A DNA stretch of 64,000 bases from Gekko japonicus (taxonomy: Eukaryota), in the NCBI RefSeq assembly GCF_001447785.1, contig NW_015165855.1, positions 616,338 to 680,337 of the forward strand, read 5' to 3'. The translations under genes were made by a program, and so were the position numbers. Position 1 is the first letter of the stretch. Each line of letters starts with the position of its first letter. Below are positions 1 through 64,000 of this stretch, one piece after another. Below the pieces are notes generated by a model. That model worked only from the letters and a program-made list of their open reading frames with translations. It was not told where the DNA came from and ran no database searches.

Positions 1-1843
1 CAGTGGCCTGAAGCAGGTGGTAAGAAAGCCAGGCATTGTGTCCAGAGTCAGCATCCACCGCTACCACCTTGGTCACCAGATAATCTGCATCAGCTGAACG
101 AGGGATCATCTCAAACAAGGCTGAGCCTTCCACTCCTTTGGAAGGGTAGAGGATCTGAGGGGTGTTGTCATTCTGGTCCATAATAAACACTTTCACTGTG
201 ACATTGCTGCTGAGGGGAGGAGAGCCTCCATCTTGGGCCTTCACTTGAAGTTGGAACTCCCTGAATTGTTCGTAGTCAAAGGAACGCTGTGCATAAATGA
301 CTCCAGTCTCAGAGTTAATGGAGACATAAGAGGAGAGAGGCAGGTCCTCAATGTTACTCTTTTGGATGGAGTAAAGGATTCGTGCATTGCGATCCAGATC
401 TGGGTCAGAGGCTTTGACCCTGAAAATGGAGGAGCCTGAAGGATTGTTCTCTGGCACATATGTTATGTAGTAAGTTTTCTCAAAAGCTGGAGGATTGTCA
501 TTGATGTCTGAAATGCTTAGTGAGATGGTTTTGTGTGTACTGAGAGAGGGAGTGCCTTTGTCTGTGGCTGTGATTGTGATATTATATTCTGGGGTGCTTT
601 CTCTGTCCAATGAACCATCTGTAAATAACTTATAGTAGTTGTTAGATGTCGGAACTATTTGAAATGGCAAATTCTCTTGTAAATGGCAAGTAATTTTTCC
701 ATTTTCTCCAGAGTCCCTGTCATTTACATTGATAAGTGCTACCAAAGTTCCTGATACCGAATCTTCTGATACTGGGTTGGACAAAGAGGCAAGAAGAATT
801 TCTGGAGCATTATCATTCTCATCTATTATTTTTATTTCAACATTACACTGAGCCACTAATCCACCTCCATCTTTGGCTTCTACTGCTACAGAATATTTTT
901 CGGTTTCCTCAAAGTTTAAAGTCTCCATAACTGTAATTGTCCCAACTTGTGGATCCAAAGAAAATTTCTGATGAGTACTTTTAGCAATGTTGCTGAAACT
1001 GTAAGTGATCTGGGCATTGGACCCTTCATCTCTGTCAGTGGCTTTCACCTGCACCACCGAAGATCCTTTGGGGGTATTTTCTTTCAAGCTGACCTTGTAT
1101 ACTTTTTGAGTGAACACAGGTGGGTTGTCATTGGCATCAATTACATTTATCAAAATTTTGGCTGTCCCAGTTTTGGCAGGCTTCCCTCCATCTACAGCCA
1201 AAAGGGTTAAATGGAAACTACTTTCACTTTCCCGATCCAACTGTTTATTCAGCACCAGTTCAGCATATTTACTTCCATCTTCTCCCTCTCTAACTTCTAG
1301 AACAAAATAGTGGTTTTGGCTGAGCTGATAATTCTGGACAGAGTTCATTCCAATATCAGGATCTTCAGCTTTCCCAAGGAGAAATATGGTACCTGGTAAG
1401 GTTGATTCACTTGCCTCTATTTTGATATCTCCATTTAATAAATGTGGTGTATTATCATTAATGTCCTGAATCTCCACATTTATGTGGAAAATATTCATAG
1501 GGTCTTCAACCACAGCTTCAAAACTGATATGGCAGAGTGCATTCCCCCCACATATTTCCTCTCTATCAATCCTGCTGTTTACATGCAGATTCCAATTTTC
1601 TTCACTAATAGCAAAATACTGCTTTTTGCCTAGAGCTAGGACATGCAGATTGCGATCTGCTATTTCTCCAGTGTTCAGTCCCAAATCTTTGGCAAGATTC
1701 CCCACAACAGAACCCTTTTCCATTTCCTCTGGAATGGAATACCGAACGTGCTCTGAAGTAGCCTTGCAGAACAAAGAAATTAATAAGAGGAAGTGTACTT
1801 GCCTTTTTACCAATCTGGTGTCATCTTGGTGTCTGTTATCCAT
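1..1843 (-). CDS. PCDHGB: Protocadherin gamma-B-like variable exon, 5' part; continues past the window start
   Basis: ATG at 1843 reads [53 protein letters not shown]. The same frame gives ...[19 protein letters not shown] at the window edge. It is absent from the ORF track, consistent with no stop in the window. Closest paralog is the 8672-11089 exon. Confidence 0.93.
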   Translation of the reverse strand, partial: MDNRHQDDTRLVKRQVHFLLLISLFCKATSEHVRYSIPEEMEKGSVVGNLAKDLGLNTGEIADRNLHVLALGKKQYFAISEENWNLHVNSRIDREEICGGNALCHISFEAVVEDPMNIFHINVEIQDINDNTPHLLNGDIKIEASESTLPGTIFLLGKAEDPDIGMNSVQNYQLSQNHYFVLEVREGEDGSKYAELVLNKQLDRESESSFHLTLLAVDGGKPAKTGTAKILINVIDANDNPPVFTQKVYKVSLKENTPKGSSVVQVKATDRDEGSNAQITYSFSNIAKSTHQKFSLDPQVGTITVMETLNFEETEKYSVAVEAKDGGGLVAQCNVEIKIIDENDNAPEILLASLSNPVSEDSVSGTLVALINVNDRDSGENGKITCHLQENLPFQIVPTSNNYYKLFTDGSLDRESTPEYNITITATDKGTPSLSTHKTISLSISDINDNPPAFEKTYYITYVPENNPSGSSIFRVKASDPDLDRNARILYSIQKSNIEDLPLSSYVSINSETGVIYAQRSFDYEQFREFQLQVKAQDGGSPPLSSNVTVKVFIMDQNDNTPQILYPSKGVEGSALFEMIPRSADADYLVTKVVAVDADSGHNAWLSYHLLQAT

Positions 1844-2089
1844 TCCACTTGCTTTCTTTTCTTTTGGTTCTTTGTGTTCAGCTGATGAATTTCAACTCTC
1901 CAGTGAAAATACAGAGTAAGGAAGTATAAAACCTGTTCCTGGTATCAGGGTTGTTATTGCTTTTCCCTTTCAGGAAAACTATTTGGATGGTTCTGTCATG
2001 CCGTTCCCCCTGATCTGCAGTATAAAACTAAGCAAACTCAGTGCAGGAAGCATCCTTCAGAAGATTCCCAGCTCTTCCGTGCGAAGTAC

Positions 2090-2132
2090 ATTGGTCAACA
2101 GCGACACTCTGAGCATCAATCAGCGAACTGCA
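2090..2132 (-). promoter_or_regulatory. Pcdh conserved sequence element (CSE; CGCT box/CTCF site plus CCAAT)
   Basis: Minus strand TGCAG-N13-GCTCAGAGTGTCGCTGTTGACCAAT, about 250 bp upstream of the ATG; the motif recurs upstream of all 8 exons. Confidence 0.85.
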
Positions 2133-2177
2133 AGGGATGTCTTCATTTCTGAATGACATGGAAAATCTGCCTTGCCT

Positions 2178-2225
2178 TTTTCATGCTTATATACACAGTT
2201 TTCATGCTTATATACACAGTTTTCA
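2178..2225. repeat. 21-bp tandem duplication
   Basis: TTTTCATGCTTATATACACAG twice. Confidence 0.8.
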
Positions 2226-2601
2226 GATGCAAAATGTAAACTATTTTCTAGCTTTATAAAAAAACATGATTGTGTGTTTACATTTTCAGTTGTATGAACA
2301 ATAACTCTTACAATAATGCTTCCAGTAGAGAACAGATTGCACACAGTTCCATTTCCCTACTTTAGCTTTACTTTAACAGCAATATAGGCGGTAACTGATG
2401 CAAGGGATTTCCAAAACTACCAACTGTTTCCAGATCAGTAAATGTAACTTCAGGTGTATTTAGGCATCTTTCTTTCCCTGAGCAGGAAAAAAAAGGAATG
2501 GGATTATCTGCTGACACGCTTAACTTCTCCCCACCACATCTCCCCAAATGTTTCAGGTAGGATTTGGCTTTAAAAAAATCCCAGAACCCAGACACGTTCA
2601 C

Positions 2602-2730
2602 AGAACCATAGAATCATAGAGTTGGAGGGTACCTCCAGGGTCACCTAGTCTAACCCCCTGCACAATGCAGGAAATTCACAAATACCTCCCCCTCCACACC
2701 TGCAGTGACCGCTGTTCCACGCCCAGAAGT
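2602..2730 (-). mobile_element. CR1-type 3' tail fragment (CR1 LINE or CR1-dependent SINE)
   Basis: Reverse complement ends ...TCCAACTCTATGATTCTATGGTTCTG, the CR1 ATTCTRTG-type tail; a similar piece is at about 29327-29375. Confidence 0.6.
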
Positions 2731-3060
2731 AAATATTGTGACACTGTTGTTTAAAAAACTATAACAGTGAATCCTTTTTGTTTGTTTTGCTTGAACTATT
2801 GTTCTTGGCAAGTATGGGTGGGGGAGAAAGTACTTTTATGAATGCACATGGGCCATCCAACCAACAGTGTAAACAGACAACTAGGGAAATGGGAGTATAT
2901 AAAAGTTATCACCATATTTTGCTTAAATAAACTCTTATTGGAGTTTATTTCTTCCATATACTATATTTTCTTTAATAACAAGTAATTTTAAGCATCAGTC
3001 CTCAAATCATATATAGTAGCTAAAACAACTCAACAAAGAATAAGTACTTTCATTCTCCTG

Positions 3061-3343
3061 GACTGATTTCACACAAGAGCTGTGCAGCGGCCGCACCTCC
3101 CTCTGCCCCGCTTCTATTGGTCAATTTCCCACTCGAAGCCGCACGGCCACATTTTGACCCGCGGCTTCGCCCAATTTTCCCCATGGTTTCGTGATCATCA
3201 AAAAACAGGACCACAAAACCGCAGGGGAAATCGACAAAGTTGCGGGTCAAAATGCCGCCACGCTGCTTTGAGTGGCAAATTGACCAATAGAAGTGGGGCA
3301 AAGGGAGGTGCGACCATGGCGCAGCTCTTGTGTGAAATCAGTC
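3061..3343. mobile_element. Fold-back MITE (PIF/Harbinger-like)
   Basis: GACTGATTTCACACAAGAGCTG...CAGCTCTTGTGTGAAATCAGTC; arms imperfectly complementary over more than 120 bp; 3-bp TSD CTG. Confidence 0.85.
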
Positions 3344-3593
3344 CTGGTTTCAATGATGCAGTTTAAAACAAGCAAAACCTCTCAAACCTTAATACATTCA
3401 TAGGCAGGATAGAAATTAAAGTCCAACTGGTTTAATTTAATGTTCATAATCTACTAAATTATTTCATCTGTTTAAATCTCAGTAGGTTTTAATAAACTAC
3501 ATCGGCACATTAATGTATTATAGTACTCCAGACGTGGTAAAGGGGTTATTGAGCATGTTACAGGAGGAAAAAAAATCACAACAGGGAACTTAC

Positions 3594-6005
3594 CTTCTCA
3601 CAACTCTGCATTTCAGAATTCATATTTTCTCCTCCGTTGTTTAGGATAGACACACCAGATTTGTCACCAGAAATAAAATTGTCTGCAATCTGAGCATGAG
3701 GTGTTAGGAAAGTAAACTGATTTTTCCTGGATTCTGAGGACAGACAAACCTGATAGGAATAAGGCAAAGTCCCATCTTCAAAATTTGGTGGGAAGATGGC
3801 ACCAGCACTTGAATGGGGAATAGGACCAAAACATTGCAGGAATTTGGGATTCCCTGATTTTCGAAGCTTCATCAGAATGGCCAGAATCACCGTCAAGAGG
3901 AACAAGAATGACATCAAAGCCAAGGCCAGCACCAGATAGAACTGCAGGTCGGACTGATAGTCAGGGCTGCTGGACTGGTTTTTCATTTCTGGAAGGGCCT
4001 CCTGAAAGTTCTCAGCAAACACCAGGTTCAGTGTCACAGTGGCTGAGAGAGATGGCTGCCCATTATCCCTCACCAAAATTCCCAGTTTCTGTTTTGCAGC
4101 ATCTTTCTCCACAAAGGCCCTTGCTGTCCTGATTTCTCCAGTGTGAGAACCAACAGTGAAGAATCCTGGTTCAGTGGCTTGAATGACATGGTAGGAAAGC
4201 CAGGCATTGTGTCCAGAATCAGCATCCACGGCCACCACCTTTGTGACCAGATATCCTGCCTCAGCCGAACGAGGTACCATCTCAAACAAGGCTGAGCCCC
4301 TGGCTTCTTGTGAAGGGGATAGTATCTGTGGGGTGTTGTCATTCCGATCCAAAATGAGCACCCTCACTGTGACATTGCTGCTGAGAGGGGGAGAACCACC
4401 ATCTTGGGCCTTCACTTGAAGCTCGATCTCTCTGAACTGTTCATAGTCAAAGGACCTCTGGGCATAGAGAGCTCCAGTCTCAGAGTTTATGGAGATATAT
4501 GAAGAGATGGGGAGCTCCTTGATGTTGCTGTGGAGGATGGAATATGTGATTTGTGAGTTTTGGTCCATGTCTGGGTCTGAGGCTTTGACAGTGAAAATGG
4601 AAGCACCAGAAGGGTTGTTTTCTAGCACATAGATGGCATAGGAAGACTTCTCAAAAGTAGGGGAATTGTCATTGATATCAGAGATCTGTACTGAGATGGT
4701 TTTGTGTGTTGACAGAGAGGGATTCCCTTTGTCTATGGCAATGACTGTAATATTGTACTCTGGAGTTCTTTCTCTGTCTAGTAGATGGTCTAAAAAGAGT
4801 TTGTAATAATGATTAGATGAAGGAAGAATCTTGAAGTGCTGATGTTCTGATAGGTGGCAAGTAACCTTTCCATTATCACCAGTATCTTTGTCATGTATAT
4901 TGATCAGAGCAATTAAGGTTTCAGTCAGGGAATCTTCAGGAATTGGGCTGTACAAAGAAACCAGAGTTACTTCTGGGGAGTTGTCATTTTCATCAAGAAT
5001 TTGTATTTCAACTTTGCAATGTGTCACTGAGCCACCTCCATCTTTTGCCGCTACTGTCATGGTATACTCTTTAATCTCCTCAAAATCCAGTGGTCCTATA
5101 AGTGTAATTGTGCCACTGGCTGAATCCAGGCTGAATTTCTGGTGGTCGTTCCCTTGTATGTTGTACCTGATTCGGGCATATGAACCTTCATCATTATCAG
5201 AGGCCACAACCTGAAGTACACAAGACCCAACAGGAGCATTTTCCTTCAGGCTGACCTTATAAACATCTTGGGTGAAAACTGGTGCATTATCATTGGCATC
5301 AGTGACATTAATCCATATATGGGTGGTCCCAGTTTTTCTAGGTTCTGCCCCATCCATAGCTGTTAGGATCAAGTGGAGGGCGTGTTCACTTTCTCGATCT
5401 AGTGGTTTCTGCAGTACTAAATCTGCAAATTTATTTCCATCCTGACTTTCTTTAACATCCAAAGTGAAGTACTGATTTTGACTAAGTTGATAATTTTGGA
5501 CAGAATTGGTCCCAATGTCAGGATCTTCAGCTTTCTCAAGGAGAAACCTGGTACCAGGTGAAGTAGATTCAATGATTTCCAAGTTGATATTGTCACTGAG
5601 GAAATGTGGTGCATTATCATTAATGTCCTGTATCATTATAGTTACATGGTAAATGTTTAAGGGATTTTCAATCACTAGCTCAAAATGTATAAGGCAAAGT
5701 GAAGTTGCATCACAAATTCCCTCCCTGTCTACTCTGTCATTTATATAGAGGTTTCCGTTTTCTGCACTGACACTGAAATATTGCATGTTAGTCAAAGACA
5801 CTGCATGCACATTGCGATCTTCTAGTTCTCTGGTATTCAGTCCCAAATCTTTGGCAAGATTCCCCACAATAGAACCCTTTGGCAACTCCTCGGGGATTGA
5901 GTAATGAAACTGATCTGAAGCAGCCCAGCAGGAGAAAGATAATAGTAAGAGAAGCAGTACTTGCCATTCAAGTGCCTGGCCATTGTCTCCGAGCCTTCTC
6001 TCCAT
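3594..6005 (-). CDS. PCDHGB: Protocadherin gamma-B-like variable exon
   Basis: 809-aa ORF with signal peptide and 6 cadherin repeats (DRE, DxNDNxP, AxDxG). gB hallmarks: [33 protein letters not shown]. Donor AAG|GTAAGT at 3594; unspliced stop at 3576. Confidence 0.96.
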
Positions 6006-6245
6006 CTAGATACCAGAGAAATTGGCTGCTTTCTTTTTCTTCAGCTCGTTTGGTTGAGATAAAATTCTCCACAGAACAGAGGAGATTTCAGAAACTGTCT
6101 TTCTGTTTAAATTCCACAGACGTTTTTCTTTTTGCAGCAAGATTGCTCTGTCTTGGTGCTTCCTTTTCCCCCATCCGTACGGTGCCAATGAAATAATCAC
6201 ACTGGAGAGAGCATCGTGGATGGCCACCCCCTATCTTGCTAGTGT

Positions 6246-6288
6246 ATTGGTCAACAGTGACACTGTGAGGCTGAGACAGAGAACTGCA
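6246..6288 (-). promoter_or_regulatory. Pcdh CSE/CTCF element (CACT variant)
   Basis: + strand ATTGGTCAACAGTGACACTGTGAGG...AACTGCA, 241 bp from the ATG. Confidence 0.8.
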
Positions 6289-6448
6289 AGGGTTTCCTTC
6301 TCATTCAGTATAAAATAGAAAAGCAACCTTGACATGAATGTGATCATATTTTGTTGAGTTATGAATATAATCAATGTGAAAGCATGTTTTCCCACAGGAG
6401 TTATTTTCCTCATGCATGAAGAAAAAGCACTATTTGAGAAGCAGTCCT

Positions 6449-6655
6449 GGGAGGGGGCATGGTTCAGTGGTAGAGCATCTGTGGCATGCAGAAGGTCCCA
6501 GGTTCAATCCATGGCATCTCTAGTTAAAAGGACCAGGTAGTATGTGATGAGAAAGACCTCCATCTGAGACCATGGAGAGCTTTGGTGGGTCTGAATAGAC
6601 AACATTAACCTTGATAGAATGATGGTCTGATTCAGTACAAGGCAGCTATATGCAT
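6449..6655 (+). mobile_element. tRNA-derived SINE
   Basis: A box GGTTCAGTGGTAGAGC and B box GGTTCAATCC; second copy on the minus strand at 15062-15237. Confidence 0.75.
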
Positions 6656-6706
6656 CCATGTATTTTAATGTACTTCATTTAACAATCTTTTAACCTAGGC
6701 TTTTAT

Positions 6707-7713
6707 TGTAAGTATTGGGTGAAAACCGAGGAACCACAAAAATCCTTTGTTCGTATAAATCAGATTACGGCAGAAGAGAGGCTATTAGTAATTCAAAACA
6801 AGCAAACTGCTTATTTCACTTTTGAGGGGAAAGGGTCAAGTCAGACGTCAGGCAAGTTTTAGGTTTTAAATTTGGCAGGTGAACAGGCAATAAGAATGCC
6901 TATATACAACAGATAGTTTGTCACAATAAAGTAGCTGTTTGGTTCTATGGACAGGTCTTAAAAACTGTGGAGAGTGATCTCTTGGTAGTCACTGCTTAAA
7001 TAAACAGGCAAAAGCTTATTGTCTCAAAAATACTTTGTTTGTGAAGGCAGGAACATACACACAAATTCCATTTTTCCTTCTTAAACACTTAATAGGGATT
7101 TCTCCCTTTTACTAGATGCTATTTCCCTCAGGGAAGGAGCTAGGCTTGCCAAGTCCCCCCGGGGGGGCGGGGAAACCCAGGCCCCAGAGGTCCGTTCCCC
7201 GCCACCGGTGGATCGGGCCCTGGGGGGAACTCCACCTCGACGTGCACGTCACCCGGAAGTGACGTGACCATGCCGGGCATGCTGGGGGCAGGGCCACAGT
7301 CATCCGAGGGAAAACTCTATGGTTTCCCCTCGGATGGTTGTGGCCCCGGTGTGCCCATGTCACTTCCAGGTGACGTGGATGTGGTGCGTGCTCGCGCTCC
7401 AGCCGCAAGCCAGGAGTCCCCCGCTGCAGCTCAATTCTCACTTGGCAACCCTAGAAGGAGCCAAGGTCCCATTTCCCTACTTCAGGATCTTCGTCAATCC
7501 TTTCACTCTGCTTAACTGAACTCTAACTAAATTCTCACAGTTCTGTCACTCTCAACTGCCATTCTTAACTGCCACTCTCAACTGTAGAAATCCATTTGAA
7601 CATCCTGTCAATCAGGGTTCTCAGACCAGGTTAAAGCATTAAGTATTCACTGTCACAGGTGTGTTAAAAACATTTAAAATAATTAAGTATATGCATATTG
7701 TTATAAATTAACA
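6707..7713. mobile_element. Possible solo LTR containing a nested MITE
   Basis: TGTAAG...TTAACA ends flanked by TTTAT on both sides; AT-rich, so the TSD could be chance. Confidence 0.3.
7141..7453. mobile_element. hAT-type MITE
   Basis: TIRs TAGGCTTGCCAAG / CTTGGCAACCCTA; 8-bp TSD GAAGGAGC. Confidence 0.85.
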
Positions 7714-8671
7714 TTTATATAGTGACCAATTGGCAATTGCTGCTTGCTCTTTTAAAACACTGAGAATGGGTTTTATTGTTCACATTGTGTTTCTGGAGTT
7801 ACTTCATTATATTTTTGATTTTATTTTTATGGTTTTATTTTATGATAGTAACCACATCATGTAGATGCTGGAGAGTACATGAGACAGAAGTTCCCAGAAT
7901 ATTCTATATTGTTTTTGCTGTAGCAAACATAGCTCATGTTAAAAAATTATAGTAATTTCAACATCGAAAATGTGAAGAAACATGAATATATGAACTTGTT
8001 TGATCTAGTCCAAGAAACTCTTTTGAATATATTCAATTCACTTTAATCCACACACTAGCAGTGCAATCCTAAACAGAGTTACTTCAGTCAAAGCCCATTC
8101 AAATTATCATTTGCGTGCTTTCATCCATTCCTTCCCATCTGTTATTATCTCAGTCACCTGAAATGCTTCTAAAGCCACTACAATTGACGGAACACCAGGA
8201 TAACAGGGGGAAAAAATCTTCTCAGAGGACAGCTACTTTTAGATTTGTACATGAGAATGAACTATCATGGATCAGTTGCCACAGATGAAGGTTTCATATT
8301 CCCCAAACTCAGCACAAGCACATTACTTCCCACTGCAGACATTTTGCACATTTGGCTGGGAAACTGAGATGTGATGGCAAGCAATGAGTTGTCCCTTTAT
8401 AGCAATGGTTTTCAATAAAAATAAAAAAATTTCAGGAGATCACAAATTGTATACTAACTATCCATAGAAAACTGACAGACTTTCACTCACTGCACCATTA
8501 TTTCTCATTCTAAAGTACAACATATTTTGCAGCGTGTTATGAAAATTATATTTAAAAGAAAATTCATCTTGGCCATTGGAAGACAGTTGTAAAAAACTAT
8601 ACTCTCCATTATGGTTTTCTAAAAAGGATTACGGATATACCACATAAACTGTTTCTGAAAAGAAAACTTAC

Positions 8672-11089
8672 CTGGTCACCATGCTCCGTCTCAGAATTTG
8701 AAGCGTTTCCTTCATTACCTATAGAAGGCACACCAGATTTGTCACCACAAAGAACAATGTCTGCAATTTGGACACTGGGTGTCAGAAATGTAAACTCATT
8801 CTTCCTGGATTCTGAGGACAGACAAACCTGGTAGGAATAAGGTAAGGTCCCATCTTCATAGTTTGGTGGAAAGATGGTACCTGTCTTTGAAGGAACTGGA
8901 CCAAAGCACTGAAGGAACTTGGGATTCCCTGATTGCCGAAGCTTCATCAGAATGGCCAGAATCACTGTCAAGAGGAACAAGAAGGAGATCAAAGCCAGGG
9001 CCAGCACCAGATAGAACTGCAGATCAGACTGATAGTCAGGACTGATGGACTGGGTCTTCATTTCTGGAAGGGCCTCCTGGAAGTTCTCTGCAAACACCAA
9101 GTTCAGTGTCACTGTAGCAGATAATGATGGGTGTCCATTATCTTTCACCAGGACAATTAGCCTCTGTTTCACAACATCTCTTTCCAAAAATGTTCGTGAT
9201 GTCCTGATTTCACCAGTATGGTGTCCAATTGTGAAGAGCCCTGGCTCTGTGGCCTGAAGCAGGTGGTAGGAGAGCCAGGCATTGTGTCCAGAGTCAGCAT
9301 CCACCGCTACCACCTTGGTCACCAGATAATCTGCATCAGCTGAACGGGGTATCATCTCAAACAAACCTGAACCTTCCACACCTTTGGAAGGGTAGAGGAT
9401 CTGAGGGCTGTTGTCATTCTGGTCCACAATAAACACTTTCACTGTGACATTGCTGCTCAGGGGAGGAGAACCTCCATCTTGGGCTTTCACCTGAAGTTGG
9501 AACTCCCTGAATTGTTCGTAGTCAAAGGAGCGCTGTGCATAAACAATCCCCGTCTCAGAGTTAATGGAGACATAAGAGGAGAGAGGCAGGTCCTCAATGT
9601 TGCTGTTAAGGATAGAGTAAATGATTTCTGAGTTGTGGTCCTGATCCAGATCTGAGGCTTTGATATTGAAAATGGAAACTCCAGAGGGGTTGTTTTCTTG
9701 CACATAAGCTGTGTAGGAAGATTTCTCAAAGATGGGTGGGTTGTCGTTAACATCAGAAATCTTTACTGTGATAGTTTTTTGCATAGAGAGAGAGGGAATG
9801 CCTTTGTCTGCAGCTGTAATTGTGATATTATATTCAGGTGTGTTTTCTCTATCTAGGGTACCCTCTGTAAGAAGTTTATAGTAGTTACTAGATGTTGATA
9901 TTATTTTAAAAGGCAAATCATTTTGTAATTGGCACATGACTTTTCCATTTTCTCCAAAATCTCTATCATTTACATTGAAGACAGCAATTAATACTCCAGA
10001 TGTAGAATCTTCAGGTATTGGGCTGGATAAGGAGACAAGGATAATATCGGGGGCATTATCATTCTCATCTGATATCTTTACTTCAACATTGCAGTGTGCA
10101 ACTAATCCACCTCCATCTTTTGCTTCTATTGTCATAGTGTATGCATCTGTTTCCTCAAAGTCCAGTGTTGCAATAACTGTAATCGTCCCATTTTGCGGAT
10201 CTAGCAAAAACATTTTGCGAGCACTTTCAGCGATGCTGCTAAACCTATAGCTGATCTGGCCATTGGAACCTTCATCTTTGTCAGTGGCTTTCACCTGTAC
10301 CACTGAAGATCCTTTGGGGGCATTTTCCTTCAAACTGACCTTGTATATTTCTTGTGCAAAAACAGGGGTGTTGTCATTGGCATCAATGACATCAATCGAT
10401 ATTTTGGCTGTCCCAGTTTTGGCAGGTTTGCCTCCATCCACAGCAAGAAGAGTTAAATGGAAACTGCCTTCACTTTCCCGATCCAACTGTTTACTCAGTA
10501 CTAATTCTGCATATTTATTTCCATCTTCTCTCTCTCTAGTTTCCAGTGTGAAATATTGATTGGGTGAGAGCTGGTAACTCTGGAGAGAATTCATTCCAAC
10601 ATCTGGATCTGCAGCATACCCAAGAACAAACTTGGCTCCTGACAAAGTGAATTCACTTGGTTCTAGCCTAATATCCCCATTTAAGAAACATGGTGTGTTA
10701 TCATTAATATCCTGGATTACTACATTTACATGGAAAATATTCATGGGATTTTCAACCATGACTTCAAAATTAATTAGGCAGAGTGCAGTTTTCCCACAGA
10801 TTGCCTCTCTATCTATCCTCTCATTCACATATAGGTTTCCATTTTGGGCACTGACAGTAAAATATCGCTTTTTACCTAGAGAAAGTATATGAAGATTGCG
10901 ATCTGCTATTTCTCCAGTATTCAGTCCCAAATCTTTGGCAAGATTTCCCACAACAGAACCCTTTTCCATTTCCTCAGGGATTGAATACTGAATTTGTTCT
11001 GAGGCACTCTTGCAGAACAAAGACAATAATAAGAGGAGAGGTACTTGCCTTCTTATTAACCAATTGCTCTCTTTGTGTCTTCCTTCCAT
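8672..11089 (-). CDS. PCDHGB: Protocadherin gamma-B-like variable exon
   Basis: ORF 8609-11125; first ATG at 11089 (MEGRHKES...). Six EC repeats and gB-type TM/cytoplasmic motifs. Donor CAG|GTAAGT at 8672. Confidence 0.96.
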
Positions 11090-11326
11090 CCCAATTTCTG
11101 TCCTTCCCTTGTTTATTTTGGTCAACTGAGATGTTTCAGATCCTCATCAGAATGCTGTACAGAGTGACTAGTTTCTCCTTAGTTCATATTTCTTGAAATT
11201 ATTTCTGTTTTTCAGAAAAGAGTGAGGGCAAGCTTCTGCTTTCTGCTGTTCTCCTGTTCTGTAATCCACAAATGAGCAAGCATAGGGAATTCATTCAGTG
11301 GAGTTTAGCGCCATCATAAGAAGTAC

Positions 11327-11369
11327 ATTGGCCAACAGTGCCACTCTGAGTCTCAAATGGAGTACTGCA
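11327..11369 (-). promoter_or_regulatory. Pcdh CSE/CTCF element (CACT variant)
   Basis: ATTGGCCAACAGTGCCACTCTGAG...TACTGCA, 238 bp from the ATG. Confidence 0.8.
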
Positions 11370-12112
11370 ATTGGTATCTTCTCTTTCTAGTAATGGAAGG
11401 ATTTATTCCCTCACTCTGAAGTCTAAAAAGTAGGCGGCAAACTGAACATGTATTTACAAGGGAAAAATGATGAAGACTTTCTAGAGAGATGGGTAGGATT
11501 GTATAAATGGTTGGAGAAAAAGAGTGGACTCTGAAAATATATGTAATACTGTACAATGAACAGTTGTATGTTAAACTTTAAATAAAATCTTTAAAAAAAA
11601 AGTAGGCGGCATTTTCAGATTCAATATGGGGAACTTTGACTTGTAAAGACCATATCTCCATGCACTCGTGTGTTTGTTTTATTATCATCAAAGCCAAACA
11701 ATTCTATTCCATTGAAATCATATTAGCAGTGGAGAAGAACTATATTGGTCCATTTCCCACACTCTGAGATTCTATGCTCTCTTAAAAAAAAAAAATTATC
11801 TCTCTCTCTCTCAGAAACAATTTCCGATGAGGCTTTGTAAACTACTCTGGAAGGCATAAAACCCTCCCTTGGTGACCCAAACCTAATTTATGCATATATT
11901 CTAATTGGACCCAAAAGTTGCCTATCAATTTTCTCAAACCGATAGCTACTTTAGATGATAACATGTTGACAGAGGTGGAACTCTGTGACAGGCCTTTTCT
12001 ACCAACTGAGGGGACTCACATAGCCTCCTATAATTTTTGAGGAACAAGGTTTGTTTTAAACTATAAACCTTCCTCTCAGTTACCACATGTTCTTAAGGCA
12101 GTAGGTGTATAG

Positions 12113-12902
12113 GGCCCCGGTCATACGGGCCAGAAAATGTGGGGGGGGGGAGTGTGGCTGTTTGCCCCAGAGGAAAATAACACACGGTTGCACGATCAGA
12201 CGTCCCTTCGAGGTCCCGTGGAGGTCCCGTGGTTAGGGGGCAGGTGCCGATCACACGATGATCCTGCAGCACGGCAAAGAAGCGGTGCGGCGCAATCACA
12301 CCAGCAATCGCTAGGCGCCGCTTCTGTGGCAAACGGGATGGATTTTTTTTAAACTGAAGTTTGTGCATATGCATGACTGAGCAATCGTATCTGCACATCT
12401 GAAGGCGGGTGGTGGGCTGACCGGAGAGGGCGACAGATGCTTCCGGACCCCAACAGAGCTCCGAGGCATAGGCAATGGAGGGGGAGGTGGGCCCCCTCGT
12501 CACAGCCGCTCTAACCACCTGCGCGACAGTGGCCATAGCGACCCTCCAGAGGCAGCAAGCCTGGCTGCAGTGGGAGGGGGCCTCTTTGTGTGCATGCGCC
12601 GTTGGGCGCTTGTGCGCATCCTGTGGAGACTTGGGGGAAAAAACCTGTTCGCGACAGGACATGGGCGGGTGCTGGATGCCACGGGATTCCACCGGAAACG
12701 CGATCAGGCGCCCGCCCTTGCCCCGCGGTTTCAGGAAACTAGTACCTCGGAGGTACTAGTTTTTACCCCGCATCTTCAGCGGGAAGCCTCGGGTTCGGCA
12801 CAGGAGCTCTACGCTTCCCAGATGTGGCGCTGTGATCGCACCCGGAAAATCCGCCTTTCTTCTGTCTCTGTAGCGTGGCTAATGCTCCGTGTGACCGCAG
12901 CC
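12113..12902. mobile_element. PIF/Harbinger-like non-autonomous element, family 1 (intact)
   Basis: TIRs GGCCCCGGTCATACGG / CCGTGTGACCGCAGCC; 3-bp TSD TAG; internal perfect hairpin AAACTAGTACCTC-G-GAGGTACTAGTTT at 12736-12762. Confidence 0.85.
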
Positions 12903-13989
12903 TAGGAATGGGTTCACTGTCATTAGATAAGTTTTGTGGTGCACCAGCAGAATCAATGAGGCAGAAATTGTATATCAATAACACAGAAGTTTTTTGGATT
13001 TTTTACAGGTTGATTTCAACAAATGGCTCAGCATCACAGGTCTCCAGATAGTCAGAGAAGAAACCTGGCTGAGGCACATAAACTTAAGCTAGTTATGCCT
13101 TCAGAGTATGGTTTAAATTTTCTTCAATGCTTTCAGGCACAAACAGGCTTTTATTGACTAGTCACTAGGTTGGATCCTCGCACACATACAGGATTCCACC
13201 CACACCAACCTGCAGTTTCCCAAGACTCAGACTAACCTTTAACTGACTAAATACTAACTATCTCAGGAGTGCAAATATAATTCCAACTCACTTTATACAG
13301 AATAACTTTTCCCAATCTTCATCATCAATAGATCCCATCTCCCTCTCTCATTTAGCCTATCATACCTTGCAGGATTGTTCATGAGAATAAATGCAGTGGG
13401 TTGTTTTTTTCCAGAACAGCCATGCTTGTCTAAGCTCTTACATAGATTACAAATTAATGCACCTATTTTTTTACTGAAGGAATACAAGACCATAATATTA
13501 AATACTTTAGCAAATCCTTCAAATGCCAATTTCATGGGCAATCGATATTATTCTATCAATCACCTTACAAAAAACTTTCCCATCATTAGGCATACAGACA
13601 GGAAGATCAGAATTGAACTAAAATATACCAGAAATTTTGTTACAGACAAAATAATTAATCCTCAGTCCCTTGTTAAGGTACTTATCCACTGAAAATCTGT
13701 CAATTTAGTTTTGCGGAATACTGAAAGTAGTACTTTTCAAATCATGATCTGTTGCTATTATAACACTTCATATGGAGCAAGGCTACACCTTCAGAAAAAG
13801 TATGTGGCACAGCTCTCCTGTGACTGTATCACATCAAAACACGGGTGGGTAAGTCTTATATTTCCTGCCAACCTAGCAGTTCGAAAGCAAGAAATTGCAA
13901 GTAGATAAATAGGTACCACTTCGGTGGGAAGGTAACAGCGTTCTGTGCGCCTTGGTGTTTAGTTAGAGCGGGGGTTAAGATAAACAGTG

Positions 13990-14175
13990 CAGTCAAGTTG
14001 CAAAATGGAAAATACCAGGAACAGGCAATGTGATGTGAATGAATGTGCCCTGCCTGAAAAAGTGTGTGTGAGAGAAAATGAAGACCGTGTTAATACTCCT
14101 GGTGGCTTCAAATGTGTCTGCACAGAGGGCTTTGAAGAAAAGGATGGTGCCTGTGCTCCAGTTATAAAAACAGGT
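13990..14175 (+). pseudogene. CRELD2: Fragment encoding a calcium-binding EGF domain, CRELD2-like
   Basis: DVNECALPEKVCVRENEDRVNTPGGFKCVCTEGFEEKDGACAP resembles the CRELD2 C-terminal cbEGF as recalled (DVDECSLAEKTCVRKNENCYNTPGSYVCVCPDGFEETEDACVP). The third Cys is mutated to Arg. Confidence 0.72.
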
Positions 14176-14178
14176 TAA

Positions 14179-14445
14179 TCAGGTTTTCAATAATTTGAAA
14201 GCTGCCATTCCCTTATTGGAGTCTGAATCTTCTAGAGAACTGCCTGAAGAACTTTCACTGCTTCTCGATGTATGTTCAATGTTTTCTTCTGTTACGCTGT
14301 TGTCCTCTGCTCTTCCATCCTTCGCTGTTGTTTGGTGCTGTTCCAAAAATGCCTTTGCTTTTGTAACAGGGTCAATCTTTTGCTTCTTTTCTTTGTAGTT
14401 GAAGATAAGTCCTTCTGGAGTTATCCATCTGTAGGGGGTGGAGTT
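14179..14445 (-). mobile_element. L1 ORF1 C-terminal fragment
   Basis: Minus-strand translation PYRWITPEGLIFNYKEKKQKIDPVTKAKAFLEQH... ends in TGA at 14179-14181; resembles the L1 ORF1p C-terminal domain. Confidence 0.6.
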
Positions 14446-14479
14446 GTTACACTAAGACAGTGTTCAGTTGACAGTTGAG

Positions 14480-14640
14480 ATCTGACGATTCGCCATCTTT
14501 TAATATAAGTTGTATGATTTTATATTGATTGATAGTTTTAATGGAATTTTAATGTATTTTTATATATGTTGTTAGCCACCCTGAGCCTGCTGAATGGCGG
14601 GGAGGGCGGGATATAAATGTAAATATATATATTTAAAAAA
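14480..14640 (+). mobile_element. L2 LINE 3' tail
   Basis: AT-rich UTR then GTTAGCCACCCTGAGCC...GGGAGGGCGGGATATAAAT plus A-rich end; the same tail terminates the L2 copies at 17705 and 27440. Confidence 0.7.
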
Positions 14641-15061
14641 TAGTCATGCCGGCCACATGACCACGGAAATGTCTTCGGACAGCACTGGCTCTTCGGCTTT
14701 GAAACGGAGATGAGCACCGCAACCCTAGAGTCAGATTCGACTGGCTTTCGAGCAAGGGAACCTTTACCTTTACCTTTAAGTCTTATATTAAAATGCCCCC
14801 AAGAATAAAAATGTCCCAGTACTAGGATGTGGGGGAGGATCACAAGCTAAAACACCTTGGTACAAGTTTTTCGTATGGAGGGAAGGAGAATGATTAAATG
14901 TGCAGTTACCCCTTGCCGTAGTACAATCCCAGGGGAATTCATGCGCTTTTCTGAATGTACAGATAGGCTGAGAACATGCACTTCAGATTGGTGGTAGAAT
15001 CTATGTATTGTACCTATAAGGTCTTGTGAGTCTGTTTCTACAGCAGTTTCTCTATCATGAA

Positions 15062-15237
15062 TTTGCCTTATACTGAATCAGACCCTTGGTCTGTCATGGG
15101 CAGTACTGGCTACTCAGACTGGCAGCCGCTCTCTATAACCTACTGCCTGGTCCTTTTAACTGGAGGTGCTGGGAAGTGAACCTGGGACCTTCTGCATGCC
15201 CGGCAGATGCTCTACCACTGAGCCACAGCCCCGCCCC
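15062..15237 (-). mobile_element. tRNA-derived SINE (same family as 6449)
   Basis: Reverse complement GGCTGTGGCTCAGTGGTAGAGCATCTG...GCATGCAGAAGGTCCCAGGTTCA. Confidence 0.75.
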
Positions 15238-15542
15238 ATCCTTATAGTTGGAGAAGGGAGAGATTACCATTTTGAAAAGTCCTTCATTTTCACATACCCC
15301 TTCAACTTTTAGGCTTGTTCCAAATCAAGAAGAATATACTGAGTTCAAACTGGATTATATTCAATAAACATTATGGTAAATCATGATCTGAGAGTCGCAT
15401 GTCCGTAAGTGCTTAGATTTATCAGGTCCCTGCAAGGTGTGTAGGCTCTACTTTTGTAGTGGGGATTCCCGCCTCATTGACACTCTCTCTATCGAAGCCT
15501 CCTTACAAATGGCTGCAGGTGCCCTGTTATATTAGGTAAGAC

Positions 15543-15938
15543 CAGGGCTATTTTTGGGCAGGAACGCACAGAAACGGAGTTCTGGCTGGCTCCCGAGTTG
15601 GCCACGCCCAGCACGAACTCATTAGCATAATAGGCCACACCCAACAGCAGAAACTCATTAGGATTGCCTACATTAGGGGTGTGTGGCCTAACATGCAAAG
15701 GAGTTCCTGCTACAAAAAAAGGCCTGGGTTTTGACAACAAACAAGGTAAACAGAATAAGAAACAAAAGGTGGGTGTGGCTGGATGACCACACTTCTGGTA
15801 ACATGGGGGTGCAGCCTAATGTGCTAATGAGCTGTGCTGTCACGGGTGTGGCCTAATAGGCTAATGAGTTTCTGCTGTTGGGTGTGGCCTATTATGCTAA
15901 TGAGTTCCTGCTGGGCTTTTTCTACAAAAAGAGCCCTG
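15543..15938. mobile_element. hAT-type MITE with internal repeats
   Basis: TIRs CAGGGCTATTTTTG / CAAAAAGAGCCCTG; flanking duplication GTAAGAC; closely similar copy at 54677-55069. Confidence 0.85.
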
Positions 15939-16594
15939 GTAAGACTGAATGTCATGCCAACTGCAGAGCTCAGGGATAGCTTCACCAAAACTTCATATTT
16001 GGACTGCTACTGCTGCTGTGCATCTGGAGTAATACCTAATCTTATTCTGTGGTCAACGGATGCCACTCAGAGAACTCTGGATTACACCTATCTTGAGTAA
16101 ATATCAGCTGCCTGTCAAATCCCACACAATCGTTTTTTGTTGGCCAATCCAGAAATAACGTGTTCTGTTGCCAAATTTCTAGCACTTATGGTTTCTCTAT
16201 GTCATGCTGTATTTTAATGTTTACTGTTTGTCTTTTATTTTGTACTTGTTTTTGACTTTTCTCAAGACCTTTGGCCAGAGGAACATAATAATAGAATGAA
16301 TGGATTTATTATAATATAATGAGATAATTATCTTGCATCCTATTAAGCCTGTACCACTTAACTTGTATGAAAATTATTTTTGCTTAGCTAAGCAGCTGCT
16401 GGATCCACACAGACAAGACTCACTAAGAGTGCAACATTTTTCTGCAAAAGTACAATATTTATAAGTAAGTTTTGTGTTTAACCTTGCACTTGTTGTTAGT
16501 GAAGGACTCTTTCAGATAGACAGCAGGACACTGAACATCCTTTCGTTTCTAGCGCTCTGATGCTATCCTTTTGATGTGTAGATTGCTACTCTTA

Positions 16595-17132
16595 GGGTGC
16601 ATTCAGATGGCTTTTTATCCACGCGAGGCACAGGTGCCTCATGGATTTAAATGTAATGTCTAGACATCAACATCTGGGAAACGTCCGTCTTTCGTGAGCA
16701 TCCCATTTTGCCGTGCTTTGGAGCTGTACTAAAAAGATACTACTTTAAATCTAGAGTTTTTGGTTCCGATGGGCCACTCGCAGACTTTCCCCTGTCTGAT
16801 CGTTCCAGTGCGCAATTAAAAATGGCGCCCGTTTTGGATGGTCTGACGTCAGACCATCCCAAACAGGTGCCATTTTTTTTAAAAAAATCTTGATTCTGCG
16901 CATGCGTGAATAACCAAAGACGCAATATCATGCCTATGTGCATGTCGAAACTTTTGTTTTTTTTAAAATGCATTCGCGGAGGTACTAGTTTTTTACGGCG
17001 TATCTTCAGCGGGAAGCCTCGGGTTCGCCATGGGAGCTCTACGCTTCCCAGATGTTGCGGTTTGATCGCACCCAGAAAATCCGCCTATCTTCCGTCTCTG
17101 TAGCGTGGCTAATGCTCTGTGTGACCGCAGCC
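16595..17132. mobile_element. Chimeric Harbinger-like element (family 2 left arm, family 1 right arm)
   Basis: Left part matches the 36246 element; from about 16977 onward it matches 12748-12902. Termini and flanks (TTA vs AAA) do not match. Confidence 0.75.
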
Positions 17133-17704
17133 AAAGTCATAGAAAAATATATTGACGGTGATCTCCGGAATGTCTTGCCGTTTCGAAGGAAGATCTTCTT
17201 CTGAACAAAGATGTAGGACAAAAACTGTCTCTCAGTAATTCATATCCTCTGGTGACGTTTCACAATCATCAAAGAAGATTTTCAATGTTCATAACAGCTG
17301 TAATGTATAGTAGAACCTGCCATGGGCTAAGATGATTGTAAATGGAGACGTTTATATAATGGACACAAAATGCAAAGGTCTTTAAAGTCTAGAATAAGAC
17401 ACTGTGATAATGCCTGAACAAATCCATCTAACTGAGTCATGTGAAGAGATGCCAGAAGAAGTGAACTTTACATCTGCAGGGCCTGTAAAATGGAGCTCTT
17501 CCACCAGGCCTTCAACTAGAGAGCCGCCCCCAATAATTGCAAGCCCTGTCTTGGAGGCACCAGCAACAACCTGTGCCTGCCACATAAGAAATAGAACAAG
17601 GAGCAGATCAACAGGAAAGGCCATCAGATTGCTGCTGCCATCTCTAAGCAACATCATTACTATTAACAGATTTATTATGCATTAGCACCTCTGATATTTG
17701 GTTG

Positions 17705-18330
17705 TTTTATTATTTATTTATTATTATTTATTATTCAGATTTATATCCCACCCTCCCCAACGGGCTCAGGGCGGCTAACAATAAGGGCACGAAGCCATAA
17801 TAAAACAGTTAAAAGCAGAATAAAACAATACAAAATTACGATACAGTGCTGGTGCTCTGAAAGATCATAGTTCCAAGATGGGTTCTAGAAGATGGACCTA
17901 GAACAACGAAGAAAGTTCCAGGACAACACTGCCCTCCGATCTTCGGCCCAAGGCCATCATGCACCCTGATGGCAGCCCGCACTTTGTGGTAGCGGTGCAG
18001 TGGTGGTACAATGGCAGTGGCAGCTCCTATTGAAAAGCCTAGCAGAAGAGCTCCGTCTTGCAGGTCCTGTGGAACTGCACAAGGTCCCGCAGGGCCTGGA
18101 TCTCCTCTGGGAGCTCATTCCACCAGGTAGGAGCCACCACCGAAAAGGCCCTGGCCCTGGTCACCGCAAGTTTGATGTCCCTGGGGCCTGGGGTAACCAA
18201 AAGATGTTGGGCCCCCGACCGTAGTGCCCTTGGGGGAACATATGGGGAAAGGCGGTCCTTCAGGTATGCCGGACCCTGGCCATAGAGGGCTTTAAAGGTA
18301 AGAACCAGCACTTTGAAGCAAATCCGGTAC
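17705..18330 (-). mobile_element. L2 LINE 3' fragment
   Basis: ORF2 C-terminus LTFKALYGQGPAYLKDRLSPYVPPRALRS...RAFSVVAPTWWNELP plus L2 tail. Confidence 0.88.
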
Positions 18331-18494
18331 GCTATTTTAGAAGGTTTTAGGATAGTTTTAACTGTTATTTAAGTGTTTTAATCCTTCTGTAAGCCACCCT
18401 GAGCACTGAGCACCAGACCACAGTGTCTTATACATCTTAAGAGAAGGCAGAGAGGAAGAATAGAAGCCAATTGGATATGGTAAGGTGCACGTTC

Positions 18495-19500
18495 TGAGGA
18501 GAATGCATCATGACAGCCACATACATACAAAGGCTGCCCACAAATGCTATAGACAATACATCCATAGAACTCTAGCATGGGTATAAGCCTAGTATGCAGT
18601 GCCTACATGTATTTGGAAGCAAGGCTTATGTGTACCTCCCAAAAGAGAAAAGGTCCAAGCTAGATGATAGGGCCACAGGGGATCATGGTAGGCTATTCAG
18701 CTGCCTGAAAGGAAATTCCTACACAAGAACAACAAATGGATGCTTACAGATCTACCTCTGAAGAGGCAACCTATAGGATGCAATGGGTTTTCAAACTAAA
18801 ACACGATGCAGAAGGTGGGATCCAGTACTACAAAGCCAGACTAGTAGCTATAGGATAGTCACAGAATATGGACAGGACTATGATGAAACTTTTGCACCAG
18901 CCTAGACATGAAGACTGCATTCTTGCCTGGAGATCTAGAAGAGGACATTTACATGCAACAACTTCCAGGATTTATAGAGCAAAGCAAAGAAAGGCTTATA
19001 TCCAAACTTCACAAAAGCATACATAGGCTCAAGCAAGCTGCTAGAGCTTGGAACACAAAACTAAATGAGATGCTACTTCAAGCAAACTTCAAGAGAAGTG
19101 AATCTGATCCTTGCCTGTACAAAGATGGCAAATGGACTTACATGTTTACTTACATTGGTGACTTGATTATAGCAAATAAATTCAGATGACAGCAAAGAAA
19201 TACTGAATCGCCTGGACAGATAAATAGAAATCAAGCAACTAGGAAACATCACACACTACCTAGGCATTCAAATACAGAGAGACGATGGAAGTGTTCTCAT
19301 CAACCAAGAGCAAAAGACCAAAGAACTGAAAAAGTACCTGAGGATAGAAGATGCTCATCCTGCACCAACCCCCACAGAAGTACGCTACATAAAACAACAT
19401 GATGACACCAAGGAACTACCTGCTAACAACAGATATTGTGAAGCACTAGGTAAGCTTCTCTACATTAGCACACTAATTAGACATTGCTATTGCAGTAGTA
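18495..19500 (+). mobile_element. Ty1/Copia LTR retrotransposon pol remnant (integrase end and RT)
   Basis: Degenerate HVFGSKAYVYLPKEKRSKLDDRA, WVFKLKH...YKARLVA, DYDETFAP, KTAFLPGDLEEDIYMQQ, LKQAARAWN, SESDPCLY; stops and frameshifts. Confidence 0.88.
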
Positions 19501-19559
19501 ACTTTGTTTCTGCAGCACACACAATCCAGATGAGCTCTGCTGCGCTTATGAGCCCTGAC

Positions 19560-19765
19560 CAATGTTCCCTCTAAGCTGTGGAGTCTTGTGAGCAAAAATT
19601 CTACTTTGTGAGCAACTGGTATTAAAGTTGTGAGCAAGCGATTTGGCTGCTGCATAAATTAGTTTGCTCTGGAGTCATTCTTCTTGAGCTAAGACAAAAA
19701 TGTGTGAGCCTCCGGCTAAAAAACTGTGAGCTAGCTCACGCTAACTCATCTTAGAGGAAACACTG
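19560..19765. mobile_element. hAT-type MITE
   Basis: TIRs CAATGTTCCCTCTAAG / CTTAGAGGAAACACTG; 8-bp TSD GCCCTGAC; second copy at 58457. Confidence 0.88.
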
Positions 19766-20956
19766 GCCCTGACCACTCTGCTAACCAAATAATCCAACAG
19801 CACCAAGAAGCCAAACAGAAACTTTCAAAAAGCTAACCATCTTTTATTGAAAAAATAAATAACTCTTTTAATTAGTAGGATGATAAAAAGTAGAAGCAAG
19901 TACAAGTTAACCCTAAAAGTACTTAAAAAACCCATATGCAAGGAAAATCAAATCTCCTAACATTTCTCAAGCATAATTGAATGTATGAGCTTAAGAGCAA
20001 ATCAGATTTCAAATAATTATTTCACAATGCTGTAGAAAGCTCTGTAAGCCCAGTATACCGGGGGGGGGGGGAGAAAGAGAGAGATATATCACCTGCATTC
20101 TTATGATAATCCTATTGCAGAAGCCTGATCAATTCTCTGTGTGATGCTTTTTATAGATAAGTGACAGCCACTAACTTAGACAAATTATTATAACTTTATC
20201 ATGTGATGATTCTGCAGACAAACTAAGATATATCCGATGCTTGTTATCTGCTCAAGCAAGGTGAACAAGGCTATATTTAGCACTTTACTAGTAATTAAAA
20301 AATGATAGTTCTATTTTTTCCATCAGCTACAATAATTGGTTGTCAAAGATAAAAATCCTGTACTTTTCCTGATTGGCTGCTGAACTTTGTACAACAGCTA
20401 TGAGAAATACATAAGAACATACATGTTTTGCATGCATATCATGACAATAATATACTTATTAAACACCTGAAGATGAATGTGTGGACTTATTCTGCTTAAG
20501 AGCACTTTGTCTGTCTGTTCTATCTTAGCTGGCTTATCAATGTATGGAAGTCATGTGAAGCAGGCAATATGGGAACTTTGCAATAATTAAGTACTGAACA
20601 ATCACATGGGAACATGTATAAAATTTCTCATTAACACATTTTCCATTTCCATGCTTTTTCTTCGTGTTTAAAAGTAATGTCCAATATAATGCACTGCCAC
20701 AGTTCTAAAAGTAATTCTCTCACATTAAAACTTTGGTCTGCAAAACGTGTAACAGTAAAAGGTGTACAGGGGAAGTATCTGGAATAAATATTTTGAAGCT
20801 TCTTGGAAGTAGATACAAAATCCAAGATAAACTACAATCTATATAATCCCCAACAGACTTCACCTACACTGAGAAACCACTGACAGGCTATGCATGCTTT
20901 TATCTCAAGCGTAGTAAAAGATAATGGGATCTGCAATGCAAATAATTCCAGCTTAC

Positions 20957-23377
20957 CTTGCCACCATTCTCCACCTCAGAATTTAAATTGTTTTGTTCAT
21001 TGCCTGTCAAAGGTGCACCAGGTCTGTTGGAACAAAGAAAGTTGTCTGCAATCTGAACACCAGGTGTCAGGAAAGTAAACTCATTCTTCCTGGATTCTGA
21101 GGAAAGACATAGCTGGTAGGAATATGGCAAAGTCCCATCTTCAAAATTTGGTGGAAAGATGGCACCAGCATTTGAGTGGGTAATAGGACCAAAGCACTGT
21201 AGGAATTTGGGATTTCCTGATTTTCTAAGCTTCATCAGAATGGCAAGAATCACCGTCAAGAGGAACAAGAATGACATCAAAGCCAAGGCCAGCACCAAAT
21301 AAAACTGCAGGTCAGACTGATAGTCAGGGCTGCTGGACTGGTTTTTCATTTCTGGAAGGGCCTCCTGAAAGTTCTCAGCAAACACCAGGTTCAGTGTCAC
21401 AGTGGCTGAGAGAGATGGCTGCCCATTATCCCTCACCAAAATGCCCAGTTTCTGTTTTGCAGCATCCTTTTCCACAAAGGCCCTTGCTGTCCTGATTTCT
21501 CCAGTGTGAGAACCAACAGTGAAGAATCCTGGTTCAGTGGCTTGAATGACATGGTAGGAAAGCCAGGCGTTGTGTCCAGAATCAGCATCCACGGCCACCA
21601 CCTTTGTGACCAGATATCCTGCCTCAGCAGAACGAGGTACCATCTCAAACAAGGCTGAGCCCCTGGCTTCTTGTGAAGGGGATAGTATCTGTGGGGTGTT
21701 GTCATTCCGATCCAAAATGAACACCCTCACTGTGACATTGCTGCTGAGAGGGGGAGAACCACCATCTTGGGCCTTCACTTGAAGCTCGATCTCTCTGAAC
21801 TGTTCATAGTCAAAGGACCTCTGGGCATAGAGAGCTCCAGTCTCAGAGTTAATGGAGATATATGAAGAGATGGGGAGCTCCTTGATGTTGCTGTGGAGGA
21901 TGGAATAAGTGATTTGTGAGTTTTGGTCCATGTCTGGGTCCAAGGCTTTGACAGTGAAAATGGAAGTACCAGAAGGGTTGTTTTCTAGCACATAAATGGC
22001 ATAGGAAGATTTCTCAAAAGTGGGGGAATTGTCATTGATATCAGAAATCTTTACTGATATTATTTTTTGTGTGGAGAGAGAGGGGATCCCTTTGTCAACT
22101 GCTATGACTGTAATATTATATTCAGAATTTTTTTCTCGGTCTAAAGGACTATCTGTCTGGAGCTTGTAGTAATTGTTAGAAGATGGAAGAATGTTAAAGG
22201 GCAAATCGTTTTGTAGTGTGCATGTAACTTCTCCATTTCCACTTGTATCTCTGTCATGTACATTGATCAGAGCAATTAAGGTTCCAGGCAAGGAATCTTC
22301 AGGAACTGGACTGAACAGAGAGACGAGATTCACTTCTGGGGAGTTATCATTCTCATCAACAACCCTTATTTCAACTTTGCACTGTGTCTCTAATCCGCCC
22401 CCATCTTTCGCTGCTACTGTCATGATGTATTCTTCAGTTTCCTCAAAATCCAATGCCCCTGTAAGAATAATTGAGCCATTGGTTGCATCCAGGCGGAATT
22501 TCTTGTTAGCATTCACCGGGACATTGTTGAAATGATACTTGATCTGGGCATTGGAACCTTCATCACTGTCAGTAGCAAGAACGTTGAGTAGAAGGGAGTT
22601 AATGGGAGCATTTTCTCTCACACTGGCCCTGTAGACCTCTTGAGTGAAGATGGGCGGGTTGTCATTGGCGTCAGTGATACTGATGCACACTTCTGCAGTA
22701 CCAGTTTTTCTTGGCTCACCCCCATCTACAGATATAAGAACCAAGCAGAAGGCCTGTTCCCTTTCTCGATCCAGTGGTTTCTGCAGAACCAAATCTGCAA
22801 ATTTATTTCCATCTTGACTCTCTTTAACTTCCAAAGTGAAATACTGGTTGGGACTGAGCTGGTAGTTCTGGACAGAATTCATCCCAATGTCAGGATCTTC
22901 AGCTTTCCCAAGTAGAAATCTGGTCCCTGGCAAACTGGATTCAATAATTTCTAAGTTGATCTTGCTTTCTAAAAAATGTGGTGTGTTATCATTAATATCT
23001 TGAATGGCTACAGTTATATGGAAAACATTCAAAGGATTTTCAACTACTGCTTCAAAATTCACAAAACAAAGTGGGTTTTTACCACAAATACCCTCCCTGT
23101 CTATTCTGTCATTTACACAGAGGTTTCCATTCTCTGCATTGATACTGAAATATTGTACTTTAGACATAGCTACAGCATGCAGTTTGCTCTTTGCTAGTTC
23201 TCTGGCGTCTAATCCCAAATCCTTGGCGAGATCCCCTACAATTGATCCCTTTGGCATCTCTTCGGGGATTGAATAACGAATCTGTTCTGAAGCAGCCCAG
23301 CAGCACAAAGACAATAGTGAAAGAAGCAGTACTTGCCTTCTGAGTATCCAACAATCCCCTTCATGCCTTTTGTCCAT
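20957..23377 (-). CDS. PCDHGB: Protocadherin gamma-B-like variable exon
   Basis: 825-aa ORF, 6 EC repeats, gB motifs; donor AAG|GTAAGC at 20957. Confidence 0.96.
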
Positions 23378-23594
23378 CTTGCTCTGTAAAAACAGTTTCT
23401 TCTTCTGTATGTTTTGAAGAGGACTATCACCAGAACAAAAAGAATCTTAATAAGGAAGAAAAAGCGTCTCCTTTTTCTTAATCTGTACAACCGGAAGAAT
23501 ATCGTCCTTTTCAGCAAGACTACTGTTTGTGGTCTGTTTTTTTTCCCCTGTAGCTGTACAGCATTAAGGGAGGTACTTGTGGACATCCACCTAG

Positions 23595-23637
23595 GTTGAC
23601 CAACAGTGACACTATGAGGCTCAGACAGAGAACTGCA
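23595..23637 (-). promoter_or_regulatory. Pcdh CSE/CTCF element (CACT variant, CCAAT degenerate)
   Basis: GTTGACCAACAGTGACACTATGAGG...AACTGCA, 218 bp from the ATG. Confidence 0.78.
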
Positions 23638-24487
23638 AGTTTGAAACGGAGACTTTATGTGGATATGTGAGCTTGTGGGTTTGTTAAAAACAAACAGGTA
23701 TTAAAAGTGTGAGTATGAAAATATGGAGATTACACACCTTCATTAAACCTTTCAACAGAGGAAGTGTAGAAATTGAGCTAGAACAGTGAAACAGTAAAAT
23801 GAGAAAAGTATGTGTTTCTTACATTACCATATTGCGTACTTTGTTTGTATTTTCCTACTTCCTTCTGCCTGCAATACATAGTTAAGACTACCTCCATCTC
23901 AGATCTCCCACCAATATTTTGCTGATACCTGAATTGGTGCTTAGATAAACACTGGCTTTCTTTATAGAGCTGGGGGGGGATGCTTAATCCTATAGTTTTG
24001 TACAGTTGCTATAATTTTTATTTCTTTTCTTTTAGAAATCAACCTTTCCACCAAACTAAAAAACTCTATTGCATTTTTACTTTCTAATTTTATACTGGAA
24101 ATACCAGTACTATACACTACACAGTGAAATGATGCATACTGAAGAGTAAAAGAATGGGAAACAATCCCAAATTACTTACTAACAATTTTTAAGATTTCCA
24201 GCTAAATGTAGAGAGTATAACACAGCACTGCTATTATACTTCATTCGGATATGCAGGGCTGTCACTGAAAAGCACAGCCCTGTTTATGTTCTGGTTTCCT
24301 CCTCTAATAACATAGATAACATATGTGAGGTGATGTCATTCCTTCTTAGGTCCCACCCCCGATACACGCATACACCATTCCATTGGCTGCTGTTTGCAAG
24401 ACTGAGCACACTCAGACATGTGATAACACAGATTATGCTTTACTCATATTACAAGAGAAAAAGAGATGGGGCTATTGCTTTGTTAAA

Positions 24488-24779
24488 GAGAGCCAGTTTG
24501 GTGTAGTGGTTAAGTGTGTGGACTCTTATCTGGGAGAACCGGGTTTGATTCCCCACTCCTCCACTTGCATCTGCTGGATGACCTTGGGCAAGCCATAGTT
24601 CTGGCACAGCTGTTCTTGAAAAAGAGCAGTTTCTGTCAGAGCTCTCTCAGCCCCACCTCCCTCACAGGGTGTCTGTTGTGGGGAGGGGAAGGGAAAGGAG
24701 TTTGTAAGCCACTCTGAGACTCCCTTGGGTAGTGAAGGGCGGGGTATAAATCCAATCGTTTCTTCTTCTTCTTCTTCTT
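24488..24779 (+). mobile_element. Squam3-type tRNA SINE
   Basis: GAGAGCCAGTTTGGTGTAGTGGTTAAG head, GGTTTGATTCCC B box, (CTT)n tail. Confidence 0.8.
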
Positions 24780-25367
24780 TGGGGGCACCCATCACACCTA
24801 GTGCTACTCTTCCTAAAAATGAGATGTTTTCAACTGACAGCAAAAACAGGCTTCTCAGTTGCATGGAGAATGATATACACACCTACACTTGTACGCATGT
24901 AGACTGTATTCAGAACTTACAATGAATAAACACTTGTGTATGTTAGGGGTGGAGCTTGCCATTATGTTCCCAATTCCCCTGATAGAGTTATTAAAGAACT
25001 TGTTGACTCAAGTGTACTATCCCAACTTTTAGTACATGTCAGTTCAAGGTTGTTGTTTTTTTGGGGGGGGGTCTTTTTAATTTTAGAAGTTAATTAAAAA
25101 ACATACCCTCCCTATCGCCTAGTGGACAGGGGCACAAACTCAGACACATATCTATTCTGTGCATTATCTCTTTTATGGCTTTGATAAAATAGGCCTTTTT
25201 GGCCTAGTTAAGTTCATGCCCTGAACACACAATAAATTTATTAGCCTTAAGATGTTACAAGAAGACTTTTTTTTGGGGGGGGGGAAGCTCTGACCCTCTA
25301 GCTTTGCTGTATGATACACTACTACTAACATGCAAGTAAGCTGTTGTATCTATACATACACTTATTA

Positions 25368-25938
25368 GGCTCCGGTCACATGGGCTGGAAAATGCGGGGG
25401 GGAAGCATGGCTGTTTGCCCCGGAGCAAAATAATGCGCGGCTGCACAATCAGATGACCGGTTGAGGTCCCTCGAGGTCCCGTGGTTAGGGGGGAGGTGCT
25501 GATCACACCACAGGCAAGGAAGCGGGGTGGGGTGGCAAACGGGGTTGTGGTTTTTTTTTAAACTGAAGTGTGGGCATGCTCCGTTGGGTGCTTGTGCGCA
25601 TCCCATGGAGACTTGGGGGGGAACCTTTTTGCGAGGGGATATGCGCGGGCGATCAGACGCCCACCCTTGCCCCACGGTTTCCGGAAATCTGTTCTGAAGC
25701 AGCCCAGCAGCACAAAGACAATAGTGAAAGAAGCAGTACTTGCCTTCTGAGTATCCAACAATCCCCTTCATGCCTTTTGTCCATCTTGTACTAGTTATTT
25801 ACCCCGCATCTTCGGCGGGAAGCCTCAGGTGAGCCACGGGAGCTCTACGCTTCCCAGATGTGGCGCTGTGATCGCGCCCGGAAAATCCGCCTATCTTCCG
25901 TCTCTGTAGCGTGGCTAATGCTCCGTGTGACCGCAGCC
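25368..25938. mobile_element. PIF/Harbinger-like element, family 1, carrying a captured Pcdh fragment
   Basis: TIRs GGCTCCGGTCACATGG / CCGTGTGACCGCAGCC; TSD TTA; homologous to 12113-12902. Confidence 0.87.
25686..25788 (-). other. Exact 103-bp duplicate of the Pcdh exon 5' end (ATG plus signal peptide)
   Basis: Base-for-base identical to 23279-23381. Confidence 0.95.
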
Positions 25939-26540
25939 TTAGTTTGTTTTCCTTATCAGTATGCTGATTACGTTCCCTCCCAATCCATCTCACTATATCA
26001 GAGATCATCCAAAGATTCCTTCTGATTTTTGCTATCTCCAAAAAACAAGCTTGAACACAGAGACCACAGATATAGAACTCTTTCTTCCTCAAAGCCCAAG
26101 CATCTTCTGGCAATATTTTAATGGTTCTAGAAAACCTCAATAACAAGTTACCATGCAAGCAACAGAAGTGGTAGTGCACTGCATCAATGTGATTAAAGAA
26201 ATGATTTACATAAAGCAGGGAGCCTTTGCACCAGTACACTGTGAACATTAATAGAGATATGAGGAAGCTCATAGGGGCCTGTGTGGGAATGTAGCCCATT
26301 CTCTAGCATTATACATTTGTGAGCAAACCTATAAATATCACCTTTATTTTTATATTTATATAATTTATATTTATATAATTAATAATATATTATTTAATAA
26401 ATTAAATATATTGTTTAATAAATTTATTAATTTAATAAAAGTGCAATAGAAATCCAGACTGTTAGCATGAAGACAGGATTCAACCCATGACCAGATAAGA
26501 TGGATGAAAAATATCTTCAGCGTGTATTTGAACCTCATTA

Positions 26541-26886
26541 AAGGTAAAGGTTCCCTTCCTCGAAAGCCAGTCGAATCCGACTCTAGGGTTGCGGTGCTCA
26601 TCTCCGTTTCAAAGCCGAAGAGCCAGCGCTGTCCGAAGATGTTTCCGTGGTCATGTGGCCGGCATGGCTAAACACCAAGGCGCACGGAACGCTGTTACCT
26701 TCCCACCGAAGTGGTACCTATTTATCTACTTGCAATTTCTTGCTTTTGAACTGCTAGGTTGGCAGGAGCTGGAACTAGAGACGGGAGCTCACTCCGTCAT
26801 GCGGCAACCTGGGTCTCGAACTGCTGAACTACTGACCTTCCACAGCCTGCAGTTCAGCGTCTTAACCACTTGAGCCACCGCAGCTC
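26541..26886 (-). mobile_element. Sauria SINE, full length
   Basis: ACCTTT tail, tRNA-like head, TSD CCTCATTA. Confidence 0.9.
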
Positions 26887-27439
26887 CCTCATTATCTGTC
26901 TTCTATTTCCAGAGGTGACTGCAGATAACACGAGAAAAAAATTAAGGCCATGGGTATATTTTTGGATTCACTGACTATGCTCCCATTAGCAGGCACATTC
27001 CAGTTGATCAAACAGAGGATGTTGGATATTGAGTGTCAGGAGTTACATAGTCTCGCCAACAAAACCTGCTCTCCTTTGAGCTTTGAGATACCCCTCACTG
27101 TAGGTAGGATGGCTTCATATTTATTCTCCCTACAAGCACCACAACTACGCAGAGCTTTCTCTTTAGCCAGATGCAATGCCATGTCATGCCATCTGCCATT
27201 CTATATGTCTCTGACCCCAAGGACTCCTGCTGGTTGCTAGACCATTCCTGGCAATCTCTTTCCTTCAACTTCTACAAACTACATGATGATTCCTGGCAGC
27301 TGTTTTCTTGCAATGTTCCCCCCACTACCACCTTTCTCCCTCAGTCCCTCAGGAGAAAGGCAACTGTTCTTTACATCACACTAGGAAATAGGCCTGCTAG
27401 GAGACATAGATCCTAATATCAGATGTAGACTGGGTGATG

Positions 27440-27950
27440 TATTTATTTATTTATCAATTTAACTTTACCCCGCCCTCCCCGCCAAGGCCGGCTCAGGACG
27501 GCTTCCACAAACTGATGAACAATATACATTTTAGAAATGATAAAATACAGTAAATCATTTAAAACACAGACAAATCAATTTAAAACATAAATTCGGTGGC
27601 GCTAGAAATAAAGTGCAGTTTAAGGACACATTCAGCGGTGCCACCGCGCTAGGTCATGCTGGGTCTGAGTTCACTCAGGGCGCTGCTGGTAAGACGCCAC
27701 TCCTAACGGAATGCCTGCCTAAAAAGCTCTGTTTTCACGGCCCTGCAGAACTGTGAAAGGTCCCACAGGACCCCGATCTCGGCAGGAAGCTCGTTCCAAT
27801 AGGACGGAGCTACGAACGAGAAAGCCCTGGTCCTAGCTGCCATCAACCTGACTTCCTTTGGGCCAGGGAGGTCCAGGCAGTTTTGGGATCCTGATCGCAG
27901 TGCTCTCTGGGGAACATGCGGGGAAAGGTGGTCCCTCAGGTAGGCTGGTC
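27440..27950 (-). mobile_element. L2 LINE 3' fragment
   Basis: Homologous to 17705-18330 in tail and ORF2 end. Confidence 0.8.
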
Positions 27951-28059
27951 CTTACGTAATCCATAAGTAAAAGTCGAGTAGTTCTTGAAAACAGAAGTTT
28001 GAAAACTGAGTGAAGTGGCTCTTCATTAGATTTAAAACAATCTAAACAAAAATAGCTTT

Positions 28060-29110
28060 GTAAAATATTTTATGTAAAAAATGAAGGAAATAATTCTACA
28101 TAAATTATAGCTATCTGATATCTGCGACATACCATCTATTGAATACTGCCAATGCTCCGAAAATACTTCCCTACCAAAAACTTTGGCAAAAGGACTGCAA
28201 GAATGAACTAGACCAGAACTTTTGGAGGGAAGTATGGGAGACAAGACATCCATACCCATGTTCTATTCCGTTAGAATTACAGGATTTTAACATTTTAACG
28301 AGATGGTATCTGACCCCTCAACGTCTCTCTCACATACAACCAACGATTTCTCTTAAATGCTGGAAAAACTTTGACAAGATAGGCACATTTGCTCACTGTT
28401 GGTGGGAATGTGAAAAGATAGCAAAATTTTGGGATGAAATACAACAATTGGTATGTGAAACCATAGGGATTGAAATTCCATTGAATCCTGAAAATCTCTT
28501 TCTTAAACATTGGCCATTGTACATCGAAAAACATATTCACAAGCAGACCTTGGATGCCATGATTTATGCAGCTCGCACAGCGATTCCTACTTGTTGGAAA
28601 GATCCAAATCCCCCCACAATAAGGTTATGGTATCAAAAGATGTGGGCTCAATTCCTCATGGACTCTATGACTAACAAATTAAATAAGACAGCACATAAAC
28701 CAGTAGACAAACCTATAATGGAAAAATGGAACCCTAGTTTAGAATTCTTAGCCTCAGAAGATTTCTTGCCCTCTTCCTGGCAGCATTTTCAGAGATGGAT
28801 GTAAATGTTTTTGTGATACTGAAAACGAACTTATACTGTACTTTCTGTTTTATACATCTTGTACAAATTAGTGATAAAAACACTAGGCAAATATCTATAG
28901 GAAAAAAGGATAGCGAAATAAGAGTAGTACTTATGAGATCAGAGTGGAATGTATATTTTTTAACTGTGATACAAATTACTGTAATTTTTCAGACTTTTGA
29001 TGTTACACACTTTATTAATGGATCGATGTTACTGTTATTGTACATGATTCTTATGTAACTTATGTTATGACAAAATAAAAAGAAAAACTTTAAATAAAAA
29101 AATAAAATAA
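28060..29110 (+). mobile_element. L1 LINE 3' fragment
   Basis: ORF 28139-28804 contains RWYLTP, CWK...GTFAHCWWEC (ORF2 Cys-rich domain) and AAR..I...WK; AT-rich 3'UTR and A-rich tail to about 29110. Confidence 0.88.
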
Positions 29111-30199
29111 ATTATCGCTATTACTTATTTCAGTCTCATTCCCAGTGTGCTGAAATCCCCGGTCCTCTGGCCTCTTCCTCCACCTCTCTGCCTGAACTGA
29201 CTATAATACCTACCTACACCATCCCTCCCACTCCCAGCAATGACCTGGTGCTTGGACTGGACTGGATTCTAGTGGAAATGAAATGTACTTCTAGTCGGTT
29301 TCAGTTTTGGGGAAGGAAGAAGGCCTAGAATCATAGAGTTGGAAAGGACCTCTGGGATCATCTAGTCCAACCCCCAAGACATAGCTCTTGTCCACCTTAT
29401 CATGAGAGGGAGAAAGAGAAACATTTAGCCAGGAACAATGGAAGCTTGGCCTGGGTTTGCCTGCAATAGCACAATCCAATGACAATGCGGGGGGGGGGGG
29501 ACCCTAAAGTTTTTTTTAGCATAATAGTTTTGCAACCTTATGTGCATGAGGGGGTTCAGATAAAATTTACAGAAGCTAATCAGATGAACCACCATTAGAA
29601 CAAAACATTTATCTGAATACAATAAATAATTGTAAAGGGTAACTGTGGCCGAGTTCAGACTGGCAGTGTGAAGCAGGAGGGAGTAGTGGCAAAAAAAGAG
29701 CCTGAACAAACTGTTCCGGTTTTTCCCGTTCACACTGCAGCGACTGATGCGGGAGCATACCAGGAGGAGGCGCAAGGGAGCATTCACACCGTTGGCCCGG
29801 ATGCACGGGTGTAAGGCGCGGCTTTTTTTTTTTTTGTAATCTGGAGATATGCGCTTAGACATAGTCTTTGAAAGGAGAATGGAGTGAAGTGGTTATTATT
29901 CAGCACAGTGTGTGCCCAGATCCTATGGCTGATGGCTGTGGTTCTTATTGGTCATCACTCTAATTTATCATTTATTCTGTTCTTCTATCTGATATCCGAT
30001 AGACTTTGCTATGTCTGGGTCAACATTCAGTTTAAAATCCACACAAAATCATGGTTCACAAGGTAACTTTAGTCCTCATAATTTCTCAGGCTAAAGTACC
30101 TGACAGTGTTATTGTTTCAATAAAATGGAGTAAAGGAGAATTGTTTAAGTTAAAGACAGTAAACAGAAATACAATATTAATTGGTTATGTTTTCAGTTT

Positions 30200-30775
30200 A
30201 AAAAATGGGCAAAAAAGGAGTATATAATTAATGGAGTAACTGTACCTATGGCGCTGGAAACATTGTTTATAAACTTGTGGCCAGAAGAATCAATTCCAAA
30301 GGTCTGGTAAAAACTGATTGCCTTGCTTTTAATAGCAGCAAAAACAGCTACAGCTACAGTTTGGAAAAGAGTGGAGGTGCCTACGATGGGCTTGTGGCAC
30401 CGTAAGTTATGCAATATATACCTGATGGAAAAAAATCACTAATGAGGTGACTAAATATGAATCGCATGTTGTCTGGCTCTGACTTTGCTGAAATCCTTAA
30501 TTTCTGTTTTGTGTTTCCCCAGTGGGTGATCTGTATAGTTCATGGCTGGTGTATTGGGTGGTATATTGTAGTGACTGACAATGGAAAGTTTCAATTGTTT
30601 AGGTATTGTTGATTATGTTAGTTTGTGTAGTATAGTTTTAAGTAGTTTTATATTATTCTGCAATTTTTATTATATCTATTTAATAGTTTTGCTGTGTAAT
30701 AATTATTGCATAACATCTATATTGACTTGCATTATAATTTGTAAAATTTCAAAAAATGATAAATAAAAAAAACTA
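30200..30775 (+). mobile_element. L1 LINE 3' fragment, degenerate
   Basis: LLLIAAKTATATVWKRVEVPTMGLW...YLMEK ORF2 end; 3'UTR ending AAATAAAAAAA. Confidence 0.7.
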
Positions 30776-31343
30776 ATAGCTAGAAAAAAATGAGCAAATG
30801 AATATTTCTTCTAAATCCCTGCCCAAGGGCCAAGTATGCTTGACATAACCTTTTGCTGCATGATGAAAGATCGAGGGTGGCCCTGGTGGACCATTTAAGC
30901 CCTCCCTCCCTGCCCCCCAGTAGTGACACTCCTACATGCCCAGCATTGGAACAGATAAACACCTCCCCATGCATGGGGACACCTCCAAAACCTGCCCCTT
31001 CCCCCAACTCAGTGAAAGGTGGGATGGAGTGGCAATATGTTTGAACACAGCCTCTGAAAGGAGTCCCATCTTGGGGAAGCTGCCATAACGCAGTACCAAC
31101 TACCTTCGGGGTCCTGCATTATGCTTCCTCACCACTGATCGCTTAGATGTTGCACTTTCTACAATAACAATGATGCTATTTCCATATAGTATTAAAGAAC
31201 ATTGAATGTATGTTAACTGAATCTATTTAAAAATATTTTGGCACATCTGCTGATAAACATACTAGAAATTAAAAAAAAACCAGCCTGGACATGAAGAAAT
31301 TAAGAGCTTAATGCAACACATAAATCACATATTCTTCGCTTAC

Positions 31344-33751
31344 CTGGACAAAGGCCTGATTCCCAGTACCAATGTCTTCCACAATGAGGATGGGATCCTC
31401 TATCTGTTGATCAGTTAGTGCATTGGAATTATCTGCATTGGGAAATGTGCATTTGGTTTTCCTAGAGTCTGCGGTGAGTGAAATTTCTTGGCAATAAGAG
31501 TGAAGAAATGCTCGGACTCCATCAATACCCACAAACTGTGAAACTGGGACGCCACTGAAATTCATGCTTGCAGAATCACATAACTGAGAATTCCTCCATT
31601 TGTGAAGTCTGAGTGCCAGTAAAACAAGGAGGAAGGTGAAAAACAAGCAGGAGACAAAAGCCACAGCAACCACCAGGTAGAAGGTGAGGTCCGACTGGGG
31701 GTCTGCAGGAGCTGGGATGCTGCTAATATCAGAGAGGCTTTCAGGGATGCTGTCGGCCAGCACCACAGTGACTGTGACTGAGGCAGACAGAGGGGGCTGC
31801 CCATTGTCCTTCACTAAAACCACCAGGCTTTGCTTGAGAGCATCCTTGTCCAGAAGGAAACGGGCCGTCCTGATCTCCCCAGTGTGGAGTCCTATGGAGA
31901 AGAGCCCTGGCTCTGTGGCCTTGAGTAGCTGATAGGAGAGCCATCCATTCTGGCCAGAGTCTGCATCCACTGCCACCACCTTAGTGACCAGGTAGCCAGG
32001 CTCAGAAGAGTGGGGGGCCAACTCTACTCCAGTGGAGCCATCGATGGGGACAGAAGGGTACAAGATCTGGGGGGCATTGTCATTCTGATCTAAAATAAAG
32101 AGAGTCACTGAGATATTGGAGCTGAGTGGTGGGGAGCCTCCATCCCGAGCCTTGACCTGGAAATGTATCTCCACCAAGTCTTCATAATCGAAGGAATGCA
32201 GGGCATAGACTACCCCAGTCTCAGAATTAATGGAGAGATAGGAGGAGGAGAAGGAGTCATCCATCTGACTTTCTATGATGGAATAAGTTATTCTGGAGTT
32301 CTCCTCCCAATCTGGATCATCTGCCTTGAGTGAGAAAACAGACGATCCTCTTGGGTTGTTCTCCATCAGGTAGCAGGCATAGGTTGTTTCTGTAAAGAGG
32401 GGAGGATTGTCATTTGTGTCTAAAATCTGGAGTAAGAGTGTGCAGCTGGTTGAAAGTGGAGGCATCCCATGATCAGTGACGCCAATGATGATATTGTAAA
32501 ACGGCATATGCTCCCTGTCCAGAGCGCTCTCTGTCACCAGACTGTAGTAATTATTGTAAGTTTTCTCCAGCTGAAAAGGCAGGTTGGTGTCAATGGAACA
32601 AGAGACTTTCCCATTGGTTCCAGAATCTTGATCGTGTATCTTTAAAAGGGCGATGACTGTCCCTGCTGGTGAATCCTCAGACACTGAGTTGACTTGTGAA
32701 GTTACTTCTATCTGGGGTATGTTGTCATTCACATCAGTAACTGTTATCAGTACTTTGGCTCTGTCAAACAACCCTCCTCCATCCTTTGCTTGTACCTCAA
32801 ATTCATAAAGAGGCAATTCCTCATAGTCAAGGATCCCTGCTAATGTTATTTCACCTGTAGTGGAATTTAGGACGAACATTTGTGAAGCAGTCTCTCCAAT
32901 TTTTTTGAAGGAATAATTTAACTCTTTGTTAATTCTTCATCCTTATCAGTGGCGGTTACTGTGCAGACTGTGGATCCTGTCTGGAAATTCTCTTTGACAC
33001 TCACTTGATAGACAGATTGACTGAAAATTGGAGCATTGTCGTTTGCATCTAGAACACTGACTTGAATTTGAGCGGTTCCAGATCGGATTGGATCGCCCCC
33101 ATCAGATGCTATAAGGATTAGCTCATACTCTGACTGCTCCTCCCTGTCCAGAGAGCTTTCCAAAACCAGCTCTGCATGTCTGGCACCATTTTCTCCCATT
33201 TGAACAGCCAAAGCAAAATGGCTACTGCCAATGAGCTGGTAGTTCTGTATAGAATTTATGCCTAGGTCTGGATCTTGAGCTTCAGGCAGGGGGAATCGAG
33301 ATCCTGGAGCAGAAGTCTCACTGATAGTCAGTTCTTGTTCTCCGGGTGGGAAGTGGGGAGCATTATCATTTATATCTGTAATTTCCACTTCGACTGCATA
33401 CACTTTCATTTTATTTTCAACAATCACATCACACTTCAACAGACACTTCTGTGTTCTGCCACAGATCTCCTCTCTGTCTATTCTTTCTGCAGTGTATAAA
33501 CGGCCAGTTTCATAATTCCAAGCAAAATATTGGATCCTACCTCCACAACCAATGCGGACTTTGTTGCCTGTTTCCTTCATGTCCATTCCCAGGTCTACTG
33601 CAATATCCCCCACCAATGATTCTTTCTGCATTTCTTCAGGAATTGAGTACTGAATCTGTCCAGAAACCTCCAATATTGTAATCATCATGAAGAAAATCAA
33701 GCCTCTTCTGGCTGAATGCTGGGATCTTTTTCCCGTGCTCATCTTCCCCAT
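31344..33751 (-). pseudogene. PCDHGA: Protocadherin gamma-A-like variable exon with a 1-bp frameshift (pseudogene or sequence error)
   Basis: Split into ORFs 32918-33751 and 31308-32879. Restoring one G at 32935 gives DKDEGINKELNYSFKKIGETASQMF. gA motifs: LKQSLVVLVKD, SDLTFYLVVAVA, VGIDGVRAFL. Donor CAG|GTAAGC at 31344. Confidence 0.9.
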
Positions 33752-33920
33752 TTCACAAAGGCATTTGGATTTTATCTTCAGCCGTACGTTACCAAGAATG
33801 CCTGCAAATATTCTGCTGCAGATTGTCTCTCTTTGGTTTCATGCCGGATCAGTCAGTGAAAATCTGATCTGTCTGTTTTTGTATTTGAACAGCAAGGCAA
33901 GACTGGATGCATCTCTGAAC

Positions 33921-33963
33921 ATGGGTGAACAGCGGCACCCAGAGGATAAACCAAGTACTGCAG
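33921..33963 (-). promoter_or_regulatory. Pcdh CSE/CTCF element (CGCT retained)
   Basis: ATGGGTGAACAGCGGCACCCAGAGG...TACTGCAG, 170 bp from the ATG. Confidence 0.8.
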
Positions 33964-33991
33964 ACACTTTTAATCAAAATTCTAGTTTCAT

Positions 33992-35098
33992 TTGTTGTTG
34001 TTGTTGTTCAGTCGCACAGTCGAGTCCAACTCTTCGCGACCCCATGGATCATCTCCCGCCAGGCCCTCCTGTCTTCCGCCGTCCTCTGAAGTTGGCTCAA
34101 TTTTATATTCGTTGCATCGATGACACTGTCTAACCATCTCATCCTTTGCCGTCCCCATCTTCTTTGACCTTCAATCTTTCCCAGCATCAGGGTCTTCTCC
34201 AGGGAGTGCTCCCTTCTCATTTGGTGGCCAAAGTATTTGAGCTTCAGTTTCATTATCTGGCCTTCCAGGGAACAGTCAGGGTTGATTTCTTTTAGGATTG
34301 ACTGATTTGATCTTTTTGCAGTCCAAGGGACTCTCAAGAGTCTTCTCCAGCACCATAGTTCAAAAGAATCTATTCTTCGGCGCTCGGCCTTCCTTATAGT
34401 CCAACTCTCGCAGCCATACATGACTACTGGGAATACCATTGCTTTGACCATGCGGACTTTTGTTGGCAGGGTGATCTCTACTTTTTATCATGCTGTTTAG
34501 GTTCGCCATCGCTTTCCTCCCAAGGAGCAGGCGTCTTTTAATTTCATGGCTGCAGTCACAGTCTGCGGTGATCTGGGATCCCAGGAACGTGAAGTCTGTC
34601 ACTACTTCCACGACTTCCCCTTCTATTTGCCAAGGAGTGATGGGGCCGGATGCCATGATCTTAGTTTTTTTGATGTTGAGCTTCAAGCCCACTTTTGCGC
34701 TCTCCTCTTTTACTCTGAGCAAGAGGCTCTTTAGGTCCTCTTCACTTTCAGCCATTAGAGTGGTATCATCTGCATATCTGAGGTTGTTGATCTTTTCCAC
34801 AGCAATCTTAATTCCCGCCTGTGATTCATCCAGGCCAGCATTTCGCATGATGTACTCTGCATATATATTAAATAAGCAAGGTGACAATATACATCCTTGT
34901 CGTACTCCTTTTCCTATGCTGAACCAATCAGTTGTTCCATATCCGGTTCTAACTGTCGCTTCTTGGCCCTTATACAGGTTTCTCAAGAGACATGTGAGGT
35001 GGTCTGGTACTCCCATCTCTTTAAGGACCTGCCATAGTTTGTTGTGATCCACACAGTCAAAGGCTTTAGCATAGTCAATGAAGCAGAAGTAGACATTT
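33992..35098 (-). mobile_element. RTE-BovB LINE, 5'-truncated
   Basis: RT motifs GVRQGCILSP and LRYADD, then VMYGCESWTI...FELWCWRRLLRVPWTA; (CAA)n tail; near-perfect TSD TTCTRGTTTCAT. Confidence 0.95.
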
Positions 35099-36245
35099 TT
35101 CTGGTTTCATACCTCCCATTATAAAATACTTGTGTCTTTTTGGGATGAACACTTGATTCATGTCAAAATTATGTCATAAGTATTTCTGATTATTGTTGTA
35201 CTAAAATAACTGTGTAATGAAGAGGCACCGTTTTTCACTGATCCTGTAAACAGATGGAATATGGTGCAAATGCTTACATCATTTAAATGTTATCCCACCT
35301 GTCTGGATCTGCTCACAGAAAACAGGCTGTCATGTGAATCAGGCAAGGTTATGTAGTGTAGTACCCAGGAGGGACTTACTAGTAGTACATAAGTTTTGAA
35401 CAAATCAGGGCAAAATGCATAATGTTAAGTAACAAAACTTACACAGAGAAAACAAAACAAAAACATACATGCTAAATTAAATATAGCAAGAAAGTAAAGT
35501 ATACCTCTCACTTTTTCACCACCTGGCAGGCTAAAATCAAATCACACACTCTTGGGCACATAAAGAACCATGTCCTTCTTTATACCTTCCAAGAAACACA
35601 CAAATCAGGTAGTTCTGAAGAAACCCAAAATTATTTCATTTCAAATTTTAATAAAGAATTAGAAATGAGTCAGTGAACAAAGCAGAAAACCAAATGTCTA
35701 GCAGTATGCGGAGAGGATGCTTATGTAGCCACAGGGATGAATGGATGAGAAATGTACAAAACAAGCAAAGGAAAAAAAAGCATAGGAAAAGAAAACAATA
35801 ACTCAATATGCCATACTGAAAAATTAAACTTTATCCCTAGTAGGCTTGGCATTATACTTATTTATTTACTTCATTTCTACCACACCTTTCTCCCCAATAG
35901 GGACCCACTACCACAACACCACAAAATTCAGTTGTTCAAGAATACCCAAATTAATATTCATAATCAAAGAACCCTACCACTGACTTATTTCAATGCATAG
36001 TAAGATGCTTGACCAATTACTAAAATATTTTCCTACCAGCATTTAAACAAAATCAGGTTGATTTATTAGTGGCCAGCAAACAGCGAACTTTTCAAACAGT
36101 AAATTATGTCAGAATTGCCAGAGATTTAGAATTCCTTCCTCTTAATGATCCACTAGATCAGAAGGTGGTAATGATAAATCATGATTTCAGCATGATTTTG
36201 ACTACTCCCGATTTCACGATTCTATCATATGCTTTGGTTTACTGT

Positions 36246-36771
36246 GGGTGCATTCAGACGGCTCTTTAGATCTGCACCATGCACGAGTGCCTGGTGGATT
36301 TAAATGTAATTTCCAGACAGCAACATCTGGGAAACGTACCTCATCCGTGAGCATCCTGTTTTGCCACGCTTTGGAGCCGTATTAAAAAAAGTAAACTGGA
36401 GTTTTCAGTTCCTGACGGGCCATTCACAGACTTTCCCCCGTCTGATTGTTACAGCGCGCAATTAAAAAATGGCGCCCGTTCAGGATGGTCTGACGTCAGA
36501 CCATCCTGAACGGTCGCCATCTTAAAAAAAACTCTATTAAGCGCATGCGCGGAGAAACAAGGACGCAATTGTGCTTGCACAAACTTCCTTAAAAAAACCT
36601 CACTGTGCATGCCTCCTTCAGTGGATGCTGTCTGGACAATTCACAGTGGAGGCAGCGCACAGTAAGACAATTCACAAGGGGCTGTCTGGTCGTGCAATGA
36701 TGGATTTAAAAAATCAGGATCAAATTAGAGCCGGGATAATGGCAGGACTAGCTGCCCATCTGAACACACCC
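36246..36771. mobile_element. Harbinger-like non-autonomous element, family 2
   Basis: TIRs GGGTGCATTCAGACGG / CCATCTGAACACACCC; 3-bp TSD TGT; central perfect 38-bp palindrome at 36476-36513. Confidence 0.83.
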
Positions 36772-36799
36772 TGTCTCTTTGTTGTTGTTGTTCAGTCGC

Positions 36800-37167
36800 N
36801 NNNNNNNNNNNNNNNNNNNNNNNNNNNNNNNNNNNNNNNNNNNNNNNNNNNNNNNNNNNNNNNNNNNNNNNNNNNNNNNNNNNNNNNNNNNNNNNNNNNN
36901 NNNNNNNNNNNNNNNNNNNNNNNNNNNNNNNNNNNNNNNNNNNNNNNNNNNNNNNNNNNNNNNNNNNNNNNNNNNNNNNNNNNNNNNNNNNNNNNNNNNN
37001 NNNNNNNNNNNNNNNNNNNNNNNNNNNNNNNNNNNNNNNNNNNNNNNNNNNNNNNNNNNNNNNNNNNNNNNNNNNNNNNNNNNNNNNNNNNNNNNNNNNN
37101 NNNNNNNNNNNNNNNNNNNNNNNNNNNNNNNNNNNNNNNNNNNNNNNNNNNNNNNNNNNNNNNNNNN
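36800..37167. other. Assembly gap (368 N), probably a BovB insertion
   Basis: N run preceded by GTTGTTGTTGTTCAGTCGC, identical to the BovB tail at about 33997-34015. Confidence 0.9.
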
Positions 37168-37224
37168 GGGAAAACATATTTTACCTATTTTAAAACAGCT
37201 ACATTGGCTGTTGCTTTCAACGTA

Positions 37225-37630
37225 CAGGTTATGACTTTTAAAGCCCTTTGCATCCTAGGATCTCCATATCGAAAGGACTGCTTTCCCCATATACCCATGT
37301 GCCAACCATGGTTTTTTGGCACCTTCTGCTGGTTGTTCTCTCACTGTAGGGAGGATCATCTGGCATTGACCAAAGCCTATGCTTTTCCCATTATACCTCC
37401 CATCCTATGGAACAGGCTTGCTAAGGAAGTAGGCAGAACCTTCTCTAGAATGTTCAGGAGGTGCTGCAATGCTATTCTACCTGCCAGGGCTTTTTACGGG
37501 TTATAGGCTGCAAGTCTTGAGGGTGTTATTTGGGGGTTTAACATGTAACTCAAACTTGCATTTTTAAACTTGAATTTGTAAGCTGCCTTGAGCCATGGGA
37601 AATGATGGGACATAAGTATTTTAATAAATA
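37225..37630 (+). mobile_element. Old L2 3' fragment
   Basis: Degenerate MTFKAL...AFPII.P.LWNRL ORF2 end and TGTAAGCTGCCTTGAG tail. Confidence 0.65.
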
Positions 37631-37899
37631 ATTCTGCAAAGCTTGTATATTACGGAAATCATGTAGCAATGGTGGGATTTTAGAGCAAATACTGTCATCT
37701 TTCCAGTGGACCTCACATTCTTTCATATTGAAGGAAATGTTTCAGAAGCCAAAATGTTTCCACTCAAATTTTAATTTTAATAATCTCCCTATATATACTT
37801 GCCTATTTTTTCATAAAACATTTTGTTCCATCCTAGAATATAACGGCCTTCTACAAACTGCAATCACCAAATAATTTGGAGGGGGCATGTTCAAAACAA

Positions 37900-38230
37900 C
37901 ATTTATTGGGGTAAAGCCTTCCTCATCGCTGCCAAAGTGTTGCTGAGTTCTTCATGCTTTCTCTTGGCCTGGATGTGAGTCCCAACCTATTTCTTTATGA
38001 ATTTCAAAGTTCGCTTATCTTTGGAGACTTTCAACAATTCCATTGTGCATCTCTTATAGGGTGCGAAGTCGCACACTTCCCAGATCATATCCTGAACAAA
38101 TCTGGTGTGTTTGGTCAAGTGCCCACAGCGTTGGCACTAGCGTGGCTTGACCACATTCTTGGTCACCTTGTGGCCCTTGTCGAGGCCAACAGCCATCAGG
38201 TAGTGGATTGCCATGCCTGCTGCAGTCGCC
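37900..38230 (-). pseudogene. RPL36: Processed pseudogene of 60S ribosomal protein L36
   Basis: From ATG 38214: [98 protein letters not shown]. No introns, two stops, AATAAA at 37902-37907. Confidence 0.95.
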
Positions 38231-39721
38231 GAATAATTTCAAATGTGTACTCCCTACTTTGCAAGACTGTGAAAATAAATTCTCCAAGCCCATCAATATC
38301 ACCATGGTATTCAAACAATTAAAACAGCATTTTTTAGCTTTACAGAGAATTTTTTTTTGATCAACCTAGTGCCAGTGCAACCATTTAAAAATACACACAT
38401 ACACACAGAAACAGGTATGCATATCTGTGAGTTAAATCACCCACAGATGGGAAAAGCTTTTCCCTCACTTACAGCAAGATTCATGCATTATTATGTTTCT
38501 ACTGATCTATCATTAGTTCCACTGGAGGTTCAAGGCTATGTTCAGAGGAGCTTAATGGTGAGGGAGTGCTTGCTTTGGTAGCATATCTAATGTAATATAT
38601 AAATAAATATCTATGAAGTGGGGGGCTGAATGAGCTGGTTAACGCATGAGGACGATGCTTGGAGGCTAAGGTCTAATTTGTCATGGAGTTTCTAGGATAA
38701 ATAAATTTTGAAAAAGAAGAATTCTGAGACACAGCTCTTTAGGAGAAAATCAAAATATACAACAATTTAATTATTATATTTAATATTAACCCATTAACAA
38801 AACTTGATATGCTGTCTACTCCTATACATAGTTCCTCAGAAGTTATTTCCACTGATTCAGTGGAATGAAGGAATTCCCCCCAAAGTCCAATGTCAAAAGT
38901 CTATTCAAATACTTAAGTTTTGCAAAACTTTGACGATGGTGAAATTTTCTTTGAACTCTGTGTTTGACCGGTTTACATGGATTGCTGTGAGTTCAATACC
39001 CAATTTACAAGCCTCAATGGTGAGATGATTTTAAAAAAACAAGTTGCCAGGATAATATCAGTGGTAGAAAAAGCAATCAAACCTTATAATTACAGAAAGG
39101 TGCATGTCCACATGTGTGTATTACGCGCTGTTAAGTTGTTTCCAAATGAATTAATGACCTCCAAAAGTCCCTATCAATAACAGGCTTCTTCAGGTCCTGC
39201 AAACTGAAGGCTGTGGCTTCCTTTACTGAGTTGATCCATCTAATGTTAGGTATTCCTCAGATAAGTTCTCTTTTTTATAAGGTGTTTGTCTCTACAAGTT
39301 ATGATCCATTAAGTGACACAATGAATGCTACAGTTTCTGAAAGTAAGATTCCTAAACCATGAAAGGATACTTCAGATACATTTATCCTGAAACCCAATCA
39401 AGTTCTGCACCATGCAAGTTGATATCAGCCTATTTCACTTGTAACTATAAACTTTTGCAGCAGTTTAGTTGGGAACAAGACTAAGGTCTACTCAGAAGTA
39501 AGTCTCATGTTATTCAATAGAGAATACTCCCAGGAAAGTGCCCTTATGAATGCAGCCATACAGTACTGAGAGAACAGGGATTTTATTCAGGGTTGGAATT
39601 TGCTCCCAAGAAAGTGTTGTTAGAATTGAACTGTAATCCTCATTGAAAAGACCTGAGTAAGATTCTGACTAGACCTGCTTAGAATAGCTCTTTTAGTCAA
39701 TACTACTAGAAAGATAGTTAA

Positions 39722-40466
39722 TTTTATTTATACTTTCCATTTAATATCCCGCTCTAATCCCATAGTTGGGGTCTCTGAGCGGCTTACAAGTTTTTTCTGG
39801 TGCTAATCACCATTTTTGTCCCTAGCTAAGGCCACAATGTATGTAAGGGGATGGGATAGCCTACCAGCACCCCCTCTGTGGTGACATATGATGTTTCTTC
39901 CTTGTCGGGTCGGCACGGTTCGGTCGGACGGGATTCTGGCTGTTGGCGGGGATGTTTTTTCTTTCCCGGCGTTCGGAGGTGGTGTGCTCTTCTCTTGACG
40001 CGCCGCTTTGCCTGTTCCCAGCCCGGCTATGTCCTTTCCGGCTCCGCTGGGCTGGTGCTCGGGATCTGCGCACGCTCCTTCATCTTCTTTTTTTCGGCAG
40101 CCGTCGGTGTAGTTCTTTCCGCCACCAGGGATCGCTCGTCGCACCTCCCGATCGCGCTCGCTTGCCGCCGCTGCACCACGCCGCCACTTCCGTCCGCGCC
40201 AGGATTCTTGCCGCCGCCGTCATCATCGCCGCCATTGCCGCCGCCATTGCCGCCATCTTCAGTCAGCCACACAGGGTGCCCCCCACCCTCTAAGGGTGGG
40301 TACCCATTTACCTACTTGCAATTAAATTGCTTTCGAGACCGCTGGGTAGGCGGGAGCTGGGGCGAAGGTCGAGAGCTCACCTTGACCACGGTGGTACTCG
40401 AACAGCCATAGTGGCTGCTCAGTGATGTTATAGTGCAGGCATTTAACTGCCTGCGCCACCGCCCCC
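39722..40466 (-). mobile_element. Composite SINE-like element (Sauria-like head, GC-rich body, L2-like tail)
   Basis: 40300-40466 resembles the Sauria SINE 5' part; L2-type tail at 39722-39790; related partial copy at about 62861-63080. Confidence 0.55.
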
Positions 40467-42563
40467 TGCTTATGATACTAATGGGAAAAGCTAAATGCTA
40501 GTTTCACAAATACTGATGCAGAAAAAAGGCCTTAGATTATATAGAATGGGACTTTGTAATTCAAACAGGCTGTTACAAAGAGAAAGGATTGGTTTAGAGA
40601 ATTGGGTAAATGATGCTAATGGATAAGCTCACAACACACAAGCATATGTGGGAAAGAAACCACTGGTCTCAAAATAGATTAAGAAAAGGTGTCCTTTGTA
40701 CAATTCAATAAATGAAGGATGAAGAGTTAAAATGTATATGGTTAGATATGTTATTTTCTTTCCCCCCCTTGTATAATGGCTATATGGGTGTATTTGTGTG
40801 TTGTGTAATTTGTATTATTCTGTATTTTGTAATTTTTTAAAAGTTGCACAAGCTATTCTCAAAATTACTGATGTAGAAAAAAGCCATAGATTGTGTAGAA
40901 TGGGATTTTCTATTTCAAGCACTTACTGCTTTTGACTTTGGGCCAGCCATACAATAACAAATAAAATCAATACATTTTGACCTAACGTCAATAAGCAAAC
41001 CAATGAAATTCCTCTTAATTCAGAGCAAAGCTAACAAGGGTGTTGTGCCCCCTACAGTCTTAAAACTTGATTTCCTTTCTGATATCAATTACTGAATTAT
41101 TAATAGAATTAGAGATTGTTCAGTGTATGCCTTTCATATCAGAATGAATTCAAAAGGGTACAAAAGTCTACTTTGGAAATGAGTCAGATTCTCCTCTCTA
41201 GCCTGATATACTCCAGTATTGCGGTTGAGATACGTTTACTTTGACTGAAATATCAATGTGGCTTAGAAAATTTCTCATGGATGTTTTGAGTACATCATTA
41301 TTATTGTCTTTTCTTAGCCTTTGAGTTACATGGAGATTGTCATGTAAATCTTAAATTATCAATAAAATTGCAAGCTAAAGCAAAAAAAAAGTGCATAGTA
41401 TCCTAAATTCTAACCAATTTATTCTGGCATAAACTTTCATAAGCCCATGCAGCACCCACACACCAGGCCAGCATGCAAAGCCCCTTCCACTATTTCTTTC
41501 CTGGGGAGTGCCAGCTGCAGCCCGGAAACACTAGTGCCTGACAGAAGGAAAAAAATGCTTTTTTGGGGGGGGGGGGGTTGTTGCAAACTTAGACCAAAAG
41601 GTCAAATAACATAACATATGGCAGTAGGGTGTGCCACAAAATTGAAAAATAAATATGAATACAGCATCCATCCAATGCAGATTTGACTAAACCGTAACTA
41701 GACACCACAGGTGATGACACAGTAGTAGCAATGTAATTTTATTGTGTAAGCAATGACTGTCACAAGGATAATTTAACATAGTTGTATAAAGTGAAATGTA
41801 AGTATTTGAAGAAGTAAACACTAGGTATAAACACCATAATCATGATTAATAAGAATTTACATTGCTGTCACAATCCACAGTGTGGACCTTTAAAAAGCTC
41901 TTCTTTTAAAAAGTGAAGTGCATATTAAAAAGTTACTACTTTAATTGAGTTTTTATCAGAAATTAGATGGATAAAGTTCTGTGGTGCTGACTGTGATGAA
42001 ACATGTGAAGTCCGTTTCTCTTTTTCCTTTAAACCACCTATCCGGAATAGGAAATGAGGCACATTAAGGCCTTTCTGATTGCAGGCAGCGCTGAAGTAAG
42101 GGCAGATGAAATCGCCACAAATCTATGCAGGACATAGGGAGAAATGGGACAGGCCAGCAACCTATCCAGGGTAGGGGTGGTCCAGCTACAGACAGCCCTG
42201 CCCAGAGCTGCAATGCCTGCTGGCCTTGGTCGGAGCTGGGGGCAGAGTTGGGCAGCGGAGTGCATGCTCCTTCCAGATTTGGGGGGCTGCGAATTCAGGA
42301 GGGGGTGTCACCCTTTAGACCCCACATTAGCTATGGCCCTGCGTATCTCCCCCTTTACCCTGTCTGTGCATTGATGAAGCCAGAAGCAGCCAATCAGGAT
42401 ACTCTGAACATCAAACAGTTTAATTGCTTAGTATTTCTTCATATACCTAAAGTTCCTGGGAAATTATTGCTCAAATACTCTCTAAAGTGGAAGAAGGTAA
42501 AGCCATAACAGTTTTTTTTCTAGGCATAATATTAAAAGATCTTAAATAGACAGATGTAGGTAT

Positions 42564-42565
<2 letters not shown>

Positions 42566-42615
<50 letters not shown>
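42566..42615. repeat. (ATCT)n microsatellite
   Basis: About 12 tandem TCTA units. Confidence 0.95.
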
Positions 42616-42974
42616 CAATAATCTTCAATATAGAATCTTAAATATAAAAAGCTACAATGACTTAAATATAAAGTACTTTTCTCCCTTTCAGGGCACACAT
42701 CAGAAGGCCAACTGTATTTACAGTGCAAGAACAAACGTAATACTAGTACTAGTAGTACAAGCAACAATTTCTATAAACCACTTTTTCTACCTTTTATTTC
42801 CTCTCCTTTCCTTCCCCACCACAATCAATACCTTCTTGCCTTTAATCTTTTCCAGTCTCTCAAGGTTCATTATTAAACTATCAATAAAAATCTAAACAAA
42901 TACCTGTATACATACAGACACACACAGAGAGATATAGACATAGACATTGACCAAAACTTCAATACAATTTTTAG

Positions 42975-43285
42975 GAGAATTGATCCTAGGTGGAGACTTT
43001 AATGTGGTATCTGAAAATGAGATGGAACACTCCAGAGCTGGGGAAAACGTTTTTCAAAAAATCTTTATGGTGATCATTTAAACAATCTAAAAAGTTCTTT
43101 AAACTAGAGAATGTATGGATATATGATAGAGGATATATGGAAGAATTTACATTGAAAGGAGAAGGGTTTTACCTTTTTCTGACTTCGATAAAAGATTATT
43201 TTTAATATCCAGGCCATTATATCAATATGTATAATTCTATGGATATTGGTTCTATAATATACCCAGATCATGCACTGATTTCTTT
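42975..43285 (+). mobile_element. L1 ORF2 endonuclease remnant
   Basis: Degenerate LILGGDFNVV, DIW, DYF and PDHALI motifs. Confidence 0.55.
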
Positions 43286-43364
43286 AAAACTTGAATTTTA
43301 CAAGAATGTAATAATTAATTGGAGAGTGGATAACTTGTTTTTTTAAAAGACTTTTAAAAAGATG

Positions 43365-43868
43365 GTTAATGAGGTTAGGGTTCTTTAGTTTGGATAAACA
43401 ATGACTAAGGGGTGACATGGGATAGAGAAGGTAGAGAAAGAAGTACTTTTCTCCCTTTCTCACAATACAAGAATTCATGGGCAGTCAATGAAACTGATGA
43501 ACAGTAGGTTTAAAACAGATAAAAGGAAGTACTTCTTCACTCAAAGATTAATTAACATGTGGAATTCACTGCCACAGGAAGTGTTGACAGCTACAAGTAT
43601 AGACAGTTTCAGGAGGGGATTAGATAAACATATGGAGCAGAGGTCCATCAGTGGCTATTAGCCGTAAGGTATAGATAGAACTGTCTGAGGCAGTGATGCT
43701 CTGTATTCTTGTTACTCAGGGGGCAACACTGGGAGGACTTTTGGAGTCTGGCCCCACTGGTGGACCTCCTGATGACACCTGGTTGTTGGCCACTGTGTGA
43801 CACAGAGTGTTGGACTGGATGTGCCATTGGCCTGATCCAACATGGCTCCTCTTAAGTCCTTATGTTCT
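43365..43868 (+). mobile_element. CR1 LINE 3' fragment
   Basis: LGFFSL..RGDM, RFKTDKRKYFFTQRLINMWNSLPQEV...LDKHME; CR1-type 3'UTR ending CTTATGTTCT. Confidence 0.85.
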
Positions 43869-44838
43869 AATGAATTGTGGATGAATTAAAATTATTTTTT
43901 GAAATAAATTTGCTAAATGAGGTAACCAAAGGCTTTGTGCTGATTTCCACCAGTTCCCCCATCAGGATTTATAAGAGCCCTGGAAAAAGTTGCCAGTATT
44001 CAGTACCAACAAATATCATCACAAACAAGCCTTCAAAGATGGTATAAAGGGTATCAACTTTCAAAAATCATTGGCATAAAGCCTGTGGTGTGTGTTTCCC
44101 CTACTATTCAACTTAGTTCCAATGATCCCACAGCAATACGAATGTTATCTATCAATACTAACTGATCCACAATATTGCCATGTGTTTACACTGGCTTTTG
44201 TTCTTTTCTACATAGATTCTGTTCTTACCCTGCTAACCTGACTGAAACATTGGCTTGCATGATTTTCCATTGTAGATTTTATGTATGCTTGGATTTACTG
44301 GAACCTGTGTTGGTTGATAAAAAAAAACCACTGTTCTCTGAGCAGAAGATTCTCAAAATCTTCCTGGCAGGGGCTGACCAAAAAATGAATGTTTCTGTTT
44401 GCTGTAATGTTTCTGTTTGCTGTAATGAAAATATGGGCCATGTTTACCTGTATATAATCTACTTAGATTCTAGCCTTTATACTATTAGTTATTTTAAGAT
44501 TAATGATGTATGCTGAGATTTTTGGCAGGTAATCAATTCTATAAAAGAGTTTTTTCCCCTGCTTCTGAATGGCCTTTGGGCCATAATAAAACCTGAACTA
44601 AACTACTAGTTATCTCATAACCTCATGTATCTAGATCATCCAGATCCATAGAACCTAAACAGATTATTGGCCCTTGAGAATATGCCCATTGCTGTACAGT
44701 AACTGGTATGCTAATGAATCATAGTTCTATTTAAATTAGGAAGACCTTTTAGGAGCAGCAAGTATGGTTGCAACAAACTGCATTCAAACAAGCAGTACTC
44801 ATTAAATTGCTCATGAGGCAAACCCATCCAAAACTTAC

Positions 44839-47241
44839 CTTCTCCATATTCTCTGTTTTACCATCCAAATTGTTTTCTCCATTCAGCATCAGGGAAATAT
44901 CAGAGTTTACATTACAGAGGATATTCTCTGCTATTTGGACAGTGGGCTGCAGGAAAGTTAACTCGTTTCTCCTAGATTCAGAAGACAAGCAGACCTGGTA
45001 TGAATATGGCAAAGTCCCATCCTCATAATTGGGAGGGAAAATGTTGGCAGTCTTTGCATCAGGAATAAAGCACTGAAGAAAGGTTGGATTCCTTGACTGT
45101 CGGAGTTTCATTGTAATGGTCAGTGTTACAGTCACAAGGAATAGGAAGGACACCAAGGTCAAGGCCAGAACCAAATAAAACTGGAGATCAGACTGATAGT
45201 CTGAATCACTGGGTTGAGTGTCCATTTCTGGAAGCGCCTCCTGGAAGTTCTCAGCAAAGACGAGGTTCAGAGTCACGGTTGCTGAGAGAGGAGACTGTCC
45301 GTTATCCTTCACCATAATGACCAGCCTCTGCTTCACAGCTTCCCTCTCCAGTAATGCTCGGGCTGTTTTGATCTCTCCTGTGTGAGACCCAATGGGCTCG
45401 GTGGCCTGCAGCAGGTGGAAAGAGAGCCAGGCATTGTGTCCAGAGTCATCATCCACTGCCACCACTTTCATCACCAGATAACCAGATTCAGCTGACCGAG
45501 GCACCATCTCAAACAAAGATGAACTTTCAGTCCCTTGGGAAGGATAGAGGATCTGTGGAGTGTTATCATTCATATCCAGAATACATACTCTCATTGTGGT
45601 ACTGCTATTGAGGGATGGGGAGCCTCCATCTTGGGCCTGCACCTGAATCTGAAACTCCCTGAATTGCTCATAGTCGAAGGAGCGCTGTGCATAAATGGTG
45701 CCAGTCTCAGAATTAATAGAGAGGTAGGAGGAGAGAGGCAGGTCCTCAATGTTGCTCTTGAGGATGGAGTAAGTGATTTGTGCATTGCGATCTTCATCTG
45801 GGTCAGAGGCCTTGACAGTGAAAATGGAGGATCCGGATGGGTTGTTCTCTGGCACATAGGCAGTATAGCAAGACTTTTCAAAGGCTGGAGGGTTATCATT
45901 GATATCCGAGATCTGTAGAGAGATGGTTTTGTATGCGGAGAGAGATGGGATTCCCTTGTCTGTGGCTATGATTGTAATGTTATACTCTGGAATCTTTTCT
46001 CTGTCAAGATAGCTATCTGTAAGAAGTTTGAAATAATTATCTGATGATGAAAGAATCTGAAAAGGCACAATATCTCTCAGTTGGCAAGTGACGTCCCCAT
46101 TTTCCCCAGAATCCTTGTCATGAACCTTCAGCAAAGCAATAACAGTTCCAGGCATGGAGTCTTCAGGAATTGGACTGGATACAGAAGTAAGAACTACTTC
46201 TGGAGGATTGTCATTCAGGTCTAAAACCTCAATCTCCAGCTTGCAATGTGTCACCAAACCACCCCCATCAGTGGCCTGTATTATCCCCATGTAACTTTGC
46301 CTTTCTTCAAAATCAATACTCTCTGTAAGTGTAATTGTTCCATCGTGTGGATCCAGGTTGAATTTCTGTTTGCTACTGAAAGTGTAAGTGATTTCAGCAT
46401 TTGATCCTTCATCATTGTCAGATGCTTTAACTTGAGCTATGGAAGTTCCTCTGGGTGTATCCTCCTTCAGGCTTACTTTGTAAGTTTCCTGGTCAAAAAC
46501 AGGTGGATTATCATTGATGTCAGTAACAGTAACATGTATGTTTGCTATCCCGGATCTTATTGGATCTCCCCCATCCAGAGCCGTAAAGACCAAGTGGAGT
46601 GCATGTTCTTTTTCCCTATCCAGTTGTTTCTGCAATACTAATTCTGCATATTTGCCTCCATCCTTGCTCTCTTTAACTTCTAGTTTGAAATAAGGAGTTG
46701 GGCTCAAGTGATAGTTCTGAAGAGAATTGACTCCAATGTCCTTGTCTTCGGCATTTCCAAGGACAAACAGAGCCCCCGGCAGACTTGATTCACTCACTTT
46801 AAGTTCAATATTTTCTTTCTGGAAATGTGGGGCATTATCGTTAATGTCTTTGATCAAAACTTGTATGTGAAATACATTCAAAGGGCTGTGAACCACAGCT
46901 TCTAATTTTAGGACACAAGAGGGTGATTTCCCACAGATTTCTTCTCTGTCTATCCTGTCATTCACATACAGGTTGCCATTTTGCTCATTAAGAGTAAAAT
47001 ACTGCTTTTCTGAAGAGATACCAAGCTTGCGTTTTGATAGCTCTTTAGCATCCAATCCCAAATCTTTTGCAAGATTCCCCACAAGCGAACCCTTTTCTGT
47101 TTCCTCCAAAATTGAATAGTGAATCGGCTGAGACAGCACTCGACAGAACAATGACAAGAATATGAACTGAAAGAGTACTTGCCTCTTTATCTCCCTCGTC
47201 GTCTTTGCATTTCTATTTTCCATCACCCTCATTTCATTCAT
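44839..47241 (-). CDS. PCDHGB: Protocadherin gamma-B-like variable exon with in-frame deletions in EC3 and EC6
   Basis: 830-aa ORF, 6 EC repeats, gB motifs; donor AAG|GTAAGT at 44839; start could be a nearby downstream Met. Confidence 0.94.
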
Positions 47242-47444
47242 TGCCTTTCCTGGGATTTCCCCCCTCAGATTTTCAAGTACCCAAATTCTTAGCAGTAAGA
47301 TGTTAGCAGTGCAGTCATTTGCTGATCCTTAGGAAATGAAGAAAATTCCCTTTTTGATCTGCTTTCAAAACAAAGCTGCCTTTCCGATCAGATAAAAAGG
47401 ACCCAGTTGCAGGAGCCGTAAATGTGTTCCAGTAATGCTCCCCT

Positions 47445-47486
47445 GTTGTCCAACAGTGACACCACGAGTCCACATGAAGAACTGCA
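47445..47486 (-). promoter_or_regulatory. Pcdh CSE/CTCF element (CACT variant, CCAAT lost)
   Basis: GTTGTCCAACAGTGACACCACGAG...AACTGCA, 204 bp from the ATG. Confidence 0.75.
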
Positions 47487-47659
47487 TGGTGATAATTTTT
47501 CTTATATGTCTACAAAGCAATTGGGAGGATTATTCAAAATATGTATCTGTGCCTTCTTTTCCCGGATGCATTTCAGTGCTGTTTCCTCAGCAGGCTACTT
47601 TACTGCTTGCTTATTTTACTCCTTATAATAAGTCCTCCTAATATTATAAAGGCCAGACT

Positions 47660-48165
47660 GGCCCAAGCTTTCCAGAGCTTGGAAACTAAGCAGGACTGGC
47701 CATTGTTATTATTGGGCTGGGGCACCACCCAGGAAAGGAGCTGCGGTGGCTCAAGTGGTTAAGACGCTGAACTGCAGGCTGTGGAAGGTCAGTAGTTCAG
47801 CAGTTCGAGACCCAGGTGCCGCATGACGGAGTGAGCTCCCATCTCTAGTTCCAGCTCCTGCCAACCTAGCAGTTCGAAAGCAAGAAATTGCAAGTAGATA
47901 AATAGGGAAGGTGGGAAGGTCACAGTGTTCCATGCGCCTTGGTGTTTAGTCATGCCAGCCACATGACCACAGAAACATCTTCGGACAGCGCTGGCTCTTC
48001 GGCTTTGAAACGGAGAGGAGCACCGCAACCCTAGAGTCGGATTCGACTGGCTTTCGAGCAAGGGAACCTTTATCTTTACCTTACCACCCAGGAAGACCTG
48101 GGTTGTTATGCTGAGGAGGGTGATGGCAAACCAGCTCTGTTCATCTCTTGACTTGAAAGCCCCAC
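47660..48165 (+). mobile_element. 5S rRNA-derived SINE interrupted by a Sauria SINE
   Basis: GCCCAAGCTTTCCAGAGCTTGGAAACTAAGCAGGACTGGCC aligns by eye to 5S GCCCGATCTCGTCTGATCTCGGAAGCTAAGCAGGGTCGGGCC; tail ATGGCAAACC...GAAAGCCCCA. Confidence 0.6.
47736..48082 (+). mobile_element. Sauria SINE, full length
   Basis: Near-identical to the 26541 copy; TSD ACCACCCAGGAA. Confidence 0.9.
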
Positions 48166-49569
48166 TTGACAGCCCTTATTTTTAAGATTATGACTCGCTT
48201 CTAGTGTCTTCATTTTATACTGCAGATCACTGCATTCTTTCTCTCTTTAGATCTGTTTAAGATTAAGTTCTGAATAAAAATTAGACATAAAAGTGATATC
48301 ATATACAATTTCTACTTTTAAGTTTCTACTGATAAATTTAACCCCATAAGCTTCAAATTATGGGTCCTTTTCAGTCCGTTTTTAAAATATATGTCTTGCA
48401 CCACAATGAATTTTTGGTGTGGAGAAGAGTACATGAACACTAAAACCCTCCCCTCCATTGCCTATTTTAGTCTGGAGATCAATATATCTATATACACATG
48501 CACACACATATCTGTCTTGCGTGAGTAACCAAAGCTGTTATCAAATGAGCTGTGGCATTTTGTACCAACTGAAGTTTCCAGGTTGCCTTCAAAAGCAGCC
48601 CCACATAGAGCACATTACAGAAGTCCTCCCAGATGCTATAGAAACGTGGATTGGAGTATCTAAGTCAACTGAGCCTAAAAGAGCAGAAAACTTCCTAACT
48701 GGATATAAAAGACAAAGCACTCCTAGGAACTGTGCCAACTTGACCTTCAAGGAACAAATCCAGGTCCAGACTTTTAAACTAATGTAGATAAATCAGCCCA
48801 TAAAATCAGCTTTTTGCCCATAACTTCAAATCCATCCATAAGAGCAACTTTCCCACCACCAGCATCCCTACCCCGTCTTGTCTAGATTAAATTTTAGATG
48901 GCTTCCCTTCATCATTCAGCCATGGTTTTGAAGCTCTGGGCCATGACAAGACTCACATCATAGTTTAGTTGAAGACAAATATATCTGGATAATGTATCCG
49001 TGTCATAAATGTATTTATTACAAAAAAATCTGGACACACACGACTAAAATAGAAGATTCATTTTTGGAAACGTTGGTAAATAATCTGGAGACGACGCTGT
49101 ACCTTGGTTTATAAATTCTATTAAGTTGTGTATCATATTGTAATGCTTCAGAGCACAATACATGTACAGCAATTCTTATAAGTTGTATGACTGTTGATTG
49201 CGGGTCAGACTAACACGACTGTTGACCTTATATTTGTTTATCTATAAATGTATTTATTTACATTATCTATAAATGTATTTATTTACATTTATTTACATTA
49301 TAGTCTGCCTTTGTCACAGAGACTCAAGGCGGACTACACATACTGAGCCAGTACAATCACAAAAATGGGACATTCAATAACCAATGCATTAGAATTTTAG
49401 AAGTCTGGAACCACCAGAAAAAACTGAAGTATAGCATAAGTATTAACATACAGAAGTTACATAAATAGGATCCTACTTACAATAAGATAAATACAACAGT
49501 ATAGCCCACAGTCCTTTATCATTTATCCAAGCAAGTTTCTAAAACCATTTTGTGTAGCGTAACTCTATT

Positions 49570-49960
49570 ACCTGCGCAGATATTGAACAGCACAGCAGTT
49601 CTCTTACAAAGGAAATTCAAAGGGAGATTAGAAAGAGAGACTGCTGAATTGCAACTGCTAACGAAACTCAAGAGAATGCATCCTCCTGGACTAAGTCAAG
49701 GCCTAGGTTTCCTGTCTCATTACCAATGCTGATTTCTCCACTCCCACTATCCCTCTGCATACCACACCTAATTCAATCACACCTGCTATTGTCATTTGCC
49801 TGCCAACGTCATCCAGCATCTGAAATCACTCCACTCTCCAAGATATAGGACAGGTGGACTCACATTCTAGCTGTATCTGAAAAAATGACTCACGAAATCT
49901 CATACCCCGTCACAAATTTTGTTACTTTTTAAGGTGCCATTGGACTCTTGCTCTTTTCTA
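49570..49960 (+). mobile_element. Penelope-like element 3' fragment
   Basis: VLLQRKFKGRLERETAELQLLTKL...PPGL (GIY-YIG C-terminus) followed by CACGAAA.CTCATAC...AAGGTGCCATTGGACTC terminal motif. Confidence 0.7.
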
Positions 49961-51421
49961 CAGCACAGGTGATAGCATGGATCCTAGAGTATTCTACAGA
50001 AGAGTCTCCAGGCTGAGGATCTGAAACACCCAGTGGAATCACTCTGCTACTCGTGTGACATTAAAGATCCAAATCATCACAGAATGGATCACATCATACA
50101 TCAAACACATCACACATCAAACTATTGCTCCAAATAGTTGAACAAGATAGCATAATCAACAGTTATCAAAATTGACTGATTAATTCAAAAAAACCCACAA
50201 GGATTCATTACTGTCCGTTTGTACCCATAGATCAGGGGATAGGCAATCTTTCCATCCCAGGTGCTGAAAAAAATGTAACATGACTGTAACTGGACAAGTT
50301 TCAGCTGATAAAATGCTGCCTTCATTTCTATAGAACATTCAGTAAACTCCAGTTCACACAACAATAAGGGGGAGTGTGTGTGCCTGCGTGTTTGGGTGTA
50401 TGTGTGTCCTTCTCCCACACCATGCACAGAAGACAACATGGGGAACAGGCATTCAATGTGGAGACCTGGTCCTATGAAGACACAATTATCCACTTGTTTT
50501 GAGAGAGAAGAATCATGCAGATCAGACCACCATGTGCATGGACCTCTCTGTGGAATATCTGGGGCACACAGTTTTTAAAGTGGGAGGTAGAGGAGCAAGT
50601 GCCTACTCACAATCGAATAATTACTTTGATATTTGGCAATAAGGATCAGATTACTGGGTGATAACGAGAATATAAACATGAAGGCAGTTAGTGGAAGTGT
50701 GTGTGTGGGGGGAGCCTAGTATGTGAGAAGTCATTGTAAGGTAAATCCTGATAATTAAATTCACCGAATGTATTAGCCTACAGGTTTTCTTTACCAGCCT
50801 GCTTTACCATATAACTTACCAAAATTAAAGTGCACATTGATAGATTGGGGGGGGGGGATCAAACCATAATCTGTCACTGAATTAGAAATGCATTTGTGGG
50901 CTAGATTGCCTCAGGTTGGTGACTAATTCTAATTCTCCATATGGGAAATCTAACATCAGTCAGAAAGTTTGTAGAATGTGCACTCAATTGAGATAATATT
51001 CTTTATTGTTCATAATTTATTATTCAGATATGGTAGTTATGTTTTTAGTCTTATGTTCATATTTATACTGATTTTTTTTTTTAAATAAGAGTGTTACCTC
51101 AACTGAGTACCCATTCCTGCAGGCTAAACTGCTACAATCCTAACATAGATTTAGCACCTCACAAAGTTAGAGGATGTTTACATACCCAACATAAAAAGGA
51201 ATAACCTTTTTTTTAAGTCCCCCTTTGAATATCCAGTGACAAGTCAAAGAAAATAGAGCCCAAGAAATGCAAAAGGAATGAAGAAAAGGCTAGATAAAGA
51301 CATAATAATGAGATCATTTTGCTAATCACCAAAGAGCAAAGACTGATGGGAAATAGTGATTGAAATTAACACATATGAGAGAAAAAAATGAAAATCTTGT
51401 GAAACAATTTTTTTAGCTCAC

Positions 51422-53845
51422 CTGGATTATGATCAGATCCCCACTATTCAAATTTAAATCCTCAGCAGCTTGGATAGGATCTTTTACTTCACCAGTCAAC
51501 GGATTAGTCAGAGTATCAGAATTATTTGTCTTGGAAATGTTGAACTGGCTTTTCCTAGAGTCTGCAGTGAGAGAAACCTCTTGGCAATAGGAGTGAAGAA
51601 AGGCTCGGACTCCATCAATCCCCACAAACTGTGAGACAGGAACACCACTGAAATTCATACTCCCTGAATGACACAGCTGAGAAGTTCTCCACCTGTGCAA
51701 CCTGATGGCCAGTAAAACAAGGAGGAAGGTGAAAAACAAGCAGGAGACAAAAGCCACAGCAACCACCAGGTAGAAGGTGAGGTCCGACTGGGGGTCTGCA
51801 GGAGCTGAGATGCTGCTAATATCAGAGAGGCTTTCAGGGATGCTGTCGGCCAGCACCACAGTGACCGTGACTGAGGCAGACAGAGGGGGCTGCCCACTGT
51901 CCTTCACTAAAACCACCAGGCTTTGCTTGAGAGCATCCTTGTCCAGAAAGAAACGGGCTGTCCTGATCTCCCCAGTGTGGAGTCCTATGGAGAAGAGCCC
52001 TGGCTCTGTGGCCTTGAGTAGCTGATAGGAGAGCCAGGCATTCTGCCCAGAGTCTCGATCCACTGCCACCACTTTAGTGACCAGGTATCCAGGCTCAGAA
52101 GAGTGGGGGGCCAACTCTATCCCTGTGGAACCATCAGTGGGAGGGGAAGGGTATAAGATTTCTGGAGCATTGTCATTCTGATCAAGGATGAAGACAGTCA
52201 CTGAGACATTGGAGCTGAGTGGTGGGGAGCCTCCATCTTGGGCCCTGATTAGGAACGGAATCTCCCGGAATTCTTCATAATCAAAGGAATTCAGTGCATA
52301 GACTTCCCCTGATTCAGAATTAATAGATAAGTAAGAAGAGGGAGGGGGGATTTTCATGACTCCTTCCACGATGGAATATGTTATTCTGGCATTTTCTTCC
52401 CAGTCGGGGTCGCTGGCTTTTAAAGCGAAGATCAAAGCTCCTCTCAGATTATTTTCTATGACATAAAATGTATAGCTTGATTCTGTAAAGAGGGGTGGGT
52501 TGTCATTTGTGTCTAACACCTGGAGTGAAATAACAGTAGATGTAAGGAGTGGTGGAGTCCCGTGATCAGTAGCTGTAACAGTAATATTATAAGATGGTAC
52601 CTGTTCCCTGTCAAGAGCTCTGTCTGTCACTAAGGAGTAAAAACTGTCTATTGATTTCTTCAGTTGGAAAGGGAAGTTGTTGGGAATGAAGCATTTAATT
52701 TCCCCACTGAGTCCTGAATCTCTATCTTGTACGTTTAAGATAGCAATAACTGTTCCAGCTGGTGAGTTCTCAGGGATTGAACTGATTACAAAGGTCACTG
52801 CTAATTCTGGTGCGTTATCATTCAGATCTATAACAGAGACCACAACTTTTGATGTGTCACTCAGCCCTCCCCCGTCAGTGGCCTGTACCTCAAGTTGGTA
52901 TAAGGATGACGCTTCGTAGTCCAGGGTCTCTTTTAGGATTATTTCTCCTGTTGTGGAATTCAGCAGAAAATTTTTGGAATACTTATCTGTGATTTTTTGA
53001 AAGGAGTATTTGATCTCTCTGTTGATTCCCTCATCCTGATCGGTAGCTCGTACCGTACAGACTGTAGACCCTTTAGGAATATTCTCCATGACACTTGCTT
53101 CATAGATTGACTGGTTGAAAACTGGTGCATTGTCATTTGCATCTAGAACTATAACTTGGATTTGAGCACTGCCGGATCTTACTGGATCGCCCCCATCGGT
53201 AGCTGTGAGGATGAGGTCATGAACTGCTTGTTCCTCCCTGTCCAGATTTTTTTCCAACACCAGCTCTGCATGCTTAATGCCATTTTCTTCCATTTGCACA
53301 TCCAAAGAAAAATGGCTGCTGCCTGAAAGTCGGTAGTTCTGTATTGAATTTATACCCAGATCTGGATCTTGAGCTTTGGGGAGAAGAAGTCGGTCTCCAA
53401 GGGTAGCAGTCTCACTGATTTTCAATTTCCATTCCATTGGCATGAATTGGGGAGCATTATCATTTATATCTGTAATTTCCACCTCAACTCCAAGAAGCTC
53501 TAATTTGCTTTCAATAATAAGCTGAAACTTTAGGATGCATTTCTCTACCTCGCCACAGATTTCCTCTCGGTCTATTCTCTCAGAGGTTTGCAAATGGCCA
53601 TTGTGGATATTGAAAGCAAAATACTGAATCCTACCTATAGTGGGGACAATGCGGAGTCCATGGTTGGGAAGTCGTCTCCTGTCCATTCCCAGATCTTTTG
53701 CAACATCCCCCACGAAAGATCCTTTCTGCATCTCCTCTGGAATGGAATAGCGGATCTGTGCAGAAACTGCCTTCCAAACATATACCATAAGAAGGCATTG
53801 CAGGATTTCTCCTTTGTAGCTCCACAAATTCTGAGTTTTTGGCAT
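51422..53845 (-). CDS. PCDHGA: Protocadherin gamma-A-like variable exon
   Basis: ORF 51413-53920; first ATG at 53845 (MPKTQNLWSY). gA motifs VDRDSGQNAWLSY, DALKQSLVV, EVSLTADSRKS. Donor CAG|GTGAGC at 51422. Confidence 0.96.
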
Positions 53846-54018
53846 TCTCCTTAAGCACGATAATAGCACAAATGATTTTCTTGGCTCCACAAATCTTGCA
53901 TTCAAATGTTTCCTAAGCAAATGCCCCTCTGTTTCACAGTGCGTCTTCTCAGCTTTTTCTGCTGGTTGGGGAAAAAAATAGCAGAGCTGGTCTGCTGGAT
54001 ATTTCAGTTCTCTTCGTT

Positions 54019-54043
54019 ATTGGTGAGCAGCGACACCATGAGG
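54019..54043 (-). promoter_or_regulatory. Pcdh CSE/CTCF element (CGCT plus CCAAT)
   Basis: ATTGGTGAGCAGCGACACCATGAGG, 174 bp from the ATG. Confidence 0.85.
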
Positions 54044-54676
54044 CTTAAACGGAAACTTGAAAAATCTCATTTGGAATACTGAACACATGTTTGCTACTAT
54101 GAAATTCTAATTTTGCTTATTTAGAATATACCTTCTTTGTACCCATGAACCAAAAATAAAAATGTCAAGCAAGCAACATCACCAGACTGATAAAAAAAAA
54201 TCAGCTTTAGATGTTTCCCAGCATAGAAAGTGGAAATGTTATTGCATATATATCTGGAAAATTTATTTAGCCTTCTGCAGCTATTTGCAAAGAACACAGC
54301 AGACATGCTCCTTTCCCTTCTGTATCTTCATTTTTTAAACTCCCAAATCAGTGGTCTTTCTGTTAACCTAGGAATACTGAATACTACAGCCCTTTAAAAT
54401 GCATATGAATGAGCATGCGACAATCAAATATCTGGTGGGTTATTATGAATTATTACACACAACTCAGCTCTTCTCAGCTCGTTTTCACTTGCATCTCTCT
54501 TCTGCTTTCTCTCTCTTGCTTCGGCAGATCCCACCTCCTTCATTTCCTCATGAAACTCTCACCTCCCACATATGCTCTGACTTCCTCTGATTATGCACAG
54601 ATCTATTTCTCTCAGTAAAGTCTTCCATATCAGTCAAAGCTACCTGGGAACTGTTTATTCAAGATACAGCTCCATG

Positions 54677-55069
54677 CAGGGCTATTTTTGGGCAGGAACA
54701 CACAGGAACGGAGTTCCGTCTGGCTCCCAAGTTGGCCACACCCAGCAGGAACATTAGCATAATAGGCCACACCCAGCAGCAGAAACTCATTAGGATTGGC
54801 TACATTAGAGGTGTGTGGCCTAACATGCAAAGGAGTTCCTGCTACAAAAAAGCCCTGGGTTTTGACAACAAACAAGGTAAACAGAATAACAAGCAAAAGG
54901 TGGGTGTGGCTGGATAACCACGCTTCTGGTAACACGGGGGTGTGGCCTATAATGCCGATGAGCTGTGCTGTCAGGGGTGTGGCCTAATATGCTAATAAGT
55001 TTCTGCTGTTGGGTGTGGCCTATTATGCTAATGAGTTCCTGCTGGGCTTTTTCCACAAAAAAAGCCCCG
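54677..55069. mobile_element. hAT-type MITE (same family as 15543)
   Basis: CAGGGCTATTTTTG TIR; 8-bp TSD GCTCCATG. Confidence 0.88.
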
Positions 55070-56428
55070 GCTCCATGCAACTGAGCACAGTGTATGAATG
55101 GTGCACTATGAGGGGTGGATGGGTCACTTGGTTATCATGTGATCTGCCCCACCTCTGCTTTGCATCGTTCACATACAGCCCTCAGTTGTATGGAATGACC
55201 TGGGGAAAGAGCTGCTTTCCGTGAAGCTGCATGCCTGCAGTCCTCATTACTTGGGGACTCTGTTTTTGTTTTCCTCCCACCCACGATCCCATTTGCTCTG
55301 GTTCTCCTTCTTCAGCTCCCATGTAATGGCCAGTCTTGGTTCCTAGTTTGAAAATAGGGTGGCCATACACTTTCAGTCATAGTGGTAACCAGGGGTCATT
55401 TCGCAGAAAAATAGGTGCAGGAGCTCATTAGCATAACTTATTTGCATATGCCACACCCCCTGACATCACCGGAAGTGTGTCAGAAGGCAACATTCACTGC
55501 TCAGGCTCCACTGGACTGTTCTGGAGGGGTATTGGGGGGGGGGTAATGTACAGATCTGTCCTGGCAGAGGAGGGAGAGCTTGTACCTGAATAAAACCTGG
55601 TCTTAAAGGTGCCACTGGACTGTTTTGGACGGGGGGGGGGGGCTCTGCAACTTACCTGGCTGATTCTTGCTCTGACTGAGGGCTGCTGGGAGCAGAGGGT
55701 GGGGCTTGTTGCGTGTGCCTGCCCCCTGGGCTCTTTACTGCTGAAGCTCCGCTCCTGTGCGCTCCTGCAGGAAATGACCCCTGGTGGTAACCGATTCAAG
55801 GAACTAAGAAAGCAAAGTGCCAGATTTATACCTTTGGCCATCCTTGGGTCAGCGGATATTAGTGCTGGTACATAGATACCTCAGATCCTTGTTCTGAAGC
55901 AACAGACGTACCTGATACTGAGGGCGTCAAGAAATCACTGTCTTTACCACACCACTGCATTCTAGGATCAAAAGTTTGAACCTTTCATGTCTACACCAAG
56001 GAACTAATTAGCTCACCTGTTCCCCAGACATTGCTGGATTCTTGCTATATTTCAGTACGAATAGAACCTAGAGCTTAGTGACTCAAAACGAACCCATGGA
56101 ACTCAGGCCACAGAAATATTAACTGAAGGCTAATTGGCTAATTGTCTTTGAAACAAAGGTATTGAAAGGTCTTCCAAAGCTCTGGTGCAATGAGAAGGCC
56201 CTGCCAGTTCAGCCTCTCTGTAAGATATTGGTTGCAGCAGGTCCTTTTCAACAGGTCTTAAATCCTGAGGTGGGCAATCAAATGGGAGCAGGGGCTCCTG
56301 ACATGTGTAGGTCAGGATGCCATTTTCCAGGTGGTAGCTGGAGACCTCCTGGAATTACTGCTGGTGTCCAGGTTACAGAGATCAATTCCCCTGGAGAAAA
56401 TGGTTGCTTTGGAAGGTGGAGTCTACAG

Positions 56429-56851
56429 CAGGGGTGTCAAACATGCAACCCGGGGGCCAGATCAGGCCCCCAGAGGGCTTCCATCAGGCCCGCAGAGGAA
56501 CTGGCCATCTCCTGCTTCCAGTTCTGCTGCTGCTGCTGCATCATAGCTTGCTTCACCAGACTCTCTTAACCACTCAGCCATTTCATGTTTTAATCTGGGC
56601 CCTAGACTCAGAACTCTGAACATGAGATTTCTGTGGTGAATGTCAATAAATCCAAAGCACTTTTACAGCTTACAGAGCTAATGTTTTAAGCATGTCTTTA
56701 AGTTAAAAAAAACAACCTTTGTGTTTGCATCCTTTATAAAGTTTATATCTCCGCTACCTGGCATTACCTTTTATGACACACGTGGCCCGGCCCAACGAGG
56801 TCTCATTTATGTCAGATCCGGCCCTCATAATAAATGAGTTTGACACCCCTG
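56429..56851. mobile_element. hAT/Charlie-like MITE nested in an older MITE (about 56310-56950)
   Basis: TIRs CAGGGGTGTCAAAC / GTTTGACACCCCTG; 8-bp TSD GTCTACAG; host resembles 58074-58292. Confidence 0.87.
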
Positions 56852-58073
56852 GTCTACAGCATTATACCTCACTCTCCCCAAACCCTGCCCTCCCCAGGCT
56901 CCATCCCCAAAATCTCCATGATTTTCCCAACCTAATGCTGGCAGCCCTATATGCAAGACCCAGATCGCATGTAGTTTTAAAGGCCAAAGCCAACACTTTG
57001 AATTTCACCTAGAGACAAAGCGATATCCAGGACAGCTGTTCAAGAACTGGAGTTACATGAGGCTGGATCCCACACATCTGCCGCACTAATGGCGGTGCCT
57101 TCCTCCAGTTCCAGCTGATTTCTGCATCAGAGAAGGGGCACGCACACACACAACAAATGAGCTGCTGTTAGTGGGGTGGATCTCGAAGGGTTCAGCCCAT
57201 GGTTTTGTCAAATGCCACCAAACTATGACACTTTACACTAGCTGAAGGTTTTGGAATGTCTTCATAGAGTACATCATCATAATCTAGAGGTCCCTAGGAC
57301 ATGGACCTTAGTGACTGAAAGACATGGTCTTCCAGAAAAGGGTAGACCTACCAAATGACTTCAAGCAGAAAGATGGACCCCTGCCCCATAGGAGTTAAGC
57401 AGAATCTAGAATGCCCCTCTGCCTAGTGTGAACTTGGTCCATCAAAGAGAGTGTAATCCTGCTCAGGACAGAGCTTTTGCCTTCTAACCAATTTGCCAAG
57501 AACCCGTCTAACATCAATTCTGTCTTATCTGAACTGAGCTTGAGTTTATTCACACATCTGCTCCATAACTGAGCTCAGAGATGCCACCCAGGTGACATAA
57601 CAAGCCCTACCAGCTGAGGCAGTATCTGACCAGGTGACCCACAGATCCAACACAGCTTCACCTGGCTCTATAAAACCTCAGCATCGGGCCTGCTCTTCAT
57701 TCTAAACAATTTGCCTCCTACCAAATTTAGCTTCTGCTTCTTTCCTTAGATTACCTGCTGCTTTGAGAACCTGATCTTTGCCTGACTTCGCCATGCTACT
57801 TGCCTCTGGGTCCTACCTGGCTTACAGCTCCCCTCCCCTCTAGAGGATTAGCAAATTTATCGTTTGGGATGCTGATGACCAGAAAATGAAATAATTGGCT
57901 AGGGCCATCATGCCTCGTGGTATAGCAAATTGCAAATGACTTGCTCAGTCTCCACTTGAAACTCATTCCTGGATATTGATTCTTTAGATGAGATGGCGGG
58001 AAATCTGTGAATGACTCTTCCATGGAGCCCCAACTTGGAATGAGGTCAACAGGTGTGCCAGGAGGGCTGTAAC

Positions 58074-58292
58074 TAGGGCTGCCAAACTCCTAGTGACACC
58101 TGGAAATCTCCCACCATTACACTTGATCTCCAGATGACCAAGATCAGTTCCCCTGGAGAAAATGGCTGCTTTGGAAGGATGACTCTGTGGCATTATACCC
58201 TACTGAGATCTGTCCCCTTCCCAAACCCCACCTTCCCCAGGCTCCCCACCCCATATCTCCAGGTATTTCCCAACCCAGAACTGGCAACCCTA
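58074..58292. mobile_element. hAT-type MITE (TAGGGYTGCCA termini)
   Basis: TAGGGCTGCCA / TGGCAACCCTA; flanking CTGTAAC duplication. Confidence 0.78.
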
Positions 58293-58456
58293 CTGTAACC
58301 CATTCCCCGCCTTCCCCCATGTATCATTTTTACAAGTTTTATCTTGTCTTCTTCCAAGGAGCTCAAAGCATTGTACATGGTACTCTACTCCTTTATTTTA
58401 ATCTGACAACAATCCTGTGAGATTAAGTTATGCTGAGAGACAATATATGTCCCAAG

Positions 58457-58662
58457 CAATGCTCCCTATAAGCTGTGGAGTCTTGTGAGCAAAAATTCTA
58501 ATTTGTGAGCTAATGGCATTAAGGTTATGAGCAAGCGACTTGACTACTGCATAAATTAGTGTGCTTTGGAGCCATCCTTCCTGAGCCAAGACAAAAATGT
58601 GTGAGCCGGAAGCTAAAAAACTGTGAGCTAGCTCACACTAACTCATCTTATAGGGAACACTG
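58457..58662. mobile_element. hAT-type MITE (same family as 19560)
   Basis: 8-bp TSD GTCCCAAG; matching TIRs. Confidence 0.88.
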
Positions 58663-59552
58663 GTCCCAAGATGACTGAGTGACCTCAATGCCCGTGTTGG
58701 AATTTGGATTTCCTTATTCCTATCCCAACTCTTTAAGCACTATATACCACACTTTTTATTTGCTCGTGGAATAAACAGCAGCTCTAGAAGTCTTACTTTA
58801 CGAAATTAGCCCAGGAAAAAGGGTTAGTACCTTGTACACCACAGCCCCAAATCCAAATTGTCCACCGTAACTTCTATTTCTACAAAAGGCAGATATGTTC
58901 ATGGATTTTGTTAGGTCATTCGCTAATTACAGAACTCCGGGAGCATGCAGGTAGTACACATGAGGTAAGTCTACCTCCTGAAAGAAACACTGTCCCTAAG
59001 TCATTCAAGGTCCAAAAACTCATTTCCTATGTGAGACACAAATCGTTATTTCATTTATTCACTTGAAGTGTTTTTATCCTGCCAGGCTGGTCAATTCAAG
59101 CTCATAGGCTGGCTAACTGACCAAGAAATGAAACAATATATAAAAATTACTACAACAGTATAACTGAAATTACACCATCTACATACATTTTACTTTGGCT
59201 CTGCTTAGCTGACTCACTGAGTCCATTGTGATCTCTAAGGCAAAATTGTCCCTACATCCCTGTTTGTGAGATTTCTATCCCTTCGATCTTTTGTCTCTTG
59301 GTGGAAGAATCTTTGGAGTCTTCAACATAAAAAGTAATAAACAGCACATCTAATGCCATGCCCTGCTGTCAGACATTGGATGTTAACATTTTTAGAGACA
59401 GAAAGAAGAATATGGACAAAGCAATAGCTACAGTACCAGCAAAGATTTGCAAATAACTAGAAAACAAAGGCAGATAAAGAAACACCCTTGAAATCAGAGT
59501 ACATGCCCATACCATGAAAGAAAACCTCATGAATGTAAAATTCTTATCTTAC

Positions 59553-61967
59553 CTGGACTATGATCAGATCTCCACTACTCAAATTAGAATCATCATCAGC
59601 TTTGATATGATCACTAGTCAACTGATTTTTCAGAGTATTGGAATAGTTTGCCTTGGAAATGTTGAACTGGCTTTTCCTGGAGTCTGTGGTGAGAGAAACC
59701 TCTTGGCAATAGGAGTGAAGAAATGCTCGGACTCCATCAATCCCCACAAACTGTGAAACAGGGACTCCACTGAAATTCATACTCCCGGAATCACAAAACT
59801 GAGAATTCCTCCATCTGCGAAGTCTGAGTGCCAGTAAAACAAGAAGGGAGGTGAAAAACAAGCAGGAGACAAAAGCCACAGCAACCACCAGGTAGAAGGT
59901 GAGGTCTGACTGGGGGTCTGAAGGAGTTGAGATGCTGCTAATATCAGAGAGGCTTTCAGGGATGCTGTCGGCCAGCACCACAGTGACCGTGACTGAGGCA
60001 GACAGAGGGGACTGCCCATTGTCCTTCACTAAAACCACCAGGCTTTGCTTGAGAGCATCCTTGTCCAGAAAGAAACGGGCCGTCCTGATCTCTCCAGTGT
60101 GGAGTCCTATGGAGAAGAGCCCTGGCTCTGTGGCCTTGAGTAGCTGATAGGAGAGCCATCCATTCTGGCCAGAGTCTGCATCTACTGCCACCACCTTAGT
60201 GACCAGGTAGCCAGGCTCAGAGGAGCGAGGGGCCAGCTCTATCCCAGTGGAACCATCAGTGGGAGGGGAAGGGTACAAAATTTCTGGGGCATTGTCATTC
60301 TGATCCAGAATGAAGAGAGTCACTGAAATATTGGAGCTGAGTGATGGAGATCCACCATCTTGTGCCCGGACCAGGAAGTTAATTTCTCGGAACTCTTCGT
60401 AATCAAAAGAACTCACAGCATAAATAATTCCAGTTTCAGAATTAATGGACAGGAAGGAAGAGAGGGCAAAATCACCCATCTGACCTTTTATAATGGAATA
60501 CTTTATCCTGGAGTTCTCTTCCGAATCTGGATCATCTGCCTTGAGTGAGAAGACAGAAGCACCTCTTTGGTTATTCTCCATGAGGTAGAAGATATAGGAT
60601 GATTGGGGGAAGAGGGGAGGATTGTCATTTGTGTCTAAAATTTGTAGTGGAATGATTACGGTAGTAGAAAGGGAGGGTGTCCCATGGTCTTTGGCTGTGA
60701 TCGTAATGTTGTATGCTTCCATCTGTTCCCTGTCAAGGGCATCAACTGTCACCAAACTGTAGAAGTTACCAATAGATTTTTTCAGCTGAAAAGGGAGATT
60801 TTGGGAAATTAAACATGTGACTTCACCATTAATTCCTGAATCTTGATCTTCTACATTTAAAATAGCAACAACAGTTCCAGTGGGTGAGTTCTCATTGATG
60901 GAGTTTGTGTGAAAGGAAACTGCTAATTCAGGGGCATTATCATTCAGATCTGTTACTGTGATCTCAACTTTTGCTCTGTCAAACAGTCCTCCATAGTCCT
61001 CAGCATGCACCTCCAATTCATAAAAGGATGATACCTCAAAGTCAATATCCCCCATGACTGTTATTGTACCAGTTGTTGAGTTTAAAAGAAACATTTGTGA
61101 GTCCTTCTTGGTGGCTTTTTTGAAGAAGTATTTCAGCTCTCCATTGATGCCTTCATCCAGATCAACAGCTCTAACTCTACAGACTGTGGTCTCCTTGGGA
61201 ATATTCTCCTCTATGCTCACTGCATAGAGTGGTTGACTGAAGACTGGTGCATTGTCATTCGCATCTAAAACAACAACTTTGATTTGAGCAGTGCCAGTCC
61301 TAACTGGATCACCACCATCAGTAGCTGTGAGGACTAGTTCATACATTGATTGCTCTTCCCTGTCGAGATTTTTTTCCAGCACCAGCTCAACATGCCTGGC
61401 ACCATTTTCGCTCATTTTCACATCCAGAGAAAAATGGCTGCTCCCTGTGAGCTGGTAGCTCTGCACAGAATTCATGCCAAGATCTTGATCTTGAGCCTCA
61501 GGGAGAGGAAACAGGGACCCTTGAATAGACATTTCATTGATTTTCAGTTCTTGTTCCCCAGGAGGGAACTGAGGAGCATTGTCATTTATATCTGTAATTT
61601 CCACTTCAACTCCATACAGTTTTCTTTTACTTTCAACAATAACCTGAAAGTTTAAGATGCATTTCTCTGCCTGTCCACAGATTGCTTCTCTGTCTATTCT
61701 CTCAGAGGTCTGTAAATGACCATTGTTGGAATTCAAAGAAAAATACTGAACCTTACCTATAGCAGGTATAATGCGGAGTCCATGATCTGAAAGTTGCTTC
61801 CCTTCTGTTCCTAGATCCTTTGCAATATTCCCCACAAAAGATCCTTTCTGCATCTCCTCTGGAATAGAGTAGTGGATTTGTGCATAAGCTGCCTTCCAGG
61901 CATATACCATAAGAAAGCATTGCAGGATCCCCTCCTTATAGCTCCATAACCTCTGCTTTTCTTCCAT
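59553..61967 (-). CDS. PCDHGA: Protocadherin gamma-A-like variable exon
   Basis: ORF 59544-62003; first ATG at 61967 (MEEKQRLWSY). Six EC repeats, gA motifs. Donor CAG|GTAAGA at 59553. Confidence 0.96.
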
Positions 61968-62138
61968 GCTCCAGTAGATCAGTGAGTCCCAGTTCTGGTT
62001 CAAAAGATCTTATTTTTTTCCGTAAGCAAAACGTACCTCCGTTCCCCTTCTTATGGCAGGACCCCACTCATTCTCTCAGTTATTTTGAGTATAGGAACAG
62101 CAATGCTGCAATGACTTGGATAGCTCATTTCGTTCCTT

Positions 62139-62180
62139 ATTGGTGAACAGCGACACCAAGGGGCTCAACCAAAAACAGCA
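62139..62180 (-). promoter_or_regulatory. Pcdh CSE/CTCF element (CGCT plus CCAAT)
   Basis: ATTGGTGAACAGCGACACCAAGGGG...AACAGCA, 172 bp from the ATG. Confidence 0.85.
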
Positions 62181-64000
62181 TCTGCTGATTTTGAAAAACT
62201 GAAGGCATGTTTTCCAGAGGCTAAATTTTCAACTACATTTTGTCTGATATGCAAAAAAATTGTCTATATAAATAGAAAATATGGCTGAAAGTCTTATGTT
62301 TACTCATCTTCCTTCTACGTGAGAAAGTCATTCATTAAGAGTTCTGGAGGCTATTTATTCTAGTCAAATACTCTTTGGTTTTTGTTTTTAAAATAAGTTT
62401 ATTAGAATGTCCAACATAATAAAAGATTCCCCCCCCCTTTGTTGCCTATTAAATGTTGTTACTACAGTACTTTTAACATTAAATAACCACATGTATAAGA
62501 AAGTATACCTGCGTACATAATAGTTGATATGTGTTTCAAAAATAAAATTCCAGAATGACTAACGTTGTTGAGGTGGCCAGGCTACACTTACTGTTTCCAT
62601 AAGGAAAGGACTTCATGGTTTAAAGGATTTATTTGTTGTGTTTTTATCCTGCTGTCCCTCCAAGGAGCCCAGAGTGGTGCACGTGGAGTTCCCCTCCTCC
62701 ATTTTTTTAATCCTCACAACAACCCTGCGAGGTAGGTGGTTTTTAACATGCGGGGGCAGCAGCAAGTGTAGTGACGGGGGAATAGCTGAGGCTATTTATT
62801 AAATTATTTATAAACATTTGTACCCCACCTTCCCTTGTGGTTCATGGCAGCTTACAATAATAGTTTTATATTTATATTTATACATTCGATTTATTTACCG
62901 CTCTGACCCCGAAGGGTCTCTGAGCGGTTAACAGGTAGTTTCAAATACATTTTTCCCTAACTAAGGCCACATAGTATACAGGGGTGGGGCTGCCTACTGG
63001 CACCCAGGTGGCAGGGCTGTTGTTCTCCGGCTCCGGCATTCTTCCTCCAGGTGGTCTTCGGGGTTGGCATCCCATCTCCGGTGTCCAGGGGCAGGGGCAG
63101 GTCCTCCAGCTTTGGCGGTCTCTTCGGCGCGCGGTGTTTAAAAACACTTCCAGTTAAAACCAGAATAAAACAGCAGACCCCAGTATGTCATCCCATGTGT
63201 GAAATTAACTGTTCTCCACCATCAAACCTGCCCGAACTGTTCTGGTGCTGTTGCAGTGATCCCTACATGTGAGCAGAAAGTGAGCCAAACCAGCAAGGGA
63301 TCAAGAATCCATGTTTTATTCTTCTGTCTGTGTTCCACTGGATGATAGCAGAGCATTGCCAATAACTATTTTAGCAGTCAGAGATTATGTAGGTTTCCAC
63401 TCATTTTGGCTGCTGGCTACACCATTCTGTGTCCCTGTAAAGGGAGTGGGCGTTCGATGGGACAGAGAGGACTAGTCATATCGATGGCGCATAAATCCAC
63501 AGGAAAGTCCTGCACAGTGGATACGCCTGCTGCATGCTAAGCAGTGGCAGTGGCCGTTACAGAATTCCACAAAGCCACACTGGGGCTCACCTGCTGCCCC
63601 CCTCCAATGGCCCCAGGGCCCAAACTTCATTGGTTCGAGCAACTCAGAAATCAAACACTGTGGGTAATTAAACCAGATAATTTCCAAACCTTAAGTCACA
63701 AACTGGTCCTTTACTGCCATTAGAGAATCCAATGCAGTTTTAAATTAGAATTACCAGAGACATGCAAAAGAAAACAGTTTTCTGTTTCACACTACAAGCT
63801 ACACATTATACAGAGAGGACACAAGCCAGGCAGATTTCAGACTTCAGAAACTGGATGTAGGTCACTCTCGGGGGTAAACCACACGTGCAGTACAATAAGA
63901 TGGTAGAGTCCTGAGGTGACAGAATGCATGGTGGCATTTCAGATGGCTGGTGGGCTTCCTGCACATAAATATGTGTCAAAAAGACAAAAATTGAGGCTTG

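What the first reader, a model, noticed from the sequence alone, without database searches (positions are those of the whole stretch)
25686..25788. MITE has captured the ATG and whole signal peptide of the neighbouring Pcdh exon, exactly at its hairpin
Seen: 103 bp identical to 23279-23381 (2407 bp away, same orientation) lie inside a Harbinger-like element with intact TIRs and TTA TSD. Relative to the copy at 12113, the insert replaces 14 bp (CTAGTACCTCGGAG) of the hairpin, with AA and G junction microhomologies. It creates a 43-codon minus-strand [46 protein letters not shown]. Inference: a recent hairpin break was repaired by templated insertion from nearby DNA or nascent RNA, giving a Pack-type element that could still be mobilized and spread a signal-peptide module. 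This is the most novel-looking feature in the window.
Basis: partly seen in the sequence, partly recalled or inferred. Interest (0 to 1): 0.8.

Follow-up and report, generated by a model that had tools for sequence, protein, structure and literature searches.

The report
Protocadherin leader patch inside a MITE
A 100-base copy of the start codon and signal peptide of a nearby protocadherin exon sits where an old miniature transposon's central palindrome was broken. It is a neat but ordinary example of a DNA-repair patch ("single-copy Pack-TIR"), with no sign of spread or expression.

Summary
Window 25686-25788 equals 23279-23381 at 103 of 103 bases. It lies inside a 571-bp Harbinger-like MITE (25368-25938, TTA duplications). 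It replaces 14 bp at the apex of the family's 27-bp palindrome, with 2-nt and 1-nt junction microhomologies. The donor is the protocadherin exon: its leader is homologous to those of the paralogous exons.

The best reading is a one-off, transposition-independent repair patch. An internal break at the palindrome was filled by template switching to DNA 2.4 kb away. This matches every feature described for single-copy animal Pack-TIRs by Tan et al. 2021, so it is a new member of a known kind.

The exon's promoter box was not captured. Depth shows the segment at one to two copies, and RNA reads show nothing over the insert.

My single read-laying run was swamped by repeats and gave no junction rows. 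Indirectly, contigs from two deep runs carry the MITE at this locus but show no graph branch at the donor borders. The patch is therefore private or polymorphic in the reference lineage, or less likely an artefact.

"Still mobilisable, spreading a signal-peptide module" is unsupported.

The scan has noted similar captures elsewhere in this gecko genome (BMPR2, MED28, DHX38 cargo).

The parts
25686..25788 (-). Copied patch. It is 103 bp identical to the donor; the net new DNA is 25688-25787 (100 bp), with AA and G shared with the MITE. It holds 4 nt of 5'UTR, the ATG and codons 1-33 (the signal peptide).
23279..23381 (-). Donor: the 5' end of the protocadherin variable exon (ORF 20900-23377). 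The leader is homologous to those of at least 5 paralogous exons.
25368..25938 (+). Host MITE copy B (Harbinger/Tourist-like). It has 16-bp TIRs (14/16 complementary) and 3-bp TTA duplications at 25365-67 and 25939-41.
25685..25687 (+). Remnant (AAA) of the left palindrome arm in copy B.
   Evidence: searches compared
25788..25800 (+). Remnant (GTACTAGTTATTT) of the right palindrome arm in copy B.
25653..25784 (-). 43-codon chimeric mini-ORF (33 exon codons plus 10 MITE codons). No promoter was captured, there is no Pfam hit, and no RNA support was seen.
12113..12902 (+). Reference MITE copy A, with TAG duplications. It carries the intact palindrome at 12736-12762 (13-bp arms; DNA fold -13.3 kcal/mol, z -5.5).
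16977..17132 (+). Third copy of the right-hand module. It starts within 2 nt of the palindrome centre and is fused to a different, family-2-like left half (16595-16976). The flanks do not match (TTA / AAA).
23594..23639 (-). Conserved promoter box (CSE-like, with CCAAT) of the donor exon, about 220-260 nt upstream of the ATG. It is NOT part of the copied patch.

Best explanation
This is a germline DNA break inside an already resident, old MITE. The break fell at or next to the tip of its 27-bp palindrome (hairpin/cruciform, or a stalled fork). The ends lost 14 bp. One 3' end then annealed by 1-2 nt of microhomology to DNA 2.4 kb away on the same chromatid or sister. It copied 100 nt (the 5' end of the neighbouring protocadherin exon) and rejoined the other end.

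The result is a single-copy "Pack-TIR", that is, filler DNA made by transposition-independent gap filling. The patch is an inert by-product. It has the ATG and signal peptide but no promoter and no splice donor. It lies in the intron of the upstream protocadherin isoforms.

Shown: the anatomy, the direction of copying, the relative age, and low copy number. Inferred: the break mechanism, a DNA (not RNA) template, and germline reality in the reference animal.
For: - Exact 103/103 copy with abrupt borders. It is the only isolated exact repeat in the window.
- The donor leader is homologous to the paralogous exons, so the exon is ancestral.
- The patch replaces 14 bp at the palindrome apex, with AA and G overlaps. 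The palindrome folds strongly as DNA.
- A second family copy is broken within 2 nt of the same apex.
- MITE copies are 90-93% alike, while the patch has 0/103 differences. If the patch were as old as copy B (about 3.75% branch), about 3.9 differences would be expected, P(0) about 0.02. So capture came long after insertion.
- Contigs of two deep runs cross the MITE's left border at this locus (X1 record 8 and X2 record 16, 24788-25395). Their contigs also run unbroken through the donor borders 23278/79 (X1 record 2, X2 record 11) and 23381/82 (X2 record 12). This suggests a MITE without the patch in those animals.
- Junctions with 1-2 nt overlap are not what overlap- or k-mer-based assemblers create.
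- All features match single-copy Pack-TIRs: most donors lie under 5 kb away, median microhomology is 2 bp, the gap has a median of 4.6% of the TE (here 14/485, about 3%), breakpoints are internal, and exon cargo is enriched.
Against: - No read or contig shown to me bridges either junction.
- Apparent absence in X1 and X2 is equally what an artefact would give.
- A 27-bp palindrome is short for a classical fragile site.
- The third copy (C) could be a member of a hybrid subfamily rather than an independent break.
- Microhomologies of 2 and 1 nt are not significant by themselves.
Confidence: 0.68

Rival explanations
1. Artefact of the reference assembly or of its library (chimeric molecule, clone rearrangement at the palindrome, or a wrong gap fill). 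On this reading the animal has the plain palindrome.
For: No junction-bridging read was obtained. Two other deep runs appear to lack the junction branches. Palindromes are known trouble spots for cloning and polymerases (general knowledge). The window has at least one gap, 36800-37167, and one frameshifted exon that could be an indel error.
Against: The flanks stay perfectly colinear. Exactly 14 bp are replaced by a clean 100-bp copy with 1-2 nt overlaps, and assemblers need long overlaps to join sequence. A chimeric single molecule would not win a consensus. No other isolated exact patch exists in 64 kb. The reference haplotype differs from X1, X2 and X22 at many SNPs here, so a private variant is plausible.
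Confidence: 0.17
2. The break and the patch are the same, but the template was the exon's (nascent) RNA, copied by a reverse transcriptase or Pol theta, as proposed for class 2 templated sequence insertions.
For: The cargo is transcribed sequence in sense continuity. The donor exon has low RNA coverage in X21. Class 2 TSIPs show the same junction features and evidence for RNA origin.
Against: The patch lies within one exon, so no intron loss can be seen. Its 5' border (4 nt before the ATG) is not the transcript start, because the promoter box lies about 220-260 nt upstream. Strong cis proximity is the hallmark of DNA-templated gap filling. RNA templating is much less efficient than DNA.
Confidence: 0.1
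3. Capture was coupled to transposition (abortive gap repair after excision, or FoSTeST). The chimeric element is a live Pack-Harbinger that can carry the signal-peptide module elsewhere.
For: TIRs and TTA duplications are intact. Earlier unchecked notes report recently mobile Pack-type Harbingers with MED28 and DHX38 cargo in this gecko.
Against: The gap is tiny and internal, not terminal. The donor is in cis at 2.4 kb, whereas multicopy Pack-TIRs are distal. The family copies are 7-10% diverged. The MITE predates the patch. Depth over the donor segment is about 1-2 copies in X1, X2 and X22, so there has been no amplification.
Confidence: 0.05

Closest known systems
Single-copy Pack-TIRs made by transposition-independent gap filling (Tan et al. 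2021, PMC8277862)
   Same: Host DNA sits between the two halves of one TIR element that keeps its TIRs and TSD. The parental copy is intact and in cis (under 5 kb). Microhomology is about 2 bp. The internal gap is small. Capture came after insertion. The cargo is exonic.
   Different: Here the break can be pinned to a defined 27-bp palindrome apex. The cargo (100 bp) is below their median of 224 bp and is still 100% identical to the donor. Squamates and Harbinger elements were not discussed in the text I read.
Filler DNA / abortive gap repair in plant and fly class II elements (Ac/Ds, Mu, P element). This comparison rests on my own knowledge and on the citations in PMC8277862.
   Same: Template switching during repair copies nearby sequence into a deleted element.
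   Different: Those events follow transposase-induced excision and usually remove large internal parts. Here only 14 bp are lost, and the event long post-dates insertion.
Class 2 templated sequence insertion polymorphisms (Onozawa & Aplan, PMC5110952)
   Same: A patch at a double-strand break with no TSD and no poly(A); microdeletion plus microhomology; the donor stays intact; probably polymorphic.
   Different: TSIP donors are distant and thought to be RNA-derived. Here the donor is 2.4 kb away and nothing points to RNA.
Pack-MULEs and multicopy Pack-TIRs (mobile gene-fragment carriers)
   Same: A TIR element carrying a host gene fragment.
   Different: There is no evidence of further copies, mobility or transcription. 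A defining feature (amplification) was tested and not met.
Pol theta / SD-MMEJ templated insertions (PMC2943611)
   Same: Short microhomology priming, copying, then rejoining.
   Different: Typical inserts are a few to tens of nt copied from within about 100 bp of the break. This one is 100 nt from 2.4 kb away.

Membership tests
Single-copy Pack-TIR (gap-filling type) | Non-TE host sequence lies inside one TIR element that keeps both TIRs and its TSD | tested here: met
Single-copy Pack-TIR (gap-filling type) | An intact parental copy lies nearby on the same chromosome | tested here: met
   The donor is 2407 bp away and the exon ORF is intact.
Single-copy Pack-TIR (gap-filling type) | Microhomology at the breakpoints and a small internal gap | tested here: met
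   AA and G overlaps. 14 bp were lost out of about 485 (3%), at relative position 0.34.
Single-copy Pack-TIR (gap-filling type) | The TE without cargo is present at the orthologous locus in other lineages | tested here: inconclusive
   The MITE's left border is present in X1 and X2 contigs. Absence of the patch is only inferred, from unbroken donor contigs.
PIF/Harbinger (Tourist-like) MITE | 3-bp target site duplication | tested here: met
   TTA/TTA for copy B and TAG/TAG for copy A. A 3-bp TSD is the rule for this superfamily (PMC2213677 abstract).
PIF/Harbinger (Tourist-like) MITE | TIRs shared with an autonomous element that encodes the DDE transposase and the Myb-like ORF1 | not testable with these tools
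   No autonomous partner lies in the window and no genome-wide search was available.
Mobile / multicopy Pack element (Pack-MULE-like) | The same cargo-bearing element occurs at several loci with new TSDs | tested here: not met
   Depth over 23222-23443 is at single- to two-copy level in X1, X2 and X22. There is only one chimeric copy in the window.
Class 2 TSIP (RNA-derived patch) | RNA origin of the patch (spliced or transcript-bounded cargo) | tested here: inconclusive
   The cargo lies within one exon. Its border is not at the inferred transcript start.

The most novel reading that the evidence does not exclude
The 27-bp palindrome of this gecko MITE family may be a recurrent break-and-capture hotspot. 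That would give the "internal fragile sites" inferred for animal Pack-TIRs a concrete sequence identity. In that case this young, probably polymorphic patch would be one of many such events in a genome where Harbinger transposase may still be active, so that some patches could be mobilised.
Probability: 0.2. Interest if true: 0.5.

Novelty: new member of a known kind. Interest (0 to 1): 0.27.

Why it matters
This is a very clean, undecayed example of how a resident DNA transposon picks up a piece of a neighbouring gene without moving. The break point maps to a specific palindrome, and the donor is still 100% identical. If the palindrome proves to be a recurrent break site across the family, it would explain where such captures start. 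As it stands the patch has no promoter, no expression and no spread. It tells us about repair, not about protocadherin biology or new genes.

Tried and rejected
- **Read laying.** I laid 23000-26300. The output was swamped by the SINE at 24443-24775 and by MITE copies. No joint, loose-end or contig row for 25685/86 or 25788/89 was printed. A narrow stretch would have been better.
- **The listing of cluster members.** The first call timed out. In the second, the two ORFs that span the junctions were not in the collection, which is uninformative.
- **The search of earlier findings.** Searches by sequence and by all words were blank.
- **Readings rejected:**
  - The exon leader derives from the MITE. 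Rejected because the paralogous exons share the leader.
  - A small mobile element sits at both sites. Rejected because there is no TSD or TIR, and the borders are abrupt.
  - An old patch was kept identical by gene conversion. Rejected because 103 bp is too short and there is no flanking homology.
  - The patch's border marks the transcript start. Rejected because the promoter box is about 220-260 nt upstream.
- **Searches not run.** I did not run the large protein searches; Pfam settled the exon's identity.

Full report
**Observation**

Window 25686-25788 is identical to 23279-23381 at 103 of 103 bases. The two are in the same orientation and 2407 bp apart, and there is no similarity one base beyond either border. 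Among all exact repeats of 30 bp or more in the window, this is the only one that is not part of a longer homologous pair of exons or transposons. It is therefore real in the sequence and far beyond chance.

**The donor**

The donor is the 5' end of a minus-strand protocadherin variable exon, ORF 20900-23377, 825 codons.
- Pfam finds Cadherin_2 from residue 32, five Cadherin domains and Cadherin_C_2.
- The copied piece is 4 nt of 5'UTR, the ATG and codons 1-33. This is the leader up to the start of EC1.
- The leader is homologous in protein and DNA to the leaders of the other variable exons in the window. So the exon is ancestral and the copy in the transposon is derived.
- A conserved promoter box (...GTGTCACTGTTGGCCAAT-like) lies about 220-260 nt upstream of each ATG, here at about 23594-23639. 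It was not copied. The patch's border is therefore not the transcript start.

**The recipient**

The recipient is a 571-bp non-autonomous TIR element at 25368-25938.
- Its ends are 14/16 complementary and it has TTA on both sides.
- A longer copy at 12113-12902 has TAG on both sides. It carries a perfect palindrome, AAACTAGTACCTC-G-GAGGTACTAGTTT, at 12736-12762. This folds as single-stranded DNA at -13.3 kcal/mol, z -5.5.
- A 3-bp duplication and GG-starting TIRs fit PIF/Harbinger (the 3-bp rule is in PMC2213677). The link to a transposase could not be tested.
- In copy B the 14 bp CTAGTACCTCGGAG at the apex are replaced by the patch. AA is shared at the left junction and G at the right. The net new DNA is 100 bp.

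**A second break at the same place**

A third copy of the right-hand module begins within 2 nt of the palindrome centre (cg|GAGGTACTAG..., 16977-17132). It is fused to the left half of a different, distantly related element, and its flanks do not match. If breaks were uniform along the element, only 27/485, about 6%, would hit the palindrome. This supports, but does not prove, that the palindrome is a preferred break site. Copy C could instead belong to a hybrid subfamily.

**Relative age**

The three right-hand modules are 90-93% identical pairwise. This gives copy B a branch of about 3.75%. A patch as old as that would be expected to show about 3.9 differences in 103 bp, P(0) about 0.02, yet it shows none. 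The capture therefore came long after the MITE inserted.

**Reads**

The look-up of sequencing runs gave two deep runs kept as contigs (X1, X2; same study, different samples), one raw WGS run (X22) and one raw RNA run (X21). My single read-laying run on 23000-26300 was swamped by a very high-copy SINE (24443-24775) and by MITE copies. No row for either junction was printed.

Indirect points:
1. X1 record 8 and X2 record 16 (647-nt contigs) run from unique DNA across the MITE's left border (24788-25395). So the MITE is at this locus in both animals.
2. X1 record 2 (23123-23315) and X2 record 11 (23244-23315) run through the donor's left border. X2 record 12 (23287-23687) runs through its right border.
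   - With 31-mer graphs, a second identical copy would force breaks at 23308 and 23352 (one search shows duplicated 31-mers start at 23279-23351 in the window itself).
   - So these animals probably lack the patch.
   - This depends on how the contigs were simplified and is not decisive.
3. Depth over the donor segment is at single- to two-copy level in X1, X2 and X22. The chimeric element has not amplified.
4. RNA depth in the insert bin (about 2.5) is what MITE-edge reads alone would give, and the donor exon is only weakly expressed in X21.
5. The reference differs from X1, X2 and X22 at many shared SNPs in 23000-24400. It carries a divergent haplotype, which makes a private young variant plausible.

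**Mechanism**

The anatomy is that of filler DNA: an internal break, a small loss, a copy of nearby DNA, and 1-2 nt overlaps.

Tan et al. 2021 (PMC8277862) describe 370 Pack-TIRs in 100 animal genomes. They conclude that single-copy ones arise by transposition-independent gap filling. Their criteria and this case:

| Feature in Tan et al. | Their finding | This case |
|---|---|---|
| Distance to donor | 57% within 15 kb, most under 5 kb | 2.4 kb |
| Microhomology | 1-36 bp, median 2 | 2 nt and 1 nt |
| Gap size | median 4.6% of the TE | 14/485, about 3% |
| Breakpoint position | skewed to "internal fragile sites" | internal, at the palindrome apex |
| Timing | capture after insertion | patch much younger than the MITE |
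| Cargo | excess of exonic sequence | exon leader |

The case fits every criterion. I therefore read it as a one-off repair patch.

An RNA template, as in class 2 templated insertions (PMC5110952), cannot be excluded, but nothing favours it.

A transposition-coupled origin and a still-mobile Pack element are unlikely. The gap is tiny and internal, the donor is in cis, the family is old, and the copy number is low.

**Artefact?**

Against an artefact:
- the flanks are colinear;
- the replacement is clean;
- the overlaps are only 1-2 nt, whereas assemblers join on long overlaps;
- there are no other isolated patches in the window.

For an artefact:
- no bridging read was seen;
- the patch is apparently absent in two other animals;
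- the site is a palindrome.

I put the artefact at about 17%.

**Other attempts**

- The listing of cluster members timed out once. It then showed that the two junction-spanning ORFs are not in the collection, which says nothing.
- Earlier notes of this scan (unchecked) say the genome is a gecko. They report similar captures elsewhere: a BMPR2 exon in a hAT MITE, judged a one-off patch, and multicopy Harbingers with MED28 or DHX38 cargo. The first of these led me to the Pack-TIR paper, which I read myself.

**Verdict**

This is a new member of a known kind and of modest interest.

Noticed in passing
window 16595-17132: A chimeric element. Its left half is family-2-like (TIR GGGTGCATTCAGATGG, with its own large palindrome at 16816-16878). 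It is fused, within 2 nt of the family-1 palindrome centre, to the family-1 right module. The flanks do not match (TTA / AAA). The family-1 and family-2 TIRs are related (about 11/16).
   Followed up: partly
window 3576-6005 versus 20900-23377: The 3' halves of two variable exons 17 kb apart are 96-98% identical (for example 4307-4606 vs 21670-21969, with exact runs up to 129 bp). Their 5' halves are only about 75% alike. This is likely gene conversion between paralogous protocadherin exons.
   Followed up: no
window 31308-33760 (minus strand): The variable exon that starts near 33700 changes reading frame at about codon 275 (...ATDKDEE, then stops; it continues in another frame). It is either a pseudo-exon or a 1-nt assembly error.
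   Followed up: partly
window 24443-24775: An extremely abundant SINE. It has about 10^4-fold depth in a roughly 1x sample of raw WGS reads and is abundant in RNA. It swamps read-laying on this stretch.
   Followed up: no
window 26539-26887 versus 47737-48078, also 13863-13962 and 14641-14772: Copies of another repeat family that are 95-100% identical over 80-170 nt in inverted orientation. This is a young TE family inside the cluster.
   Followed up: no
window 23000-24400: The reference differs from X1, X2 and X22 at many shared SNPs (for example 23406, 23599). So the reference carries a divergent haplotype here. In X2 a 72-nt contig (23244-23315, T at 23277) has about twice the depth of its neighbours, which hints at a second locus sharing that stretch.
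   Followed up: partly
window 25331-25996: Read depth over the MITE's right-hand module is several-fold higher than over its left half. The right module may be shared by several element families.
   Followed up: no
window 36800-37167: The only N run in the window (368 bases). It lies beside a family-2 element (about 36200-36760) and inside a 311-codon plus-strand ORF call.
   Followed up: no
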